A stretch of DNA of 64,000 nucleotides from Thermoanaerobaculum sp. (GTDB lineage Bacteria > Acidobacteriota > Thermoanaerobaculia > Multivoradales > UBA5704), in NCBI GenBank assembly GCA_021154885.1, contig JAJKHS010000055.1, forward strand, positions 1,559 to 65,558. The letters run 5' to 3'. Below, piece by piece: positions 1-64,000 of the stretch. Under the pieces are notes generated by a model, which saw only the letters and a list, made by a program, of their open reading frames with translations, was not told the origin of the DNA and searched no databases. Numbering within the stretch: the first letter of the stretch is position 1; the number at the start of each line of letters is the position of its first letter. The position numbers and the translations under genes were made by a program.

Positions 1-709
1 GAAGCAACTCCTTGATGCCCTCTTGGAGGATGATCGTTTGTCCGCATCCGACCTTGACTCTGTCCTGAGGGAACTTGAGGAAGGTCAATATCTGGACTAC
101 AAGGATGGACGGATAACCCATAGGAGTTCCCTTCCATATGAACTGGAAGGTGCCAGCTCTGACTCACCCTCATGGCTTCTCCACAAGGTGCTAGCCTCGC
201 GGTGTACGCTGCTGGCCAGGATCGTCGATCTATCTGAAGCCGCGCATTTGCTTTTGGCTGAGCATCCTGTAGGGGCTGCGATCCTGGCGCGATCGGTTCT
301 AGAGACCACTTCCGTGCTCGTAAAGCTACAAGAAGTAATTTCAGAGTTTTCTCCTCAAGGCAAGGAGACCGAACTCGAAGAGGCAGTAGAAAAGTTGCTG
401 CTTGGAAGCCGACGCACAGGTACTACGGTGGAGGCTACTAATATTTTAAGTCAGATCGACCGTATGGTTAAATTGTTCAACGAGACGCAGTTGCGAGATA
501 TGTATGATGAGCTTAGCGAAATTTCTCATCCCAATGCAGCGGGCGTAATCGTGTCGTATGGCCGCTTGGATAAGGATGCTTCTTCTCTGAAGATTGGGAC
601 GGACGAATCTAATAGGCCAGCCGAAATCGCGGTTGTCGTGATTGCCATCGCACTTAGAATCAGTCTGCTGTCGGGGGCAAAAATTGACTCGGCCCTTCGA
701 CCGCTATGA
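1..709 (+). CDS. hypothetical protein, 5' end outside window (ORF open to position 1; track start is a TTG at 23); markedly lower GC than rest of window
   Basis: Open frame continues upstream to window edge; local GC visibly ~45-50% vs ~68% elsewhere; no recognisable motifs. Confidence 0.35.
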   Translation, partial: KQLLDALLEDDRLSASDLDSVLRELEEGQYLDYKDGRITHRSSLPYELEGASSDSPSWLLHKVLASRCTLLARIVDLSEAAHLLLAEHPVGAAILARSVLETTSVLVKLQEVISEFSPQGKETELEEAVEKLLLGSRRTGTTVEATNILSQIDRMVKLFNETQLRDMYDELSEISHPNAAGVIVSYGRLDKDASSLKIGTDESNRPAEIAVVVIAIALRISLLSGAKIDSALRPL

Positions 710-1009
710 GATGCCACTGGCGAGTCCGCGGGATGCGTATAACCCCGGGCCTGAGGACGGAAACCACATACTGCGCGGTTCCGCCGCTGAGGCCTTTGGC
801 GGAACGAACCCGCCACGGCCACAATCAATATTCCTGTGCACCTGAGAAGAGTTCAGGACCCGGCACAAACTCGGCGACTTGGGAAGCCAGACAGCTAACC
901 AGGGCCTCAACCGGACGGCACCGCTACGCGGCACCGCCGGTTAGGCCCGTCGCGTAACGTTCGGCGACGCCAAGGCGATGAGGTACTTGCAGCAGCCACA
1001 GGAGAAGAA

Positions 1010-1540
1010 ATGCGTTTCCTCTTCATTCTTTTAAGCCTTGCATTCCTCGCAGTTCCCTCGATGGCCGTCGACGACTGGGCAAGCTGCCAGAGTGCCCTTG
1101 AGAACGTCAAGTCACAGTCGTCTCGGGCTGTAGACGCCGCTTCGGAGGCCGAGAATGCGGCTGGGACGTTGAACGAAGCAAGGGACGACCTGCGCGACTG
1201 CAGAACCTATCCCGATGTCTACGACCTAATGGGCGACCATTGCAGATCGAAGCAGTGGGACGTCGATTCTGCGAAGAGCAGTCTAGACTCGGCCCAAGAG
1301 GAGGTTCAGTCACAGCTCCGCAGGCTCAGAAGCGCTCTCGCAGATGCCGCCTTTCAGTGCGAGTTCGACTTATCGGTACCGCAGCCGCTCAGCACCGCCC
1401 CTCGCCCGACCCAATGCGAGCGGCTACGCGCCCTCCGAGGACAGCTTAGCCAGCAGTTGATTTCGGACTACTGCAGGACGCTGATGTCTGTTGAACAATG
1501 CAAGGCCTGTCTGCGTTTTCCGGGCGAAAGCGACCACTGA
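1010..1540 (+). CDS. secreted Cys-rich hypothetical protein
   Basis: N-terminal signal peptide MRFLFILLSLAFLAVPSMA; 8 Cys; no recognisable domain. Confidence 0.4.
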   Translation: MRFLFILLSLAFLAVPSMAVDDWASCQSALENVKSQSSRAVDAASEAENAAGTLNEARDDLRDCRTYPDVYDLMGDHCRSKQWDVDSAKSSLDSAQEEVQSQLRRLRSALADAAFQCEFDLSVPQPLSTAPRPTQCERLRALRGQLSQQLISDYCRTLMSVEQCKACLRFPGESDH

Positions 1541-1549
1541 TTCCGAGGG

Positions 1550-2960
1550 AAGGCGGCCACCCATTCCAGGCTGAAGGCGGCCACTTTTTCCGGTTCGTCG
1601 GAATGGGTGGTCGGAATCGCCTGGAACAGGTGGTCGCCTTGGATCGGAATCCAGTCGACGGACAGCGTTGACGACTCGCGGTGGCTCTTAGCTCTGGCAT
1701 CCTGGCTCCCCTTCAACAGGGGAGCCAGATGCCAGCATGGAGAATCAGCGTGAGGAAGATACGAGAGATTTTGCGACTGTCCTCGGAGAGTCGCTTGAGC
1801 CGGCGCCAGATCGCCAGCTGTTGCGGGATCAGCAAGACGACGGTAGGAGAGTGCCTGGAGCGAGCCCGACGGATGGGTCTGGACTGGTCCACGGCGTTGG
1901 GGCTGAGCGACGAGGAGTTGGAGCGGCGGCTCTACCCGCCGGCGGTTCCGGTGCCGGTCTCGGAGCGTCCGCCGGTGGACTGGGGTGGGGTGCATACGGA
2001 GCTGAAGAAGAAGGGGGTGACGCTGCAGTTGCTGTGAGAGGAGTACCGCGAGAAGGAGCCTCGCGGCTATGGCTATAGCCGCTACTGCGAGCTGTACAGC
2101 CAGTGGCGGAGGCGGTCGGACCTGTCAATGCGCCAGGTGCACCGGGCCGGTGAGAAGCTGTTCGTCGACTACTGCGGGTCGACGATTCCGGTGACGGACG
2201 CCCCTAGCGGTGAAGTGCGCGCGGCGCAGATCTTCGTGGCGGTGTGGGGGGCGAGCAACTACACCTATGCGGAGGCGACGTGGAGCCAGGGACTTTCGGA
2301 CTGGATCGAGTCGCACGTGCGCGCCTTTGAGTTCGCCGGCGGCCTGCCGGAGATGGTGGTGCCGGACAACCTGAAGTCGGGGGTCAGCCGGCCGTGCCGG
2401 TACGAGCCGGAGCTGAACCCGACCTACCAGGAGCTGGCGATGCACTACGGGGTGGCGGTGATGCCGGCGCGGGTGCGAAGGCCGCGCGACAAGGCCAAGG
2501 TCGAGGTGGCGGTCCAGGTGGTGGAACGGTGGATTCTGGCGCGGCTGCGTCATCGGCGCTTCTTTTCGCTGGCCGAGCTGAACCAGGCCCTCGGCGAGCT
2601 GCTGGTGCGGTTGAACGAGCGGCCCTTCCATAAGCTGCCGGGCTCGCGTCGGTCGTTATTCGAGAGCTTGGAGCGACCGGTGCTGCGCGCGTTGCCTTCA
2701 CAGCGCTTTCTCTACGCGGAGTGGAAGAAGGCGCGGGTGGGAATCGACTACCACGTCGAGGTCGACGGCCACTAATACAGCGTGCCCTACCAGTCTGGTG
2801 AGCCAGCAACTGGACTTGCGGGTGACGGCCCAAACGGTGGAGTGCTTCACCCAGAGCCGGCGCGTCGCCAGCCACGTGCGCAGCTTTCGCCGGGGAGCCC
2901 ACACGACGCAGAGCGAGCACATGCCCCGAGCGCACCGCGGCCGCCAGCCTTTTCCAAGCG
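1550..2960 (+). mobile_element. IS21-family insertion sequence remnant (left-end repeat region + degraded istA; istB absent)
   Basis: Short direct repeats (aaggcggccac x2, ggtggtcg x2) just upstream of istA start resemble IS21 multi-repeat left end; istA homology stops near 2945; no istB ATPase follows. Confidence 0.6.
1729..2945 (+). pseudogene. istA: IS21 transposase IstA pseudogene: in-frame TGA (2035-2037, replaces conserved Trp in LLWEEYRE), TAA (2773-2775, replaces Tyr in HYYSVPYQ), +1 frameshift near 2794, 3' truncated
   Basis: N-terminal HTH (MPAWRISVRKIREILRL...TTVGECLERARRMGL), DDE core (KLFVDYCG...[10 protein letters not shown]), then YSVPYQ../SQQLDLRVTAQTVECF..HMPRAHR in shifted frame; classic IstA blocks interrupted as listed. 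Confidence 0.8.
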
Positions 2961-3245
2961 GCCCCCAGGATGAGCGATGCCTTTTTCAGGCCGGTCTGGA
3001 GATCACCTGCGGGAAGGGGATCGTAGCCCGCCCCAATCGCGCGGACGGCGGCGCGGCCGACTGGGATGCCCGGGTGGCCGATCTCCAGTTCCGCGACCGC
3101 TGCGAGTATGCGGTGGGACACGGCGTCTCCGTGGCCGCCGATCTGCCAGAGGACGGCGGACCGGTCACGACGGTACGGACGGCCTGGATTCCCTGCGCCG
3201 AGGTGCCCCGGGTGATCACGGGTCCGGCGGTAGGAATCACGAATA

Positions 3246-5743
3246 TGGAAGAGCTGGCCGGGCTGGAGAATCCCGAGGATCTCCGCCGGGCCCTGGAGCC
3301 GATTCCCGCCGCCTACGGCGCCTGGATCGCGGGGCGGCGCGAAATCGATCCCGGAAGCGATGCCAGCCGGCGAGCCACCCGCGACGAGCTGATGGACGAA
3401 GCCGGGCGGGCCTGCCGGCGCATCGGTGACGGCATCGATCTCCTCGCACGGAGCGCCGAGGTGCGCCACGCCTTCCGGCTGGCCAACCGGGCCATGGCAC
3501 TGTCGGCGCGGAAGCGCAGCCCGGAGCGCTACGCGGACGGCTCGGCGCCCCACTGGTTTCTGTTTCAGCTCGCTTTTCTCCTGCTCAACCTGCCGGCCCT
3601 GGACGATCCGCGCCGGGAGGACCGGGACGACGTGGAGCTGATCTTCTTTCCCACGGGTGGCGGCAAGACGGAGGCCTACCTGGGCGTCATCGCCTTCGTG
3701 CTATTGCTGCGCCGCATGCGGGGCCAGCAGCGGCCGGACGCCGGCCTCGGCGTGGCCGTCATGCTGCGCTACACCCTGCGGCTGCTGACGCTCGATCAGC
3801 TCTCTCGGGCGGCGACGCTGGTCTGCGCCCTGGAGGTTCTGCGGCGGGAGGACCCGGCCCGCCTGGGCACCGTGCGCTTCGCCGCCGGCCTCTGGGTGGG
3901 CGGAAGCGCCACGCCCAACAAGCTGGAGGATGCAAAGACGCAGATTCTCGACTACAAGAACAGCTCCTCGGCCCGGTTCCCGAGCCCCTTTCCCTTGACG
4001 GTCTGCCCCTGGTGCTCGGAGCCGCTGGGCCGGGACAGCCTGACCCTGGAGCCGCGCGAGACGCCGCGACAGGTGATCGTGGGCTGCGGCAATCACCTCT
4101 GCGACTTCGCTCCCGGCCGCTTCCCCGAGGGCCTGCCGGTGCTCTTCGTGGACGAGCAGATCTATCGCGAGCTGCCGGCGTTCCTGATCGCCACGGTGGA
4201 CAAGCTCGCCATGCTCCCCTGGCGCGGCGAGGTCGGGCTGCTCTTCGGCCGTGCCCTCGCCCGCGACGGCCGGAGTCTGTATGGACCGGTGGACGCCGCG
4301 CTCGGCATGATTCCGCGCAGCGCCCGGACGGCCCTTCCGGAGGGCCTCCTGCCGCCGGAGCTGATCGTGCAGGACGAGCTTCACCTCATCTCCGGCCCCC
4401 TCGGCACCATGACCGGCCTCTATGAAACGGCGGTGGAGGCGCTCTGCCTGCGCACGCTGGAGGACGGTACGGTGGTGCGGCCCAAGATTCTGGCTTCGAC
4501 CGCCACGGTGCGGCGGGCGCGGGAGCAGATCCTCTCCCTCTTCGGGCGCGACAGGACGGCGATCTTTCCGCCGCCCGGTGTGGACGACGGCGAGACCTGG
4601 TTCGCCCGCGTCGATCACGACTCGCCCGGCCGGCTCTACGTGGGGGTCGCCGCCACGGGCCGCGCCATGAAGGCCATTCTGCTGCGCGTCTACGTCGCGC
4701 TGCTCGCCGCCGCGAACGCGCTCTACGATCCCACGGGACCGGAGGACCAGACTTCGGACGCTTGGATGACCCTGGTGGGCTATTTCAACAGTCTGCGCGA
4801 GCTCGGAGGGATGCGGCGGCTGGTGGAGGACGAGGTCCGCACCCGCTGCGACAAGGCCGAGGACCGCCGGCCGGAGGGCTCGGCGGGGCCGAATCCCTGG
4901 TTCCGCGACCGCAAGGTGACGCCCGAGCCCCTGGAGCTGACGAGCCGCGAGGACGTGGGGAGCGTCAAGAGCGCCAAGGCCCGCCTTGCTCACCCCTTCC
5001 GCCATGCCGAGCACGTGGATGTCGTGCTGGCGAGCAACATGATCTCCGTCGGGCTGGACATCGACCGCCTGGGCCTGATGGTCGTCGCCGGGCAACCGAA
5101 GTCGACGAGCGAGTACATTCAGGCCTCCAGCCGGGTAGGCCGGCAACGCGACCGGCCGGGGCTGGTCGTCACCTGCTTCAATCTGCACAAGCCGCGCGAC
5201 CGCTCTCACTACGAGCGGTTTCCGGCGTATCACGAGAGCTTCTACCGCTTCGTGGAGGTGTCGAGCCTGACGCCGTTCTCGGGTCCGGCGCTCGACCGGG
5301 GCCTCGCCGGCACCCTGCTCGCCATGGCGCGGCAGAACGATCCCACGCTCACACCGTCCACCGCGGCCATGCACATCCGCGAGCACCTCGATCTGGCCGG
5401 CGAGGCGGTGCGCGGCCTGGCCGAGAGGGGCGCCAGCCAGCCCGGCCTCACGCCGGGGCAGAGCGATGCCGTGAGAGCCAACCTGACCCTGCGCGCTCAA
5501 GGCCTGGTGGACGCGTGGGAGCGGCTGGCGCAAATCGCGACGGAAGGCGGCTACCGGCGGGTCTACTCGCCGTGGGACCGTGGCAAGTCCGCGGCGGACC
5601 GCACGATGCTGCGCCAGGTGCTCGACCGGCCGGAGGACCAGGCGCCACCGGAGGCGAAGCTGTTCACGGCACCCACCTCCATGCGGGAGGTGGAGCCCTC
5701 CACGCACCTCTGGCTGCGCAGCCGGCTGGGAGGAAAAGGCTGA
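3246..5743 (+). CDS. SF2 DExH helicase with internal zinc ribbon; DISARM DrmA-like (start uncertain, may have lost N-terminus to the IS21 insertion)
   Basis: Motif I FFPTGGGKTEAYLG, Ia/Ib region, motif II VQDELHLISG (DELH), motif III KILASTATV, motif VI QASSRVGRQ; CPWC..x..CGNHLC zinc ribbon between Ia and II; stop TGA overlaps ATG of next gene (TGATG). Confidence 0.6.
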
Positions 5744-7632
5744 TGGCCGGGCGTCCGCCGCGCCGGGGAGGCCCCGGTAACTCCAAGCCCGTCGCCTACC
5801 AGAAGCCGGCTGGCACCGTGCGGCGCAGCCAGGTGGTGCGCACCAACGGTCCCGGCGCCATGATCGATCTCGTGGACCACGCCGTGATGGTCGGCGGGCT
5901 CGACTTCTGGCGCTACGCTCCGCAGGACATTACGGCGTGCACCTTGTCCGAGCCCCGGCTGCGGGACCGGCTGGAGCCGCGCTTCGTCGAGGCGGGCCGC
6001 CGCCTCGCGCAGGAAGGATGCTTCCGGCTGCCGCCCCTGGGGGAAGAAAAGAAGGCGACGCCGGACTCGGGGATCGAAGTCCTCGAGCTGCCCCGGTGGT
6101 TCGTCTGCCAGAACCCGGCGTGCCGCGCCCTCGTCCACGCCGATGGATTGGCTCAAAGAGGGTCGCGCTACCGTCATGAGTGCATCCGGCCGAAAGGCTC
6201 AGAATCCGTGCCGGTGCGCTTCGTGGCCACCTGCCGGAGGGGGCACGTCGAGGAGTTCCCCTGGGTCTGGTTCGCGCACCGCAACGTCGAGGCGGTCTGC
6301 CCGGCTCCCAGCCTCAAGCTCCAGGAGGGCGCGACCGGCGACTTCTCCGAGATCCTCGTGAAGTGCGCCTGCGGCGCCCAGGAGAGGCTCTCGACGGCGC
6401 TGATTCCCAACTCGCTGCCGCACTGCGAGGGACACCGGCCGTGGCTGGGCGAGGCGGGGCGCGAGAGCTGCGAGGAGAAGCACCTGCGGCTCTTGGTGCG
6501 CAGCGCCAGCAACGCCTACTTCGGCCAGGAGGTGAGCGCTCTTTCCATTCCCGAGCGAGGCCGCAAGCTGGAGGCCGCGGCGCGGCAGGTGTGGCACATC
6601 CTCCAGGTGGCCGACGCCGCAAGCCTGCCGGCGTTTCGCAGCATCCCCCAGGTGAAAGACGCCCTGGGCACGGCCTCGGACGCCGACGTGCTGGCCGTCA
6701 TCGAGCAGATCCGGATTGGGGGCACGCCCGTGCGGGAGCCGTTGCGCACGGCGGAGTATCGCCAGCTCGTCGCCGTGGAGCGCGAGACCCCGGGCGAGCT
6801 GCCACCGGACGGCGGCGACTTCTTCGCCCGGGAGGCGACACCGGACGGCGGACCGATTCCCAAGATCGCGCGCCTGGTCCTCATCCCCAAGCTGCGGGAC
6901 GTGCGGGTGCAGATCGGCTTCACGCGGCTGGAGCCGGTCATGCCGGACCTGGAGGGAGAGTTCGACCTGGCCGTGCAGTCGGCACCGCTCTCCCTCACTC
7001 AGGACTGGCTGCCGGCCAGCGAGGTGCGCGGCGAGGGAGTGTTCATTCAGCTCGACGAGAAGGCGGTCTGGGATTGGGAGCGGCGGCCCGAGGTGCAGGC
7101 CCGGGAGCGCGAGCTGGCGGCGGGCTACCGCGACTGGCTCTCGACGCTGACGGGAGACAAAGCGCCGCCGTTCCCGGGCGTGCGCTTCTATCTCCTCCAC
7201 TCGTTGTCGCACCTGCTGCTGACGGCGATCTCTCTGGAATGCGGTTATGCGGCGAGCGCCATCCGGGAACGCATCTACTGCTCGCGGGCCGATAGCGATA
7301 CGCCCATGGCGGCGATCCTCCTCTCCACGGGCAGCCCGGGAACCGAGGGCACCCTGGGCGGCCTCGTAGAGCAAGGCCGCAACCTGCGCCGGCATCTGAG
7401 GAGAGCCTTGCGGCTGGGAGAGCTCTGCTCCAACGATCCGGTCTGCGCCGGCCACTCGCCGCAGAACGATCACTCGGAGAGATTCCTCGAAGGCGCCGCC
7501 TGTCACGGCTGCCTGTTCGTCGCCGAATCCTCCTGCGAGCGCTTCAACCGCTACCTCGACCGCTCCCTCGTGGTGCCAACCCTGGGGCATCCGCCGGAGC
7601 TGGCTTTCTTCGAGCAGCGCGAGGGTTCTTAG
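5743..7632 (+). CDS. DUF1998-domain protein (DISARM DrmB-like), Cys/Zn-ribbon rich
   Basis: C-terminal block FYLLHSLSHLLL...CSNDPVCAGH...GAACHGCLFVAESSCERFNRYLDRSLVV matches the conserved Cys signature of DUF1998; N-terminal half has several CxxC/CxH pairs; translationally coupled to upstream helicase. Confidence 0.65.
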   Translation: MAGRPPRRGGPGNSKPVAYQKPAGTVRRSQVVRTNGPGAMIDLVDHAVMVGGLDFWRYAPQDITACTLSEPRLRDRLEPRFVEAGRRLAQEGCFRLPPLGEEKKATPDSGIEVLELPRWFVCQNPACRALVHADGLAQRGSRYRHECIRPKGSESVPVRFVATCRRGHVEEFPWVWFAHRNVEAVCPAPSLKLQEGATGDFSEILVKCACGAQERLSTALIPNSLPHCEGHRPWLGEAGRESCEEKHLRLLVRSASNAYFGQEVSALSIPERGRKLEAAARQVWHILQVADAASLPAFRSIPQVKDALGTASDADVLAVIEQIRIGGTPVREPLRTAEYRQLVAVERETPGELPPDGGDFFAREATPDGGPIPKIARLVLIPKLRDVRVQIGFTRLEPVMPDLEGEFDLAVQSAPLSLTQDWLPASEVRGEGVFIQLDEKAVWDWERRPEVQARERELAAGYRDWLSTLTGDKAPPFPGVRFYLLHSLSHLLLTAISLECGYAASAIRERIYCSRADSDTPMAAILLSTGSPGTEGTLGGLVEQGRNLRRHLRRALRLGELCSNDPVCAGHSPQNDHSERFLEGAACHGCLFVAESSCERFNRYLDRSLVVPTLGHPPELAFFEQREGS

Positions 7633-7741
7633 AGTCCTGTGAAGGAAGGCGACACAAGGCGGGGCTGAAGCCCGCCTACGTCGGACTTGTCCCCCAACCA
7701 CACGAGACGGCCCCAATTGCTCCCCAGAGCGTCCCCAGCGC

Positions 7742-7767
7742 AAAAAAGCGGGCAGGGCCGCCTTTTG
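7742..7767. terminator. putative bidirectional rho-independent terminator (A6-GC hairpin-T4; on minus strand hairpin followed by T6) serving DUF1998 gene and tRNA-Phe
   Basis: caaaaaagcgggcagggccgccttttgcc; short GC stem, weak. Confidence 0.3.
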
Positions 7768-7803
7768 CCTACCGCGCCAAACTATTGATTTTAGAGGGTT
7801 TAT

Positions 7804-7879
7804 TGGTGCCCAGGACCGGAATCGAACCAGTGACACCGTGATTTTCAGTCACGTGCTCTACCAACTGAGCTACCTGGGC
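7804..7879 (-). tRNA. tRNA-Phe (anticodon GAA)
   Basis: Reverse complement GCCCAGGTAGCTCAGTTGGTAGAGCACGTGACTGAAAATCACGGTGTCACTGGTTCGATTCCGGTCCTGGGCACCA folds as cloverleaf: 7-bp acceptor, D loop AGTTGGTA, anticodon loop CTGAAAA, T loop TTCGATT, discriminator A, encoded CCA. Confidence 0.92.
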
Positions 7880-8030
7880 ACAGGGAGCCTGGCGGCTCCG
7901 AGGGAGGGAGAGTATCCCAGAGGGGCGGGAGCGTAGTCAAGGGGAGAGGACTGAAGGCAGAACGGAGGCCGGCTAGGGCCGGCTTCCGCGGCCGGCGGGA
8001 CGCCGGCGGTCCCAGGGGAGGGGTGCGGAG

Positions 8031-8285
8031 TCACGGCGCGGGGCGGCGGGGCGGTCCCTTCTCCACCAGGGAGCGGAGGTGGCCCCCTTCCCCTTCTTTC
8101 AGCTCCAGGAGGCGGTGGCCGGCGCGCTCGCACCAGACGGGCATGTCCTCCCGGATGCCCGGGTCGTCCCCCAGGATCTCCAGGAGGTCCCCCGGCTGGA
8201 GCTTGCGCATCTCCCGCGCCGCCAAGAGGATCGGCAGGGGGCAGAGGGTGCCGGTGACGTCCAGGATGTGCCGGTTCGCAGGCAA
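8031..8285 (-). CDS. TusA/SirA-like sulfurtransferase (TTG start predicted; upstream track extension rejected)
   Basis: LDVTGTLCPLPIL motif (LDxxGLxCPxP) and DDPGIREDMPVWCERAGH typical of TusA family; GGGAGG RBS 8 nt before TTG. Confidence 0.5.
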   Translation of the reverse strand: MPANRHILDVTGTLCPLPILLAAREMRKLQPGDLLEILGDDPGIREDMPVWCERAGHRLLELKEGEGGHLRSLVEKGPPRRPAP

Positions 8286-8340
8286 GTGCGGGCCTCCCGC
8301 CCCAAGCGGGCGGTGCAAAGTGCCGCTAGAATAGGCGGAG

Positions 8341-9111
8341 ATGCACCCTAGATTATATACCCGGCTCGCAATAAGCCTGATCTTCCTCGGCGGCCCCCCT
8401 GCCTCCGCCTGGACGCCGGCCACCCAGGTGACCATCGCCCGCGAGGCCGCCCGACTCTCCCCTCCCGATCTCTATCGCCAGATCGACAAGCACCACCGCG
8501 CCTATGCGGAGGGGGTCAACGCCCCGTTCGCGGACACGGACGCCAGTCGCCACGCGAAGAACCCCGACGGCTCGGGCCGCCTCGATCGCGCCGCCTTCGA
8601 CGCCGTGGACGCCGCCATCCTGGCCATCCGCGGCCATCAGCCGTTCGACGAGATCGTCCGCCGCCTGGGGGTGGTCTCCCACTTCGTGGCCGACGCCAAC
8701 AATCCCCTCGCCTCTTCGGCCGCGGACCCCGACGAGGGGCGCTATTTTGCCGACTATCTCCGCTACGTGGAGACCGCCCAGCCCCGGTTCCCCCTGGTCT
8801 TCTATGGTCTCCAGCCAGCCGCGGACGGACGTGGCATCTCCTCCATCCTCGACGCCGCACTGCGCCGGGGACGCCAGCTCTACCCGATGATCGGCCGCGA
8901 GTACCGGCGGATCGGTTTCGGGTCGGCAGTCGGGGTGTTCGATGACCGCTCGACCGCCTTCGGGGTGGGCTCTATCGCCTTCAGCCACGCCGTGACGGAC
9001 GTCACCCTGGTGCTGCGCTATATTTGGCTCGCGGCGGGCGGCATCGACGATCGCGCCAATCTGCCGGCCGGCGGGACGCGGTTGACGGTGCTGCCCCGGA
9101 CGGCCCGCTAA
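8341..9111 (+). CDS. secreted hypothetical protein; possible zinc-dependent PLC / P1-nuclease-like fold (weak)
   Basis: Signal peptide ...LGGPPASA; mature N-terminal Trp; HFVADANNPL resembles H-x-x-x-D-x-x-x-P-L metal site of PLC/S1-P1 family; speculative. Confidence 0.4.
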   Translation: MHPRLYTRLAISLIFLGGPPASAWTPATQVTIAREAARLSPPDLYRQIDKHHRAYAEGVNAPFADTDASRHAKNPDGSGRLDRAAFDAVDAAILAIRGHQPFDEIVRRLGVVSHFVADANNPLASSAADPDEGRYFADYLRYVETAQPRFPLVFYGLQPAADGRGISSILDAALRRGRQLYPMIGREYRRIGFGSAVGVFDDRSTAFGVGSIAFSHAVTDVTLVLRYIWLAAGGIDDRANLPAGGTRLTVLPRTAR

Positions 9112-9140
9112 GCCCTCACCACCCGAAGGAGAGATCACGA

Positions 9141-10697
<1,557 letters not shown>

Positions 10698-10725
10698 GCC
10701 CTCACCCCTGTCCCCTCTCCCATCG

Positions 10726-10796
10726 CCCCCCCCGACCGGGAGAGGGGAACCCGGCTGAAGGGTTCTTGCCTTTCTCCCTCTTCTCCCGGTCGGGGG
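10726..10796. repeat. long GC-rich inverted repeat (16-20 bp stem, ~35 nt polypyrimidine loop) downstream of purH; terminator- or REP-like
   Basis: ccccccgaccgggaga (10727-10742) is exact reverse complement of tctcccggtcgggggg (10781-10796). Confidence 0.5.
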
Positions 10797-10893
10797 GAGT
10801 GCGGTGGGAGAAGAGGGCCGGGGTGATGAGGGTCTTGGTGGAAGCTTTCCCCTCCGCCCCCTGTTTGAAACGGACAGCATGGGAGACCCGACC

Positions 10894-11544
10894 ATGAAGC
10901 GAGCCATCCTTCTCCTTTCCACCCTCGGCCTCCTCGCGGGGGCGGGCCGGGCGGCGGCCCAGGAGGTCGATCCCTGGGCGGCGCTGAAGACGGTCCGCCA
11001 GAGCCTGGTGGATGCCGGGCCCACGGGCGCGAGCTTCGTCCAGACGTACATCCCGTCCGGGTTCTCGTCCGGCGAGAAGGAGTCGGGGAAGCTGGCCCTG
11101 GCCCTGCCCGACTGCCTGCGGTGGGACTACACGGCGCCCTATCCCAAGAGCTTCCTGATCTGCGGCGGCGTGCTCCACGCCTGGAACGAGGAGGACAAGA
11201 CCGGCCGCCGCTACCGGGTGGACCGCAAGAACGAGCCCGGGCTCGACCTGCTCCTCCTGGGAGTGGACGAGCTCAAGGAGCGCTACCGCGCCAAGGGCCA
11301 GACGGTGGCCGGCGGGAAAGTCGAGATCGCCCTCTCACCCAAGGAGGCCAAGGGGGACAAGGCGAAGACGGCGGAGCTGACGGACGCGACGCTGACCGTC
11401 GATCCCGCCACCAGGCGGGTGACCGGCATCGCCTACCACGACCGCGAGGGGAACCTGACCCGCTTCGACATCGCCGACTACCAGGACCTCCCCCGGCAGG
11501 GCCGCTTCACGCCGCCGGCGGGGATCAAGTGGGAGGAGCAGTAG
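10894..11544 (+). CDS. periplasmic LolA-like (outer-membrane lipoprotein carrier fold) protein
   Basis: Signal peptide MKRAILLLSTLGLLAGAGRAAA; SFVQTY (F-x-Q LolA motif); size ~216 aa. Confidence 0.55.
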   Translation: MKRAILLLSTLGLLAGAGRAAAQEVDPWAALKTVRQSLVDAGPTGASFVQTYIPSGFSSGEKESGKLALALPDCLRWDYTAPYPKSFLICGGVLHAWNEEDKTGRRYRVDRKNEPGLDLLLLGVDELKERYRAKGQTVAGGKVEIALSPKEAKGDKAKTAELTDATLTVDPATRRVTGIAYHDREGNLTRFDIADYQDLPRQGRFTPPAGIKWEEQ

Positions 11545-11552
11545 GCCCCGGG

Positions 11553-11558
11553 TATAAT
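11553..11558 (+). promoter_or_regulatory. candidate -10 element (TATAAT) 30 nt upstream of yajQ start
   Basis: gggtataatgcc in an otherwise GC-rich intergenic gap. Confidence 0.25.
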
Positions 11559-11587
11559 GCCCCAGCCGGACCAGCCGGGGAAAGATT

Positions 11588-12088
11588 ATGGCCGCCGCCG
11601 AGAACTCGTTCGACATCGTCTCCACCGTGGACCTCCAGGAGGTCCGCAACGCCGTGCAGCAGGCGGAGAAGGAGATCGCGAACCGCTATGACCTAAAGAA
11701 GGCGGCGGCGGTGCTGCGCTTGGAGGGGGAGGAGATCGTGCTGGAGGCCGCGGACGACTTCTCGGTCCAGCAGGCGCTCGACGTGCTGCAGTCGAAGCTG
11801 GTCAAGCGCAGCGTCAACCTCAAGTCGCTGCGCTATGGCAAGGTCGAGCCGGCGAGCGGCAGCCGCGCCCGGCAACGGATCACCCTGCAGCAGGGCATCC
11901 CCATCGAGACGGCCAAGAAGATCGTCGCCGAGATCAAGACCAGGAAGCTCAAGGTGCAAGCCGCCATCCAGGGGGACACGGTGCGCGTCTCCGGCAAGAA
12001 CCGCGACGACCTGCAGACGGTCATCGCGGCACTCAAGGCCCTGGACCTCGACATCCCCCTGACCTTTTCCAACTATCGCTCCCAGTGA
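11588..12088 (+). CDS. yajQ: YajQ-family (UPF0234) nucleotide/c-di-GMP-binding protein
   Basis: SFDIVSTVDLQEVRNAVQQAEKEIANRYD.. matches YajQ N-terminus; 166 aa. Confidence 0.8.
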   Translation: MAAAENSFDIVSTVDLQEVRNAVQQAEKEIANRYDLKKAAAVLRLEGEEIVLEAADDFSVQQALDVLQSKLVKRSVNLKSLRYGKVEPASGSRARQRITLQQGIPIETAKKIVAEIKTRKLKVQAAIQGDTVRVSGKNRDDLQTVIAALKALDLDIPLTFSNYRSQ

Positions 12089-12098
12089 AGAAGCCCGT

Positions 12099-12746
12099 AT
12101 GCCAATCCCAAGAAGGTTCCTGCCGGTCCTGCTCGCCCTGGCTTGCCTGTCCGCCGTGCCCGCAAGAGCGGCGCGCTACGAAGACGGCCAGCGCATCCAG
12201 GTCACCGGCGTCGTGCTCGACGCTCAGGGGCAGCCGCTCTCCGGCGTGCGGGTGGTGTTCGAGGGCAGCCGCACCTATTTCAGCCTCCGTGAGCTGCACC
12301 GGACGGCGGACAAGGACGTCCGGCGGGTGAGCGCCACCACCGACGCCGCGGGCCAGTACACCATCACCTGGCCCTGGGACAGCTACTTCAACCACTTCGA
12401 GGTGGCGGTCGGCGTGCCGGTGCGGGTCAAGACGGGCGAGCGGCTGGAGGAGCTGGCGCGCCAGGACGTCACCCGCCGGGTGCTCGCGGGCAGTCCGGCG
12501 GTGGTGGCCATGACGGTCGAGAACCGCCAGTTCATCGACCATCTCCGGGAGCTCCTGGCCTCGATCAAGACGGACGACCAGCGCCGGGTGTACGAGGAGA
12601 TGGGCAAGCCCGACCGGGTCCGCAACGTCCAGTATCCCGGCTACTTGGAGTCGTCCTGGTGGTACTTCGAGAGCGGCAAGGTCTACCGTTTCCGCGATGG
12701 GCGACTGGAGCAGGTGGTACCCTTCGATCCGGTGCGCGGCCTTTGA
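12099..12746 (+). CDS. secreted hypothetical protein with carboxypeptidase-regulatory-like beta domain
   Basis: Signal peptide; VTGVVLDAQGQPLSGVRVVF resembles CarbopepD_reg domain. Confidence 0.45.
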   Translation: MPIPRRFLPVLLALACLSAVPARAARYEDGQRIQVTGVVLDAQGQPLSGVRVVFEGSRTYFSLRELHRTADKDVRRVSATTDAAGQYTITWPWDSYFNHFEVAVGVPVRVKTGERLEELARQDVTRRVLAGSPAVVAMTVENRQFIDHLRELLASIKTDDQRRVYEEMGKPDRVRNVQYPGYLESSWWYFESGKVYRFRDGRLEQVVPFDPVRGL

Positions 12747-12775
12747 ACCCTCTCCGCAAGAAAAGGACCGGACCG

Positions 12776-13849
12776 GTGCCCGACCAACCCCTCGTCGACC
12801 CCCATCCCCACCCCCCGGAGACCGCGACCGCCCGCGCCGCGCTCGCGGCGGGGAGCCGTTCCGCCCTGGCCGGCCGCTTCATCGACCTGGTGGCGGACAA
12901 GCTGGTCGCCACCGAGGCCGTTTTCCGCCACCACCTCGACTCGGACGTCCCGTTCATCCACAAAGCCGGCGAGTACATCTCGCAGGGTGGCGGCAAGCGG
13001 GTGCGTCCGGCCCTGCTGCTGCTGGCCGCCCGCCTGCTGGGGCATGACCTGGGGAATGACGGCGACGAGGCCGTCACCTACGCCGCGGTGGTGGAGTTCA
13101 TCCACACGGCGACGCTGATTCACGACGACATCATCGACCACGCCACGCTGCGCCGCGGCCAGAGAACGCTCAACCATCTCTGGGGGAACAACCTCACGGT
13201 GCTGCTGGGCGACTGGATCTACACCAAGGCCATGCAGATGGCCCTCTCGCACGGCCAGATCGAGGTCATTCAGCGGCTCTGCCAGGCGACGCTCAAGATG
13301 ACGGAGGGCGAGCTCCTGGCCTTCCAGCGCCTGGGCGCCCCCGACCTGACGATCGAGGAGTACTTCGAGATCATCGACCGCAAGACGGCCCACCTCTTCG
13401 CGGCCGCCTGCTCGATCCCCAGCCTCATCCCGCCCCAGCGCCCCGAGGCCGGGCAGGTGCTCGCGCGCTACGGCCGCGCCCTGGGGATCTGCTTTCAGCT
13501 CGTGGACGACCTGCTTGACTTCACGGCCCGCGAGAGCGAGCTCGGCAAGGCCGTGCTCTCGGACTTGAAGGAGGGGAAGTTGACGCTCCCCCTGATCCTC
13601 CTCCTCCCCCGGGTCGACCGCGCCCAGCGGCGTCTGGTCGAGCAGGTGCTGGAGGACCGCAGCTTCTCCCGGGTCTCGGCGCAGCAGATCCTCGACCTGG
13701 TGCGCGCCGAGGGCACGCTGGAGGAGGTCACCGCCATGGCCGAGGAGTACGCGACCCAGGCGAAGCGCGAGCTAGAGTTCTTTCCGCCCGGCGACGCCCG
13801 AGAGGCGCTGGAGTTTGCCCCAGACTTCGTCCTCCACCGGCGTTCGTAG
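12776..13849 (+). CDS. polyprenyl diphosphate synthase (IspB-like; GTG start with AAAAGGA RBS)
   Basis: Both DDxxD motifs: LIHDDIIDHA and FQLVDDLLDF; GGKRVRP; ~357 aa. Confidence 0.8.
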   Translation: MPDQPLVDPHPHPPETATARAALAAGSRSALAGRFIDLVADKLVATEAVFRHHLDSDVPFIHKAGEYISQGGGKRVRPALLLLAARLLGHDLGNDGDEAVTYAAVVEFIHTATLIHDDIIDHATLRRGQRTLNHLWGNNLTVLLGDWIYTKAMQMALSHGQIEVIQRLCQATLKMTEGELLAFQRLGAPDLTIEEYFEIIDRKTAHLFAAACSIPSLIPPQRPEAGQVLARYGRALGICFQLVDDLLDFTARESELGKAVLSDLKEGKLTLPLILLLPRVDRAQRRLVEQVLEDRSFSRVSAQQILDLVRAEGTLEEVTAMAEEYATQAKRELEFFPPGDAREALEFAPDFVLHRRS

Positions 13850-14881
13850 CGGCGGCGGCTCGATCCCGAACACCCCCTTCTCCTCGCGGACCGGTACTGG
13901 CGGCACGGGCGCCGGCAGCATCGACAGCGACGCGGGCGGCACCAGCCCCAGGATCACGGCGTAGCGGAAACGGCGCGGGCGAGCGTCCATCCACTGGTGC
14001 CGGCCGGGCACGACGAGGATGGAGCCGCCGGGCTCGGAACGCAGCGGATCCGGCGGCTGGTCGCCGGTGAACAGCAGGGCCACTCCCAGCTTCGCGGACG
14101 GCGGCACCTCCACGGAGAGATAGCCGGTCACCTCGCGTCCCCAGTCATAGAGCACGGGCGAGCCCGGGGGCCGGCCGGTCGCGACGGGCAGGACGGGCGG
14201 GAGAGGAAAGGATGAGGCTGCCGGCACGGCCGCCTTGCTCAGAAAATCCAGTTCACCCAGCCCGCCGAAGAGAGGCTTGACGGGCCCCGGCCGCGGCCGG
14301 CCCCAGCGGCCCATGGGCGGATAGCCCCAGCAGTAGACCGGCGCGCCGCCGGTCAGGGGAAGCCACCCCCGTTCCAGACCCAACTCGTATTTCGGAAAGA
14401 TCCGCCAGCGGTCGTCCGTGCCCACCAGCGATCGGCCGGCGCCGTCCACCAGGCTGGCAAGGAGCCCGCCGGCGCCGCGGGAGCTGCGCAGCTCGACCAT
14501 CAGCCGGTTGGCCCCGGGGAGGAGGAGCGGTCCGACCTCATAGACGTCGAGGATCGCCCCGGGATGAAAGGCGCCGGCGCCGATCGTCCGGCCATTCAAG
14601 GTGAGGACGTACTCCTCGTCCGCCGTGATCAGGAGCCGCGCCTCAGCAGGCGGGGCCGCGACGTCGAAATCGCGAAGCACGTAGAAGGCCGTGGGCTGGT
14701 GATCGTCCCAGTTGACGTCCTTCCAGATCCACTGCGCGTCCTTCGTGGCCAGGGTGGCCCGCGCCCGCGCTCCCGGCAGCCCCCGCGCCGCAAGGGCAAG
14801 GATGAGAATGACGAGGGTGACGATCAGGGTGATGGCGCTCCAGCGGCGCCGGCGGATCGGCGGTCGAACGGCGGCGGACAC
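13772..14881 (-). CDS. hypothetical membrane-anchored protein; 3' end overlaps polyprenyl synthase by 78 bp (convergent)
   Basis: N-terminal TM helix ITLIVTLVILILALAA; GTG start, no clear RBS. Confidence 0.35.
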   Translation of the reverse strand: MSAAVRPPIRRRRWSAITLIVTLVILILALAARGLPGARARATLATKDAQWIWKDVNWDDHQPTAFYVLRDFDVAAPPAEARLLITADEEYVLTLNGRTIGAGAFHPGAILDVYEVGPLLLPGANRLMVELRSSRGAGGLLASLVDGAGRSLVGTDDRWRIFPKYELGLERGWLPLTGGAPVYCWGYPPMGRWGRPRPGPVKPLFGGLGELDFLSKAAVPAASSFPLPPVLPVATGRPPGSPVLYDWGREVTGYLSVEVPPSAKLGVALLFTGDQPPDPLRSEPGGSILVVPGRHQWMDARPRRFRYAVILGLVPPASLSMLPAPVPPVPVREEKGVFGIEPPPLRTPVEDEVWGKLQRLSGVAGRKEL

Positions 14882-14991
14882 GGAGGGGACTTTATACGAT
14901 CACGGGGCGGGACGACGACGGTGGAACGTGCACCGGATTTGCAGGACATCGCAGCCACCCCGGAGACGTCCTTCCGGACTGGGAGGTGCGG

Positions 14992-17900
14992 ATGGGTTTC
15001 CTCAGTTCCTTGTCACGCTGGCCGGTCCTCCAACAGATCCGCAAAGGCGACGTCCACGCCCTGAGGGAGACGGCCAGATCCCCTCGCAGCGAGCAGCTCA
15101 GGCCGCGGACCGAAGGGGCCGACCGGGTGGTCCAGTCCATCTGCCCTTACTGCGCGGTGGGCTGCGGTCAGCTCGTCTACGTCAAGGACGAGAAGATCCT
15201 GGATATCGAGGGCGACCCAGACTCCCCGATCTCCGAAGGCTGCCTCTGTCCCAAAGGAGCGGCCACGTTCCAGCTCGTCACCGGCTCGCACCGGGTGCAG
15301 AGAGTGCTCCATCGCCGGCCGCACGGCACGGAGTGGGAGGAGGTGCCTCTCGACTGGGCCCTGGAGCAGGTGGCCCAGCGGGTGAAGCGGACGCGCGAGG
15401 AGACCTGGGAGGAGACCACGAAGGAGGGTCGCCGCGTCCACCGCACGATGGGCATCGCCCATCTCGGCGGCGCGACCCTGGACAACGAGGAGAACTACCT
15501 CATCAAGAAGCTGTTCACGGCTCTGGGGATCGTCCAGGTCGAGAACCAGGCCCGGATATGACACAGCTCCACGGTCCCCGGTCTGGGGACCTCGTTCGGC
15601 CGCGGCGGCGCCACGACCTTCTTGCAAGACCTGCAATTTTCAGACTGCATCGTCATCCAGGGGTCCAACATGGCCGAGTGCCACCCCGTGGGGTTCCGCT
15701 GGGTGATGGCGGCAAAGAGCCGGGGGGCGAAGGTCATCCACGTCGATCCCCGCTTCACCCGCACCAGCGCCGTGGCGGACCTCCACGTGCCCATCCGCGC
15801 CGGCAGCGACATCGCGTTTCTCGGCGGCCTCATCCGCCACGTGATTGAAACCGAGCGGTACTTCCTGGAGTACGTCCTTCACTACACCAACGCTCCGGCG
15901 CTGATCTGCGAGGACTTCAAAGATACCGAGGACCTGGATGGCCTGTTCTCCGGCTGGAATGAGAAGGATGGCCAATACGATCCCGCCTCCTGGGCCTATG
16001 AGGGGACGGACGTCGGCCCCGCCGCCGGCAACCGGGAGCACTTCACCGGTCAGCCCTACTCGGAACGGGGCACCCAGAGCGGCGCCGAGCGCTTCGACTT
16101 CACCCTCCAGCATCCGCGGTGCGTCTTCCAGATCGTGAAGCGTCATTTCTCCCGCTACACGCCGGAGCTGGTGGAGGAGGTCTGCGGCGTCCCCAGGGAG
16201 CTCTTCCTCCAGGTGGCCGAAGCCGTCTGCGCCAATTCGGGGAGGGAGCGCACGACGGCGTTCTGCTACGCCGTGGGCTGGACCCAGCACTCGACGGGGG
16301 TGCAGTACATCCGCAGCGCGTCCATCCTCCAGCTCCTGCTGGGCAACGTCGGCCGGCCCGGGGGCGGCATCATGGCCCTGCGAGGCCACGCCTCCATCCA
16401 GGGCTCGACGGACATCCCGACCCTCTACGACATCCTGCCCGGCTATCTACCCATGCCGAAGGACAAGCACGACACGAGCTTCGAGCAGTACGTGAAGCTC
16501 AACGGCTCGCCCTCCGGCTGGTGGAGCGAGTTTCCCAAGTACGCCGTCTCCCTCCTCAAAGCCTGGTTCGGGGCGGCTGCCACGAAGGAGAACGGCTGGC
16601 GATTCGACGACCTCCCTCGCCTCTCGGGCGACCACTCGCACATGACGACGGTCTCCGCCATGGCCGACGGCGAGGTGAAGGGCTACTTCCTCATGGGCGA
16701 GAACCCCACGGTGGGCTCCATGCACGGCGCCCTCCACCGCAAGGCGATGCGCAAGCTTGACTGGCTGGTGGTGCGCGATTTCGCGTTGACAGAGTCGGCG
16801 GAGTTCTGGCGCGATGCGCCGGAGATCGAGCGCGGCGAGGTGCGGCCGGAGGACGTTCCCACCGAGGTCTTCTTCTTCCCGGCGGCCACCCACACAGAGA
16901 AGGACGGCTCGTTCACCAACACCCAGCGCCTGCTGCAATGGCATCACAAGGCCGTGGAGCCGCCGGGCGACTGCCGCAGCGAGCTGCACTTCACCTATCA
17001 CCTGGGCCGGCGCCTGAAGGAGCTCTACGCCGGCTCGATGGAACCGAGCGATCAGGGTCTCCTCACCCTCACCTGGGACTACCCCGTATCCGGCGAGAGC
17101 GAGGAGCCGTCGGCCGAGGCGGTGCTCCAGGAGATCAACGGCTTCCGGGTGGCGGACCGGCAGCCGGTGGGCCAGTTCACCGATCTCAAGGACGACGGCT
17201 CGACGGCCTGCGGCTGCTGGATCTACTGTGGCAGCTACGCGAAGGGGGTGAACCAGACAGCCCGGCGCAAGCCTGGGCGCGAGCAGCCGTGTGTGGCCCT
17301 CGAATGGGGGTGGGCGTGGCCGGCCAACCGGCACATGCTCTACAACCGCGCCTCTGCCGACCCCGAGGGGCGGCCGTGGTCCGAGCGCAAACGCTACGTC
17401 TGGTGGGACGAGGAGAAGAAGCATTGGACGGGCCACGACACGCCCGATTTCATTGCCGACCGGCCGCCATCGTACCGTCCGGGGAAGGACGCCAAGGGGA
17501 TCGACACCCTGGCCGGCGACAACCCTTTCGTCATGCAGGGCGACGGCCTGGGATGGCTCTACGCCCCCAGCGGCCTGGCGGACGGCCCCCTGCCCACTCA
17601 TTACGAGCCCCAGGAGGGGGTCGTCGAAAATTTTCTCTACGGCCAGCAGTGCAACCCGGGGAGGATGGAGTGGCTGCGGCGAGACAACCCCTACCACCGG
17701 CCGTGGGACGACCCCCGCTTCCCCTGCCTGATCACCACCTACCGGCTGACCGAGCACCACACGGCCGGGGGCATGTCGCGGTGGCTGACGTGGCTCTCGG
17801 AGCTGCAGCCGGAGATGTTCTGCGAGGTCTCGCCGCAGCTCGCTCGGGAGAAGGGGCTCACCAACGGCGGCTGGGCCACGATCACCACCGCCCGCGGCGA

Positions 17901-18255
17901 GATCGAGGCCCGGGTGCTGGTGACGGAGCGCATCCCGCCGCTCAGGATCAAGGGCCGGAGGATCCAGCAGATCGGCCTTCCCTACCATTGGGGTTCGAAG
18001 GGCCGGGTGCGGGGTGACGCCGCCAACGAGCTCATCTCCTTCGTGGCGGACCCCAACGTCTCCATCCAGGAGTCCAAGGCGCTGACCGGCGCCATCGAGG
18101 CCGGCCGCCGCAGCCGCGGCCGGCGGGTGGTGACCAGCGGTCCGCTCGTGCCCGCCTTGAGCTCCGGCGGCCACGAGCGGGACCTGCCCGTCGTGGGGCA
18201 CAAGCCCGTGGGTCCCCACGGCATCTCCGAATCGCGAACGCAAGAGGGGGATTGA
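14992..18255 (+). CDS. fdnG: formate dehydrogenase (N/O-type) alpha subunit, selenocysteine-containing (UGA Sec at 15559-15561)
   Basis: VENQARI-[TGA]-HSSTVPGLGTSFGRGGAT aligns with E. coli FdnG VDNQARV-U-HGPTVASLAPTFGRGAMT; CPYCAVGCG FeS motif; downstream AECHPVGFRW, DPRFTRTSAVAD, HYTNA, TQHSTGVQ, ALRGHASIQG etc.; two track ORFs 14986-15561 and 15622-18255 are one gene. Confidence 0.88.
15573..15591 (+). promoter_or_regulatory. bacterial SECIS hairpin 12 nt downstream of the Sec UGA
   Basis: GGTCCCC-ggtct-GGGGACC perfect 7-bp stem with G/U-containing loop, position matches E. coli fdhF/fdnG SECIS geometry. Confidence 0.6.
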
Positions 18256-18261
18256 TCGATC

Positions 18262-19053
18262 ATGGCAGCGGTCGGCTTCTTCACCGATACGACGATCTGC
18301 ATCGGCTGCAAGGCCTGCGAGGTGGCGTGCAAGGAGTGGAACCAGCTCCCGGACGACGGCCTCCGGTTCACCGGCATGTCCTACGACAACACCGCCGCGC
18401 TCGGCGCCTCCACCTGGCGGCACGTCTCCTTCATCGAGCGGCCGGTGCCGCTGACCGGCCAGGAGACGGGGCTGGGAGATTTCTCCTGGCTCCTCCAGTC
18501 CGATGTCTGCAAGCACTGCCACCGGGCAGGGTGCCTGGAGGCCTGCCCCACCGGGGCCATCATCCGCACCGAATTCGATTCCGTCTACGTGCAGCCGGAT
18601 ATCTGCAACGGCTGCGGCTATTGCGTGGTCTCCTGCCCCTTCGGCGTGATCGACCGGCGGGAGGACGACGGCCGGGCCTGGAAGTGCACCCTGTGCTACG
18701 ACCGGCTCAAGGGGGGAATGGAGCCGGCCTGCGCCAAGGCCTGCCCCACGGACTCCATCCAGTTCGGCGATCTCGACGAGCTGAAGGACCGAGCCCGGGG
18801 CCGCCTGGAGCGCCTCCACCGCCACGGCGTGACCGAGGCGTATCTTTATGGGGCGGACGCGGCCGGCCAGCCCGGGACCGAGGGGCTCAACGCCTTCTTC
18901 CTCCTGCTGGACAAGCCGGAGGTCTACAACCTGCCGCCGGACCCGGTGGCCCCCGCCATGGAGGCGAAACCGGCCTGGACTTCCATGGCCTTCGCCGTTC
19001 TGGGAATGGCGGCGGCAGCGGTGGGAGCGGTGCTGATGGGGAGAGAGTCATGA
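18262..19053 (+). CDS. fdnH: formate dehydrogenase iron-sulfur (4x[4Fe-4S]) beta subunit with C-terminal TM anchor
   Basis: CIGCKACEVACKEWN, CKHCHRAGCLEACPTGAI, CNGCGYCVVSCPFGV, CTLCYDRL...CAKACPT; collinear with E. coli FdnH. Confidence 0.85.
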   Translation: MAAVGFFTDTTICIGCKACEVACKEWNQLPDDGLRFTGMSYDNTAALGASTWRHVSFIERPVPLTGQETGLGDFSWLLQSDVCKHCHRAGCLEACPTGAIIRTEFDSVYVQPDICNGCGYCVVSCPFGVIDRREDDGRAWKCTLCYDRLKGGMEPACAKACPTDSIQFGDLDELKDRARGRLERLHRHGVTEAYLYGADAAGQPGTEGLNAFFLLLDKPEVYNLPPDPVAPAMEAKPAWTSMAFAVLGMAAAAVGAVLMGRES

Positions 19054-20012
19054 CCTTCGTCTGGCGCGACCTCCCGTCCCATTCGTTCTCAGAGGACGAG
19101 CCCACCTACTACGAGCGGCCGGTGCTCAAGGAGCCGGTGTGGATCTGGGCCGTCCCCCTCTACTTCTACGCCGGCGGCACGGCCGGGGCCGCGGCGGTGC
19201 TGGCGGCCACGGCTCAAGCCCTGGCGGGCGACGAGCTGCACGGCCTGGTCAGGACGTGCCGGTGGGTGGCGGCCGTGGGCGGCGCGGCCGGCTCGGCGCT
19301 GTTGATCCGCGACCTGGGGCGGCCGGAGCGCTTCCTCCACATGCTGCGGGTGATCCGCCCCACGTCGGCCATGAGCCTCGGCTCCTGGGTGCTGGCCGGG
19401 GCGGCCTCGGCCACTATGGGCTCGGCCCTCCTCTCGGACCACGGGGGCCTGCCCGGCCGGCTGGGCCACTTCGCCGGTTCCCTCGCCGGCCTCCTGGGCA
19501 TGCCCCTCGCGGGCTACACGGCGGTGCTCCTCGGCAACACCGCCGTGCCGGTGTGGAAGGCGACGCGGCGCAGCCTCCCCCACCTCTTCATCGGCAGCGC
19601 GGTCTCGGGAGCGGCCTCGCTGTTCGGGCTCCTCCCCGTGGACCTCTCCCCCCGGGAGGTGAGGATCGTCGAACGCTTCGGCATGATGGGCAAGGTGGCG
19701 GACCTTGCCGCCATGACGGTGGTCGAGCACGAGGCGGACCGGATCGAGCCCGTGGGGCGCCCCCTGCGCGAGGGAATTTCCGGGGCGCTGTGGACCGCCG
19801 CTCGGGTGCTCACCGGCGCCAGCCTCGCCCTCTCCCTCCTCTCCGGCCGCTCGCGGGCGAAGCGGGCCGCGGGCGGGCTCCTCGGCACGGCCGGCGCCCT
19901 CGCTCTCCGCTTCGCCATCTTCCACGCCGGCAAGGCCTCGGCCCGCGACCCCCGGGCCACGTTCCGCCAGCAGCGGCAGCCCCGGGAGGCCGAGGCGAAC
20001 CCACAGCGCTAG
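19050..20012 (+). CDS. NrfD/PsrC-family integral membrane quinone-interacting subunit (replaces cytochrome b FdnI); start ATG overlaps fdnH stop (ATGA)
   Basis: ~320 aa, 8+ predicted TM helices, Gly/Ala-rich polytopic profile typical of NrfD family; operon position. Confidence 0.65.
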   Translation: MTFVWRDLPSHSFSEDEPTYYERPVLKEPVWIWAVPLYFYAGGTAGAAAVLAATAQALAGDELHGLVRTCRWVAAVGGAAGSALLIRDLGRPERFLHMLRVIRPTSAMSLGSWVLAGAASATMGSALLSDHGGLPGRLGHFAGSLAGLLGMPLAGYTAVLLGNTAVPVWKATRRSLPHLFIGSAVSGAASLFGLLPVDLSPREVRIVERFGMMGKVADLAAMTVVEHEADRIEPVGRPLREGISGALWTAARVLTGASLALSLLSGRSRAKRAAGGLLGTAGALALRFAIFHAGKASARDPRATFRQQRQPREAEANPQR

Positions 20013-20182
20013 CGAAGTTCGTCTTCCCGGCTACTGCGCGTCACTCCCTTGTCACGCTTCGCCCGCCGCGTCACACCTAATCATTGAACCGGTTCTGAAA
20101 GCTGATGTTGGCGATCGTGGGCGCCGGCGAATCCGCCACACCCACATTGATATGTAACTGATCTTTTTGAGAGGAGAGAATC

Positions 20183-20533
20183 ATGCGCCTGACCCGTACC
20201 TTCACCGTCGTCGTGGTGGCCCTCGTCTTACTCATCGTCACCGTTCCCGCCGCGCAGGCCCGGTCCTTCGCAGCGCCACAGCCGGCCCTCCATTCCCTGG
20301 GAGGGAGCTGGCTGGGGGCCGCGGTGACCTGGCTGACCCGCCTCGCCGGGGTCGCGCCGCCGCCAACCAGCTTCCATTCGGTCGCGGCCAGCAGCACCGC
20401 GCCGCCTCCGACCGGTGGCGGATACGGCCTTGGCGGCGGTGGGATCGTGCCGATGACGGGGGCGTGCATCGATCCCAACGGCCTACCCGGCCACTTTATC
20501 ATCGGCCCCAATGGGATCTACTGCGGCCACTAG
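20183..20533 (+). CDS. small secreted protein A (signal peptide; W-rich amphipathic motif; Pro/Gly-rich; C-terminal CIDPNG...C)
   Basis: Strong RBS GAGAGGAGAGAATC-ATG; SP cleavage after AQA; paralogous to 22232-22558 (shared SWLxAAxxWL and G-x-CIDPxG...C). Confidence 0.5.
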   Translation: MRLTRTFTVVVVALVLLIVTVPAAQARSFAAPQPALHSLGGSWLGAAVTWLTRLAGVAPPPTSFHSVAASSTAPPPTGGGYGLGGGGIVPMTGACIDPNGLPGHFIIGPNGIYCGH

Positions 20534-20602
20534 CTCCGGCCGCAGTGGTCTGGGCTCTCGGTTGGTTTGAGCTGCTCTTTCATGTGCTAGGGAGGTATGA
20601 CC

Positions 20603-21988
20603 ATGTTCGAAGATCATCCGACTGTCGAGGATTTCACCGGCTTCCTGCAGGACGCCTCTCGACCGGGCCACGCCGCGCGCAACGCCAGAATCCTGCGTCA
20701 CCTCCTGGCCGAGTGTCCGGCCTGCCGTGGCGAGCTTCAGGCGATGGGGTGGCCGGCCCGCAGGCTGGAGCGGCTGGTCTACCTCCCTGGCGCCCAGAAC
20801 GGGCAGGCCGAACCCCAGGGCACCGGCGGCTTCAACTATGCAAACGCCTTTGCGAGGGCTGATCAGTCCGTCTCCGATCTCCTCATTGCGACTCCGCAGC
20901 CGGCGGTCCCGCCCAGTCAGCTCCTGGAGGAGCTGGACCGGACGGCTCGCGACCGGCAGGTCGCGCTGGTGGAGGAGGATGAACGGTTCGCCAGCCCCCG
21001 GTTGGTTCACTGTCTGATCGAGCGCAGCCACGAGGATCGCTACTCGGACCCCGACGCCATGCTGCACTGGGCGAGCGTAGCCCGCAGCATCGCGACCCGC
21101 TGCTCGCCCGAGACTCTGGGCAACGCCGCCAAGGTCGCGGACCTGAGGGCCCAGGCCTGGGGCCAGTATGGCAACGCGCTGCGCGTGGCCGGCCGGTTGC
21201 GGGAGGCCTCGGAGGCGATGATTACGGCTCAGGGCTACCGCGAGGGGGGAACGGGAGAGCCCGCCCTACACGCCAAGCTCGCGGAGCAGGTCGCATCGCT
21301 GCACACGTTTCAACGGCGTTTCGACGCCGCCATCGCCAGCCTCGAGGAAGCAGCGGAGATCTACCGCCAGCTCGGAGAGAGTCACGCGCTGGCGAGGACC
21401 CTGGTGCAACAGGCCATCGCCTCGCTCTACGCCGGCGACCCGGAGAGCGCGGTCCAGCTCCTGAACCAAGCGATCCCGCTCATCGATCACGAGGAAGATC
21501 CGCATCTCCTCCTCGCCGCCTGCCACAACCTGGTCCATTCCTACATCGAGCTCGACCGGCCCGAGCAGGCGCTGTCGATCTACTCCGAAACCCGGGAGCT
21601 GTACAAGGAGTTCAGTGACAGCCTCATTCAGCTCCGGTCCGGCTGGCAGGAGGGGCGAATCTTGCGTGACCTGGGTCATCTGAGGGCGGCTGAGATGGTG
21701 CTCATCCAGGCGCGCTCCGGTTTCATGGAGCGAGGGCTCATCTATGAAGTGGCCGTGGTGTCCCTCGACCTCGCGGCGCTCTATGTCAAGATGGGCGCCA
21801 TCGATGACGTGCGGCAGACCGTGGTCGAAGCCGTGCCCATCTTCCGTGCCCTGGGAGTAGACCGCGAGGCCCTCGCCTCCTTGCTTCAGCTTCAGCAGGT
21901 CGCGCACCAGGAACAGGAGGCCTTGGATCTCATTCGTTTCCTTAACGCGCGTATCGAGCCGTTCTCCCAGCGGAGACTGCTCCGATAG
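20603..21988 (+). CDS. cytoplasmic ZAS-like zinc-finger (HxxxCxxC) + TPR-repeat protein, paralog 1
   Basis: N-term MFEDHPTVEDFTGFL...ILRHLLAECPACRGEL (H-x3-C-x2-C as in zinc anti-sigma factors); C-terminal ~350 aa TPR-like helical repeats ending ASLLQLQQVAHQE. Confidence 0.55.
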   Translation: MFEDHPTVEDFTGFLQDASRPGHAARNARILRHLLAECPACRGELQAMGWPARRLERLVYLPGAQNGQAEPQGTGGFNYANAFARADQSVSDLLIATPQPAVPPSQLLEELDRTARDRQVALVEEDERFASPRLVHCLIERSHEDRYSDPDAMLHWASVARSIATRCSPETLGNAAKVADLRAQAWGQYGNALRVAGRLREASEAMITAQGYREGGTGEPALHAKLAEQVASLHTFQRRFDAAIASLEEAAEIYRQLGESHALARTLVQQAIASLYAGDPESAVQLLNQAIPLIDHEEDPHLLLAACHNLVHSYIELDRPEQALSIYSETRELYKEFSDSLIQLRSGWQEGRILRDLGHLRAAEMVLIQARSGFMERGLIYEVAVVSLDLAALYVKMGAIDDVRQTVVEAVPIFRALGVDREALASLLQLQQVAHQEQEALDLIRFLNARIEPFSQRRLLR

Positions 21989-22231
21989 CCTTGACCGCGA
22001 GGCCGGCCGGCTTGCAGCCGCCGGCCTCGCCCCCTTTGACGCCGGTGCGCGCCCCCGTCTCCATCCCCTCCCGACCGCTCTTCTGCGATGTCTCTTTCCC
22101 TGGCATCAGGCCTTGTCACGTTTGTCCGGGTCTGAACACCATCTTCTATAGAGAGACATATATTGAAGGTCGGAAATTCGCGAGTGGCAGGGCCTTTCGT
22201 CCTGCCTGGATCTCGCTGATTGGGAGGAAAG

Positions 22232-22558
22232 ATGGCCATGTATCGCAAGTCTCGTTCCCTCATTGCCCCTGTTGCCGCACTTTCGATCCTTCTCGTGCTA
22301 CCGATGACGGCCGGCGCCCGCGGGCTGAAGGCTCCGCATCCCACGATTGGGGTCGCGGAGAGCTGGCTGAATGCCGCGTTCGACTGGCTTCAGGGCGGCC
22401 TGTCCCACCATGGTCAGGGGAGCGGTCACCCTTCCACCGGAGCGTTGGCCAGCACTTGGGAGACGGCGGATCCTCCTCCCCCACCGCCCGCCAACAGACC
22501 GGGAGGATCGTGCATCGACCCTCAGGGCGATCGGCCGTGCATCGGGATCGGAGGTTAG
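22232..22558 (+). CDS. small secreted protein B (paralog of 20183-20533)
   Basis: SP ...LPMTAGA; VAESWLNAAFDWLQGGL; PPPPPPANRPGGSCIDPQGDRPCIGIGG. Confidence 0.5.
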   Translation: MAMYRKSRSLIAPVAALSILLVLPMTAGARGLKAPHPTIGVAESWLNAAFDWLQGGLSHHGQGSGHPSTGALASTWETADPPPPPPANRPGGSCIDPQGDRPCIGIGG

Positions 22559-22621
22559 GCGTCAGAGTCGAGCCGGCAGGTCTCTCGTCTTTTGATTTGT
22601 TCTGTCGCTGGGAGGTGCCCT

Positions 22622-24010
22622 ATGTTCGATCATCACCCGACTGCTCAAGATTTCGAGGGATTCCTGCGGAGCTCCTCCCGGCCGGCAGGCTCGACTCGTA
22701 ACCCACAGATCCTGCGTCATCTGCTTGCGGACTGCCCGGTCTGCCGGGTCAGTCTCGGCATCCTCGGCTGGAGTGAGCAGCGCCTGCGCCTCTTGACGCC
22801 GCGGGACGGCGACTCCTTCCGTGAGCAGATTTCGGAAGCCGCGATCAGGAACAGCTACGACTACGATCGTGCCTTTGCCGCGGTGGATCGCGCCGTGGCC
22901 GCCCTGCTGACCCAGGAGAGACCGGCGGAAATCTCGGCCGAAGCCTTGATGGCCGAGCTGCTCGCGTCGCCGGCAGATCGCCAGGCCGAGCTCGTGGCCG
23001 GGCAGGGCGACCGTTTCGGCTCCCCGCCGTTCGTTCGCCTGCTGATCGACCAGAGCCACACCGCCCGCTACCGGAACACGGAGGAGATGCTGCGCCTCTC
23101 CGGCCTGGCGCGGCTCGCCGCCACGGCCTGCTCTCCCGAGCAGGCCGGCAACGAGCTGCGGCTCGCCGATCTGCGAGCCCGGGCCTGGGGCCAGCACGGC
23201 AATGCCCTCCGCGTCTGCGGCAGGCCGCGGGAAGCCGAGGAGGCGTTCGCCACGGCGCAGGGCCACCGGCTCGCGGGGACCGGAGATCCGGCGTTGCGGG
23301 CCTGGCTCTTCGAGAAAATCACGCCGCTGTACATCTTCCGCGAGCGCTACGAAGAGGCCGTGGAGCTCTGCGAGCAGGCGGGCCAGATCTACCAGGACCT
23401 CGGGGAGCGACACCTGCAGGCCAGCACGCTCGTCCAGAAGGCCGTCGCCTGCGTGTACTCCGGGGAGACCGTGGGCGCGATCCGCACCCTCAACCAGGCC
23501 ATCCCGCTCATCGATCACGACGAGGATCCCCACCTCCTGCTGGCCGCCTGCCACAACCTCATCCGCTGCTACATCGACCTCGGCCGGCCGGATCAGGCGC
23601 TGTTGCTCTACTCCGAGACCCAGGACCTCTATCACGAGCTCGACGACACTCTCATCCTGTTGCGGGCTCTCTGGCAGGAGGGTCAACTGCTGCGCGATCT
23701 GGGCCACCTGCGGGCGGCGGAGACGGCCCTGCTGCGGGCGCGCAAGGGCTTCCTGGAGGAAAACCTGATCTACGAGGTGGCGCTGGTCTCCCTCGACCTT
23801 GCCTCGGTCTACGTCAAGCTCGGTCTGGTCGAGGACCTGAAGGCCACGGTCGCCACGGCCCTGCCCGTTTTCCAATCCTTGCAGGTAGAGCGCAAGACAA
23901 TCGCCTCGCTGCTCCAACTCCAGCAGGTCGCGGACCAGGAGTACCAGGCGCTGGAGCTGATCCGGGTCCTGAGCTCCCGCATCGAGCCCCTCGCCAAGCG
24001 CTCTTCCTGA
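22622..24010 (+). CDS. ZAS-like zinc-finger + TPR protein, paralog 2
   Basis: MFDHHPTAQDFEGFL...ILRHLLADCPVCRVSL; same architecture and C-terminal ASLLQLQQVADQE tail as paralog 1. Confidence 0.55.
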   Translation: MFDHHPTAQDFEGFLRSSSRPAGSTRNPQILRHLLADCPVCRVSLGILGWSEQRLRLLTPRDGDSFREQISEAAIRNSYDYDRAFAAVDRAVAALLTQERPAEISAEALMAELLASPADRQAELVAGQGDRFGSPPFVRLLIDQSHTARYRNTEEMLRLSGLARLAATACSPEQAGNELRLADLRARAWGQHGNALRVCGRPREAEEAFATAQGHRLAGTGDPALRAWLFEKITPLYIFRERYEEAVELCEQAGQIYQDLGERHLQASTLVQKAVACVYSGETVGAIRTLNQAIPLIDHDEDPHLLLAACHNLIRCYIDLGRPDQALLLYSETQDLYHELDDTLILLRALWQEGQLLRDLGHLRAAETALLRARKGFLEENLIYEVALVSLDLASVYVKLGLVEDLKATVATALPVFQSLQVERKTIASLLQLQQVADQEYQALELIRVLSSRIEPLAKRSS

Positions 24011-24018
24011 TCTCCGCT

Positions 24019-24052
24019 CCCGGGGCGATGCGGCTCATCGCACCGCCCCGGG
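24019..24052 (+). terminator. GC hairpin after paralog 2 (cccggggcg...cgccccggg, 9-bp stem)
   Basis: Inverted repeat immediately after stop; weak U tract (tctt). Confidence 0.3.
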
Positions 24053-24131
24053 TCTTCGGTCCTCCCTTCGAACCCTCCTCCATCACGGCAACCGCTGGAG
24101 TATCCTCTTAGATGAGGGTAAACCGTCTCCT

Positions 24132-25481
24132 TTGAGCCTGGAGAACGGGTGCACTGCCGTGGAATACCATCTCAGCGCTGAAGACTTCGAGCGTCTCCTC
24201 GGGCGCTGCCCGCAGCCGAGCCACGCTGAAAGCAACGCCCTTATCGTCCGTCACTTGCTTACAGACTGTCCGGCCTGCGGCCGGACGCTCCAGGAGCTGC
24301 GCGGCGGGCGCGCATTACTGTCCCGTCTCCTCGAGGTGCCGCTCCCCCAGGAGAATCCGGAGAGTCCGGCCTCCCAACCTTTCAACTACGATTGGGCCTT
24401 CGCCCGCGCCGAACGTACTTTCGCTGCCCTGCTCGCCCACGGCCGCCCTCCCGAGCACCTGCCCGAGCGTTTGGCGGAGCTGGCCAGCCTGCCGGAGAGA
24501 GAACAGTTGCGGCGAGTCGGCGCCAACGACCGTTTCGCCAATCCCGACCTCATCCACTGCCTGCTTGAACGCAGCCATGCGGCGCGCTACCAGAGCCCTA
24601 GGAAGACCTTGCACTTGGCTCATTTGGCGCGTGCGGCAGCGGAGGCGTGTACACCGGAGGCGGCCGGCGGTGTCGGATCGCTCGCGGATCTACGGGCGGA
24701 GACCTGCGGGGCCTTCGCCAACGCAGAGCGGATTTGCGGCAACTTGACGGAGGCGGAGAGATTTTTTGCTCTTGCTTTCCAGTTTCAGAAGGCCGGAACC
24801 GGCGCTCCGCGCCTACGCGCCCTCTTGCTGTCCCAACTCTCCTCACTACGCCTCTTTCAGCGACACTTCCAGGACACGATCAAGCTCGCCGAGAAGTCCG
24901 CGACGATTTACTGTGGGCTCGGTGAAGACCATCTCGTGGCAGGCGTCATGGTGCAGCAGGCCACTGCACTGCTTTACTGTGGAGATGTGGAGAGCGCGGT
25001 CGAGACCCTCCAGCGGGCGATTCCCGGGATCGACCGGAGCGAGGACCCCCGGCTGTTCTTGGCCGCCCAGCACAACCTTGCCCGCTGCTATATCGATCTC
25101 GATCGGCCCGAGGAAGCCCTTGCCGTACACTTCAATGCACGCGAGCTCTATCGAGAATGCCCGGACCCGCTGATCCTCCTGCGGGCGATCTGGCAGGAGG
25201 GACAACTCCTGCGGGAGATCGGCCACCTGCATAACGCGGAGGCCGCCTTGCTCCGCGCCCGGGAGGGATTCATGGAGCATCGATTGGCCTACGAAGCGGG
25301 ATCGGTCTCCCTCGACCTCGCAGAGGTATATTCGAAGCTCGGTCTCACCGCGAAGCTGCGGCAGACGATTGCGGAAGCGGTTCCGATCTTCCGCGCGCTC
25401 CAGGTGGATCGAGAGGTCGTCGCCTCTCTGCTCCGACTCCAGCAGGCCGCCTCAGAGGCGCCCGAGGAGAAGACCGGCTAG
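24132..25481 (+). CDS. ZAS-like zinc-finger + TPR protein, paralog 3 (no preceding peptide gene; start TTG 24132 or GTG 24159)
   Basis: VEYHLSAEDFERLL...IVRHLLTDCPACGRTL; C-term ASLLRLQQAASEAPEE. Confidence 0.5.
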   Translation: MSLENGCTAVEYHLSAEDFERLLGRCPQPSHAESNALIVRHLLTDCPACGRTLQELRGGRALLSRLLEVPLPQENPESPASQPFNYDWAFARAERTFAALLAHGRPPEHLPERLAELASLPEREQLRRVGANDRFANPDLIHCLLERSHAARYQSPRKTLHLAHLARAAAEACTPEAAGGVGSLADLRAETCGAFANAERICGNLTEAERFFALAFQFQKAGTGAPRLRALLLSQLSSLRLFQRHFQDTIKLAEKSATIYCGLGEDHLVAGVMVQQATALLYCGDVESAVETLQRAIPGIDRSEDPRLFLAAQHNLARCYIDLDRPEEALAVHFNARELYRECPDPLILLRAIWQEGQLLREIGHLHNAEAALLRAREGFMEHRLAYEAGSVSLDLAEVYSKLGLTAKLRQTIAEAVPIFRALQVDREVVASLLRLQQAASEAPEEKTG

Positions 25482-25520
25482 CGCAAAGGCGTCCTCGTGC
25501 GTCCTCCCCACTCGTACGAA

Positions 25521-25705
25521 CGCCCTCCCCAGTGGGGAGGCCTCTCTCCGCAGTGGGGACGCCCCTCGCCCCTAGGGGATGCCCCTCGCCCCTTATGGGG
25601 ATGCCCCTCGCCCCAGTGGGGACGGCCTCTCGCCCCAGTAGGGAGGCCCCTCTACCCAGTCGGGATGCCTCTCTCCCCAATGGGGAGGCCCCTCTTCCCC
25701 TCGCC
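25521..25705. repeat. tandem direct repeat array, ~8-9 units of 20-22 bp (consensus CCCAGTGGGGAGGCCCCTCGCC) in convergent intergenic gap
   Basis: Units read directly: cagtggggacgcccctcgcc / cctaggggatgcccctcgcc / ccttatggggatgcccctcgcc / ccagtggggacggcctctcgcc / ccagtagggaggcccctctacc / cagtcgggatgcctctctcc / ccaatggggaggcccctcttcc; unit length varies so not coding. Confidence 0.7.
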
Positions 25706-25733
25706 AAAGGCTCCGGCCCTGCTGGGGAGGGGC

Positions 25734-26123
25734 TCAGGTCCGGCTGCGCTCCTCTTTCCACAGCCGGCGCCGGGCGATGGCGTTCTTGACGACGCGCAGG
25801 CTCTGGTCGAACCGGCGATCGAGCGCCCGCTGACTCAGAGCCGCGGCGCCGGGCGCGGCCTTGTGCGCCCCGTTGCCCGGTACGGAAGCCCCGGGCTCGA
25901 AGCCGTACAGCCAAGCGAAAAAGTCCGGGGGCGTGGTGTTCAGCAGCGGAAGGACGTCGAGCACGTCCTCGAAGCTCAGCCGGTGTCGCCCGTCGAGCAG
26001 GTCCCGGAGCCGCCCCGGCTCCCAGCCGAGGTGCTGCTCCACCGACTCCAGAGGGATCCCGCTCTGGACGATCAGCTCGCGCAGCAAGCCGGCGATGCGT
26101 CGCTCTTCAGGATGTGTAGCCAT
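25734..26123 (-). CDS. XRE-family helix-turn-helix transcriptional regulator (start at internal ATG 26123 preferred)
   Basis: RRIAGLLRELIVQSGIPLESVEQHLGWEPGRLRDLLDGRHRLSFEDVLDVLPLL fits HTH_XRE pattern. Confidence 0.5.
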   Translation of the reverse strand: MATHPEERRIAGLLRELIVQSGIPLESVEQHLGWEPGRLRDLLDGRHRLSFEDVLDVLPLLNTTPPDFFAWLYGFEPGASVPGNGAHKAAPGAAALSQRALDRRFDQSLRVVKNAIARRRLWKEERSRT

Positions 26124-26247
26124 TGCTAAGTTCTTGCTTCCATCCATACTACCAGCAACTGCCCGGCGGAGCCAGAGGTGCGGACTCCCGGCGGCAAGCT
26201 TAACCCAACCCTTCGGCGCTTCAGGGTTCATGTAAAGTCCTCCCGGG

Positions 26248-26940
26248 ATGCGTCAGAACCTCTTCGCTCTTCCTCTGCGGGACACGGTCCACGGCCTCGA
26301 TCGCTGCCTCCATGCCGGCGTGCGCGGCCTGGCGCTGGCCGCCCTGGGCCTCGTGGCCGGCTGGTGGCTCTACGTCCCCCTGCATGAGCTCCTCCACGCC
26401 GCCGCCTGCCGGGCGGCGGGAGGCCGGGTGACTCGCCTGGAGATCGACGCGGCCTACGGCGGCGCCCTCCTGGCGCGCGTCTTCCCCTTCGTGGTGCCGG
26501 CGAGCGACTACGCCGGGCGCCTCTCGGGGTTCGACACCCGCGGCAGCGACCTGATCTACCTGGCGACCGACCTGGGGCCGTTCGTGCTGACGCTGTTCCC
26601 GGGGGTTTGGGCTCTGCGGCGGGCGGCGGCGGCCCGCCGGCCGCTCCTCTTTGGCGCGTCGCTCCCCTTCGCCCTCGCGCCCTTCCTGTCGCTCACCGGG
26701 GACGCCTACGAGATCGGCTCCATTCTGGTGACCCATCTCCCCCCCTGGGCGACGCCCGCCGTTCGCGGGCTGCTGCGGGGCGACGACCTGGGGAAGAGGG
26801 TTTCGGAGCTGGCGGCAGCGGCAGGCGCCCCCTGGGGGGGTGCCGCCCTGGCGGTGGCTGCCGGGGTGGTCTGGGCGTTCCTGACCTACGGGCTGGGGAG
26901 CGTCGTGGCGAGAAAGCTGGGAGCGCCGTCTCTCCATTAG
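26248..26940 (+). CDS. polytopic membrane protein with HExxH (HELLH) motif; DUF3267-like putative intramembrane zinc metallopeptidase
   Basis: VPLHELLHAAAC zinc-binding motif after first TM; ~230 aa hydrophobic. Confidence 0.45.
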   Translation: MRQNLFALPLRDTVHGLDRCLHAGVRGLALAALGLVAGWWLYVPLHELLHAAACRAAGGRVTRLEIDAAYGGALLARVFPFVVPASDYAGRLSGFDTRGSDLIYLATDLGPFVLTLFPGVWALRRAAAARRPLLFGASLPFALAPFLSLTGDAYEIGSILVTHLPPWATPAVRGLLRGDDLGKRVSELAAAAGAPWGGAALAVAAGVVWAFLTYGLGSVVARKLGAPSLH

Positions 26941-27968
26941 CCCGACAGCCGCTCCCAGTCGTTGTCGGGAGCGTCCGTGGCGATGGCGAGGCCGCCGTCC
27001 GAGCCGACGAAGATCGGGTCCTTCACCACCTTCACCTTGCCGCCGCCCACCGCCTGCAGCTCCTGCTCGAGGCGTTGCCCCAGGCCCCGGATGAGGCCCG
27101 TGCCGCCGGAGAGGACGACGTGGTTGCGCACCCGCTCCTGGTACTCGGGCTGCACGCGGGAGAGCAGGTCGAGCATGGACTCGGTCAGCGACGGCAGGAT
27201 GCTCTCGCAGGCCTGCTGCATCTCGCGGGTGATGTCGAGCTGGGTCGGCTTGCCGTTGACCGGGGCGGTGACGACGACCGGCGCCTTGGTGGTGCCCACG
27301 AAGCTCCCCTCCTCCTTCCAGTTGCGCACCATGTGGATGGAGAACCTGGCGTCCGGGTAGCGCTCGCGGGTGAGGCGCATGAGCTGGTCGTCGACGAAGT
27401 CGCCGGCCTGGGTGAGGGTGCGCTGGTCCTCCTCGGTGGGCAGGCGGCCGTTCATCACGCAGATGTCGGTGGTGCCGGCGCCGATGTCGATGATCATGGT
27501 GTGCAGCAGCTCTTCAAGACCATAGGCCACGGCGAAGGGCTCGGAGACGATCATCAGGCTGTCGACGGCGTCCTGGAGGGCCTTGCGCACCTGCTGCTTG
27601 TTGACCCGTAGCGCCTCGGCCGGAACGCCGACCACGGCGCGGACCTTCACGCCGTTCTTCGCCTCGCGATCGACGCCGACCAGCGACAGCAGGTGCCAGA
27701 GCAGCTCGCGCACGGCGGCCTCGTCCTTCTCCGAGCCGTCCTTGATCAGACCCTGCTCCAGGGGGCGGTGGAGGTCCAGCATGGAGCGGTTGTCCAAGGC
27801 CTCGCGGCCGACGAGGACGGGCTTCTTCAGGACCTTGCGAGCCACCATGTCCAGCGGCCAGCCGACGTAGCTCTCCACCACGTGGCGCTGGCCGTTGGAC
27901 GCCGAGATGGAGCTCCGCGACGTGCCCAGGTCGATCCCCACGTGGAGGACCTCTTTCTTCTCACTCAT
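26937..27968 (-). CDS. MamK-family actin-like filament protein
   Basis: GIDLGTSRSS, YVGWPLDMVA, HRPLEQGLI, VVGVPAEAL, IVSEPFAVAYGLE, IIDIGAGTTDICVM collinear with MamK motifs; RBS GAAAGGAAG; overlaps amidase stop by 8 nt. Confidence 0.75.
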   Translation of the reverse strand: MSEKKEVLHVGIDLGTSRSSISASNGQRHVVESYVGWPLDMVARKVLKKPVLVGREALDNRSMLDLHRPLEQGLIKDGSEKDEAAVRELLWHLLSLVGVDREAKNGVKVRAVVGVPAEALRVNKQQVRKALQDAVDSLMIVSEPFAVAYGLEELLHTMIIDIGAGTTDICVMNGRLPTEEDQRTLTQAGDFVDDQLMRLTRERYPDARFSIHMVRNWKEEGSFVGTTKAPVVVTAPVNGKPTQLDITREMQQACESILPSLTESMLDLLSRVQPEYQERVRNHVVLSGGTGLIRGLGQRLEQELQAVGGGKVKVVKDPIFVGSDGGLAIATDAPDNDWERLSG

Positions 27969-29061
27969 GGATCGGGCTTCCTTTCTCGCCGGCCACGGTC
28001 TCCGAAGCGCCCTCGCCGGCCTCCGCATAGGCGCGGATCCCCTTCGCCAGGGCTTCGGCGATGTACTGCCGGTACAACGGTTTGGTCAGCAGCCGGGCCT
28101 CGTCCGCGTTGGACAGGGAGGAGACCTCGGCCAGGATGGCGGGCATCTCGGTGGAGAGCAGCACGATGAAGGGGGCCGCCTTGACGCCCCGGTCCGCCAC
28201 CTCCGGGCTCAGCTTGCCCACGGACTGGAAGAGCGCGCCCTGCACCACCTCGGCCAGCTTGCGCGATTTGTCCTGTCGCACGCCGGCATAGATGCGGTCG
28301 AGGAGGTGGCGCATGTCGGCCATGGAGTAGCCGGACTCCCGGTTCTCCGCCGCCGCCAGCCGGGTCAGGTAGGGGTCGTCCGTGGGACCCAGATAATAGG
28401 TCTCGACCCCCCGCGAGCGGCGATTCTCGATCCAGTTGAGATGGATAGAAACGAAGATGTCGGCCCCCGCGCGATTGGCCAGCGCCCCCCGCTGCTCGAG
28501 GGAGACGTCCCGGTCGCTCTCGCGCGTCATCACCACCTGGAACTCCTGGTCCAGCAGGCGCTTCAGCCGCACGGCGATGTCGAGCGTCAGGTCCTTCTCC
28601 AGCACTCCCCGGGGAGTGCTGGTGCCGACGCTGGTGCCGCCGTGGCCGGCGTCGATGACGATCTTGCGCACGGCGAGGGGGAAGATCGCGGCGTCCACGG
28701 GCCGAGGGGCCGAAAGGCCGGCGAGCGCCGTCCCGTTCGCCGAAATCGCCGACGCCGCCAGGATGGGCTGTGGCGCTTTCGCCGGCACCTTCGCGGGACG
28801 CGGCGCGGCGGCGACGGCCGGGCGGGGCTCGGCCAGCGTCGAAAGCAGCCGCGAGGAGCCGAACAGGGCCAGGGAGAGCAGGGCGAGGGAGGCGAAGCGC
28901 AGGACCAGCCGCAGGGTATCGCGGCGGCGCAGGACGCGCGGCGGCCGGCCTTCGATCAGGTCGACGTTCTGCTGCACCAGGTCCCGGAGGAGCTGGCGCT
29001 TGATACGGTCCACGTTGGCCACGTACTTCACTTCGTCCCGGCGAATTTCAGGGGCATGCAT
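27961..29061 (-). CDS. N-acetylmuramoyl-L-alanine amidase (Amidase_3, AmiC-type) with N-terminal TM anchor and no AMIN domain
   Basis: KIVIDAGHGG...GTS...EKDLTLDIAVRLKRLL...VVMTRESDRDVSLEQRGALANRAGADIFVSIHLN; start ATG 29059-29061 in frame; track N-extension rejected. Confidence 0.78.
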   Translation of the reverse strand: MHAPEIRRDEVKYVANVDRIKRQLLRDLVQQNVDLIEGRPPRVLRRRDTLRLVLRFASLALLSLALFGSSRLLSTLAEPRPAVAAAPRPAKVPAKAPQPILAASAISANGTALAGLSAPRPVDAAIFPLAVRKIVIDAGHGGTSVGTSTPRGVLEKDLTLDIAVRLKRLLDQEFQVVMTRESDRDVSLEQRGALANRAGADIFVSIHLNWIENRRSRGVETYYLGPTDDPYLTRLAAAENRESGYSMADMRHLLDRIYAGVRQDKSRKLAEVVQGALFQSVGKLSPEVADRGVKAAPFIVLLSTEMPAILAEVSSLSNADEARLLTKPLYRQYIAEALAKGIRAYAEAGEGASETVAGEKGSPIHE

Positions 29062-29090
29062 TCTACTACAGGCGCGCCGGCTATCGCCGA

Positions 29091-30503
29091 TTACTGCTTC
29101 TGCAGGTGGATCCGCAGCCGGTTCTCCCCCTCCTCCACCCGCGTCACGGTCACCTTCGGACCGGCGAGGTCGAGGACGACGTGGAGCTCGTCGCCCGCAT
29201 GGAGACCGGTGCGCACCTGCAGCACTTCCGGGGTCCCCACCACCAGGCGGGCCGCCGGAGCGGGGCGCCTGATGCCGGAGATGCGGATCAGCTCGCGGGG
29301 CGGATTGCCGTCGATCCGCGTGCGGACGTAGCTCCCGGAGTGGATGGCGCCGTTGCCCCACAGGATGACGTCGGTGCCGCCGAAGGCCTTTTCGAAGGTG
29401 ATCTTTTCCACGCCCGTGGCCGCCGGTCCGTTGTCTTCGGGGATGGCGGGCACCGGCGCCGGCTTCTCGGATTGCGGCTTGGGACCGGGCCTGGGGCTCG
29501 CCGGCGTGGTCTGGGCGACGGGAGCGGGAGGCGCAGGAGTCGCTGCGGGAGGCGCGGGACGTACCGGGCTCACCTCGGTCTCCGGGCCGGCCGGCGCGCC
29601 CGCGGTATCGAGCGGGGGAGCCGACGCCGGCGTGGCGGCGGGCGAGGCCACGGGGAGGGCCGGCGTCCGCAGGCGCCCCGGCCGCCGGCGCACGGCGGGC
29701 GGAGATGCCTGGGCGACCTCGTTGCCGCCGCCCAGGCCCGCGAGGCCGAACAGCGTATCGCGGAACAGCCAGGCGCCCGCCGCCAGCCCCACCAGCACCG
29801 CCAGCAGGACCCACGGCAGGGCCCGGCGGGTCCGGGGTGGGGGCCCGCCGGCCAGGGTGGACGCGAAGAGCGGCGCCGCCGCGGGATCGTCGTCCACGGG
29901 AACGGGCGTGGCCTCCGGCTCCGGCCCGCCCGGAGGGAACCCGGGAAGGGGCTCCGCCGGCAGCGGCTCCCGCGCCTTCATCCAGTCGTCCCGGGACGGC
30001 TCATAGGGCGACGGATCGAAACCGCCTGGCTCTTCCGGCTCCTGCCTCGGGGACGGGAGCCAGGGAGCGGCGACGGCCGGAGGGGCCGCCACGGGCGGCG
30101 GGACCGGCACCGGATCCGAGGGACGCTGGGTGACGTCGAACGGCGTGCCCCCCTGCTGAATGTGGTGGTCGACGATGCGGTAGATCAGCTCCTTGCTTCC
30201 CAGGCTCAGCTCCAGGAAGCGGAGGCCCATGCCCGCCGGCCGCGCCGGACCCTCGTCCTCCGGCCGCACCCACACCACCTCGCCGCGCCCCTTGATCAGC
30301 TCGAAGCCGTCGCCCAGGCGGAACTCGAACTCGAGGACGGTGCCCGGCGGCTGCGGCGTACGGGTGCGGATGAACATCCCCCCGGGAGAGATGTTGGCGG
30401 AGAAGTCGCTCAGGAAACCGCTGAAGCGGTCGAACTTGAACTGGACGCGCGTCTCGAGGGGCACGCGTCGCGAATCGCGGGGGATATTGGAGTAGTCGAC
30501 CAT
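29091..30503 (-). CDS. PilZ (c-di-GMP-binding) domain - Pro-rich linker - TM - C-terminal AMIN domain protein
   Basis: N-term RDSRRVPLETRVQF...DFSANISPGGMF (RxxxR + D/NxSxGG PilZ signature); TM ALPWVLLAVLVGLAAGAWLF; C-term ...HAGDELHVVLDLAGPKVTVTRVEEGENRLRIHL resembles AMIN beta-sandwich repeat. Confidence 0.6.
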   Translation of the reverse strand: MVDYSNIPRDSRRVPLETRVQFKFDRFSGFLSDFSANISPGGMFIRTRTPQPPGTVLEFEFRLGDGFELIKGRGEVVWVRPEDEGPARPAGMGLRFLELSLGSKELIYRIVDHHIQQGGTPFDVTQRPSDPVPVPPPVAAPPAVAAPWLPSPRQEPEEPGGFDPSPYEPSRDDWMKAREPLPAEPLPGFPPGGPEPEATPVPVDDDPAAAPLFASTLAGGPPPRTRRALPWVLLAVLVGLAAGAWLFRDTLFGLAGLGGGNEVAQASPPAVRRRPGRLRTPALPVASPAATPASAPPLDTAGAPAGPETEVSPVRPAPPAATPAPPAPVAQTTPASPRPGPKPQSEKPAPVPAIPEDNGPAATGVEKITFEKAFGGTDVILWGNGAIHSGSYVRTRIDGNPPRELIRISGIRRPAPAARLVVGTPEVLQVRTGLHAGDELHVVLDLAGPKVTVTRVEEGENRLRIHLQKQ

Positions 30504-30596
30504 GGAGGACGCCGATCATAGCAGCATCGAAACGCGAGCCCTACACCGCTGGGAGGCCGCACGGGTTTATGGTAGAAAGGCGGCGGAGGCAACCCT

Positions 30597-31826
30597 ATGA
30601 GCACGACCGTGCTGGAAAACCAGGCCGCGACCACGGACCTGATCGCCCTCGAAGAGCGGTACGGAGCCCACAACTACCATCCTCTGGACGTCGTGGTGAG
30701 CCGCGCGGAAGGCGTCTGGGTCTGGGACGTCGAGGGCCGCAGATACCTCGATTTCCTCGCCGCCTACTCGGCGGTCAACCAGGGGCACTGCCACCCCGAG
30801 ATCCTGAAGGCGCTGGTAGAGCAGGCGCACCGCGTGACCCTCACCTCGCGGGCTTTCCGCAGCGATCAGCTCGGCCCCTTCTACCGGCAGGTCTGCGAGC
30901 TCACCGGCTTCCAGAAATTCCTGCCCATGAACACGGGCGCCGAGGCGGTGGAGACGGCCCTCAAGACCGCTCGCAAGTGGGCCTACAAGGTCAAGGGCGT
31001 GCCGGAAGGCAAGGCCGAGATCATCGCCTTCAACAACAACTTCCACGGCCGCACCATCACCATCGTCAGCTTCTCCACCGAAGCGGACTACCGCGACGGC
31101 TTCGGCCCCTTCACCCCCGGCTTCCGCGTCCTCCCCTACGGCGACGCCGACGCCGTGGAGAAGGCGATGCATGAGAACGTGGCGGCGGTGCTCGTCGAGC
31201 CCATCCAGGGCGAGGCGGGCATCGTCCTGCCGCCGGCCGGCTACCTCGGGCGGCTGCGGGAGATCACCCGGCGGCACGGCGCCCTGCTCATCGCCGACGA
31301 GATCCAATCCGGCCTCGGTCGCACCGGCAAGCTCTTCGCCTACCAGCACGAGGGCATCCGGCCCGACGTCGTGATCGTCGGCAAGGCTCTGTCGGGCGGC
31401 TTCTACCCGGTCTCCGGCATCCTCGCCGACGATCCGGTCATGGACGTCTTCAAGCCCGGCCAGCACGGCTCCACCTACGGCGGCAACCCCCTCGCCGTGG
31501 CCGTGGCCCAGGCCGCCCTGCGGGTGCTGGTCGAGGAGAGGATGGTGGAGAATTCCGCCGAGCTCGGCCCCTATTTCCTGGAGCGGCTGCGCCAGATCCA
31601 GTCGAGGCACGTCAAGGAGGTCCGCGGCCTGGGGCTTTGGATCGGCATCGAGCTGCACCGCGAGGCGGGGGGCGCCCGCCGCTTCTGCGAGGCGCTGCAG
31701 AAGGAAGGGCTGCTCTGCAAGGAGACGCACGACCATGTCATCCGCATCGCCCCCCCGCTGGTCATCAAGAAGGACGAGATCGACTGGGCGGTGGAGCGGC
31801 TGGAGAGGGTGCTGACGACGCTGTAA
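30597..31826 (+). CDS. rocD: ornithine--oxo-acid aminotransferase (class III PLP aminotransferase)
   Basis: [42 protein letters not shown]; 409 aa. Confidence 0.85.
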
Positions 31827-31842
31827 CGACAAGGAGACCGCG

Positions 31843-32712
31843 ATGAGACAACATGTCCTTCTGACCGTCCTGACCCTGGTCCTGATCCCTGCCGCCGTCC
31901 ATGCCGCGGACGCGAAGACGGACGCCGCGCGCATGGCCCAGGAGCACAAGCATGACAAGCCGGCGCCGACCCAGGCGGCCGTGCAGGAGCCGTCGCACCC
32001 GGTGTCGACCGAGGAGGTGACCTACGCCGAAGTGGGCGGCAAGCCGGCCCGCGGCTACCTGGCGGCCCCCAAGGAGGCCAAGGGAAACCTGCCGGGGCTG
32101 ATCGTCATCCACGAGTGGTGGGGATTGAACGACAACATCCGCGCCATGACCCGGCGCCTCGCGGGCGAGGGCTACCGGGCTCTGGCCGTCGACCTCTACG
32201 GCGGCGCTACGGCGACCAGTCCCGACGCGGCCATCAAGCTGATGAACGTCGTGCTGGCGGACACGGCGCCGGCGGCGGCGAACCTCAAGCAGGCCGTCAC
32301 CTACCTCAAGGCCAAGGGGGTGAAGAAGATCGGCGTCATCGGCTGGTGCTTCGGCGGCGGCTGGTCGCTTCAGACGGCCCTGCTGGCCCCCAGCGACATC
32401 GATGCCACGGTCATCTACTACGGGCACCTGGAGACCAATCAGGCCCGGCTGGCGACGCTCAAGTCGCCGGTGATCGGCTTCTTCGGTGCCATTGACAAGA
32501 GCCTCCCCCTCGACGATATCCATGCCTTCGAAAACGACCTCAAGAAGCTGGGCAAGCCGGTGGAAATCCACATCTATGAAGGCGCTCCTCACGCCTTCGC
32601 CAACCCCTCCGCCGCCGGCTTCTACCGCCCTGAGCCGGCCAAGGACTCCTGGCAGCGGACGACGGCCTTCCTCGCGAAGTACCTGAAGGGGAGCGACGTC
32701 AAGAAGGGGTGA
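31843..32712 (+). CDS. secreted dienelactone hydrolase-family protein
   Basis: Signal peptide; GLIVIHEWWGLND, GVIGWCFGGG (nucleophile elbow), HAF; 289 aa. Confidence 0.75.
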   Translation: MRQHVLLTVLTLVLIPAAVHAADAKTDAARMAQEHKHDKPAPTQAAVQEPSHPVSTEEVTYAEVGGKPARGYLAAPKEAKGNLPGLIVIHEWWGLNDNIRAMTRRLAGEGYRALAVDLYGGATATSPDAAIKLMNVVLADTAPAAANLKQAVTYLKAKGVKKIGVIGWCFGGGWSLQTALLAPSDIDATVIYYGHLETNQARLATLKSPVIGFFGAIDKSLPLDDIHAFENDLKKLGKPVEIHIYEGAPHAFANPSAAGFYRPEPAKDSWQRTTAFLAKYLKGSDVKKG

Positions 32713-32816
32713 GCGGCCGGCCGCTCAGGGCTTGCTTCAAAATACCTGGCGGGGAGTGACGAATCTCTCGCCCTCCCCGCCAGGAATTACTACGATCGTC
32801 TGCCTGAAAGTTCCGC

Positions 32817-33056
32817 TTAGCGACTCGGAGTGGGGGTCGGGGTGGCGGTGGTGTGCTTCTTGTGGTGGCGGCGGTGGTGGGTGGTCTTCTTCTTCGTGGT
32901 CGTGGTGGCCGGCTTGGTCGGAGCCGGGCTGGTCGACGGAGCCGGGGTCGTGGTCTGGGGAGCGGCGAACACGGCGGTCGAGAGAGCGAGGCAGAGGGTC
33001 GCGAAAAGAGCGGTCTTACGCACTGTAGGATTCTCCCTGATTGGACCGAAGATCAT
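32817..33056 (-). CDS. small secreted Thr/Pro-rich, His/Lys-rich protein (hypothetical)
   Basis: MIFGPIRENPTVRKTALFATLCLALSTAVFAAPQTTTPAPSTSPAPTKPATTTTKKKTTHHRRHHKKHTTATPTPTPSR; low complexity, uncertain. Confidence 0.3.
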   Translation of the reverse strand: MIFGPIRENPTVRKTALFATLCLALSTAVFAAPQTTTPAPSTSPAPTKPATTTTKKKTTHHRRHHKKHTTATPTPTPSR

Positions 33057-33157
33057 CTTCGTTCCGCGCCGTATGATAGTGCATTCCTTGGGCCAAGCAA
33101 GAGCCAGTCCTGAAAATCGCTCCGAGGAACAACAAGAGGGAGCAGGGGAGGACGACC

Positions 33158-33997
33158 CTACCGCCCCGCCGGCGGATGCGCCGGGACCGGGTCTTCGGTC
33201 TTCGCCGCGGCACGGTCCGGCTTCCAACTCTGGTGGGAGAGGCCGTCGAGGGTGTAGGGGACGAGCTCCTGGCGGGGGTACCAGTGCCGGCTGTGCTCGG
33301 CGAAGCGGTCCAGTTTGTGGTGCCAGCGGAAGTGGGAGACGACGATGGACTTGCCGTCCACCTGGATCCAGTTGCAGGTGTTGCTCTCCCGCTCGCCTCC
33401 CCGGCCGCGGTTGGAGGTCGTCGTCCCCGAGTGGAGGATGACGACGGGCGGCCGGCCCTTGGGGTAGAACTCCTCGGAGTTGCCGATGTAGGCCTGGTGG
33501 AGGTGTCCCGAGAGGATGAGATCCACCCCGTTGCTGGAGAACAGGTCGATGGCCTCATAGGCGTTGGCCAGCACCCGCTGGGTGCCGAAATTTGGCGGTG
33601 GGATCAGGTGGTGGTGAGCGACCACCACCTTGCAGACCTCGTCCGGCACGGATTTCAGGATCTGCTCCACCTCCAGCAGGCGGCGGAGGGTGATCCGGCC
33701 GTCCTTGAGCGTCCAGCCGAAGGCGGTGTTGATCCCCACCACCAGCATCTCGTCGTCGCGGTAGACCGGCTCGAGTTCCGGGCTGAAGTACTTCTTGTAG
33801 GTGCCGAAAGGGTCGAAGACCCGCTCCCAGACGCGGTAGAGAGGAACGTCGTGGTTGCCCGGCACCACCAGGCTGGGCACCGGGAAGCGGTTCACGAAGG
33901 CACGGGCCTGCTGGAACTGCTCGGGCTTGGCCCGCTGCGTCAGGTCGCCGGAGACGACGACGAAGTCGGGCCGGTAGCGGTCGATCAGCTCCAGCAC
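33158..33997 (-). CDS. metallophosphoesterase (calcineurin-like); annotated from internal GTG because conserved N-terminal motif lies behind an in-frame TAA (see findings)
   Basis: GDLTQRAKPEQF, VPGNHD, VVAHHHLIPPP, LSGHLHQ motifs; upstream in-frame ADKALRTILHISDVHFGPPH preceded by TAA at 34079-34081. Confidence 0.65.
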   Translation of the reverse strand: MLELIDRYRPDFVVVSGDLTQRAKPEQFQQARAFVNRFPVPSLVVPGNHDVPLYRVWERVFDPFGTYKKYFSPELEPVYRDDEMLVVGINTAFGWTLKDGRITLRRLLEVEQILKSVPDEVCKVVVAHHHLIPPPNFGTQRVLANAYEAIDLFSSNGVDLILSGHLHQAYIGNSEEFYPKGRPPVVILHSGTTTSNRGRGGERESNTCNWIQVDGKSIVVSHFRWHHKLDRFAEHSRHWYPRQELVPYTLDGLSHQSWKPDRAAAKTEDPVPAHPPAGR

Positions 33998-34086
33998 CCC
34001 CTCGGAGACCCGGGGCAGGTGCGGCGGTCCGAAGTGGACGTCGGAGATGTGCAGGATCGTGCGCAGGGCCTTGTCCGCTTATCCGA

Positions 34087-34326
34087 TCATCCGAGCTCCC
34101 GGCCCAGGATCTGATGGACGTTCGCCGAGACCTGGGCCGCCGCGAAGGTGGAGACGGCGGCGAGGATCTCGCGGCCGTGGCGGCGGCCCAGGAAGAAGCC
34201 GCCAAGCGCGGCCAGCGCCAGGGCCGGCAGCGGATAGTTCTCCACCAGCCGTTCCCAGTCCAGCTCTGCCGGCACGAGCTCGTCGACCAGCTCGTCGACG
34301 ACCGAATCCCGCTCTATGACTTCCAT
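34087..34326 (-). CDS. small hypothetical protein with one TM helix
   Basis: MEVIERDSVVDELVDELVPAELDWERLVENYPLPALALAALGGFFLGRR...; RBS AGAGGAGA. Confidence 0.4.
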   Translation of the reverse strand: MEVIERDSVVDELVDELVPAELDWERLVENYPLPALALAALGGFFLGRRHGREILAAVSTFAAAQVSANVHQILGRELG

Positions 34327-34396
34327 GCAGGTCTCCTCTAAAAAAGCAAGCAGACAACTTCTTCTGACAAGCCACTGAGGGCCAGGCGATGAGGGT

Positions 34397-34786
34397 CTAC
34401 TCGTCGTCCCGCCCACCCCGGCGGCTCAGCAGGCCGAGGAGGAAACCGACGCCGGCGGCGATGAGCACCGACTTACCCGGGTTGTCCCGCACGTAGAGGC
34501 TGACCTCCCGCGAGAGAGTGGTGGCCTGCGAGCTGACGCGACGGTAGCTCTTCTCGGCCTTCTTGGATACCTCGTCGTAGGTGTCCTTCGCCCGCTCCGC
34601 CCCGCGGCGGATCTCCTTCGAGGCGCGCTCGGCGCCCCGGCGGACGTCCTCGGAGACCTTCTTGTACCGGTCCTGGACGTTGTCGCCCAACTTCTGGAAC
34701 CGCTGACGCGCGGCATCCACGCCGTCGGAAATCGTCTCGTGTGCCGTTTCGGCAGTGTCTTTGAGCTCGGACTTGAGGTCGGCCAT
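34397..34786 (-). CDS. YqjD/ElaB-family (DUF883) membrane-anchored stress protein
   Basis: Charged helical N-region then C-terminal GKSVLIAAGVGFLLGLLSRR anchor; RBS GGAGG. Confidence 0.6.
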   Translation of the reverse strand: MADLKSELKDTAETAHETISDGVDAARQRFQKLGDNVQDRYKKVSEDVRRGAERASKEIRRGAERAKDTYDEVSKKAEKSYRRVSSQATTLSREVSLYVRDNPGKSVLIAAGVGFLLGLLSRRGGRDDE

Positions 34787-34924
34787 CGCTACCTCCATGA
34801 TCCCAGAAGGGATGGTGGGAAATTCAAAGGAATCTGCCGGCGTCCGGCAGGAGCAACTACAGACTACCTAGCAGAAATCGTGCCGCCCGAGCGGGATTTC
34901 CCCGGTGCTAGACTCGCACCCGAC

Positions 34925-36271
34925 ATGGTAGACGTCGAGACGTCAGGCGACCTGACCCTCGTCGGCCGGCCCAGCCGGCGCGACGAGGGGGGGCCGTCGC
35001 TGCTGGGCCGGCTCGCCCGCTACTTCCACCTCACCTTCCGCCAGTCCTACGAGGACTCGATCCTGCTCACGGCCTCGGCGCTGGCCTGGGTCACCGCCCT
35101 CTCGCTGGTGCCGCTGATGTCGGTCTTCTCCTTCATCGGTGCCCGCGTCTTCAGCCAGTACCCGCAGCGGACCCTGGAGGTCTTCGTCCAGATCGTCCCC
35201 TACTCCGACAAGAGCGTGGTCGACAAGATCGCCGAGTTCCTCGATCAGGCGGAGACCATCCGCGGCTTCGGCATCGTCATGTTCTTCGCTACGACCCTGC
35301 TGCTCTTCTCGACAATTGAAGAGTCGCTCAACAAGATCTGGAATGTCTCCAAGGGTCGGCCGCTGCGGATGCGGCTCCTCTCCTTCATCCTCCTCCTGTT
35401 CTGGGGGCCGCTGCTGCTGGGCGCGACCTTCTCGAGCCTCATCCTGCTGCGCCAGACGCCGGCCCTGCGCCTGCTCTTCGAGCGCTCGTTCCTGCTCAAC
35501 GTGGTCCCCTTCGCCGCCACCGTCGTCGGCCTGACGACCCTCTACTGGGTCGTCCCGTATACCCGCGTGCGGCTGCGCAACGCCCTCGCCGGCGGGCTGC
35601 TCGCCGGCATCCTGCTCGAGATCCTGCGCCAAGGCTTCGGCTCCTATGTCGAGGTGTTCCGCAACGTCAGCATCGTCTACGGCAGCTTCGCCTTCGCCCT
35701 GCTGTTCATGATCTCCCTCGAGCTGATGTGGACCATCATCCTGTTCGGCGGCGAGGCGGCCTACACGGCGCAGCACTTCTCGCTGCTGGCCCGGGGCCTG
35801 CACCGCCATCCGCCGGTGCAGGCGAGCTGGGTAGGGCTCGCGGCCCTCCTCCTCATCGCCCGGCGGTTCGCCCGGGGCGAAACGTCCCTCTCCCGTGACA
35901 CCCTGGCCGACCGGCTCTGTCTCACCAACGGCGAGTTGGAGCGCATCCTCCACCCGCTGGTCACCCAGGACCTCCTCAAGATCCACGGCAAGGACGAGTA
36001 CGGCCTGGCGACCGACCCGAGCGAGCTGGCCGTGGACCAGGTGCTGGCGGCCTACGACCACCGGGCGAAGCGGGGCGCGGAGCTGGCCGGTGGGGAGATC
36101 GAGCGGCGGCTGGACGAGATCATCGGCGACCTGGCCACGGTCCGGGGCGGGCACCTGGCCGGCCTCACCCTCACCGGCCTGCTGAACCGCTGCGAGGCGT
36201 GCGAGACGCCGCGCTTGCCGGGGGGAGCCCCCGCGGGTACAATACCGCCCTCCCGCACCGTGGGGCAGTAG
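34925..36271 (+). CDS. YihY/BrkB-family inner membrane protein with ~130-aa C-terminal cytoplasmic extension; stop lies inside tRNA-Ala 5' end
   Basis: TASALAWVTALSLVPLM..., 6 TM helices pattern of YihY family. Confidence 0.65.
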   Translation: MVDVETSGDLTLVGRPSRRDEGGPSLLGRLARYFHLTFRQSYEDSILLTASALAWVTALSLVPLMSVFSFIGARVFSQYPQRTLEVFVQIVPYSDKSVVDKIAEFLDQAETIRGFGIVMFFATTLLLFSTIEESLNKIWNVSKGRPLRMRLLSFILLLFWGPLLLGATFSSLILLRQTPALRLLFERSFLLNVVPFAATVVGLTTLYWVVPYTRVRLRNALAGGLLAGILLEILRQGFGSYVEVFRNVSIVYGSFAFALLFMISLELMWTIILFGGEAAYTAQHFSLLARGLHRHPPVQASWVGLAALLLIARRFARGETSLSRDTLADRLCLTNGELERILHPLVTQDLLKIHGKDEYGLATDPSELAVDQVLAAYDHRAKRGAELAGGEIERRLDEIIGDLATVRGGHLAGLTLTGLLNRCEACETPRLPGGAPAGTIPPSRTVGQ

Positions 36272-36337
36272 CTCAGCTGGGAGAGCACCACGTTCGCAAC
36301 GTGGGGGTCGAGGGTTCGAATCCCTTCTGCTCCACCA
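36262..36337 (+). tRNA. tRNA-Ala (anticodon CGC), G3:U70 identity pair present
   Basis: GGGGCAGTAGCTCAGCTGGGAGAGCACCACGTTCGCAACGTGGGGGTCGAGGGTTCGAATCCCTTCTGCTCCACCA; anticodon loop TTCGCAA; encoded CCA. Confidence 0.9.
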
Positions 36338-36614
36338 TTCACCTTTCCTTCCGGGGTCCGCTCTTGCCGTGGGCAGCGCCACGTCCCGGAGCCGCCAGCG
36401 CCGGGATCGCGTCTCCCTTGCATCAAATCGCGGTCTGCCGTTCCTTACCGCGCCCGGCCACGATCTCTCCGCCCCTGCTCCATCTTCGTAGCGAAGGCCG
36501 TCACTTTTCTGCGGCTTGGTTACGGCCCTTCACCATTTCTGGTCATCGCGCGTAACCTATTGATTACGTGGGACTTGGATTGCCCGGGAGGAAAAAAACC
36601 TCTATGATTCCGGC

Positions 36615-36992
36615 GTGGTCACGAAAGAGGACGTCGCCCAAACCCTGAAGCGCCTGCGAGGCGGCCGCACGAAGGCGCAGTGCGCGAGAGAGGCGGGAAT
36701 CAACGCCAATGCCTGGACTCACTACGAGAAGGCGAGGCGCATGCCCAACCCGGAGACCAGCATCCTGCTCGCCAAGGGGCTGGGGGTCACCCTCGCCAAG
36801 CTCGAAGAAGAGATCCTGGTGAGCCGCAACGAGCGGCTGCGCAAGGAGGAGAAAGCTCGGACCGCGGACGAGGCGCCGCGCGCCGCTGCCGACGATCCCT
36901 ATCAGCGCGCGGTCCGGGAGGGACTGGACATCGTCCACCGGGAGCTCGAAAAAATCCTCCTCCTCGCCAACCCGAACCGCGGCCGGTCCTGA
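36615..36992 (+). CDS. XRE-family HTH transcriptional regulator (start codon uncertain: GTG 36615, poor RBS spacing)
   Basis: TLKRLRGGRTKAQCAREAGINANAWTHYEKARRMPNPETSILLAKGLGVTL. Confidence 0.5.
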   Translation: MVTKEDVAQTLKRLRGGRTKAQCAREAGINANAWTHYEKARRMPNPETSILLAKGLGVTLAKLEEEILVSRNERLRKEEKARTADEAPRAAADDPYQRAVREGLDIVHRELEKILLLANPNRGRS

Positions 36993-37005
36993 GCCTCGGC
37001 ACGCC

Positions 37006-37458
37006 TCACGAGCCGGAGAGCCCACCCATCTTGGTCGCTCCCCACACGGAGACGATCGCGAGGCTGACGCCGAAGAAGAGCAGGACGCCGAAGAAGAGCG
37101 CCCGGCCCAGGCGCTGACGCCCCTCCGAGGCGAGCAGGGTGAGGCCGACGATGAACTCCAGCAGGCAGAGCACGGGCAGGAGGCCGAGGATCGCGCAGCC
37201 GCTCTGCTTGTGGGCGTGGGTGAACAGCCAGGCGAACAGTCCCACCAGGACGAGATCGATGACCGCCACCGTCACCGCCCCCGGCCAGGAGGGCGGATCG
37301 GGCGGCGGCTCCGTCCCCTGGAAGACACGGAGGGCCCGCTCGACCGCGGCGGGTTTGTGCCCGGCCTTCACCATCTGCGCCCGCAGCGCGTCCAGGGAAA
37401 AGCGGCCGGCGTTCTCCGCCAGGTAGGAGAGCAGAGCGTCGAGGTCGCGTCGCGACAT
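37006..37458 (-). CDS. hypothetical membrane protein (2-3 TM)
   Basis: MSRRDLDALLSYLAEN... then hydrophobic segments; track N-extension rejected as GC shadow. Confidence 0.4.
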   Translation of the reverse strand: MSRRDLDALLSYLAENAGRFSLDALRAQMVKAGHKPAAVERALRVFQGTEPPPDPPSWPGAVTVAVIDLVLVGLFAWLFTHAHKQSGCAILGLLPVLCLLEFIVGLTLLASEGRQRLGRALFFGVLLFFGVSLAIVSVWGATKMGGLSGS

Positions 37459-37659
37459 GGAGAGGAAGGATAGCTGAGGGACGGCCCCACCTATCGAGCC
37501 TCCTGTCCCGCCAGCTCCGGCCGGAGCGTCCTTATAGATAGGGGCGGGCGGACCGCGGTCAACCTCCGAAGGCCACCAAGGACAGGTACAATCTCCATTG
37601 CTGAGCTTCGATACGTCCCGCCGAGCCTCAGCCTTGCAGCGTCCCTCAAGGAGATCGAC

Positions 37660-40263
37660 ATGAGCCCCCGTTCCTCTCGCATTCCCCGACCGGCCCGCTT
37701 CGCGGCCGGCCTCCTCGCCTGTTTCACCCTGCTGCTTCTGCTCGCCATGCCAGCCCAGGCGGTCACCCCGCTCGGGGCCACCATCGTCGGCAGCAGCGTG
37801 CAGTTCGCCCTGTTCTCCGCCAACGCGACCCGCGTCGAGGTCTGGACCTTCGCGACCTCTACGGCCTCCACCCCCACGGCCAAGTACGCGCTCACCCAAA
37901 CCGACGTGCCCAACCACATCTGGACGGTCACCGTCTCCGGCCTCGGCGCCGGCACGCTCTATGGCTACCGGGTCTGGGGTCCCAACTGGACCTACAACGC
38001 GAGCTGGACGCCGGGGAGCAGCCTCGGCTTCGTCTCACACGTCGACGCCAACGGTAACCGCTTCAACCCCAACAAGCTGCTCACCGACCCCTACGCCAAA
38101 GCGGTGACCGGCGAGCCTCAGCGGGTGAGCGGCCACTACTCGACCGCCATCCTCGGCGGCACGGACACCTACGCCTATGTCGACAGCGCCGGGGCGATGC
38201 CCAAGTCGATCGTCGTCAGCGACACCTACTCCTGGGGAACCGAGGTCAAGCCGAACATCGCGATGAAGGACTCGGTCGCCTATGAGGTTCACCTGCGAGG
38301 GTTCACCAAGAACGACTCCAGCGTGACCGCCGCCTCGCGCGGCACCTACGACGGCTTCGGTTCCAAGGCCTCTTATTTCAAGACCCTGGGCGTCACCGCC
38401 GTCGAGCTGATGCCCATCCATGAGTATCCGCAGTTCGACGATCCCGTGGGCGGCGCCACTGCCGACCGCATCAACTACTGGGGCTACATGACCACCCAGT
38501 TCTTCGCCCCCAACCGCGAATACCTGTGCACCGACACGAATTCCTGCTCCTTCGTCGCGGGCGAGCAGGTCACCAAGTTCAAGGACATGGTCAAGGCTCT
38601 CCATGCCCAGGGGATCGAGGTGTGGCTCGACGTGGTCTTCAATCACACCTGGGAGGGCGGCGCCTGCTCGGGCAACGCGTTGCGCTATATCAACCTGCGG
38701 GGCATCGACAACGCCAGCTACTACACGCTGGCCGACGACAAGACCTGCTATTGGGATTCGACCGGCACCGGCAACAACCTGAACGCCAGCCGTACCGCGG
38801 TGCGCAACCTCATCGTCGACAGCCTTACCTACTGGGCGAACACCATGCACGTTGACGGCTTCCGCTTCGACCTCGCCTACGAGCTGGGCCGCGAGGGGAC
38901 CGACGGCCGGGTGTTCAACAACAACGCCACGACCCTGGTCTCGATCGCCCAGGCCGCCTCGAACAACGGGTTCAAGGTGATCGCCGAGCCGTGGGATACC
39001 TCCGGCTTCGGCGTCGGCCAGTTCCCCGCCGGCTGGTCCGAGTGGAATGGAAATTATCGCGACAACCTGCGGCAGTACGAGAAGGGGGACAACAGCCAGC
39101 TGGGCAACCTCGGCGCCTCGATCACCGGCACCTGGTCGGGATTCTCGACGCCGCCGGAGAGCGTCAACTTCGTTACCGCCCATGACGGCTTCACCTTGAA
39201 CGACCTCGTCTCCTACAACACCAAGCAGAACGGCACCGGCCCCTGCAACCCCACCGGTGCCGACGCAAGCAGCGGCAACGACACCAACCTCAGTTGGGAC
39301 AGCGGTGGCGACGAGGTGCTGCGCCGCCGGCAGATCCGCAACTTCGCCGCCCAGATGCTTCTCGACCACGGCGTGCCGATGCTCCTGGCCGGCGACGAAT
39401 TCCGCCGTACCCAGAGCGGCAACAACAACGGCTACATGGCCGACAACGCCTGCGGCTGGATCGACTGGAGCCTCCAGACCACCAACCAGAAGACCTACGA
39501 TTTTTTCCGCAAACTGCTCGCCTTCCGCAAGGCCCATCCCGGCCTGCGCCGCTCCGTGGCCGTGGCGGGGGCCGATCACGACGGCGACGGCTATAAAGAC
39601 CTCACCTGGCACGGCACCACGCCCGACATGCCGGACTGGAGCAGCACCTCCCACTCCCTGGCATGGCTGATCGACGGCTCGGCCGCCGAGACCGGGGGCC
39701 CGGCCGATGCGCCCGACCTCTACGTGGCCTCGAACGCCTATTTCGGAAACCTGACCTTCACCATCCCCACCGCTCCCAACAGCAAGTGCTGGTGGCTCGT
39801 GGCCGACACCGGCGACTGGGCCGAGGGGACGGGCAACGTCTATTACGATCCCACGGTCGCGGCCTGGAACTCCCAGCCGCTGCCGAGGATGGGCGGCACC
39901 ACCTATGGCGTCCAGGCCCGCTCGACGCTGGTCCTCGCGGCGCGGCCGTGCAACTCCTCGGAAGCCATCCGAGTCGACTTCACCGTCAACGGCTTCACCA
40001 CCGTATCGGGTCAGGACCTCTACGTGGTGGGGAGCGTTCCCGAGCTGGGCAACTGGGATACGACGAAGGCCATCAAGCTCAACTGGGTGAGCAGCAGCCA
40101 GTGGAGCGGCCCGGTCTTCTTCTTCGCCAGCAAGGGCGCGGCCATTCAGTACAAATATATTTGGAAGCAGGGCGCCACCACCACCTACGAGGGCAGCGCG
40201 AACCGCAACTACACGGTGCCGACTTCGGGCGCGGGCACTCGGAACGATACCTGGCAGCCGTAA
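37660..40263 (+). CDS. secreted GH13 debranching enzyme (isoamylase/GlgX-type) with N-terminal CBM48 and C-terminal CBM20 starch-binding domain
   Basis: Signal peptide; GYRVWGPNW, VYEVHLRGFT, VELMPIHEY, GIEVWLDVVFNHT, DGFRFDLA, IAEPWD; C-term ...VNGFTTVSGQDLYVVGSVPELGNWDTTKAIKLNWVSSSQWSG = CBM20. Confidence 0.82.
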   Translation: MSPRSSRIPRPARFAAGLLACFTLLLLLAMPAQAVTPLGATIVGSSVQFALFSANATRVEVWTFATSTASTPTAKYALTQTDVPNHIWTVTVSGLGAGTLYGYRVWGPNWTYNASWTPGSSLGFVSHVDANGNRFNPNKLLTDPYAKAVTGEPQRVSGHYSTAILGGTDTYAYVDSAGAMPKSIVVSDTYSWGTEVKPNIAMKDSVAYEVHLRGFTKNDSSVTAASRGTYDGFGSKASYFKTLGVTAVELMPIHEYPQFDDPVGGATADRINYWGYMTTQFFAPNREYLCTDTNSCSFVAGEQVTKFKDMVKALHAQGIEVWLDVVFNHTWEGGACSGNALRYINLRGIDNASYYTLADDKTCYWDSTGTGNNLNASRTAVRNLIVDSLTYWANTMHVDGFRFDLAYELGREGTDGRVFNNNATTLVSIAQAASNNGFKVIAEPWDTSGFGVGQFPAGWSEWNGNYRDNLRQYEKGDNSQLGNLGASITGTWSGFSTPPESVNFVTAHDGFTLNDLVSYNTKQNGTGPCNPTGADASSGNDTNLSWDSGGDEVLRRRQIRNFAAQMLLDHGVPMLLAGDEFRRTQSGNNNGYMADNACGWIDWSLQTTNQKTYDFFRKLLAFRKAHPGLRRSVAVAGADHDGDGYKDLTWHGTTPDMPDWSSTSHSLAWLIDGSAAETGGPADAPDLYVASNAYFGNLTFTIPTAPNSKCWWLVADTGDWAEGTGNVYYDPTVAAWNSQPLPRMGGTTYGVQARSTLVLAARPCNSSEAIRVDFTVNGFTTVSGQDLYVVGSVPELGNWDTTKAIKLNWVSSSQWSGPVFFFASKGAAIQYKYIWKQGATTTYEGSANRNYTVPTSGAGTRNDTWQP

Positions 40264-40297
40264 AGGATTGTTGAAGATTGAACCCGCTGCGGAAAGA

Positions 40298-41581
40298 TCA
40301 TCGCCGATCCAGAGCGATCTGCCCCTCTTTCAGAACGACGGCCGGCTGCTCGATCACCGCAATGTCTGCCAGCGGGTTCCCCTTTACCGCCACCAGGTCC
40401 GCGAAGTAGCCGGGGGCGATCCGCCCCAGCTCCTGGTCTTTGCGCAGGACGGCGGCGGCGGTGATCGTCGCCGCCCGCAGGGCCTGCGCCGGCGACATGC
40501 CGTAGGCCACCATCAGCTCCAGCTCGCGGGCGTTCTTGCCGTGGGCGAAGACGCCGACGTCGCTGCCATTGGCGAGGGTCACGCCCGACTTGAGGGCGCG
40601 GGCGAACATCTCGCGGGTCTCCTTGACGCGTTGCGGCTCGGGCTCGCCCGGCTTCCAGCCGGCGTAGCGGGAGACCGCCTCGGTAGCGGCGAGGGTGGGG
40701 ATCAGGGCGACCCCCTTCTGCTTCATCAGGGCGAGAAGCTCGTCGGTCACCGACGTGCCGTGCTCGATCGTCTTCACCCCGGCGAGCACGGCGCGGCGGA
40801 TCCCCTCCTCGGTGTAGGCATGGGCAGCGACGAGGAGCCCTGCGCTCCGCGCCTCGTCCACCGCGGCGGCCATCTCTTCCTGCGTCAAGGTGGGCGTCGT
40901 GATGCCCGGACGGCGGCGGTAGTCGGCGTAGACCTTGATCCAGTCGGCTCCGGCGGCGATCTGCTGGCGCACCGCCTTGCGCATCTCGACCGGGCCGTCC
41001 ACCACCTGCGCGCCTTTCGGAATGTCCCAGCGCGGATCGAACCCTGCAGGACCGTACGAGCCGGTGGCCACGATCGCGCGAGTGGCGGCGAGCACGCGCG
41101 GCCCCGGGATCATCCTCTGTGTGATCGCATCCCGCAGCGCCACGTCCGCGAATCCCGCCCCTTCGGTGCCAAGGTCACGCACGGTCGTGAACCCCGCCTC
41201 CAGGGTGGCCTTGGCGGCCACCACGGCGCGGATCGTCCGCAGCTCCAGCGGCTCCTTGAGCACCTGGTCGTCCCAGGGGGTCTCGTCGTAGGGATGGAGG
41301 AGGAGATGCGAATGCATCTCGATCAGGCCGGGGATCAGGGTCAGCCCCGCGAGGTCGATCTTCCGCGTTCCCGCCGGGGCCGGGAGCGTGCCCGTGGGGC
41401 CGACGTCGGTGATCCGGCCGTTTTCGATCAGCACGTCGCGCCCGTCGAGGAGGCGGTCGCCGGCGGGATCGAGGACTCGCGCACTGGTGAGCAGCAGAGG
41501 AGCGGGAGCCGGCGGCGCGGCCGGCGCGGCGAGAGCCGGCATGGATGCGAGCAGAAGCGCGAGGACCACGAGCCGTTTCAT
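40298..41581 (-). CDS. secreted metal-dependent amidohydrolase-family protein
   Basis: Signal peptide; IPGLIEMHSHLLLHP (HxH), ...VAAHAYTEEG..., ...TLANGSDVGVFAHG. Confidence 0.75.
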   Translation of the reverse strand: MKRLVVLALLLASMPALAAPAAPPAPAPLLLTSARVLDPAGDRLLDGRDVLIENGRITDVGPTGTLPAPAGTRKIDLAGLTLIPGLIEMHSHLLLHPYDETPWDDQVLKEPLELRTIRAVVAAKATLEAGFTTVRDLGTEGAGFADVALRDAITQRMIPGPRVLAATRAIVATGSYGPAGFDPRWDIPKGAQVVDGPVEMRKAVRQQIAAGADWIKVYADYRRRPGITTPTLTQEEMAAAVDEARSAGLLVAAHAYTEEGIRRAVLAGVKTIEHGTSVTDELLALMKQKGVALIPTLAATEAVSRYAGWKPGEPEPQRVKETREMFARALKSGVTLANGSDVGVFAHGKNARELELMVAYGMSPAQALRAATITAAAVLRKDQELGRIAPGYFADLVAVKGNPLADIAVIEQPAVVLKEGQIALDRR

Positions 41582-41591
41582 AGCCCCATCC

Positions 41592-41954
41592 TCACTCGTC
41601 CCGGTGCACGATCGCCGGCGAGAACGCCGGCAGACAGACCGCGATGTACTCCGCCCCGCCCGGCTCGGGGCTGCTGTAGCGCACCCACTCGCCCGGGACC
41701 GACACCACCGCCTGCCCCGCCCTGACGTCGAGGACGCCGCCCTCGTGCTCGACGCGCACCATGCCCTTGAGGATGACGGTGATCTCCTCGAACTCGGGGC
41801 GCTGGCCGGGCTCCTGCCAACCCTCCGGAGAAATCATGCGGGCGATGCTCACCCCGGCGTGGCCCGAATTCACGCGGCCGGCGTACTCCTCGATCTTCTT
41901 CGGCTTGTTGCCCGCCGCCGCGATGACGGTGGGCTGCTCGATCAGTCTCGGCAT
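41592..41954 (-). CDS. cupin-domain protein
   Basis: ~120 aa with GxxxxxGE...H-like beta-barrel pattern; weak. Confidence 0.45.
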   Translation of the reverse strand: MPRLIEQPTVIAAAGNKPKKIEEYAGRVNSGHAGVSIARMISPEGWQEPGQRPEFEEITVILKGMVRVEHEGGVLDVRAGQAVVSVPGEWVRYSSPEPGGAEYIAVCLPAFSPAIVHRDE

Positions 41955-42052
41955 CTCCCTCTCCTCTGAGGACTCCAATCTATCTCGCCGCGCGGAGAAC
42001 GCCAACCGGGCAGGCCCTTGCTATTTTCGTAGCACTCTGCTACTTTCGCAGC

Positions 42053-42442
42053 ATGAACGCCAGCGCCCAACTCGACTTGAGCCGCCGCGAGCGGCAGATC
42101 ATGGACGCGATCTACCGCCTGGGCAGCGCCACCGTTTCGGACGTGATCGTCGAGATGCCGGACCCGCCGAGCTACTCGGCCGTGCGGGCCATGATCGGCA
42201 AGCTCGAGTCCAAGGGCTATCTCGAGCACCGGCAGGAAGGCCCGCGCTATCTCTACCTCGCCACCGTCCCGCGCCAAGAGGCCCGCGAGTCGGCCCTCGC
42301 GCGGCTGGTGCGGACGTTCTTCGACGGCTCGACGGAAAAGGCGGTCACCGCTCTCCTCGGCATGTCGGCCGGGGAGATGAAGGACGAGGAGCTGGACCGT
42401 CTCTCCGCTTTGATCCAAGAGGCCAAGAAAGGGGAACAGTGA
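42053..42442 (+). CDS. blaI: BlaI/MecI/CopY-family transcriptional repressor
   Basis: LSRRERQIMDAIYRLGSATVSDVIVEMPDPPSYSAVRAMIGKLESKGYLEHRQEGPRYLY; stop overlaps next ATG. Confidence 0.8.
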   Translation: MNASAQLDLSRRERQIMDAIYRLGSATVSDVIVEMPDPPSYSAVRAMIGKLESKGYLEHRQEGPRYLYLATVPRQEARESALARLVRTFFDGSTEKAVTALLGMSAGEMKDEELDRLSALIQEAKKGEQ

Positions 42443-44718
42443 TGCTCGATCTCTGGCTTGCCACGCTCCTCGACTCGTCGCTCAAGGGGCTCCTCCTCTG
42501 CCTGGCCGCGGTAGCGGCGGCCCTCGCGTTGCGGCGCTCTTCCGCCGCCGCCCGGCACCTGGTGTGGCGCCTCGCCCTCGCCGGACTGCTCGCCCTCCCG
42601 GCATTGGCGGCTCTGCTCCCCTCCTGGCGTGTCCCCTTCCCGGTGTTCAAGGCAGCGGTGCCGGTGCCGGTAAGAATCGAAATGGCGCCGAGATCTCCTG
42701 TCCCGCCGGCACAATCCGCCGCTGTCATCGTCCCGGACCCGGTCCCCCCCACTCGCGTCACCCCAGAGCCGGAAACGCGGAATTGGACCGTCTCCTGGCA
42801 GGCGGCGGCGTTCGGGGTCTGGCTCGCCGGCTGCCTCGCCGTGCTGAGCTCCCTCGCCGTCGCTCTCCTGCGGGTGCGCTGGCAGAAGCGGCTCGCGCGA
42901 TCGATCCAGGACGAGGACTGGACCGGTCTCCTCGGTCAAGCTTGCACGGACCTGGACGTCCGGCGGCCGGTCGAGCTGGTCCAGGGCAACGCCCAGGCGA
43001 TGCCGATGACCTGGGGCTGGCGCCGGCCCGTGGTCCTGGTGCCGGCCGGGGCCGCGGCCTGGCCCGAGTCGAGGCGCCGGGCAGTGCTCCTCCACGAGCT
43101 CGCCCACGTGGCCCGCGGCGACTATGCGACGCAGATCGCGGCCGAGGTGGTGAGGGCCCTCTACTGGTTCAATCCCCTGGTCTGGACAGCCGCCCGCAAG
43201 CTGCGCCTCGAAAGCGAGCAGGCCTGCGACGACCAGGTGCTCACGGCCGGCGCCAAGGCGGCCGACTACGCCGGGGACCTGCTGGACATCGCCCGCTCGC
43301 TTCGCGCCGTCCGTGCCGCCGCCCCCGCCGGGCTCACCATGGCCCGTCCCTCGCAGCTCGCGGGACGCCTCCTCGCGGTGCTCGACGCCCGGCGTGATCG
43401 CCGCGGCATCTCCCGCCGCCTCGCCCTCCCCGCCTGGCTGGCGGCCGCCTGCGTGGTGATCCCCCTGGCTGCTCTGGCTCCGGCGGCAGAGCCGGTGGCC
43501 CCGGTGGTCCAGGCTCCCCCGGCTCCCGCGGCCCCGGCCGCCCGGAGAGCGGAGCCCGCGCGCCCCGCTCCTCCGGCCAGGCCGTCTGCACCGTCTGCTC
43601 CGTCGGCGCCGTCAGCTCCCGCGGCTCCGTCGGCCCCGGCCGGCAGGTCCACGCACCGGTCGATCTTCAGCAACAACGGCGACCAGACCTACGAGTGGTC
43701 ACAGAACGGCCACCGTGTGCGGATCCGCACGGACGGCAAATTCCAGCTCACCGACGACTGGACCGGCATCGCCCGCCTGGACCACGGCGCCGAGCTGCGG
43801 TTCGAGGAGAGCGACGGCCACACCGAGCGGCGGCTGGACGTCGAGCCGGGGAGCGACGGCCGCCCCGTCTACACCTGGAAGATGGACGGCAAGGAGCGCG
43901 CCTTCGACGCCGAGGGGAGGAAATGGCTGCAGGCCATGCTCCTCGACTTCGTCCGCGGCACCGGCTACGCCGCCGAGGAGCGGGTGGCCGCGATCCTGAA
44001 GCGCCAGGGGCCGGACGGCGTCCTCGCCGAGATCTCGCAGATTCCCAGCGACTACGTGAAGCGGCTCTACTTCGCGCAGCTCTTCGCCAACCGTGGCCTG
44101 GGATCGGACGTCATGGCGCGCGCCCTGCGGCAGGCGGGCCGCGAGATCCACTCGGACTACGACCTCGCCGAGACGCTCGTCGCCGCGGCCCGCTCGCAGG
44201 CGCTCGACGACGCTACGGTCCAGGCCTACAGCGAGGCGTCGCGGTCGATCCACTCCGACTACGATCAGCGGCGGGCCCTCTCCGAGCTCGTGGACAAAGC
44301 CCGGCTCAGCCCCGCGAGCCTCGCCGCGCTGCTGCGGGCGGCGCAGGGGATCGGCGCCAACTACGACCGCGCCGAGCTGCTGGTGAAGGTCGTTCACAAG
44401 GACGCGCTCGGCGACCCCGGAGTCCAGCATGCCTATGCCGAGGCCGCGGCCGGCATCGGCTCCGCCTACGACCGCCGGCGGGCCCTCTCGGCCGCCGTGG
44501 AGCGCGGCGACCTCTCACCGGAGGCTCTGCTCACGGTCCTCCACTCGGCTCGGGGGATCGATGCGGCCTATGACCGCGCCACCCTCCTGGTCGAGATCGC
44601 CCACCGGTATTCTCTTTCGGGCGCGGCGCGCGACACCTATCTCGAAGCTGCCCGCTCGATCGGCTCCGAGTACGATCGCAAACGGGCGGAGGACGCCCTG
44701 GGCCGGTCCGGCCGGTAG
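42442..44718 (+). CDS. blaR1: BlaR1-like M56 membrane metalloprotease signal transducer with unusual C-terminal domain of ~6 repeats (~36 aa, xSDYDxxRAL)
   Basis: LLHELAHVARGD (HExxH) in TM region; Pro/Ala/Ser-rich linker; repeats IHSDYDLAETLV / IHSDYDQRRALSELV / IGANYDRAELLV / IGSAYDRRRALSAAV / IDAAYDRATLLV / IGSEYDRKRAEDAL. Confidence 0.75.
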   Translation: MLDLWLATLLDSSLKGLLLCLAAVAAALALRRSSAAARHLVWRLALAGLLALPALAALLPSWRVPFPVFKAAVPVPVRIEMAPRSPVPPAQSAAVIVPDPVPPTRVTPEPETRNWTVSWQAAAFGVWLAGCLAVLSSLAVALLRVRWQKRLARSIQDEDWTGLLGQACTDLDVRRPVELVQGNAQAMPMTWGWRRPVVLVPAGAAAWPESRRRAVLLHELAHVARGDYATQIAAEVVRALYWFNPLVWTAARKLRLESEQACDDQVLTAGAKAADYAGDLLDIARSLRAVRAAAPAGLTMARPSQLAGRLLAVLDARRDRRGISRRLALPAWLAAACVVIPLAALAPAAEPVAPVVQAPPAPAAPAARRAEPARPAPPARPSAPSAPSAPSAPAAPSAPAGRSTHRSIFSNNGDQTYEWSQNGHRVRIRTDGKFQLTDDWTGIARLDHGAELRFEESDGHTERRLDVEPGSDGRPVYTWKMDGKERAFDAEGRKWLQAMLLDFVRGTGYAAEERVAAILKRQGPDGVLAEISQIPSDYVKRLYFAQLFANRGLGSDVMARALRQAGREIHSDYDLAETLVAAARSQALDDATVQAYSEASRSIHSDYDQRRALSELVDKARLSPASLAALLRAAQGIGANYDRAELLVKVVHKDALGDPGVQHAYAEAAAGIGSAYDRRRALSAAVERGDLSPEALLTVLHSARGIDAAYDRATLLVEIAHRYSLSGAARDTYLEAARSIGSEYDRKRAEDALGRSGR

Positions 44719-44721
44719 GGG

Positions 44722-46887
44722 TCAGTGCTTGACCAGCAGGCTCTTTCCGTCCAGGTTCGTCGTCGGCTTGACGCCGTAGAGGTCGAGGATAGTCGGCATC
44801 ACGTCGCCCATGTAGGCGCCGTTGGGGGCGTTCAGCTTGAAATTGGAGAAGAGGATGCCCTGGACCAGGGGCGGGTAGACCGAGCAGTGGTCGCCGCTCC
44901 AGACCTCGGTGTTGTTCTCGACGATCTCCTTGCCGACGCCGCCCAGGCTGTCCTGCCAGCCCACGCGGTAGCCCTCGTTGTTGGAGGGGATGAGGTCCGG
45001 GATCAGCACCGGATCGTAGACGCCGTCGTACGCCTCGTCGCGGGTGAAGACGTGGGCCACCGGGTGCTCGCCCGTCGCCGGGTCCACGAAGGCCTCGAGA
45101 CCCGCCTTGATCTGGGCCGTCACGGTCTTGTAGTCCTCGCCGGGCTTGACGATCCCCTTCGCCTCGCGGCCCACCTGGTTGACGTAGACCTGTCCGAGGC
45201 CCAGCGCGTAGGCCTTGGTCTTCGACCAGTCGACGTTGACGAAGAAGTTGCCCTTGTCGAAGAGGTCCTCCAGGTTCATCCGCTTGGCGTCCTGGCCGTT
45301 GAGGGTCATGAAACCGTTTTTCACCAGCCAGGTGTTGTAGTTCATGCCGCGCCGGAAGGAGGCGAAGCCGTGGTCGGAGAGGACCATGATCGCCGCGTCC
45401 GGCCGCTTCTGCATCGTCTCGCCCACGATCCTGTCCATGTCCTCGTAGGCCTGGAGGATCGAGCCCCCCCATTTCGCCGCCCCGTCCGCCGTGTAGAGGG
45501 GGTGCTTGGGATCGAAGAAGCGGAACATGATGTGCTGCACCCGGTCGGTGAACTCGAAGTAGTGGACGAGCACGTCCCAGTCGTCCTTGGCGAGAGCCCC
45601 GTTCAGGATCTCCTTGTCCTTGTCGACCGTCATCTTCACGTCGTCGAGGAAAGTCTGCTCGTCCGCCGTGCCGGTGTTCGGCGACCAGGTGTCGATCATC
45701 CAGCCCCGGGTCTTGAACAAGCCGTGCTCCCGGGTGAGGTCGTGGACGAAGCTCGCGGGCGTCGTGACGTCGAAGCCGGGCGGCAGGTGCTCGGGGTCGA
45801 AGTCGAGGGGCGAGAGGTAGAGCTTGATCTCCGGATCGAGCGAGAGCAGCTTGAACTTGCCGATCCCCTTGACCTTGAGGAGGGAGTTGAAAGGGAAAGT
45901 GAAACGAACCCAGTCGCTCCACTGGCCCGGCTTGAGAGTGAGGTCGTTGCCCGAGACCAGGATGCGCAGGCTCTGGCGGTCCGGGCTCACGGTCAGGGCC
46001 ATGGGGATCTTGACGTAATCGGTGGAGCCGTCCGGCTTGGGGAACAGCTCGTTGGGCACCTCCTTGATCTCGGTCTCGACGGTGCCCTTGTTGTCCACCA
46101 GCTCGACCACCTCGACGGAGAAATCGCCGCCCCCCTTGGGGGTGAAGAACAGCTCGGAAGTGAAGTAGAAGGGCTTGCCGATACGCGCCGAAAGGTCCGG
46201 CACGCCGAGGCCGGAGAGGAGCTCGCCGTGCTCGAAGGCTTTGGGCGGGAAGGTGACCGGAATGCGCATCACCCGTACCCGCTTGCCCGCCTGCCCGAGG
46301 AGCTTCCAGAAGGTGTCGCCGTGCTGGTTGTTGATGGCGATGGGCCGTGAAACGGGCAGCAGGCGGGCCGCCGCCATCCCCGCGCCAACCCCGGCCGCGA
46401 TCCCCAGGACCCCGGCGACCGCCGCCGCGACCGGCCAGCGGAGGCGGAAAAGCTTGAGGAGCAGCACGAGCAGCAACGCCACGGCCGCCGCCGCGATGAG
46501 GCCAATCCCCCAGCCGTTGTTCTTGCCGAAGAGGAAGGTCGCCCTCCCCTTCTCGGCGGCGGCGAAGTCGGGGCGGTAGGTCTTGGGATCGCGCTTCAGG
46601 AAGTCGAACACGCCGTGCCGGCCGGGGTTCAAGCCGGTGGAGAAGGTGGACCAGGAGACCGGCGTCTGCGACGGGATGGTGGGGCGCAGGGGGGAGAAGG
46701 TCCCTTGCGCGCGCAGCCTGGCGAGATTCGGCAGCTTGCCCTCGTCCATCCACCGCTGGGTCAGCTTGGCGTCCGCGCCGTCGAAGCCGAGGATGATGAG
46801 CTTCTTGGGTGGCTCGGCGGCCAGAGGCGCTGAGGCGAGCACCAGGAGCGCGAGTAGGGCGTGGGACAGGGAGCGGATCTTCGTCAT
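44722..46887 (-). CDS. alkaline-phosphatase-superfamily phosphodiesterase/nucleotide pyrophosphatase-like protein, secreted/membrane-anchored
   Basis: LIILGFDGAD, GRHGVFDF, VLSDHGF; signal peptide plus internal hydrophobic segment; start ATG 46885-46887. Confidence 0.65.
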   Translation of the reverse strand: MTKIRSLSHALLALLVLASAPLAAEPPKKLIILGFDGADAKLTQRWMDEGKLPNLARLRAQGTFSPLRPTIPSQTPVSWSTFSTGLNPGRHGVFDFLKRDPKTYRPDFAAAEKGRATFLFGKNNGWGIGLIAAAAVALLLVLLLKLFRLRWPVAAAVAGVLGIAAGVGAGMAAARLLPVSRPIAINNQHGDTFWKLLGQAGKRVRVMRIPVTFPPKAFEHGELLSGLGVPDLSARIGKPFYFTSELFFTPKGGGDFSVEVVELVDNKGTVETEIKEVPNELFPKPDGSTDYVKIPMALTVSPDRQSLRILVSGNDLTLKPGQWSDWVRFTFPFNSLLKVKGIGKFKLLSLDPEIKLYLSPLDFDPEHLPPGFDVTTPASFVHDLTREHGLFKTRGWMIDTWSPNTGTADEQTFLDDVKMTVDKDKEILNGALAKDDWDVLVHYFEFTDRVQHIMFRFFDPKHPLYTADGAAKWGGSILQAYEDMDRIVGETMQKRPDAAIMVLSDHGFASFRRGMNYNTWLVKNGFMTLNGQDAKRMNLEDLFDKGNFFVNVDWSKTKAYALGLGQVYVNQVGREAKGIVKPGEDYKTVTAQIKAGLEAFVDPATGEHPVAHVFTRDEAYDGVYDPVLIPDLIPSNNEGYRVGWQDSLGGVGKEIVENNTEVWSGDHCSVYPPLVQGILFSNFKLNAPNGAYMGDVMPTILDLYGVKPTTNLDGKSLLVKH

Positions 46888-46954
46888 ATCGGGACCGGGT
46901 TCCGGGTTAGTGTTGGCGGAGCTGTGCGAGCGGGGGATTCTAGCAAACCGGCGC

Positions 46955-48142
46955 TCAGGCACCTCGCCTGACGGTGACGACCGTGAAGCCGTCCGTTTCG
47001 ACTTCCAGATCCGGATTTCCATTGCGGGCCAGCATCCGCCGGACCAACCGGACGCCTCGGCCGAGTTGCTCGACGTAACCCAACTCGACGAGCCAGCGGG
47101 TGATGGTGGGATTTCGATAATCGGCATGACTCCCAAACTCGCCCTCGCTGGCGTGGCCAAAGGGACCACCGGGGTTCGAGCAGACGATCCGGTCGTCGAA
47201 CCATTCCACCCGGGCAGGCGCGTTCGTGCCCTCGTAAAGCCGGTGCTGGACGAGATTTCGCGCCAGCTCCCGGAGAGCCTCGAGGGGGTACTCGGGACGA
47301 TAAGGGGTCTTGATCCCCTCGACGGGCGCCGGAATGCTGGCGAGGTGTGCGCTGAGCTGAGCCCAGATCGCCTCCAGTTGGTCGGGCAGGGTGCCGGTGA
47401 TGGTTTTCCGCGCGGCGACCGGAGCATCCACCTCCGTCCCGCCATAGCGGACGAACTCGATCACGGCGCCCGGAAAGAACTCCTGAGGGTTCTGACCAAA
47501 CAGCAGGAGGGCGGCGGCATTGGGGATCCAGGTCTCGCCGATGGTACGCCCCAGGTCCTTCCGCGTGAGCCAGGCCTCCAGAGAGGGGAAGCTCTCGGAA
47601 TCGTGGTTACCCTCCCTCGCCGTTTCGTACATTACGCGTAAAGTGGACACGCGAAGATCTTCGAGCCTCGCCCCGTGAAAGGGCCGGTAGTCGAAGGGTT
47701 GGCGGCTTTCCGGGCGTCTCTCCCGCAGACGGAGGAGGTCGGCTTCCCGGGCGCGTTCCGTGACGGTCCCTCTCCGCACCCAGACCGTGCCGTCGACCGT
47801 GACGACAGGTGGTACGGGGTAGGGCTCAATGCGGACGACCAGGATGGTTCTACCGTCCCTCTGGATGGGCTCCATGCTGTAGGAGGGGGTGGGAACGAGC
47901 TTTACGGAGGAGAGGCGGTTGGCAAGCTTCTGCTGCATCTCGTCGAGATCGCCCTCTACACCGACCACCCGCCCATCATTGGCCAAACCAATAACGAGGA
48001 ACCCAGGACGCCGGCTGTCTCCAAGGTCGTTCGCCAAGGCGCCTGCGGCACGGAGAATGTCTCCCACGTCGGCCGCAGACTGTTTCCATTCCACGCGCTC
48101 GCTCTCTCCAGCGAGCGTATCCCTGAGATCTTCTGGTGTCAT
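46955..48142 (-). CDS. AlbA_2 (Schlafen-like) + divergent HATPase_c domain protein (COG2865-type putative DNA-binding regulator)
   Basis: RVEWKQSAADVGDILRAAGALANDLGDSRRPGFLVIGLANDGRVVGVEG (AlbA_2-like); C-terminal ...NPGGPFGHAS... Confidence 0.5.
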   Translation of the reverse strand: MTPEDLRDTLAGESERVEWKQSAADVGDILRAAGALANDLGDSRRPGFLVIGLANDGRVVGVEGDLDEMQQKLANRLSSVKLVPTPSYSMEPIQRDGRTILVVRIEPYPVPPVVTVDGTVWVRRGTVTERAREADLLRLRERRPESRQPFDYRPFHGARLEDLRVSTLRVMYETAREGNHDSESFPSLEAWLTRKDLGRTIGETWIPNAAALLLFGQNPQEFFPGAVIEFVRYGGTEVDAPVAARKTITGTLPDQLEAIWAQLSAHLASIPAPVEGIKTPYRPEYPLEALRELARNLVQHRLYEGTNAPARVEWFDDRIVCSNPGGPFGHASEGEFGSHADYRNPTITRWLVELGYVEQLGRGVRLVRRMLARNGNPDLEVETDGFTVVTVRRGA

Positions 48143-48267
48143 GATGTCGGGAGCTGGTTTCTGTTGGCGGCGGCCTGCTCCCTTCTACCACAGAATTTCT
48201 GGAGGCGGAGAGAGCAACCCTGCCCGTGCGAAGCGCGTATCCCTGAGAGAGACTCTGAGGTATAACG

Positions 48268-50568
48268 ATGAAGAGCCAACCTCAACTCCCTAGACTTGCC
48301 GTCGGCCTCGCCGTCGGCGCCCTGGTCTTCGCGACGGGGGTGACCCTGGCGCGGCAATGGCTGCCCGATTGGCAAGCCGATCGCCTCGCCCCGCAGGCGG
48401 TCTTCGTTCAGCGTTTCCAGGAGATGGCGCAGGCGGCGGGAATGCGGCTGGACCCCGGCGCTCCCCACGTCGCTTTCGCCAGACCCGACAAGGACCTGGA
48501 CCTGGACGACTCCGTCCTCGATGGGCTGAAGCCGGACAAGGCCGCTGACGTGGGGGTAGGGTTGCTCGTCGACGTAAGGCACCGCGGGAGGTGGCTGGAC
48601 CGCCATGACCGTCCCCGCGAGCTGATCGTCCACTTCTCCGCCTCCGGACACCCCCTGCTCCTCCAACTCGGGACGACGCAGGAGATGGTCACGAGCGCGA
48701 TGCGCAGGGAGGCGGCGCCCGCGCCCGAGTCGCAGGCCCGGCTCGCCCGCCTCCTCCTGCGCCCCGGGGAGAGCCTCGGCCCACCGAGACCGGGGGGAAT
48801 CAAAGGTGCCACGGCAGGATCGACCTACCCGGTCCAGGGGAGCCGGACGGCCCAGCAGATCGTCTCGACCTCTCTGCCGGGAGGTACCCTTCTCCTGCTC
48901 CGGCAACTCGTCGAGCCCGCGGGACAGAGAGCGAACGAAACCGCCGACATCATCGCCCAAGCGGTCCTCGCGGCGTTGCCCCTGGTCGCGGGGTGCGGCA
49001 CCGCCCTCGTCCTCTTCTTCGTCCTGCTCGGGCGCCGCCGGATCAGCCTCGTCGCCGGAGCCTGGCTGGGGACGATCCTCTTCGTGGCCGGGGCGGTGGC
49101 GGCCCTCCGCGGCGATCCGACCTGGGCGGGCCTGCTGAAGATCGTCGGCGCGCTCTTCGTCGCCTTCTGGGCATTCCTGGTCTGGTCGGTCGGCGAGTCG
49201 TACCTGCGCTCGGCGCAGCCGGGGCTGACCGTGGGCCTCGACGCCCTGCGCACCGGGCGGCTCGGTCCCCGGGGAGGCCGCGCGCTGGTGTGGGGCCTCG
49301 CCGCCGGCGCCGCACTGGCGGGGCTGCGGCTGGCCGCGGAAGCCGTCGCGGCACGCCTGCCCAACGCCTGGCCCAGGGGTGGGAGCCTGCGATTGCCGGT
49401 GTTCGACGTCCAGACCCCATTGCACGACGGCGTCATCCTCGCCGGCGGCGTGGCCCTCGCGATGGGGCTCGCCTGGCGGTTCGTGCCTGCGCGCTGGGGC
49501 GGGGCCGTTGCGGCACTCGCCGCCGGCCTGGCCATCCCCTTCGCGTCTCTCCACCCCGCCCCGTTCCAGGCGGTCGTCGGCGTGGCGGCTGCGGCCGTGC
49601 TCGTCTTCCTGATCCAGCGCGTCGGTCTTGCCGCCGGGCTCGCCGCCGCCCTCTGCACCTTCCTGCTCCAGGCCGCGGCCTTCTGTGCGCTCTATGCGGC
49701 CTGGCTCCCCGTCTCTCTGGCCGTGACGGCAGGCACGCCGGCCCTCCTCCTCGTCCTGGGCTTCGTCGGGCTCAGTCGCTCCGGGGAGCCAGAGATCGAG
49801 CAGCTCAAGCAGCCGGCGTTCATGAAGCGCATCGAGGAGGAGCGGCGGCTGAAATACGAGATGGACCTGCTCGCCCGCATGCAGGTGGGACTGCTGCCCA
49901 AGTCCGATCCCGAGATCGCAGGCTGGGACATCGCTGCCCGCTCGTTGCTGGCGACCGAGGCCGGGGGCGACCTCTACGATTTCATCGAGGACGATGAGGG
50001 CCACCTCTGGATCGCCGCCGGCGACGTGGCCGGACACGGCTACTCCTGCTCGATCGCTCAGGCCATGACGGTCGCCGCCCTCTCCAGCCTGGTCGCCGCC
50101 AGCCAGACCCCGGCCGGCGTGCTGCAGCGAGTGGACCGCGTCCTGCGCCGCAACACCCACCGCCACTTCACCACGCTCGCCCTGCTGCGCCTCGATCTGC
50201 GGACGGGTACAGGGCGCCTCGCCAACGCCGGCCATCCCTATGCCATGCTGAGCGCGGAGGGACAGGTTTCAGAGATCCCTCTGGCGGGCCTCCCCTTGGG
50301 CCAGGGTCCGAAACGCCAGTACGCCGACACGGCCCTGGAGATCCCGCCCGGCGCCGCCCTCGTCTTCTCCTCGGACGGCCTCTTCGAAGCCACCGACACC
50401 CGGGGAATCTCCTACGGCTACGATCGCCCGCGGGAGGTGCTCCAGGGCCTCGCCGGAAAATCCGCGCAGGAGATCCTCGAAGGGCTGCTGGCGGACTGGC
50501 GGCTCTACCGGGGCAGTGTCGAGCAGGAGGACGATACGACGGTGGTGGTGGTAAAGCGGGTCGGTTGA
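48268..50568 (+). CDS. polytopic membrane sensor with C-terminal PP2C/SpoIIE-type serine phosphatase domain
   Basis: ~10 TM helices then GGDLYDF...IAAGDVAGHGYSCSIAQAMT...VFSSDGLFEA...DDTTVVVVKRV. Confidence 0.72.
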   Translation: MKSQPQLPRLAVGLAVGALVFATGVTLARQWLPDWQADRLAPQAVFVQRFQEMAQAAGMRLDPGAPHVAFARPDKDLDLDDSVLDGLKPDKAADVGVGLLVDVRHRGRWLDRHDRPRELIVHFSASGHPLLLQLGTTQEMVTSAMRREAAPAPESQARLARLLLRPGESLGPPRPGGIKGATAGSTYPVQGSRTAQQIVSTSLPGGTLLLLRQLVEPAGQRANETADIIAQAVLAALPLVAGCGTALVLFFVLLGRRRISLVAGAWLGTILFVAGAVAALRGDPTWAGLLKIVGALFVAFWAFLVWSVGESYLRSAQPGLTVGLDALRTGRLGPRGGRALVWGLAAGAALAGLRLAAEAVAARLPNAWPRGGSLRLPVFDVQTPLHDGVILAGGVALAMGLAWRFVPARWGGAVAALAAGLAIPFASLHPAPFQAVVGVAAAAVLVFLIQRVGLAAGLAAALCTFLLQAAAFCALYAAWLPVSLAVTAGTPALLLVLGFVGLSRSGEPEIEQLKQPAFMKRIEEERRLKYEMDLLARMQVGLLPKSDPEIAGWDIAARSLLATEAGGDLYDFIEDDEGHLWIAAGDVAGHGYSCSIAQAMTVAALSSLVAASQTPAGVLQRVDRVLRRNTHRHFTTLALLRLDLRTGTGRLANAGHPYAMLSAEGQVSEIPLAGLPLGQGPKRQYADTALEIPPGAALVFSSDGLFEATDTRGISYGYDRPREVLQGLAGKSAQEILEGLLADWRLYRGSVEQEDDTTVVVVKRVG

Positions 50569-50585
50569 TGAAAGAGAGACAAAAT

Positions 50586-50747
50586 TCAAAAACTCCGCAA
50601 GCCATCACTGAAAACACCCTGTCTGGCGACGAGATCATTGTAGGTCTCGATCGCTTCTCGATTCTCCTCCAGCCAGAGCTCACGCTTCCTTTTCCGAATT
50701 TCCTCGGCCAAGTCGTCCCTGCGGGTTGCGGAAGGATTGATACGCAT
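50586..50747 (-). CDS. CcdA-family antitoxin C-terminal (toxin-binding) fragment, 53 aa, orphan; not in supplied ORF track (below length cutoff)
   Basis: Hand translation MRINPSATRRDDLAEEIRKRKRELWLEENREAIETYNDLVARQGVFSDGLRSF*; pattern R-x-R-x-E-x-W-x-x-EN-x-E...G-x-F-x-D-x-x-R-x-F matches CcdA C-terminus (F-plasmid RAERWKAENQEGMAEVARFIEMNGSFADENRDW); region GC ~45%. Confidence 0.5.
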   Translation of the reverse strand: MRINPSATRRDDLAEEIRKRKRELWLEENREAIETYNDLVARQGVFSDGLRSF

Positions 50748-50752
50748 AAACT

Positions 50753-52522
50753 TTACATCAGCCGCAGATCCCGCTTGATCTCGTTGATCCGCGCCTGGAC
50801 CGCCCCACGGTCCAGGGTGCGGAAGCGCTCCGGCAGCAGCTCGCGGCTGGTGCTTTCAAGGACGGCGCAGAGGATTTGCATCTCCCGTTCCCGCGAGTTG
50901 GCCGGCGGGATGAAGTCGCTGAAGGCCTTCTGCAGATGCTCGGCCTTCACTTCGGAGGAGTCGGCCGCCTCGGCCTCCAGGGTGGCCCGCACCAGCACGG
51001 CTTCGAGGTCCGAGCCGGAGAGGCCCAGGTACTGGTCCTCCGTCGCCACGCTGGAAATAGAGGTCACCGCGGTCTTCAAGCCCAGCTTCTTCAGCATCAC
51101 GCGGTAGATCTCGTCGTACTCGGCCGCCGTCTCCGGGTAGAAGAGGGGAATGTGCTCCTCGGCCCGCCCCTGGCGCTTGAGGTCGATGGGCAGCAGGTCC
51201 GGCCGGGCGGTGATGAGGAACCAGAGGATCCGGCCGCGGTATTGGGTGTCGCCCATGAAGGCGGCGATCTGCGCGAAGACGCGGTTCTGGGTGCCGGAGT
51301 CCCCGGACTGATCGCGATTGCCGAGCGCGGCGTCGGCCTCGTCCACCACCACGCCCACCGGGGTGAGCGAGGCGAGGATCTTCAGGATCCGCTCCAGGTT
51401 GGATTCGGTGGCGCCCACCCACATGGAGCGGAAGTTCTTCAGCTTCACGCACGGGAAGCCGATCTCGTTGGCGAAGCACTCGACGAGGAACGTCTTGGCG
51501 CTCCCCACCGGGCCGCAGATCAGATAGCCCATGGGCACCGCGGCCGGGTTCCCCCGGGCGATGGCCCGGGCGGCGCGGCGCAGACGGTCCTTGACCGCCG
51601 GCATGCCCGCCACCATCGAGAGGTCGAACTTCGGCTCCACGTACTCCAGCAGGCCGAGCCCCTCGGTCTCGATGACCTCCTTTTTCATCGCCCGCACCCG
51701 CTCGCGGGTGAGGTGGTCGCCGTTGGCGTCGGCACCCTCCAGGAGCTGCCCGATCTGCACCCGGGTCATGCCGGCGGTCAGCTCGGCGAGCCGCTGGGGC
51801 GGCAGGTCCGACTTGCTTGCGTACCACTCGGGGAAGCGCACGGCCTGGAGATAGGTGAGCCGCTCGCCCGGGTCGGGACGGACGATCTCGATCTCCCGCG
51901 TCGAATGGGAGCGCACCAGCTTGGGGTCCAGCTCGGCCAGGCTCTCCGTCACCATCACGATGACGACGTTCTTGGCCAGCAGCACCGGGTCCTGCGACCA
52001 CTTGCGGAGATAGACCAGCACAGCCCGGTCCTCCGGCGTGCGGTAGGCCACCTCGGCGGCGGGGACGATCGTCTCGGCGAAGGGCAGCAGGAGCGCCACC
52101 GGCCGCGCCGGCTGGCAGGAGGCGCACTGGAGATAGTAGGAGTCGAGCAGGGCGAAGCAGTTGGGCGCGTCGCGGGGCAGGCCGTCCGCCCAGCCCGTGC
52201 CATGTACGGCGTCGTAGCCCTTCACGAAGCCCTGGAAGTGGTTGCGCGCCGCGGGCGTGGCAAAGCCCAGGCCCTCGGCGCGATTGTAGGTGACGATGGA
52301 CGGCCAGCCGGCGAAGAGCTGCTGGACCAGAAAGTCATCGAGCGACAGGAAGCGCAGCCCGGCCGAGCCGCGCACCGGCACCAGGTCGGCCGGCACGCCG
52401 TGGATGACGAAGGTGTTCGCCTGCTTCGCGGTGATGGCCCGCACCAGCTCCGACGCCCAAGGCGGGAGCGAGTCCAGGAAGACCGGCGGCGAGACAGCGG
52501 CGGTTTCAGGCATCGCAGGCAC
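50753..52522 (-). CDS. classical AAA+ ATPase (Vps4/katanin/CDC48-type single AAA domain with large N-terminal region)
   Basis: Walker [23 protein letters not shown], Walker [10 protein letters not shown], arginine finger region ...[17 protein letters not shown]. Confidence 0.8.
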
Positions 52523-52534
52523 CCGCGGACATCC

Positions 52535-53296
52535 CTAGCCGGCGTCCGGCAGCTTCTGCGGCGCCGCCGCCTGGCCCGTGGCCTGGGTGGGGAACGGCGC
52601 GGCCTCGCGGGTGGCGTCCGGCTTCTTGAGACCCATCTCCACCTCGAACTCCGAGAGCACGCTCTGGGCCTGGAGCTGCCGGGCCTTGCGCTCGTTCTTG
52701 ATGCGGTCGACGTCGAGCCCGCCGGTGGCCACCTCGACGGCGGCCTTGGCCTCGGCGGAGCGCTGCCGGATCTCGTCCAGGTACTTGTCGTTGGTGGCGG
52801 CGGTGCCGTAGGTGTCGAGCTCGGCGATGGCCGAGGCGGCGCTCCGGAGCGCCGAGGCGTTCTTCGACTCGGTGATCGCCTTGCGGCTCTCCTCCATCTT
52901 CTGCCGCAGCTTCTGCTTAATGTCCTCCACCGTGATCTGGGCGTTCTCGAAGGCCTTGCTGGCCGCCGTGAGCTGGTCGGTGGTGGTCTGCAGCTCCTGG
53001 CGCACCTGCTGCAGGCTCGAGGCGTCGTCCTCGGCGAGGCGGCGGGACTCGGGGCTCCCCTCGGTGAGGGCGGCCTTGATCGAGTTGACGAGCTGCTTCT
53101 CCCGGCTCTCCAGGGCCTGCTTGCCCTGCTCCAGGCGGATGACGGTGGCACGGGTGGTGATCAGGATCTGGTTCAGCTTGGGCAGAGTGTTGCGCATCTC
53201 CTCGATCGACTCCTGGAGCATGACCTCCGGGTCCTCGGCGAAGGAGATGAAGTAGCCGATCCACGACTTGATGACTCGGGCGAGGCGGTCGAACAT
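52535..53296 (-). CDS. pspA: PspA/IM30/Vipp1-family (bacterial ESCRT-III-like) protein
   Basis: MFDRLARVIKSWIGYFISFAEDPEVMLQESIEEMRNTLPKLNQ... collinear with PspA N-terminus; long coiled-coil. Confidence 0.8.
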   Translation of the reverse strand: MFDRLARVIKSWIGYFISFAEDPEVMLQESIEEMRNTLPKLNQILITTRATVIRLEQGKQALESREKQLVNSIKAALTEGSPESRRLAEDDASSLQQVRQELQTTTDQLTAASKAFENAQITVEDIKQKLRQKMEESRKAITESKNASALRSAASAIAELDTYGTAATNDKYLDEIRQRSAEAKAAVEVATGGLDVDRIKNERKARQLQAQSVLSEFEVEMGLKKPDATREAAPFPTQATGQAAAPQKLPDAG

Positions 53297-53358
53297 GGCG
53301 ATCTCTCCTGGGATGGGCCCGCGGCATCTCCGCGCCATGGCGGCGCGGGCGGCCAGCC

Positions 53359-54087
53359 CTATTTCGGGTGCGCCTCCGGCGCGGCAGGGGCCGCCGGGCG
53401 GGGCGATTCCGCGGTCGTGATGGGGTTCGCCTCGACGAACGGGTTGACGGCGTCGTACAGCTTGCGCTCCTCGGCGCGCTTGATCACCAGCCAGCGGGAG
53501 AGCTTGGCCTGCTCCGCCTCCAGGGCGATGCGGTTGGCCTCCATCTTCTCCCGGTTGCGGCGGGTGACCTCGTCGATCTCCGCCTGGAGCTGGGCGTTGT
53601 CCTTGTCGAGCTGATCGGAGCGGGAGGCCAGCTTGTTGCGCAGGAACTCCTCGAACTTGTCCAGCGCCTGGTCGCGCCGCACGGCGTCCTGGACGATGTC
53701 GGTGACCGGCACCGGCCCGGAGGGATTCATGTTGAGGAACCCGGTGAGGGCCGCCGCCTTGGCCCGGGCGTCGAGCGAGGCGAAGCCCGGCGAGGCGAAG
53801 ATCTCCAGCACCTTGCTGGCGGTGTAGCCGTGGGGCGGGTCCGTCACCCCGGCGGCCCGGTAGATGGCCGCGAAGTCGGGAACGTCGTCGCCGCTCTCGC
53901 CGTCCCCGGCGGGCAGCTTGGCCGCGTCGATGGCCGGCGGCGCGGGGAGCGTGCCGAGCAGGTCCCGGATGTCGGCGGGCGGCCCCGGAGGCGACGGCGG
54001 GCTCGCCGGCGGCGGCATGGCGGCGGCGCTCTCCTCCGGCGACACCTCCACGAGCTTCATCTTGCTGAGCACTTCCTTGAGACCCAT
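53359..54087 (-). CDS. Pro-rich N-terminus + coiled-coil hypothetical protein, first gene of PspA/AAA operon
   Basis: No domain recognised; coiled-coil heptads in C-half (DKDNAQLQAEIDEVTRRNREKMEANRIALEAEQAKL). Confidence 0.45.
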   Translation of the reverse strand: MGLKEVLSKMKLVEVSPEESAAAMPPPASPPSPPGPPADIRDLLGTLPAPPAIDAAKLPAGDGESGDDVPDFAAIYRAAGVTDPPHGYTASKVLEIFASPGFASLDARAKAAALTGFLNMNPSGPVPVTDIVQDAVRRDQALDKFEEFLRNKLASRSDQLDKDNAQLQAEIDEVTRRNREKMEANRIALEAEQAKLSRWLVIKRAEERKLYDAVNPFVEANPITTAESPRPAAPAAPEAHPK

Positions 54088-54400
54088 GGCGGTTTCCCTC
54101 GGGCTGAAAATCGAAGCCTATGGCCGGGGGCAGGGGGTGTCAAGGAGCGCTCGCATATCCCGGATACCGGCGGCGCAGGAGGGGCAGGGGCACGAGGTTC
54201 GAAAGCGGCACCAGCGATCCGGCGAGCGGGTTGAGATCGGCCATCTCCCGCGGCGTCAGCGGCCGGATCGACAGCACCCGCCGTTGCGGACGCGCCGTCT
54301 GGGGATCGCAACCACGCTCCAGGAATGCCGCCAGGAGCCAGCGGCCGAGGGTACGGCGAGCCGCGTTCACGGAGGGATTGTACTCCGCGGAGAAAGCCGG

Positions 54401-54481
54401 AGACAGGGACAGCAGGGACTCCAGGGACTTCAGGGACGAAGCTCCTGCCTCGTGTCTCTGGAGTCCCTGCTGTCCCTGTCT
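54401..54481. repeat. palindromic heptad element, copy A: four CAGGGAC heptads (9-bp register) - 33-nt spacer - four GTCCCTG heptads; arms are a perfect 24-bp inverted repeat
   Basis: agacagggacagcagggactccag (54401-54424) vs ctggagtccctgctgtccctgtct (54458-54481), exact reverse complements; 42 nt upstream of MarR start. Confidence 0.75.
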
Positions 54482-54522
54482 GGCCCCTTGCCTTCACTCC
54501 GTCATCCCTGTATGATTCACCC

Positions 54523-54960
54523 ATGAACGAAATTCCCGCAGCCGTCTGCCCCACCTCCCTCGCCTTCCAGATGCTGGGCGCGGCGCACGAGGTGGAGGCG
54601 CGGCTGGAGAGCGCGCTGGACCGCATCGGCCTGTCGGTGGCGAAGTTCGGCGTCCTTTCCAAGCTCGTGGAGGCCGGCGAGCCTCTGGCCCTGGGGTCCC
54701 TCGCGGAGCGCTCGTGCTGTGTGCGATCGAACATGACCCAGCTCGTGGACCGCCTGGAGGCCGACCGCCTCGTGGAGCGGATCAACGATCCCAGCGACCG
54801 CCGCTCCGTGCGCGCCGCCTTGACGCCCGCCGGCCGCGAGCGCCACGCCGAGGGTGCGCACATCGTCGAGGAGGCAGGACGCGCGGTCTTCGCCAGCCTG
54901 GACGACGGCGAGCGCGCCACCCTGCAGCGCGTCCTCGCACAACTGGGGAGGAGTCCCTGA
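54523..54960 (+). CDS. MarR-family transcriptional regulator
   Basis: LSVAKFGVLSKLVEAGEPLALGSLAERSCCVRSNMTQLVDRLEADRLVERINDPSDRRSVRAALTPAGRE. Confidence 0.8.
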   Translation: MNEIPAAVCPTSLAFQMLGAAHEVEARLESALDRIGLSVAKFGVLSKLVEAGEPLALGSLAERSCCVRSNMTQLVDRLEADRLVERINDPSDRRSVRAALTPAGRERHAEGAHIVEEAGRAVFASLDDGERATLQRVLAQLGRSP

Positions 54961-55040
54961 CCTCTTTTTTTGGCCCTATTGTTCAGTCATGCACTTTTGA
55001 TGGACAAACCTTTCTTAGATGAACGACAGAGGAGACACCC

Positions 55041-56159
55041 ATGACCGAATCTCATGAGCACCCACATCACCCGATATTGACCCCTGTTCAGCTCGGCCCC
55101 TACACGCTGCGCAACCGGATGGTGATGGCGCCCATGACGCGCAGCCGGGCCGGCGAGGGATTGGCGCCGACGCCCATCGCGGCTACCTACTACGCCCAGC
55201 GGGCCTCGGCGGGCCTCATCGTCACCGAGGGCTCGCAGGTCTCGCCCCAGGGCGTGGGCTATCCGAACACGCCAGGCATCCACTCCGACGCCCAGGTGGA
55301 GGGGTGGAAGCGGGTGACCGCGGCCGTGCACGAGCAGGGCGGGCGGATCTTCCTCCAGCTCTGGCATGTGGGGCGGGTCTCCCATCCCTCGTTCCAGCCG
55401 GAGGGCGCGCTGCCGGTGGCGCCCTCCGCCATCGCGGCCGAGGGGACGGTGCGCAGCGCCGACGGCCCCCAGCCGTTCGTCGCGCCGCGGGCCCTGGAGC
55501 TCGCCGAGATCCCCGGCGTCGTCGCGCAGTTCGCCCACGGCGCCCGGAGTGCCCTGGAGGCCGGCTTCGACGGCGTGGAGATCCACGGCGCCAACGGCTA
55601 CCTGATCGACCAGTTCCTGCGCGACGGCACCAACCACCGCACCGACGCCTATGGCGGGCCGGTGGAGAACCGGGTCCGCTTCCTCGTCGAGGTCGTCGAA
55701 GCGGTGGTAGGCGTCTGGGGCGCGGACCGCGTGGGGGTCCGCTTCTCGCCCACGGGAACCTTCAACAGCATGTCCGACTCAGACCCGGTGGCGACCTTCG
55801 GTCACGCCGCCCAGGCGCTCGATCGCTTCGGTCTCGCCTACCTGCACGTCGTCGAGCCTTCCAGCGGCCGCTTCGCCGTGCCGGGAGCGCCCGCCGTGGC
55901 CCAGGCGATGCGGGAGCGTTTCCACGGCGCCTTCATCCTGAACGGCGGCTTCGACCTCGCGACCGCCGACGCCGCCATCGCCGCGGGACAGGCGGACCTC
56001 ATCTCCTTCGGCCAGCTCTTCCTGGCCAACCCGGACCTCCCCGAGCGCTTCGCCGAGGGAGCGCCGCTCAACGCGCCCGACTTCGCCACCTTCTACACCG
56101 GCGGCGAGAAGGGCTACGTCGACTACCCAGCGCGGGACGCGGTGGCTGCGGCAGTGTAA
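55041..56159 (+). CDS. Old-Yellow-Enzyme-family NADH:flavin oxidoreductase (NemA-like ene-reductase)
   Basis: VMAPMTRSRA, AQRASAGLIVTEG, FLQLWHVGR, GFDGVEIHGANGYLIDQFL, RVGVRFSP. Confidence 0.85.
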   Translation: MTESHEHPHHPILTPVQLGPYTLRNRMVMAPMTRSRAGEGLAPTPIAATYYAQRASAGLIVTEGSQVSPQGVGYPNTPGIHSDAQVEGWKRVTAAVHEQGGRIFLQLWHVGRVSHPSFQPEGALPVAPSAIAAEGTVRSADGPQPFVAPRALELAEIPGVVAQFAHGARSALEAGFDGVEIHGANGYLIDQFLRDGTNHRTDAYGGPVENRVRFLVEVVEAVVGVWGADRVGVRFSPTGTFNSMSDSDPVATFGHAAQALDRFGLAYLHVVEPSSGRFAVPGAPAVAQAMRERFHGAFILNGGFDLATADAAIAAGQADLISFGQLFLANPDLPERFAEGAPLNAPDFATFYTGGEKGYVDYPARDAVAAAV

Positions 56160-56204
56160 GAGGGGGTCTGAAAAGTCTCGACAGCGGCACCGATAGCGCC
56201 CGGG

Positions 56205-56470
56205 ATTGGACGACCCTGCTGCAAAACTCGCGAGGCCTGGTACGGCCTCGCGAAGCCTGCTGCGGAGCTCGCGAGGCCCGGTCCACGCCTCGCGAGCCCT
56301 CTACGAGATTTCGTGAGTTTTGCAGCAGGCCTCGCGAGCCCAGTACAGGGCTCGGGAACTTTGCAGCACGCCTCGCGAGCCTTGTAACAAGTCTCGCGAG
56401 TTTCGCAACAGGGCTCCCGATCTTCGCGGCAGGGCTCGCAATCCCTCCACCGGGATTCGCGAGCTCAGCG
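56205..56470. repeat. tandem direct repeat array, ~12 units on a strict ~21-bp register, each carrying the palindromic octamer CTCGCGAG (or 1-mismatch variants), in convergent intergenic gap
   Basis: CTCGCGAG-like starts at 56227, 56247, 56268, 56289, 56331, 56351, 56372, 56393, 56435, 56456 (intervals 20/21/21/42/20/21/21/42/21). Confidence 0.65.
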
Positions 56471-57958
56471 CCCCCCTTCCAGCCCCTCGTTCACGAACAC
56501 CACCACCTTCTGCCGCGGACGCAGCACGTACTCCCGCCGGCGGTACCGCTCCTTCAGAGCCATCAGCAACTGGTCCTCCATGTCCCCCTCGACGATGAGG
56601 ACGTCGGCGTCCGCGTCGTCCGGGACGTCCTGGCTGTACTCCATGTCCTTCACGTCGTGGAAGTACCAGGGGAGTGGCCAGGCGTGGTGGCCCACCATGA
56701 GGAGGGAGGGAGTCTCGCCCGGCGGTATCCGGCCGAGGACGCTCCGCACCTGGACGAGGAGGTCCTTCACGTCGCGGTCCGTGGGGACGTAGACCAGCGC
56801 CAGGGAGTCGTCGTCGTAGCGCAGGAAGGAGACCTGGATGGAGCGCCAGGCCCCCCAGCCCAGCCCCAGCGCGAAGAGCGCCACGAGCCCCGCACTGACG
56901 GCCCGCGACCAGGGTCTCGCGAACGCCTCCCGGAAGAGCACGCCCCCCGCGACCGCCGCCGGCAGCACGAGGTTGAGGTCCAGCCAGGGGGTCTTGTAGC
57001 GCAGCAGGGAGTAGGCCGCGAGCTCGCCGCCGGCCCAGAGGGCGCAGAAGGTGCCGAAGGCGTCCCGCCGGCGGATCGCCAGCCAGCCGCCGGCCACGGC
57101 GCAGGCCACCGTCACGGTCTCGAACCCGAGGAGCAGGCGGGGGAAGTAGTGCCAGGGCTTCGCGTGCTCCGCCCCCGCGATCCCCTTGTTGGCCCACAGG
57201 AAGAAGGTGCGGACGGAATCCGCGAGCCCATTCGGGTTGGTGAAGAAGGACGTATAGAGAAAGACGTAGGGGACGGCGAATGCCACCGCCGCCCAGATCA
57301 CCGCCTCCAGGGCCGGCCGCCCCAGCAGCGCGCCCAGCCTGGGCCGGCCGTACGCCCAGACCCGGGCCAGGACGGCGGCGATCGCCAGCACGGCCAGCGT
57401 CAGGACGTAGGTCTCCTTGATGGTGGCCAGCAGACCGAGGCAGAGGGCGGCGAGGACCAGGTCCCGCTGCCGCCGGGTCTCCAGGTAGAGCAGGCCCGCC
57501 ACCACCAGCGCCAGGGTGAAGAAGACCAGACAGGTCTCGTGGATCAGGTCGCGGCCATAGGAGACGAGAGAGGGGGAGAGGGCGAGCATCCACGCCGCGG
57601 CCGTCACCCCCGCCACCTCCAGCCGGCGCCGCAGGGGGAGGAGCAGCGGCACCATCGCCGAGGAGAGGAGGGCGATGGGCACCCGCAGGGCGAGGTCCCC
57701 CACGCCCGTCACGGCGGCGAAGGGGACCCCGAAGTAGAAGAGGAAGGGGCCGTGGAACTTGTCGGGGTCGTAGCTGAACTGGTAGCCGTTCAGGATCTTG
57801 TACAGGAACCAGGCGTTGACCCCCTCGTCATGGTGGAGAGGGCGATCCCCCAGCGCGAACAGACGGAAGGCCAGGGCGGCGGCGAACGCCACCCAGAAGG
57901 GCAGCCACCGGACCGTCAGCACTTCGCGAAAGCTCGACCTCGTCTCCGGCGCCGCCAC
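56465..57958 (-). CDS. polytopic membrane glycosyltransferase of the ArnT/PMT (GT39/GT83-like, TIGR03663-type) family
   Basis: FRLFALGDRPLHHDEGVNAWF near N-terminus (DE/HHDE motif of PMT_2 family); 11+ TM helices; C-terminal soluble domain. Confidence 0.55.
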   Translation of the reverse strand: MAAPETRSSFREVLTVRWLPFWVAFAAALAFRLFALGDRPLHHDEGVNAWFLYKILNGYQFSYDPDKFHGPFLFYFGVPFAAVTGVGDLALRVPIALLSSAMVPLLLPLRRRLEVAGVTAAAWMLALSPSLVSYGRDLIHETCLVFFTLALVVAGLLYLETRRQRDLVLAALCLGLLATIKETYVLTLAVLAIAAVLARVWAYGRPRLGALLGRPALEAVIWAAVAFAVPYVFLYTSFFTNPNGLADSVRTFFLWANKGIAGAEHAKPWHYFPRLLLGFETVTVACAVAGGWLAIRRRDAFGTFCALWAGGELAAYSLLRYKTPWLDLNLVLPAAVAGGVLFREAFARPWSRAVSAGLVALFALGLGWGAWRSIQVSFLRYDDDSLALVYVPTDRDVKDLLVQVRSVLGRIPPGETPSLLMVGHHAWPLPWYFHDVKDMEYSQDVPDDADADVLIVEGDMEDQLLMALKERYRRREYVLRPRQKVVVFVNEGLEGGR

Positions 57959-58003
57959 GGCGTTCGCGCTCGCTCCTCACCTGCAAAAAGGGGATCAATT
58001 GGA

Positions 58004-58474
58004 TCAAATATGACAGGTCGCCAGCCCGCGCTTCTCCAGATACTGCTGATGGTATTCCTCGGCCCGCCAGAAATCGGCGGCCGGCTCGATCTGCGTCACG
58101 ATGGGCCGCTTGAAGCGCCCGCTCTTCTCCAGCCGCTCCTTGGACGCGCGGGCCGCGGCCTCCTGGTCGGGTGACTCGAAGAAGATCGCGGACCGGTACT
58201 GCCGGCCCACGTCCGGCCCCTGCCGGTTGAGCGCCGTCGGATCGTGATTCTCCCAGAACACGTTCAGCAGGTCGTCGTAGGAGGTCACGGCGGGATCGTA
58301 CTCCACCCGCACCACCTCGGCGTGGCCCGTGGTGTCGGTGCAGACGTCATGATAGGTGGGGTTCTTGACATGCCCGCCGGCGTAGCCCACCGCCGTCGAC
58401 TTGACCCCATTCACCCGGCGGAACGCCGTCTCAACTCCCCAGAAGCAACCCGCTCCGAACATGGCGTTGGCCAT
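58004..58474 (-). CDS. msrA: peptide methionine-S-sulfoxide reductase MsrA
   Basis: [10 protein letters not shown] active-site motif; 156 aa. Confidence 0.88.
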
Positions 58475-58556
58475 TTGGAAATCCTCCTTTGGATGGAATC
58501 CGGGGGCGGACCTCCCCCGTCCGTCCTCTTAGAACAGGTGCGCTCGCGGGGATGTT

Positions 58557-59462
58557 TCAAGCCGGCTCGCCCTCGAACGGCTCCATGTGGACCAAGACCC
58601 CGAGCACTGTGGGCACCGCGGCCTGGATGGCGCTCTTGACCTTGCCGCTGACGACATGGGCGTCGTGGAGCGACATGGCGGGATCGGCCTGGACGTGAAT
58701 GTCCACGAACAGGCCCAGGCCGGCCCGCCGCACTTTGAGCTTCTCCGTGGCCGCCACCTCCGGAACCGACATCGCGGCGGCGGCGATGCGCTCCACCACC
58801 TCGCCCTCGGGGCTGCGGTCCATCAGGTCGCCGACGGCCGGCCGCAGGATGCGGACGCCGTTGAAGAGGATCACCGCCGCCGCGGCTAGGGCCGCCCAGT
58901 CGTCCGCCGAGGCCCACCTCGGGCCGCCGACCAGGGCGATGCCGATGCCGATGGCGGCCGCCGCCGAGGTCAGGGCGTCGCTGCGGTGGTGCCAGGCGTC
59001 TCCCTTGACGGCCGTGCTCTCCACTTCGGCCCCCACCTTGAAGACGCGGCGGAAGAGGACCTCCTTGACGGCGATGACCGCCAGGAGGACCGCCAGCGTG
59101 AACGGCGCCGGCGAGTGGTGGGGGATGCGGATCTCCCGCACGGCTTCGATCGAGATGCCACTGGCGGCCCCGACGAGCATGAGGCCCACCACTACCGCGG
59201 CCAGGGCCTCGGCCTTGCCGTAGCCGAAGGGGTACTGCTCGTCGGCCGAGCGGGCCGAGATCCGCAGGCCGCTCCAGACGATGAAGGAGGAAAAGACGTC
59301 GACCAGCGACTCCACGGCGTCGGCCACCAGGGCGTAGGAGTTGCCCAGCACACCGGCCAGGAACTTGATCAGGGCCAGGCTGGCGTTGACCAGCAGCCCC
59401 GACTGGGCCGCCCGGGCCCCCCGCTCCGCCCGTTCGCGGATCACCTCCTCCCCGATCTGCAT
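58557..59462 (-). CDS. cation diffusion facilitator (CDF) family metal efflux transporter
   Basis: 6 TM N-domain with ...ALVADAVESLVDV..., HHRSDALTS..., C-terminal cytoplasmic domain; start ATG 59460-59462. Confidence 0.8.
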   Translation of the reverse strand: MQIGEEVIRERAERGARAAQSGLLVNASLALIKFLAGVLGNSYALVADAVESLVDVFSSFIVWSGLRISARSADEQYPFGYGKAEALAAVVVGLMLVGAASGISIEAVREIRIPHHSPAPFTLAVLLAVIAVKEVLFRRVFKVGAEVESTAVKGDAWHHRSDALTSAAAAIGIGIALVGGPRWASADDWAALAAAAVILFNGVRILRPAVGDLMDRSPEGEVVERIAAAAMSVPEVAATEKLKVRRAGLGLFVDIHVQADPAMSLHDAHVVSGKVKSAIQAAVPTVLGVLVHMEPFEGEPA

Positions 59463-59491
59463 GAGGGGATAGGTTACCGCAGCGGCGAGAT

Positions 59492-59603
59492 GGACGGCAG
59501 GGACTTCAGGGACGACAGGAACTTCAAGGACGCGAAGAATGTCGCCAAGACGGATCTTCTTCGTCTCTTGTCCTATTGTCCCTGTTGTCCCTGCCGTCCC
59601 TGG
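59492..59603. repeat. palindromic heptad element, copy B (degenerate): ggCAGGGACttCAGGGACgaCAGGaACttCAaGGACg ... cGTCtCTtgTCCtatTGTCCCTGttGTCCCTGccGTCCCTGg; 30 nt upstream of CDF transporter start
   Basis: Same CAGGGACnn x4 / GTCCCTGnn x4 architecture and shared core cagggacttcagggacga as copy A; inner gaagaa...ttcttc IR. Confidence 0.65.
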
Positions 59604-59620
59604 CCGCGCCCATGCTCCGT

Positions 59621-60700
59621 CTACGGGCAGGTCGCGAAGGCGCTGCTGTCGGTCACCGCGGGAGCGGGCGGACCGGCGTAGTTGAAGTAGACCTTGTTCT
59701 GAAACGCCTTGGTGTCGAAGACTTCCATGCGGTAGAAGCGATCGGTCGTGGCCGCGGAGTAGATCCAGTAGCGGCTGTTCAGGGAGCAGGCGTTGATCGC
59801 CTTGACCATCACCTCCCAGTTGTCCGAGCTGAAGAACCAGAAGACGCCCGAGTTGGGGCCGGCAAAGACCACGTGCGCGGTGCCGTCGCTGGGACCCGGC
59901 GTGGTCGCGGTGCGAAAAGTCGTGGTGATGAGGAACCGGCCCTGCAGACAGAGCTGGTTCACGGTGCTCCCCGAGCACGGGGGGCCGGCCGGGAAGTTCA
60001 GATACCCGACGCCCGAGCCGGTCAGGACGCCGTTGTGCCCGCCCACCACGTCGTTGGCCGTGGCCTGGAGAGACCAGACCGCCACCAGCCCGGGCTGGGC
60101 CGTGTTGATGGGCACGTTGATGGTGCTGCGGATCTGGTCCTGGGTGCGGGCCACGTTCCACAACCGCACTTCGTTGATGGCGCCGTGCGGCGTGTGATTC
60201 GGGTATTTGACGTCGCTGCCGATTTGCAGCGGATCCCCGGTGGCCGGCAGAGAGCCGGTGTCGGAGACGCTGAGGACGACCTCGCCGTTGATGTAGTGCT
60301 TGCGGGTGACGCCATCGTAGACCACCGCGAAATGAGTCCATTGACCCGCCGGAAGGGTCCCTCCATCCTTGAGGCTGGCGGTGCCCTTGAGGTAGGACCT
60401 CAAAGTCGTGCCGCAGATGCCGACCCACCAGGCCTGCTGGTAGTTCTTGCCGACGATGTTGCTGCAGCCCCCGAGATCGGTGACGTTGACCCAGCCTTCG
60501 AGGGTGAAAGCGCTCACGGGGTTGAGCGCCGCGACACTCGGAACGTTGACGTAGCCGTTCGCCGGCCCGGTGAGGGTCAGCCAGGCATTGAACGGCTGGG
60601 CCTGGGCCGCCGGGGCGAGCCACAGGGCGAACGCGAACACCGCCAGCCAGATGGCGGGGAGCCGCCGCCTTCCTGAACTGAGAATTTCACTCATCGCCAA
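59621..60700 (-). CDS. secreted LamG/concanavalin-A-like lectin-fold protein
   Basis: Signal peptide (possible RRRL Tat-like); AFTLEGWVNVTD, GKNYQQAWWVGI, HFAVVYDG, YINGEVV, LQIGSD, INEVRLWNVARTQDQI = LamG_3 pattern. Confidence 0.6.
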   Translation of the reverse strand: MAMSEILSSGRRRLPAIWLAVFAFALWLAPAAQAQPFNAWLTLTGPANGYVNVPSVAALNPVSAFTLEGWVNVTDLGGCSNIVGKNYQQAWWVGICGTTLRSYLKGTASLKDGGTLPAGQWTHFAVVYDGVTRKHYINGEVVLSVSDTGSLPATGDPLQIGSDVKYPNHTPHGAINEVRLWNVARTQDQIRSTINVPINTAQPGLVAVWSLQATANDVVGGHNGVLTGSGVGYLNFPAGPPCSGSTVNQLCLQGRFLITTTFRTATTPGPSDGTAHVVFAGPNSGVFWFFSSDNWEVMVKAINACSLNSRYWIYSAATTDRFYRMEVFDTKAFQNKVYFNYAGPPAPAVTDSSAFATCP

Positions 60701-60791
60701 ACCTCCTTTAACGATGGACGAGTCGGGAAACCTATAGCAGTTCTTTGATCTTACACCCTCACCCTCTTGGGCGTGAGCCCTGAAGGTTTCG

Positions 60792-62108
60792 TTACACCCG
60801 GGCCGGCGCGGTGGAGGTGCCGCGGTAGACCGCGAGGTAGGCCTCCAGGGTCTCGAGAGCCAGGCGGTCGGCGGGGCTGTTGACCACTTGGACGCCGCCG
60901 CGGCGCAGGTGGCGGGCCAGCCGGCGGTTGGCGAGCTGCATCTCCAGACTCGCCACCTGGGCGAAAGCCTGGGCCGGAGTGGCGGGCGGGGTGGACGCCA
61001 GCTCCCGCAGCTCGGGGTCCTCCAGGTTCACCAGCAGCGCCCGGTGGCGGCGTCCGAGGCGCAGTAGCGACTCGCGCAGCAGCTCGGCCGCCGCGAGGTC
61101 GACCACCGAGGTCAGGAGCACGGCGGTGGCGCTGCGCGATTCGACCTCGAAGACCGCCTCGGCGGCGAGGTCATAGGCCGGCTCGGCGAGCTGGGCCTCG
61201 ACATCGTAGAGGGCCGCGTAGGCGAGGCCCACGCCACGGCCGCCGGAGCGCACCCGCACGGTGCGCAGGACGCGGTCCGCGAAGGCCACGAGGGTCACCT
61301 GGTCGCCGCGGGCCGCGGCCACGCGGGTGAGGGCCAGGGTGGCCGCCACGGCGTAATCGAGCTTGCTGCGCCGGCCGTCCATGGAAGCCATGGCGCGGGC
61401 GCAGTCGAGAAGGACGACGAGGCGGGCGCTGCGCTCCCAGGTCTCCTCGCGCGTCACCAGGCGACCGTGGCGAGCGGTCGCCTTCCAGTGGATCTTGGCC
61501 AGCGGATCGCCCGGCAGGTACTCGCGCAGGGCATAGGGCTCGGTGCCGACGCCGTGCAGGCGCAGGGGGATCTGCCCCATGCGCCGGCGCTGGGCGAGGG
61601 CCAGGAGCTGCCCCACCTTCCCCTCCCAGCGCACCTGCGGGTAGACGCGGACGGCCTGCCCCGGCAGCAGCTCGCGCTGCGCCCAGGCGAGCTGCCACGG
61701 CCCCAGGACGCGGGCGGTCAGCGGCCCGGTCGTGTGCTCGCCCCGGCGGCGGGGGGTGAGCGTGTACGTCCAGCGGACCTCGCTTGGGCCCCGGAGCGTG
61801 AGGAGCCGGCGCAGGGGCGAGTCCGCCACCCCGGGGTGCAGGCCCTCGCGCAGCAGCGCCGTCAATGAGCCGGCTGTCGAGGCCACGCGGACCTCCACCT
61901 CGCCGGGAGCCCCCTGCACCAGCAGGGGCGGCCAGCGCCGCGCCGCCGTCAGGGGCGTGGCCGCGGCCCGCCGCCAGTCCGCCAGGGCCGCCACGGCCAC
62001 CAGCACGTCCAGGGCCATCGCCGTCCAGGCCAGGCGCGCGTCGAGGAACGACGCGACGAGCAGCAGGGTGATCAGACCCAGGAGCTGGAAGGTGCGAGCG
62101 GCGGGCAC
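60792..62108 (-). CDS. DUF58-domain protein (MoxR partner)
   Basis: [38 protein letters not shown]; N-terminal TM helices. Confidence 0.75.
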
Positions 62109-62132
62109 GGCGGTCTCAGCAGGGACGAGGCC

Positions 62133-63118
<986 letters not shown>

Positions 63119-63122
<4 letters not shown>

Positions 63123-63883
63123 GGTGCGGTCTCCCGTTCGTTCTCAGATCCCAGGCCCTGGCGCCGCCGCGCCACCTCCCGTGCCAGGGCCACCAGGCCG
63201 CGGGCATCCGCGACCTCGGCCCGGCCGTCGAAATCGGCGGGAAGGTCGAATTTACGGTCCAGCTCGCGGACGCGTGCGAGGAGCCGCCGCGCCGCTTCCC
63301 GGTGGTGCCCCAGCCGGTGGTGGATCGCCCCCAGCCCGAGCAGGAAGGCGCCCGCCGAGCCGGTGACCACCGGCGGTGGACTCCAGGCCGGGCCGAAGGG
63401 GCGCGCCAGCGTCAGCACCGCGGCGAGGTAGAGCACGGCGAGGTGGAGGAGGATGAGGTCCAGGGTACGGCCGAGGGCCGCCGTCTCCACCGGCGACGGG
63501 CCGGCCAGGCCGTGATGATACTCGTCGAAGGTCCAGTCGTCCCCCAGCCGGCGGCGCAGGGTCTCCAGCAGATCGGCGTTGCCGGCATTCCCCAGCCGGG
63601 CGTTGGCGAAGGCGTCGGCCGGCACGAACCAGATCGTCCCCCGGCGGTGGGAGAGGGCGGCCACCAGCGGCTCGCCGCCCGGGCCCTGGTAGAGCGTCGG
63701 GGCCAGCTTCGGGACCGCTGGCGCCCAGCGCGGGGCCCAGACGCGCACCGGCTCCCCGGGCCCCGCCAATCCCGGGGCCGGGCGGAGGTCCCACTCCTCG
63801 CGGGTTTGCTGCCGCCAGCGCAGGGGATTGAGCGTCGTCTTCCGCACTTCGTGAAGGGACAGCCCCAGGCCCTTCAGCGTCAC
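63119..63883 (-). CDS. hypothetical protein upstream of MoxR (possibly DUF4350-like); may be 5'-incomplete within window, upstream frame continues toward 64000
   Basis: ATGA overlap with moxR start; TM helix [18 protein letters not shown]; no firm domain call. Confidence 0.35.
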
Positions 63884-64000
63884 GATCTCGGCGGGGTTCT
63901 CCAGGTCACCCGAGTAGGCCAGGACGAGGCTGCCGCCCCGCCGCAGGTGCGCCTCCAGCGGTTCGCCGGCGCTCGCGGCCAGGCCCTGCTGCCAGGGGAA

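What the first reader, a model, noticed from the sequence alone, without database searches (positions are those of the whole stretch)
54401..54481. Palindromic CAGGGAC-heptad element (copy A) in the MarR/ene-reductase promoter region
Four CAGGGAC heptads on a 9-bp register, a 33-nt spacer, then four GTCCCTG heptads; the two 24-bp arms are perfect reverse complements. The element ends 42 nt before the MarR start codon. A second, diverged copy with the same architecture and shared core (cagggacttcagggacga) lies 30 nt upstream of the CDF metal-efflux gene (59492-59603). Two copies in 64 kb, both directly 5' of stress-response operons, suggests a dispersed family that is either a regulatory operator array (9-bp phasing is unusual; heptad x4 suits a multimeric binder) or a mobile miniature palindrome that targets promoter-proximal sites.
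Basis: seen in the sequence. Interest (0 to 1): 0.55.

Follow-up and report, generated by a model that had tools for sequence, protein, structure and literature searches.

The report
Stop-codon-adjacent heptad hairpin repeat family
The two CAGGGAC palindromes belong to a previously undescribed family of about 90-base hairpin repeats scattered through Thermoanaerobaculia (Acidobacteriota) genomes, usually just after stop codons, so they are REP-like intergenic repeats and not operators of the MarR or metal-efflux genes.

Summary
The sequence is real, but it was described too generously. Copy A has four CAGGGAC units on a 9-bp register. On the right it has only two perfect GTCCCTG units and one degenerate unit, not four. 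The 24-nt perfect arms and the 33-nt spacer are correct. Copy B is as described.

Both copies belong to a large family. I analysed 142 palindromic members from Thermoanaerobaculia and other Acidobacteriota genomes and from soil metagenomes.
- The modal design is 4+4 units of (C/A)AGGGAC plus two variable bases.
- The CAGGGAC array always comes first.
- The outer flank is purine-rich.
- The loop is variable.

Family members abut stop codons (median 9 nt). They are 2.3-fold enriched between convergent genes and depleted between co-directional genes. Only 18% lie between divergent genes.

Copy B is typical: it starts 18 nt after the stop codon of the Laminin_G_3-domain gene and is retained in the closest relative. 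Copy A is atypical. It is a lineage-specific, roughly 90-nt insertion between back-to-back promoters. That site is empty in four relatives and holds other sequence in three.

Best reading: these are REP/BIME-like extragenic repeats that form hairpins at mRNA 3' ends. One observation stays unexplained: the heptads are almost invariant, while the spacers are neither conserved nor complementary. This hints at an unknown sequence-specific binding protein.

The parts
54395..54484 (.). Copy A: the whole stretch that is extra compared with the empty orthologous sites (cgcggagaaagccggaga + heptad palindrome + tctg)
   Evidence: Alignment with L114 and L115, whose empty site reads ...ggattctactc|(t)gccccttgcc. 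L236 and L240 are also empty.
54404..54437 (+). Copy A left arm: 4 perfect CAGGGAC units on a 9-bp register, with spacers AG, TC, TT
   Evidence: nhmmer arm profile E=3.1e-12
54438..54453 (.). Copy A loop (gaagctcctgcctcgt). It begins with the GA(R)GAA(A)GCTC-type motif seen in the loops of non-orthologous copies.
54454..54478 (-). Copy A right arm: 3 units (GTCTCTG, GTCCCTG, GTCCCTG), not four
   Evidence: nhmmer E=1.6e-6
54488..54516 (+). Sigma-70-like promoter of marR (TTGCCT, 17 nt, TATGAT), 6 nt before the ATG, so probably a leaderless mRNA. It is conserved in relatives that lack the element.
54523..54960 (+). MarR-family regulator gene, followed by the OYE-family ene-reductase gene at 55041-56159
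   Evidence: Pfam PF01047 and PF00724; gene calls
54140..54370 (-). Divergent 76-aa ORF, called as a gene and conserved in relatives. Its -10-like TACAAT (reverse complement of 54383-54388) lies directly left of the insertion.
   Evidence: the -10 assignment is read from the sequence and is inferred
59492..59603 (.). Copy B: the whole interrupted palindrome between the Laminin_G_3-domain gene stop and the CDF gene start
59498..59531 (+). Copy B left arm: CAGGGAC, CAGGGAC, CAGGAAC, CAAGGAC
59532..59562 (.). Copy B loop (gcgaagaatgtcgccaagacggatcttcttc), nearly identical in the ortholog L113
59563..59602 (-). Copy B right arm: two compressed degenerate units (GTCTCTT, GTCCTAT) and three perfect GTCCCTG units
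59621..60700 (-). Laminin_G_3-domain gene. Its stop codon lies 18 nt from copy B, the typical family position.
58557..59462 (-). Cation-efflux (CDF) gene downstream of copy B

Best explanation
Copies A and B are two members of a dispersed family of non-coding, interrupted palindromes, about 90 nt from array to array. The family occurs in Thermoanaerobaculia and related Acidobacteriota.

Each arm is a short tandem array, most often 4 units, of a 9-bp unit. The unit is the near-invariant heptad (C/A)AGGGAC followed by two variable bases. The purine-rich array always comes first and its reverse complement second.

The elements behave like REP/BIME-type extragenic repeats.
- They sit almost directly behind stop codons and often fill the whole spacer between convergent genes.
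- They are avoided between co-directional genes, where a hairpin or terminator would be polar.
- They persist at orthologous sites over long divergence while unit number, spacers and loops turn over.
- They can appear at new sites without a target duplication.

Inferred mechanism: when transcribed from either side, an element folds into a long hairpin of 7-bp helices separated by small internal loops, followed by a moderately U-rich tail. This hairpin defines or protects the mRNA 3' end, acting as a weak bidirectional terminator or a barrier to 3' exonucleases.

Copy B is a typical member at the 3' end of the Laminin_G_3-domain gene. Copy A is a young, lineage-specific insertion between the -10 of the leftward 76-aa ORF and the -35 of marR. 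It probably has no dedicated regulatory role, although it must have displaced the upstream part of the leftward promoter.

Shown: the family, its architecture, its positions, and its gain and loss. Inferred: RNA hairpin or terminator function, and the mode of spread.
For: Family and taxonomy:
- A three-heptad scan of reference genomes gave at least 111 loci. Twenty-one have the two-armed arrangement. All 21 have CAGGGAC first and none the reverse order.
- A palindromic pattern gave at least 118 metagenome loci.
- The window comes from GCA_019509815.1, and its ene-reductase homologues are named Thermoanaerobaculia.

Architecture, from 142 elements:
- Units per arm are most often 4/4 (54 elements), then 4/5 or 5/4 (37).
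- Heptad positions 2-7 are 92-100% conserved, while the two spacer bases are nearly free.
- The outermost unit is AAGGGAC in 31%. The outer 11 nt are purine-rich.

Position:
- I used a codon-log-odds gene caller that recovered 51 of 55 official gene calls.
- With it, 48 elements are tandem, 39 convergent and 19 divergent, against control spacers of 429, 98 and 100.
- The stop codon is a median of 9 nt from the array (IQR 4-21.5, n=149). Start codons are a median of 66 nt away.
- In 37 of 48 tandem cases the element is nearer the upstream stop.

Tails: there are 3.7 U in the 10 nt after the hairpin on transcribed sides, 3.1 on untranscribed sides and 1.6 in background (p=0.019).

Turnover:
- Twelve orthologous pairs with 74-95% flank identity keep the element but differ by 9-nt unit indels, spacers and loops.
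- One locus has 24 identical CAGGGACTA units.

Site A is empty in L114, L115, L236 and L240. It is filled by another repeat family in L234 and L237, and by unrelated sequence in L113. Site B is retained in L113.

No Rfam family matches. There is no transposase among the neighbours.
Against: - No transcript data exist, so hairpin, terminator or stabiliser function is inferred from position only.
- Only 29% of transcribed-side tails have 5 or more U in 10 nt, and copy B has no U-tract on the gene strand. Canonical intrinsic termination is therefore doubtful.
- Pairing itself shows no sign of selection. Spacer bases of the two arms are mostly non-complementary: 56% against 28% expected for the outer spacer, and about chance for the inner ones. 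Heptad variants are not compensated on the other arm.
- The near-invariance of the heptad is not explained by a hairpin role.
- 18% of copies, including copy A, lie where no gene ends.
- No mobilising enzyme, conserved terminus or target duplication was found.
- All family members were retrieved through heptad patterns, which inflates the apparent conservation of the heptad.
Confidence: 0.6

Rival explanations
1. The heptads are binding sites for an unknown sequence-specific, oligomeric nucleic-acid-binding protein, with four sites per arm spaced 9 nt apart. The protein, not the hairpin, gives the element its function. That function could be protein-assisted termination or insulation at gene ends, or recognition by a mobilising enzyme.
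For: - Heptad positions are 92-100% conserved, while the 2-nt spacers are nearly free and mostly not complementary between arms. There is no compensatory change.
- The modal unit number of four per arm and the fixed orientation argue for a defined design.
- Conserved short motifs separated by free spacers are typical of oligomeric binders such as TRAP or iteron-binding initiators (my own knowledge).
- In phage contigs, inverted triple CAGGGAC arrays flank 74-82 bp next to primase genes and look like iterons.
Against: - No candidate protein was found, and no gene recurs next to the elements.
- Retrieval through heptad patterns exaggerates heptad conservation.
- In the only pair not retrieved by pattern (window against L113, copy B), the heptads changed at several G positions while the spacers of the left arm stayed the same.
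Confidence: 0.2
2. The element is a classical MITE. The heptad arrays are multi-site terminal inverted repeats bound by the transposase of a related autonomous insertion sequence, which moves the element by cut-and-paste.
For: - Copy A shows presence/absence polymorphism at its site.
- The size is 70-140 nt, the element has inverted arms and it codes for nothing.
- Loops of some non-orthologous copies share the motif GA(R)GAA(A)GCTC, which suggests common descent.
Against: - There is no target-site duplication at the one insertion that has an empty-site reference.
- There is no conserved terminal sequence beyond the outermost unit.
- No pair of arrays separated by a gene-sized distance occurs in about 1.3 Mb of fetched loci.
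- There is no transposase nearby.
- Copies within one genome do not share loops.
Confidence: 0.08
3. There is no mobility. Local terminator hairpins containing GGGAC/GTCCC expanded in place by replication slippage of a 9-nt unit, and the similarity between loci is convergent.
For: - Unit-sized indels separate orthologs.
- One locus shows a 24-unit perfect expansion.
- At site B, relative L114 carries only a simple hairpin, AGGGGACCCG...CGGGTCCCCT.
- Purine-rich sequence with 9-nt periodicity (GGGAGAAGA) also occurs in the other repeat family of these genomes.
Against: - Copy A appears as one roughly 90-nt block at a site that is empty in four relatives.
- The same heptad, orientation, modal 4+4 design and outer AAGGGAC unit recur in over 140 loci from many genomes. 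Independent origin is an unlikely explanation for this.
Confidence: 0.08
4. One reading: the element is a regulatory operator array that controls marR/ene-reductase and the CDF efflux gene, for instance as the MarR operator or a stress regulator site.
For: - Copy A lies 5-6 nt upstream of the marR -35.
- Copy B lies 29 nt upstream of the CDF start.
- The palindromic repeats would suit a multimeric binder.
Against: - Copy A is absent from the same promoter region in seven relatives whose -35/-10 are conserved.
- Copy B is positioned like most family members, 18 nt after a stop codon.
- Most family members lie between convergent genes or behind unrelated housekeeping genes.
Confidence: 0.03
5. 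The element is a G-quadruplex / i-motif switch. Four GGG tracts with 6-nt loops on one arm compete with hairpin formation.
For: The left arm of copy A matches G3N6G3N6G3N6G3. The modal four units per arm is the minimum needed for an intramolecular quadruplex.
Against: - Only 168 of 284 arms, and both arms in only 60 of 142 elements, carry a canonical quadruplex motif.
- The bases flanking the GGG tracts (C, A ... A, C) are as conserved as the Gs, and a quadruplex does not require that.
Confidence: 0.02

Closest known systems
REP / BIME (repetitive extragenic palindromes, bacterial interspersed mosaic elements) of Proteobacteria
   Same: - Both are extragenic, hairpin-forming and high-copy.
- Both lie mainly between convergent and co-directional genes, downstream of coding regions (PMC3733652).
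- Both occur in mosaics with other repeat modules. In MAG U1354 one-armed heptad arrays sit inside another repeat.
- Both have been suggested to act in termination and mRNA stabilisation.
   Different: - Length is 70-140 nt, not 20-40 nt.
- There is no GTAG or CGTC tag.
- The element is built from 9-bp units with free spacers.
- No RAYT transposase association has been shown.
- The host phylum is different.
MITEs such as Correia elements (Neisseria), or modular BOX elements (boxA-(boxB)n-boxC) of Streptococcus pneumoniae
   Same: - All are small, non-coding, dispersed elements with inverted ends.
- They show presence/absence between strains.
- Module number varies, as for boxB.
- They can sit in promoters or 3' UTRs and alter expression (my own knowledge).
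   Different: - There is no target duplication at the one testable site.
- There is no conserved full-length consensus. Only the heptads and a short loop motif are shared.
Sequence-conserved terminator hairpins: TRIT in Mycobacterium tuberculosis, and inverted DNA-uptake-sequence pairs in Neisseria
   Same: A repeated, recognisable sequence forms hairpins at mRNA 3' ends in a genome that has few canonical L-shaped terminators (PMC3384566). Such hairpins are often found between convergent genes.
   Different: - The U-tail here is weak.
- The heptad is not over-represented elsewhere in the genome, as an uptake sequence would be. Outside the elements AGGGAC occurs at about half the expected rate.
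STRR heptanucleotide tandem repeats of heterocystous cyanobacteria
   Same: Both are short tandem units of about 7 nt, in intergenic regions, lineage-specific and variable in copy number (my own knowledge).
   Different: STRR units are contiguous 7-mers and are not organised as 9-bp units in two inverted arrays of about four.
Iteron-type replication origins, for example phage P4 ori bound by the alpha primase-helicase
   Same: Both have arrays of a short motif at sub-helical-turn spacing in direct and inverted orientation. Phage contigs L244/L298 and L291/L299 carry 3+3 CAGGGAC arrays next to Prim-Pol or D5_N genes.
   Different: In the phage loci the arrays flank a 74-82 bp unique core and occur once per replicon. 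The Thermoanaerobaculia elements are dispersed at 2 per 64 kb, abut stop codons and have short, variable loops.

Membership tests
REP (GTAG/CGTC-tagged repetitive extragenic palindromes) | 20-40 nt imperfect palindrome | tested here: not met
   Array-to-array length has a median of 89 nt (range 43-144).
REP (GTAG/CGTC-tagged repetitive extragenic palindromes) | Conserved unpaired GTAG or CGTC tetranucleotide at one end | tested here: not met
   The 11 flanking positions have T at no more than 11% and no conserved tetranucleotide.
REP (GTAG/CGTC-tagged repetitive extragenic palindromes) | Extragenic, mostly between convergent or co-directional genes and downstream of ORFs | tested here: met
   87 of 106 elements lie downstream of a gene. 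The stop-to-array distance has a median of 9 nt.
REP (GTAG/CGTC-tagged repetitive extragenic palindromes) | Association with a RAYT (Y1 transposase) gene flanked by the repeats | not tested
   Only neighbours at two multi-copy loci were scanned, and they are housekeeping genes. Whole-genome scans were no longer available.
MITE | Target-site duplication flanking the insertion | tested here: not met
   At site A, tactc|[insert]|(t)gcccc compared with the empty tactc(t)gcccc shows no duplication. This is a single site.
MITE | Terminal inverted repeats shared with an autonomous insertion sequence | tested here: inconclusive
   Inverted arrays are present, but no arrays separated by a gene-sized distance occur in the fetched loci. 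Genomes were not searched exhaustively.
Intrinsic (Rho-independent) terminator | G+C-rich hairpin directly followed by a U-tract | tested here: inconclusive
   The hairpins are strong. Tails average 3.7 U in 10 nt against 1.6 in background, and only 29% have 5 or more. Copies A and B lack a U-tract, and the scan finds no terminator at either copy.
Intrinsic (Rho-independent) terminator | Transcripts end at the site | not testable with these tools
   No transcriptome data are available.
MarR-family operator | Palindromic site conserved with the regulated promoter in orthologous loci | tested here: not met
   The promoter is conserved, but the element is absent in L113, L114, L115, L234, L236, L237 and L240.
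Integron attC site | R''/L''...L'/R' boxes with a GTTRRRY core, behind cassette ORFs in co-oriented arrays | tested here: not met
   There is no GTTRRRY core. Neighbours are housekeeping genes and often convergent.
Rfam RNA families | Match at the gathering score | tested here: not met
   Only sub-threshold generic microRNA-hairpin matches were found (36 bits against a gathering score of 97).
Canonical G-quadruplex motif | Four G3 tracts with 1-7 nt loops, conserved across members | tested here: not met
   59% of arms carry the motif, and both arms carry it in 42% of elements.

The most novel reading that the evidence does not exclude
The near-invariant heptads, spaced 9 nt apart with free and mostly unpaired spacers and a preferred count of four per arm, form the landing pad of an unknown sequence-specific oligomeric protein. 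This protein acts at gene ends in Thermoanaerobaculia, for example in protein-assisted bidirectional termination or insulation, or as a new kind of enzyme that mobilises hairpin repeats without target duplication. Similar 4+4 elements in a Chlamydiae MAG and an Alistipes MAG would then point to a factor or element that crosses phyla.
Probability: 0.15. Interest if true: 0.7.

Novelty: new variant of a known kind. Interest (0 to 1): 0.4.

Why it matters
Thermoanaerobaculia are known almost entirely from metagenome-assembled genomes, and nothing is known about how their genes end or what repeats shape their genomes. This family gives three practical handles.

- It is an easily recognised marker of gene 3' ends and operon boundaries, useful for annotating these genomes.
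- It is a fast-evolving locus type for strain typing, because unit number and spacers change.
- It poses a concrete biochemical question: what reads CAGGGAC at 9-nt spacing?

The analysis also removes a tempting false lead. The palindrome in front of marR is an accidental insertion, not the regulator's operator.

Tried and rejected
- Rfam search of 53-61 kb at the E-value threshold gave only generic microRNA-hairpin noise.
- Literature searches found no description of this element. I searched for the heptad, for Acidobacteria palindromic repeats and for STRR.
- blastn against the plasmid collection found nothing.
- The tight palindrome pattern gave 0 hits in viral contigs. The three-heptad pattern in viral contigs gave mostly one-armed arrays that I did not inspect and presume to be coding repeats. 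It also gave four wide-spaced inverted arrays next to primase genes, which I judged to be iteron origins in an unrelated context.
- An outer inverted repeat, GGAGCCTGCGCGGCAGAAAG, is seen in several genome loci. It is not general among 168 four-unit arms, so I dropped it as a terminus.
- G-quadruplex as the conserved feature was rejected.
- A Rho-loading (rut) role for the pyrimidine arm was rejected. One-armed arrays show no consistent orientation relative to transcription (inspection).
- I considered a CsrA-type ANGGA sponge only from memory. The motifs would be buried in the stem, and I did not pursue it.
- DNA-uptake-sequence behaviour was rejected, because the heptad is not enriched outside the elements.
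- My first GC3-based gene caller was too crude, recovering 10 of 17 official genes. I replaced it with a codon-log-odds caller that recovers 51 of 55, and repeated the context statistics.
- A search for transposases at two multi-copy loci found none.

Full report
**1. The observation**

Copy A carries four perfect CAGGGAC heptads at 54404, 54413, 54422 and 54431, spaced 9 bp apart. The 24-nt stretches 54401-54424 and 54458-54481 are perfect reverse complements separated by 33 nt. The extended 39-nt arms are 85% complementary.

The right side has two perfect units (54463, 54472) and one unit with a single mismatch (GTCTCTG at 54454). Two of the four left heptads lie inside the so-called spacer.

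Copy B (59492-59603) has 2 perfect and 2 degenerate units on the left, a 31-nt loop, and 2 compressed degenerate and 3 perfect units on the right. It shares the 18-mer CAGGGACTTCAGGGACGA with copy A.

Both copies fold into hairpins of -70 to -75 kcal/mol on either strand, with z-scores of -7.7 to -9.1. Eleven of the 15 CAGGGAC occurrences in the window lie in these two spots.

**2. Surroundings**

Pfam confirms several genes:
- MarR at 54523-54960 and an OYE-family ene-reductase at 55041-56159.
- Methionine sulfoxide reductase MsrA.
- A cation-efflux (CDF) protein on the minus strand, whose gene spans 58557-59462 in the source record's gene calls.
- A Laminin_G_3-domain protein at 59621-60700 on the minus strand.

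The window comes from contig JAEKLO010000003.1 of GCA_019509815.1. Close homologues of its ene-reductase are named Thermoanaerobaculia or Acidobacteriota.

Copy A lies between a divergent 76-aa ORF (54140-54370, minus strand) and marR. A sigma-70-like promoter (TTGCCT, 17 nt, TATGAT at 54488-54516) sits between the element and the marR ATG. Copy A is therefore upstream of the -35 and is not in a 5' UTR.

Copy B starts 18 nt after the stop codon of the Laminin_G_3-domain gene and ends 29 nt before the CDF start. All three features are on the same strand.

**3. A large family**

- Many hits have a single arm. The two I read, in Acidobacteria MAGs, look like glutamine/glycine-rich coding repeats. 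The Streptomyces and other actinomycete hits were not inspected.
- Twenty-one loci have the two-armed arrangement. The other two are in an Alistipes MAG and a Chlamydiae MAG. In all 21 the CAGGGAC array comes first and the GTCCCTG array second, never the reverse.

It found none in viral contigs.

An nhmmer profile built from 167 four-unit arms of other genomes hits the window only at the four arms of copies A and B. The window therefore holds exactly two copies in 64 kb.

**4. Anatomy of 142 elements**

- Units per arm are most often 4/4 (54 elements), then 4/5 or 5/4 (37) and 5/5 (10).
- Array-to-array length has a median of 89 nt. The loop is 0-63 nt.
- Heptad positions 2-7 (AGGGAC) are 92-100% conserved. 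Position 1 is C, except in the outermost unit, where A occurs in 31%.
- The two spacer bases are nearly free, with AG at 23%, TC at 12% and AA at 10%.
- The 11 nt outside each arm are purine-rich, with T at 7-11% and A at 57-59% at positions -3 and -2. In RNA the hairpin is therefore followed by a moderately U-rich tail.
- Beyond that there is no conservation. The outer inverted repeat I first saw in some loci is not general.
- Loops are not shared between copies of one genome. A motif GA(R)GAA(A)GCTC does recur at the start of the loop in non-orthologous copies, including copy A. This suggests common descent.

**5. Pairing does not look selected**

In the 4/4 class, the spacer bases of the two arms are complementary in 56% of cases for the outer spacer, against 28% for shuffled partners. 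For the two inner spacers complementarity is about chance. Variant heptads are not compensated on the other arm.

Only 9 of 142 elements have all spacers complementary, so copy A's perfect 24-nt arms are unusual.

Most members would fold as 7-bp helices separated by 2x2 internal loops. Variant spectra are the same on both arms, so there is no sign of a single transcribed strand.

**6. Position relative to genes**

My first GC3-based gene caller was poor. A codon-log-odds caller recovered 51 of 55 official gene calls, and I used it for the statistics.
- Of 106 intergenic elements, 48 are tandem, 39 convergent and 19 divergent. All adjacent gene pairs in the same loci give 429, 98 and 100.
- Convergent spacers are therefore enriched 2.3-fold, co-directional spacers are depleted, and divergent spacers occur at the background rate. 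My chi-square calculation on these counts gives about 39.
- The nearest stop codon is a median of 9 nt from the array (IQR 4-21.5, n=149; 123 are within 30 nt). Start codons are a median of 66 nt away.
- In 37 of 48 tandem cases the element is nearer the upstream stop.
- In many convergent cases the element is essentially the whole spacer.

U content in the 10 nt after the hairpin is 3.7 on sides where a gene reads in, 3.1 on other sides and 1.6 in background (p=0.019). Only 29% of tails reach 5 U.

Genes next to multi-copy loci are comEC, miaA, dnaE, an SDR and an ABC ATPase.

**7. Gain, loss and turnover**

Syntenic loci were fetched through ene-reductase homologues of 83-92% identity.

Site A:
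- The element is present only in the window genome.
- The site is empty in L114, L115, L236 and L240 (ggattctactc|(t)gccccttgcc).
- It is filled by a different repeat family in L234 and L237, and by unrelated sequence in L113.
- The marR -35/-10 is conserved in all of them.
- The insert is about 54395-54484 and has no target duplication.
- It sits exactly between the leftward -10 (TACAAT) and the rightward -35. This promoter reading is taken from the sequence and is inferred.

Site B:
- L113 keeps the element with a nearly identical loop but altered heptads and a rearranged right arm.
- L114 has only a simple hairpin, AGGGGACCCG...CGGGTCCCCT.

Twelve orthologous pairs among the fetched loci, with flank identity of 74-95%, keep the element but differ by 9-nt unit indels, spacers and loops. 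One locus carries 24 identical CAGGGACTA units, which shows slippage.

In MAG U1354, one-armed heptad arrays occur as modules inside another REP-like mosaic. The window has that mosaic without heptads at 10700-10838.

**8. Interpretation**

The family behaves like REP/BIME-type extragenic repeats.
- It is non-coding and hairpin-forming.
- It is concentrated just behind coding regions and between convergent genes.
- It is avoided inside runs of co-directional genes, which is expected if it is polar.
- It is modular, and it is gained and lost.

The most likely role is a hairpin at mRNA 3' ends, acting as a weak bidirectional terminator or an exonuclease barrier. REPs that lie very close to stop codons are known to influence translation and decay in E. 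coli (my own knowledge; see also PMC3733652 and PMC12320835).

Copy B is a typical member. Copy A is an atypical, recent insertion into a divergent promoter region that is a hotspot for repeats. It is not the MarR operator.

The near-invariance of the heptad beside free, unpaired spacers remains unexplained. So does the preferred four units per arm. Both point to recognition by a sequence-specific protein, which could be either a mobilising enzyme or a factor acting at gene ends. The retrieval of elements through heptad patterns inflates this signal.

**9. Comparison with known families**

The family fails the defining REP features of length and a GTAG/CGTC tag. It fails the MITE feature of target duplication at the one testable site. 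It is only loosely terminator-like and matches no Rfam family. The literature held here does not describe it.

I therefore rate it a new variant of a known kind, namely extragenic palindromic repeats. It is of moderate interest as it stands, and would be of higher interest if a dedicated binding protein exists.

Noticed in passing
window 10700-10838: A second REP-like mosaic repeat lies just after a gene end (cccctctccc...gaccgggagagggg, then ttctccctcttctcccgg...gggagaagagggccggggtgatgaggg). It is 88-93% identical to L070:3852-3928 and L034:7099-7165. In MAG U1354 the same mosaic carries a one-armed heptad array. The same family fills the marR-upstream site in L234 and L237.
   Followed up: partly
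window 25525-25700: There are eight tandem 21-nt units (consensus CTCCCCAGTGGGGAGGCCCCT). Each unit is a small hairpin (CCCCAnTGGGG).
   Followed up: no
window 56215-56460: The convergent spacer between the ene-reductase gene and the PMT_2 gene is filled with about 8 copies of a CTCGCGAG-containing unit (periods 20-21 and 41 nt). This is another family of intergenic palindromic repeats in the same genome.
   Followed up: no
window, whole: Outside the two elements, AGGGAC occurs 23 times against about 46 expected from shuffled sequence. This is a two-fold depletion of the heptad core elsewhere in the window.
   Followed up: no
L244:2696-2818, L298:796-918, L291:11551-11681, L299:6527-6657 (viral contigs): Three CAGGGAC units and three inverted units flank a 74-82 bp unique core, directly beside Prim-Pol or D5_N primase-helicase genes in L244 and L291; L298 and L299 carry near-identical elements, but their genes were not scanned. 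These are probably iteron-type replication origins that happen to use the same heptad.
   Followed up: partly
L063:2043-2258 (OW818658.1): There are 24 identical CAGGGACTA units in tandem, with a single GTCCCTG about 60 nt downstream. One arm of an element appears to have expanded by slippage.
   Followed up: partly
L079:5904-6014 (Chlamydiae MAG, GC 0.46) and L002:1451-1594 (Alistipes MAG): Elements with the same 4+4 (or degenerate 5+6) heptad architecture occur outside Acidobacteriota. In L079 the element can be read as a 36-aa ORF with a Shine-Dalgarno sequence. In L002 it is followed by a T-run.
   Followed up: no
window 54371-54522 and orthologous sites in L113, L234, L237: The short spacer between the 76-aa ORF and marR is a hotspot. 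Three different unrelated fillers occupy it in different relatives, and it is empty (57-68 nt) in four others.
   Followed up: yes
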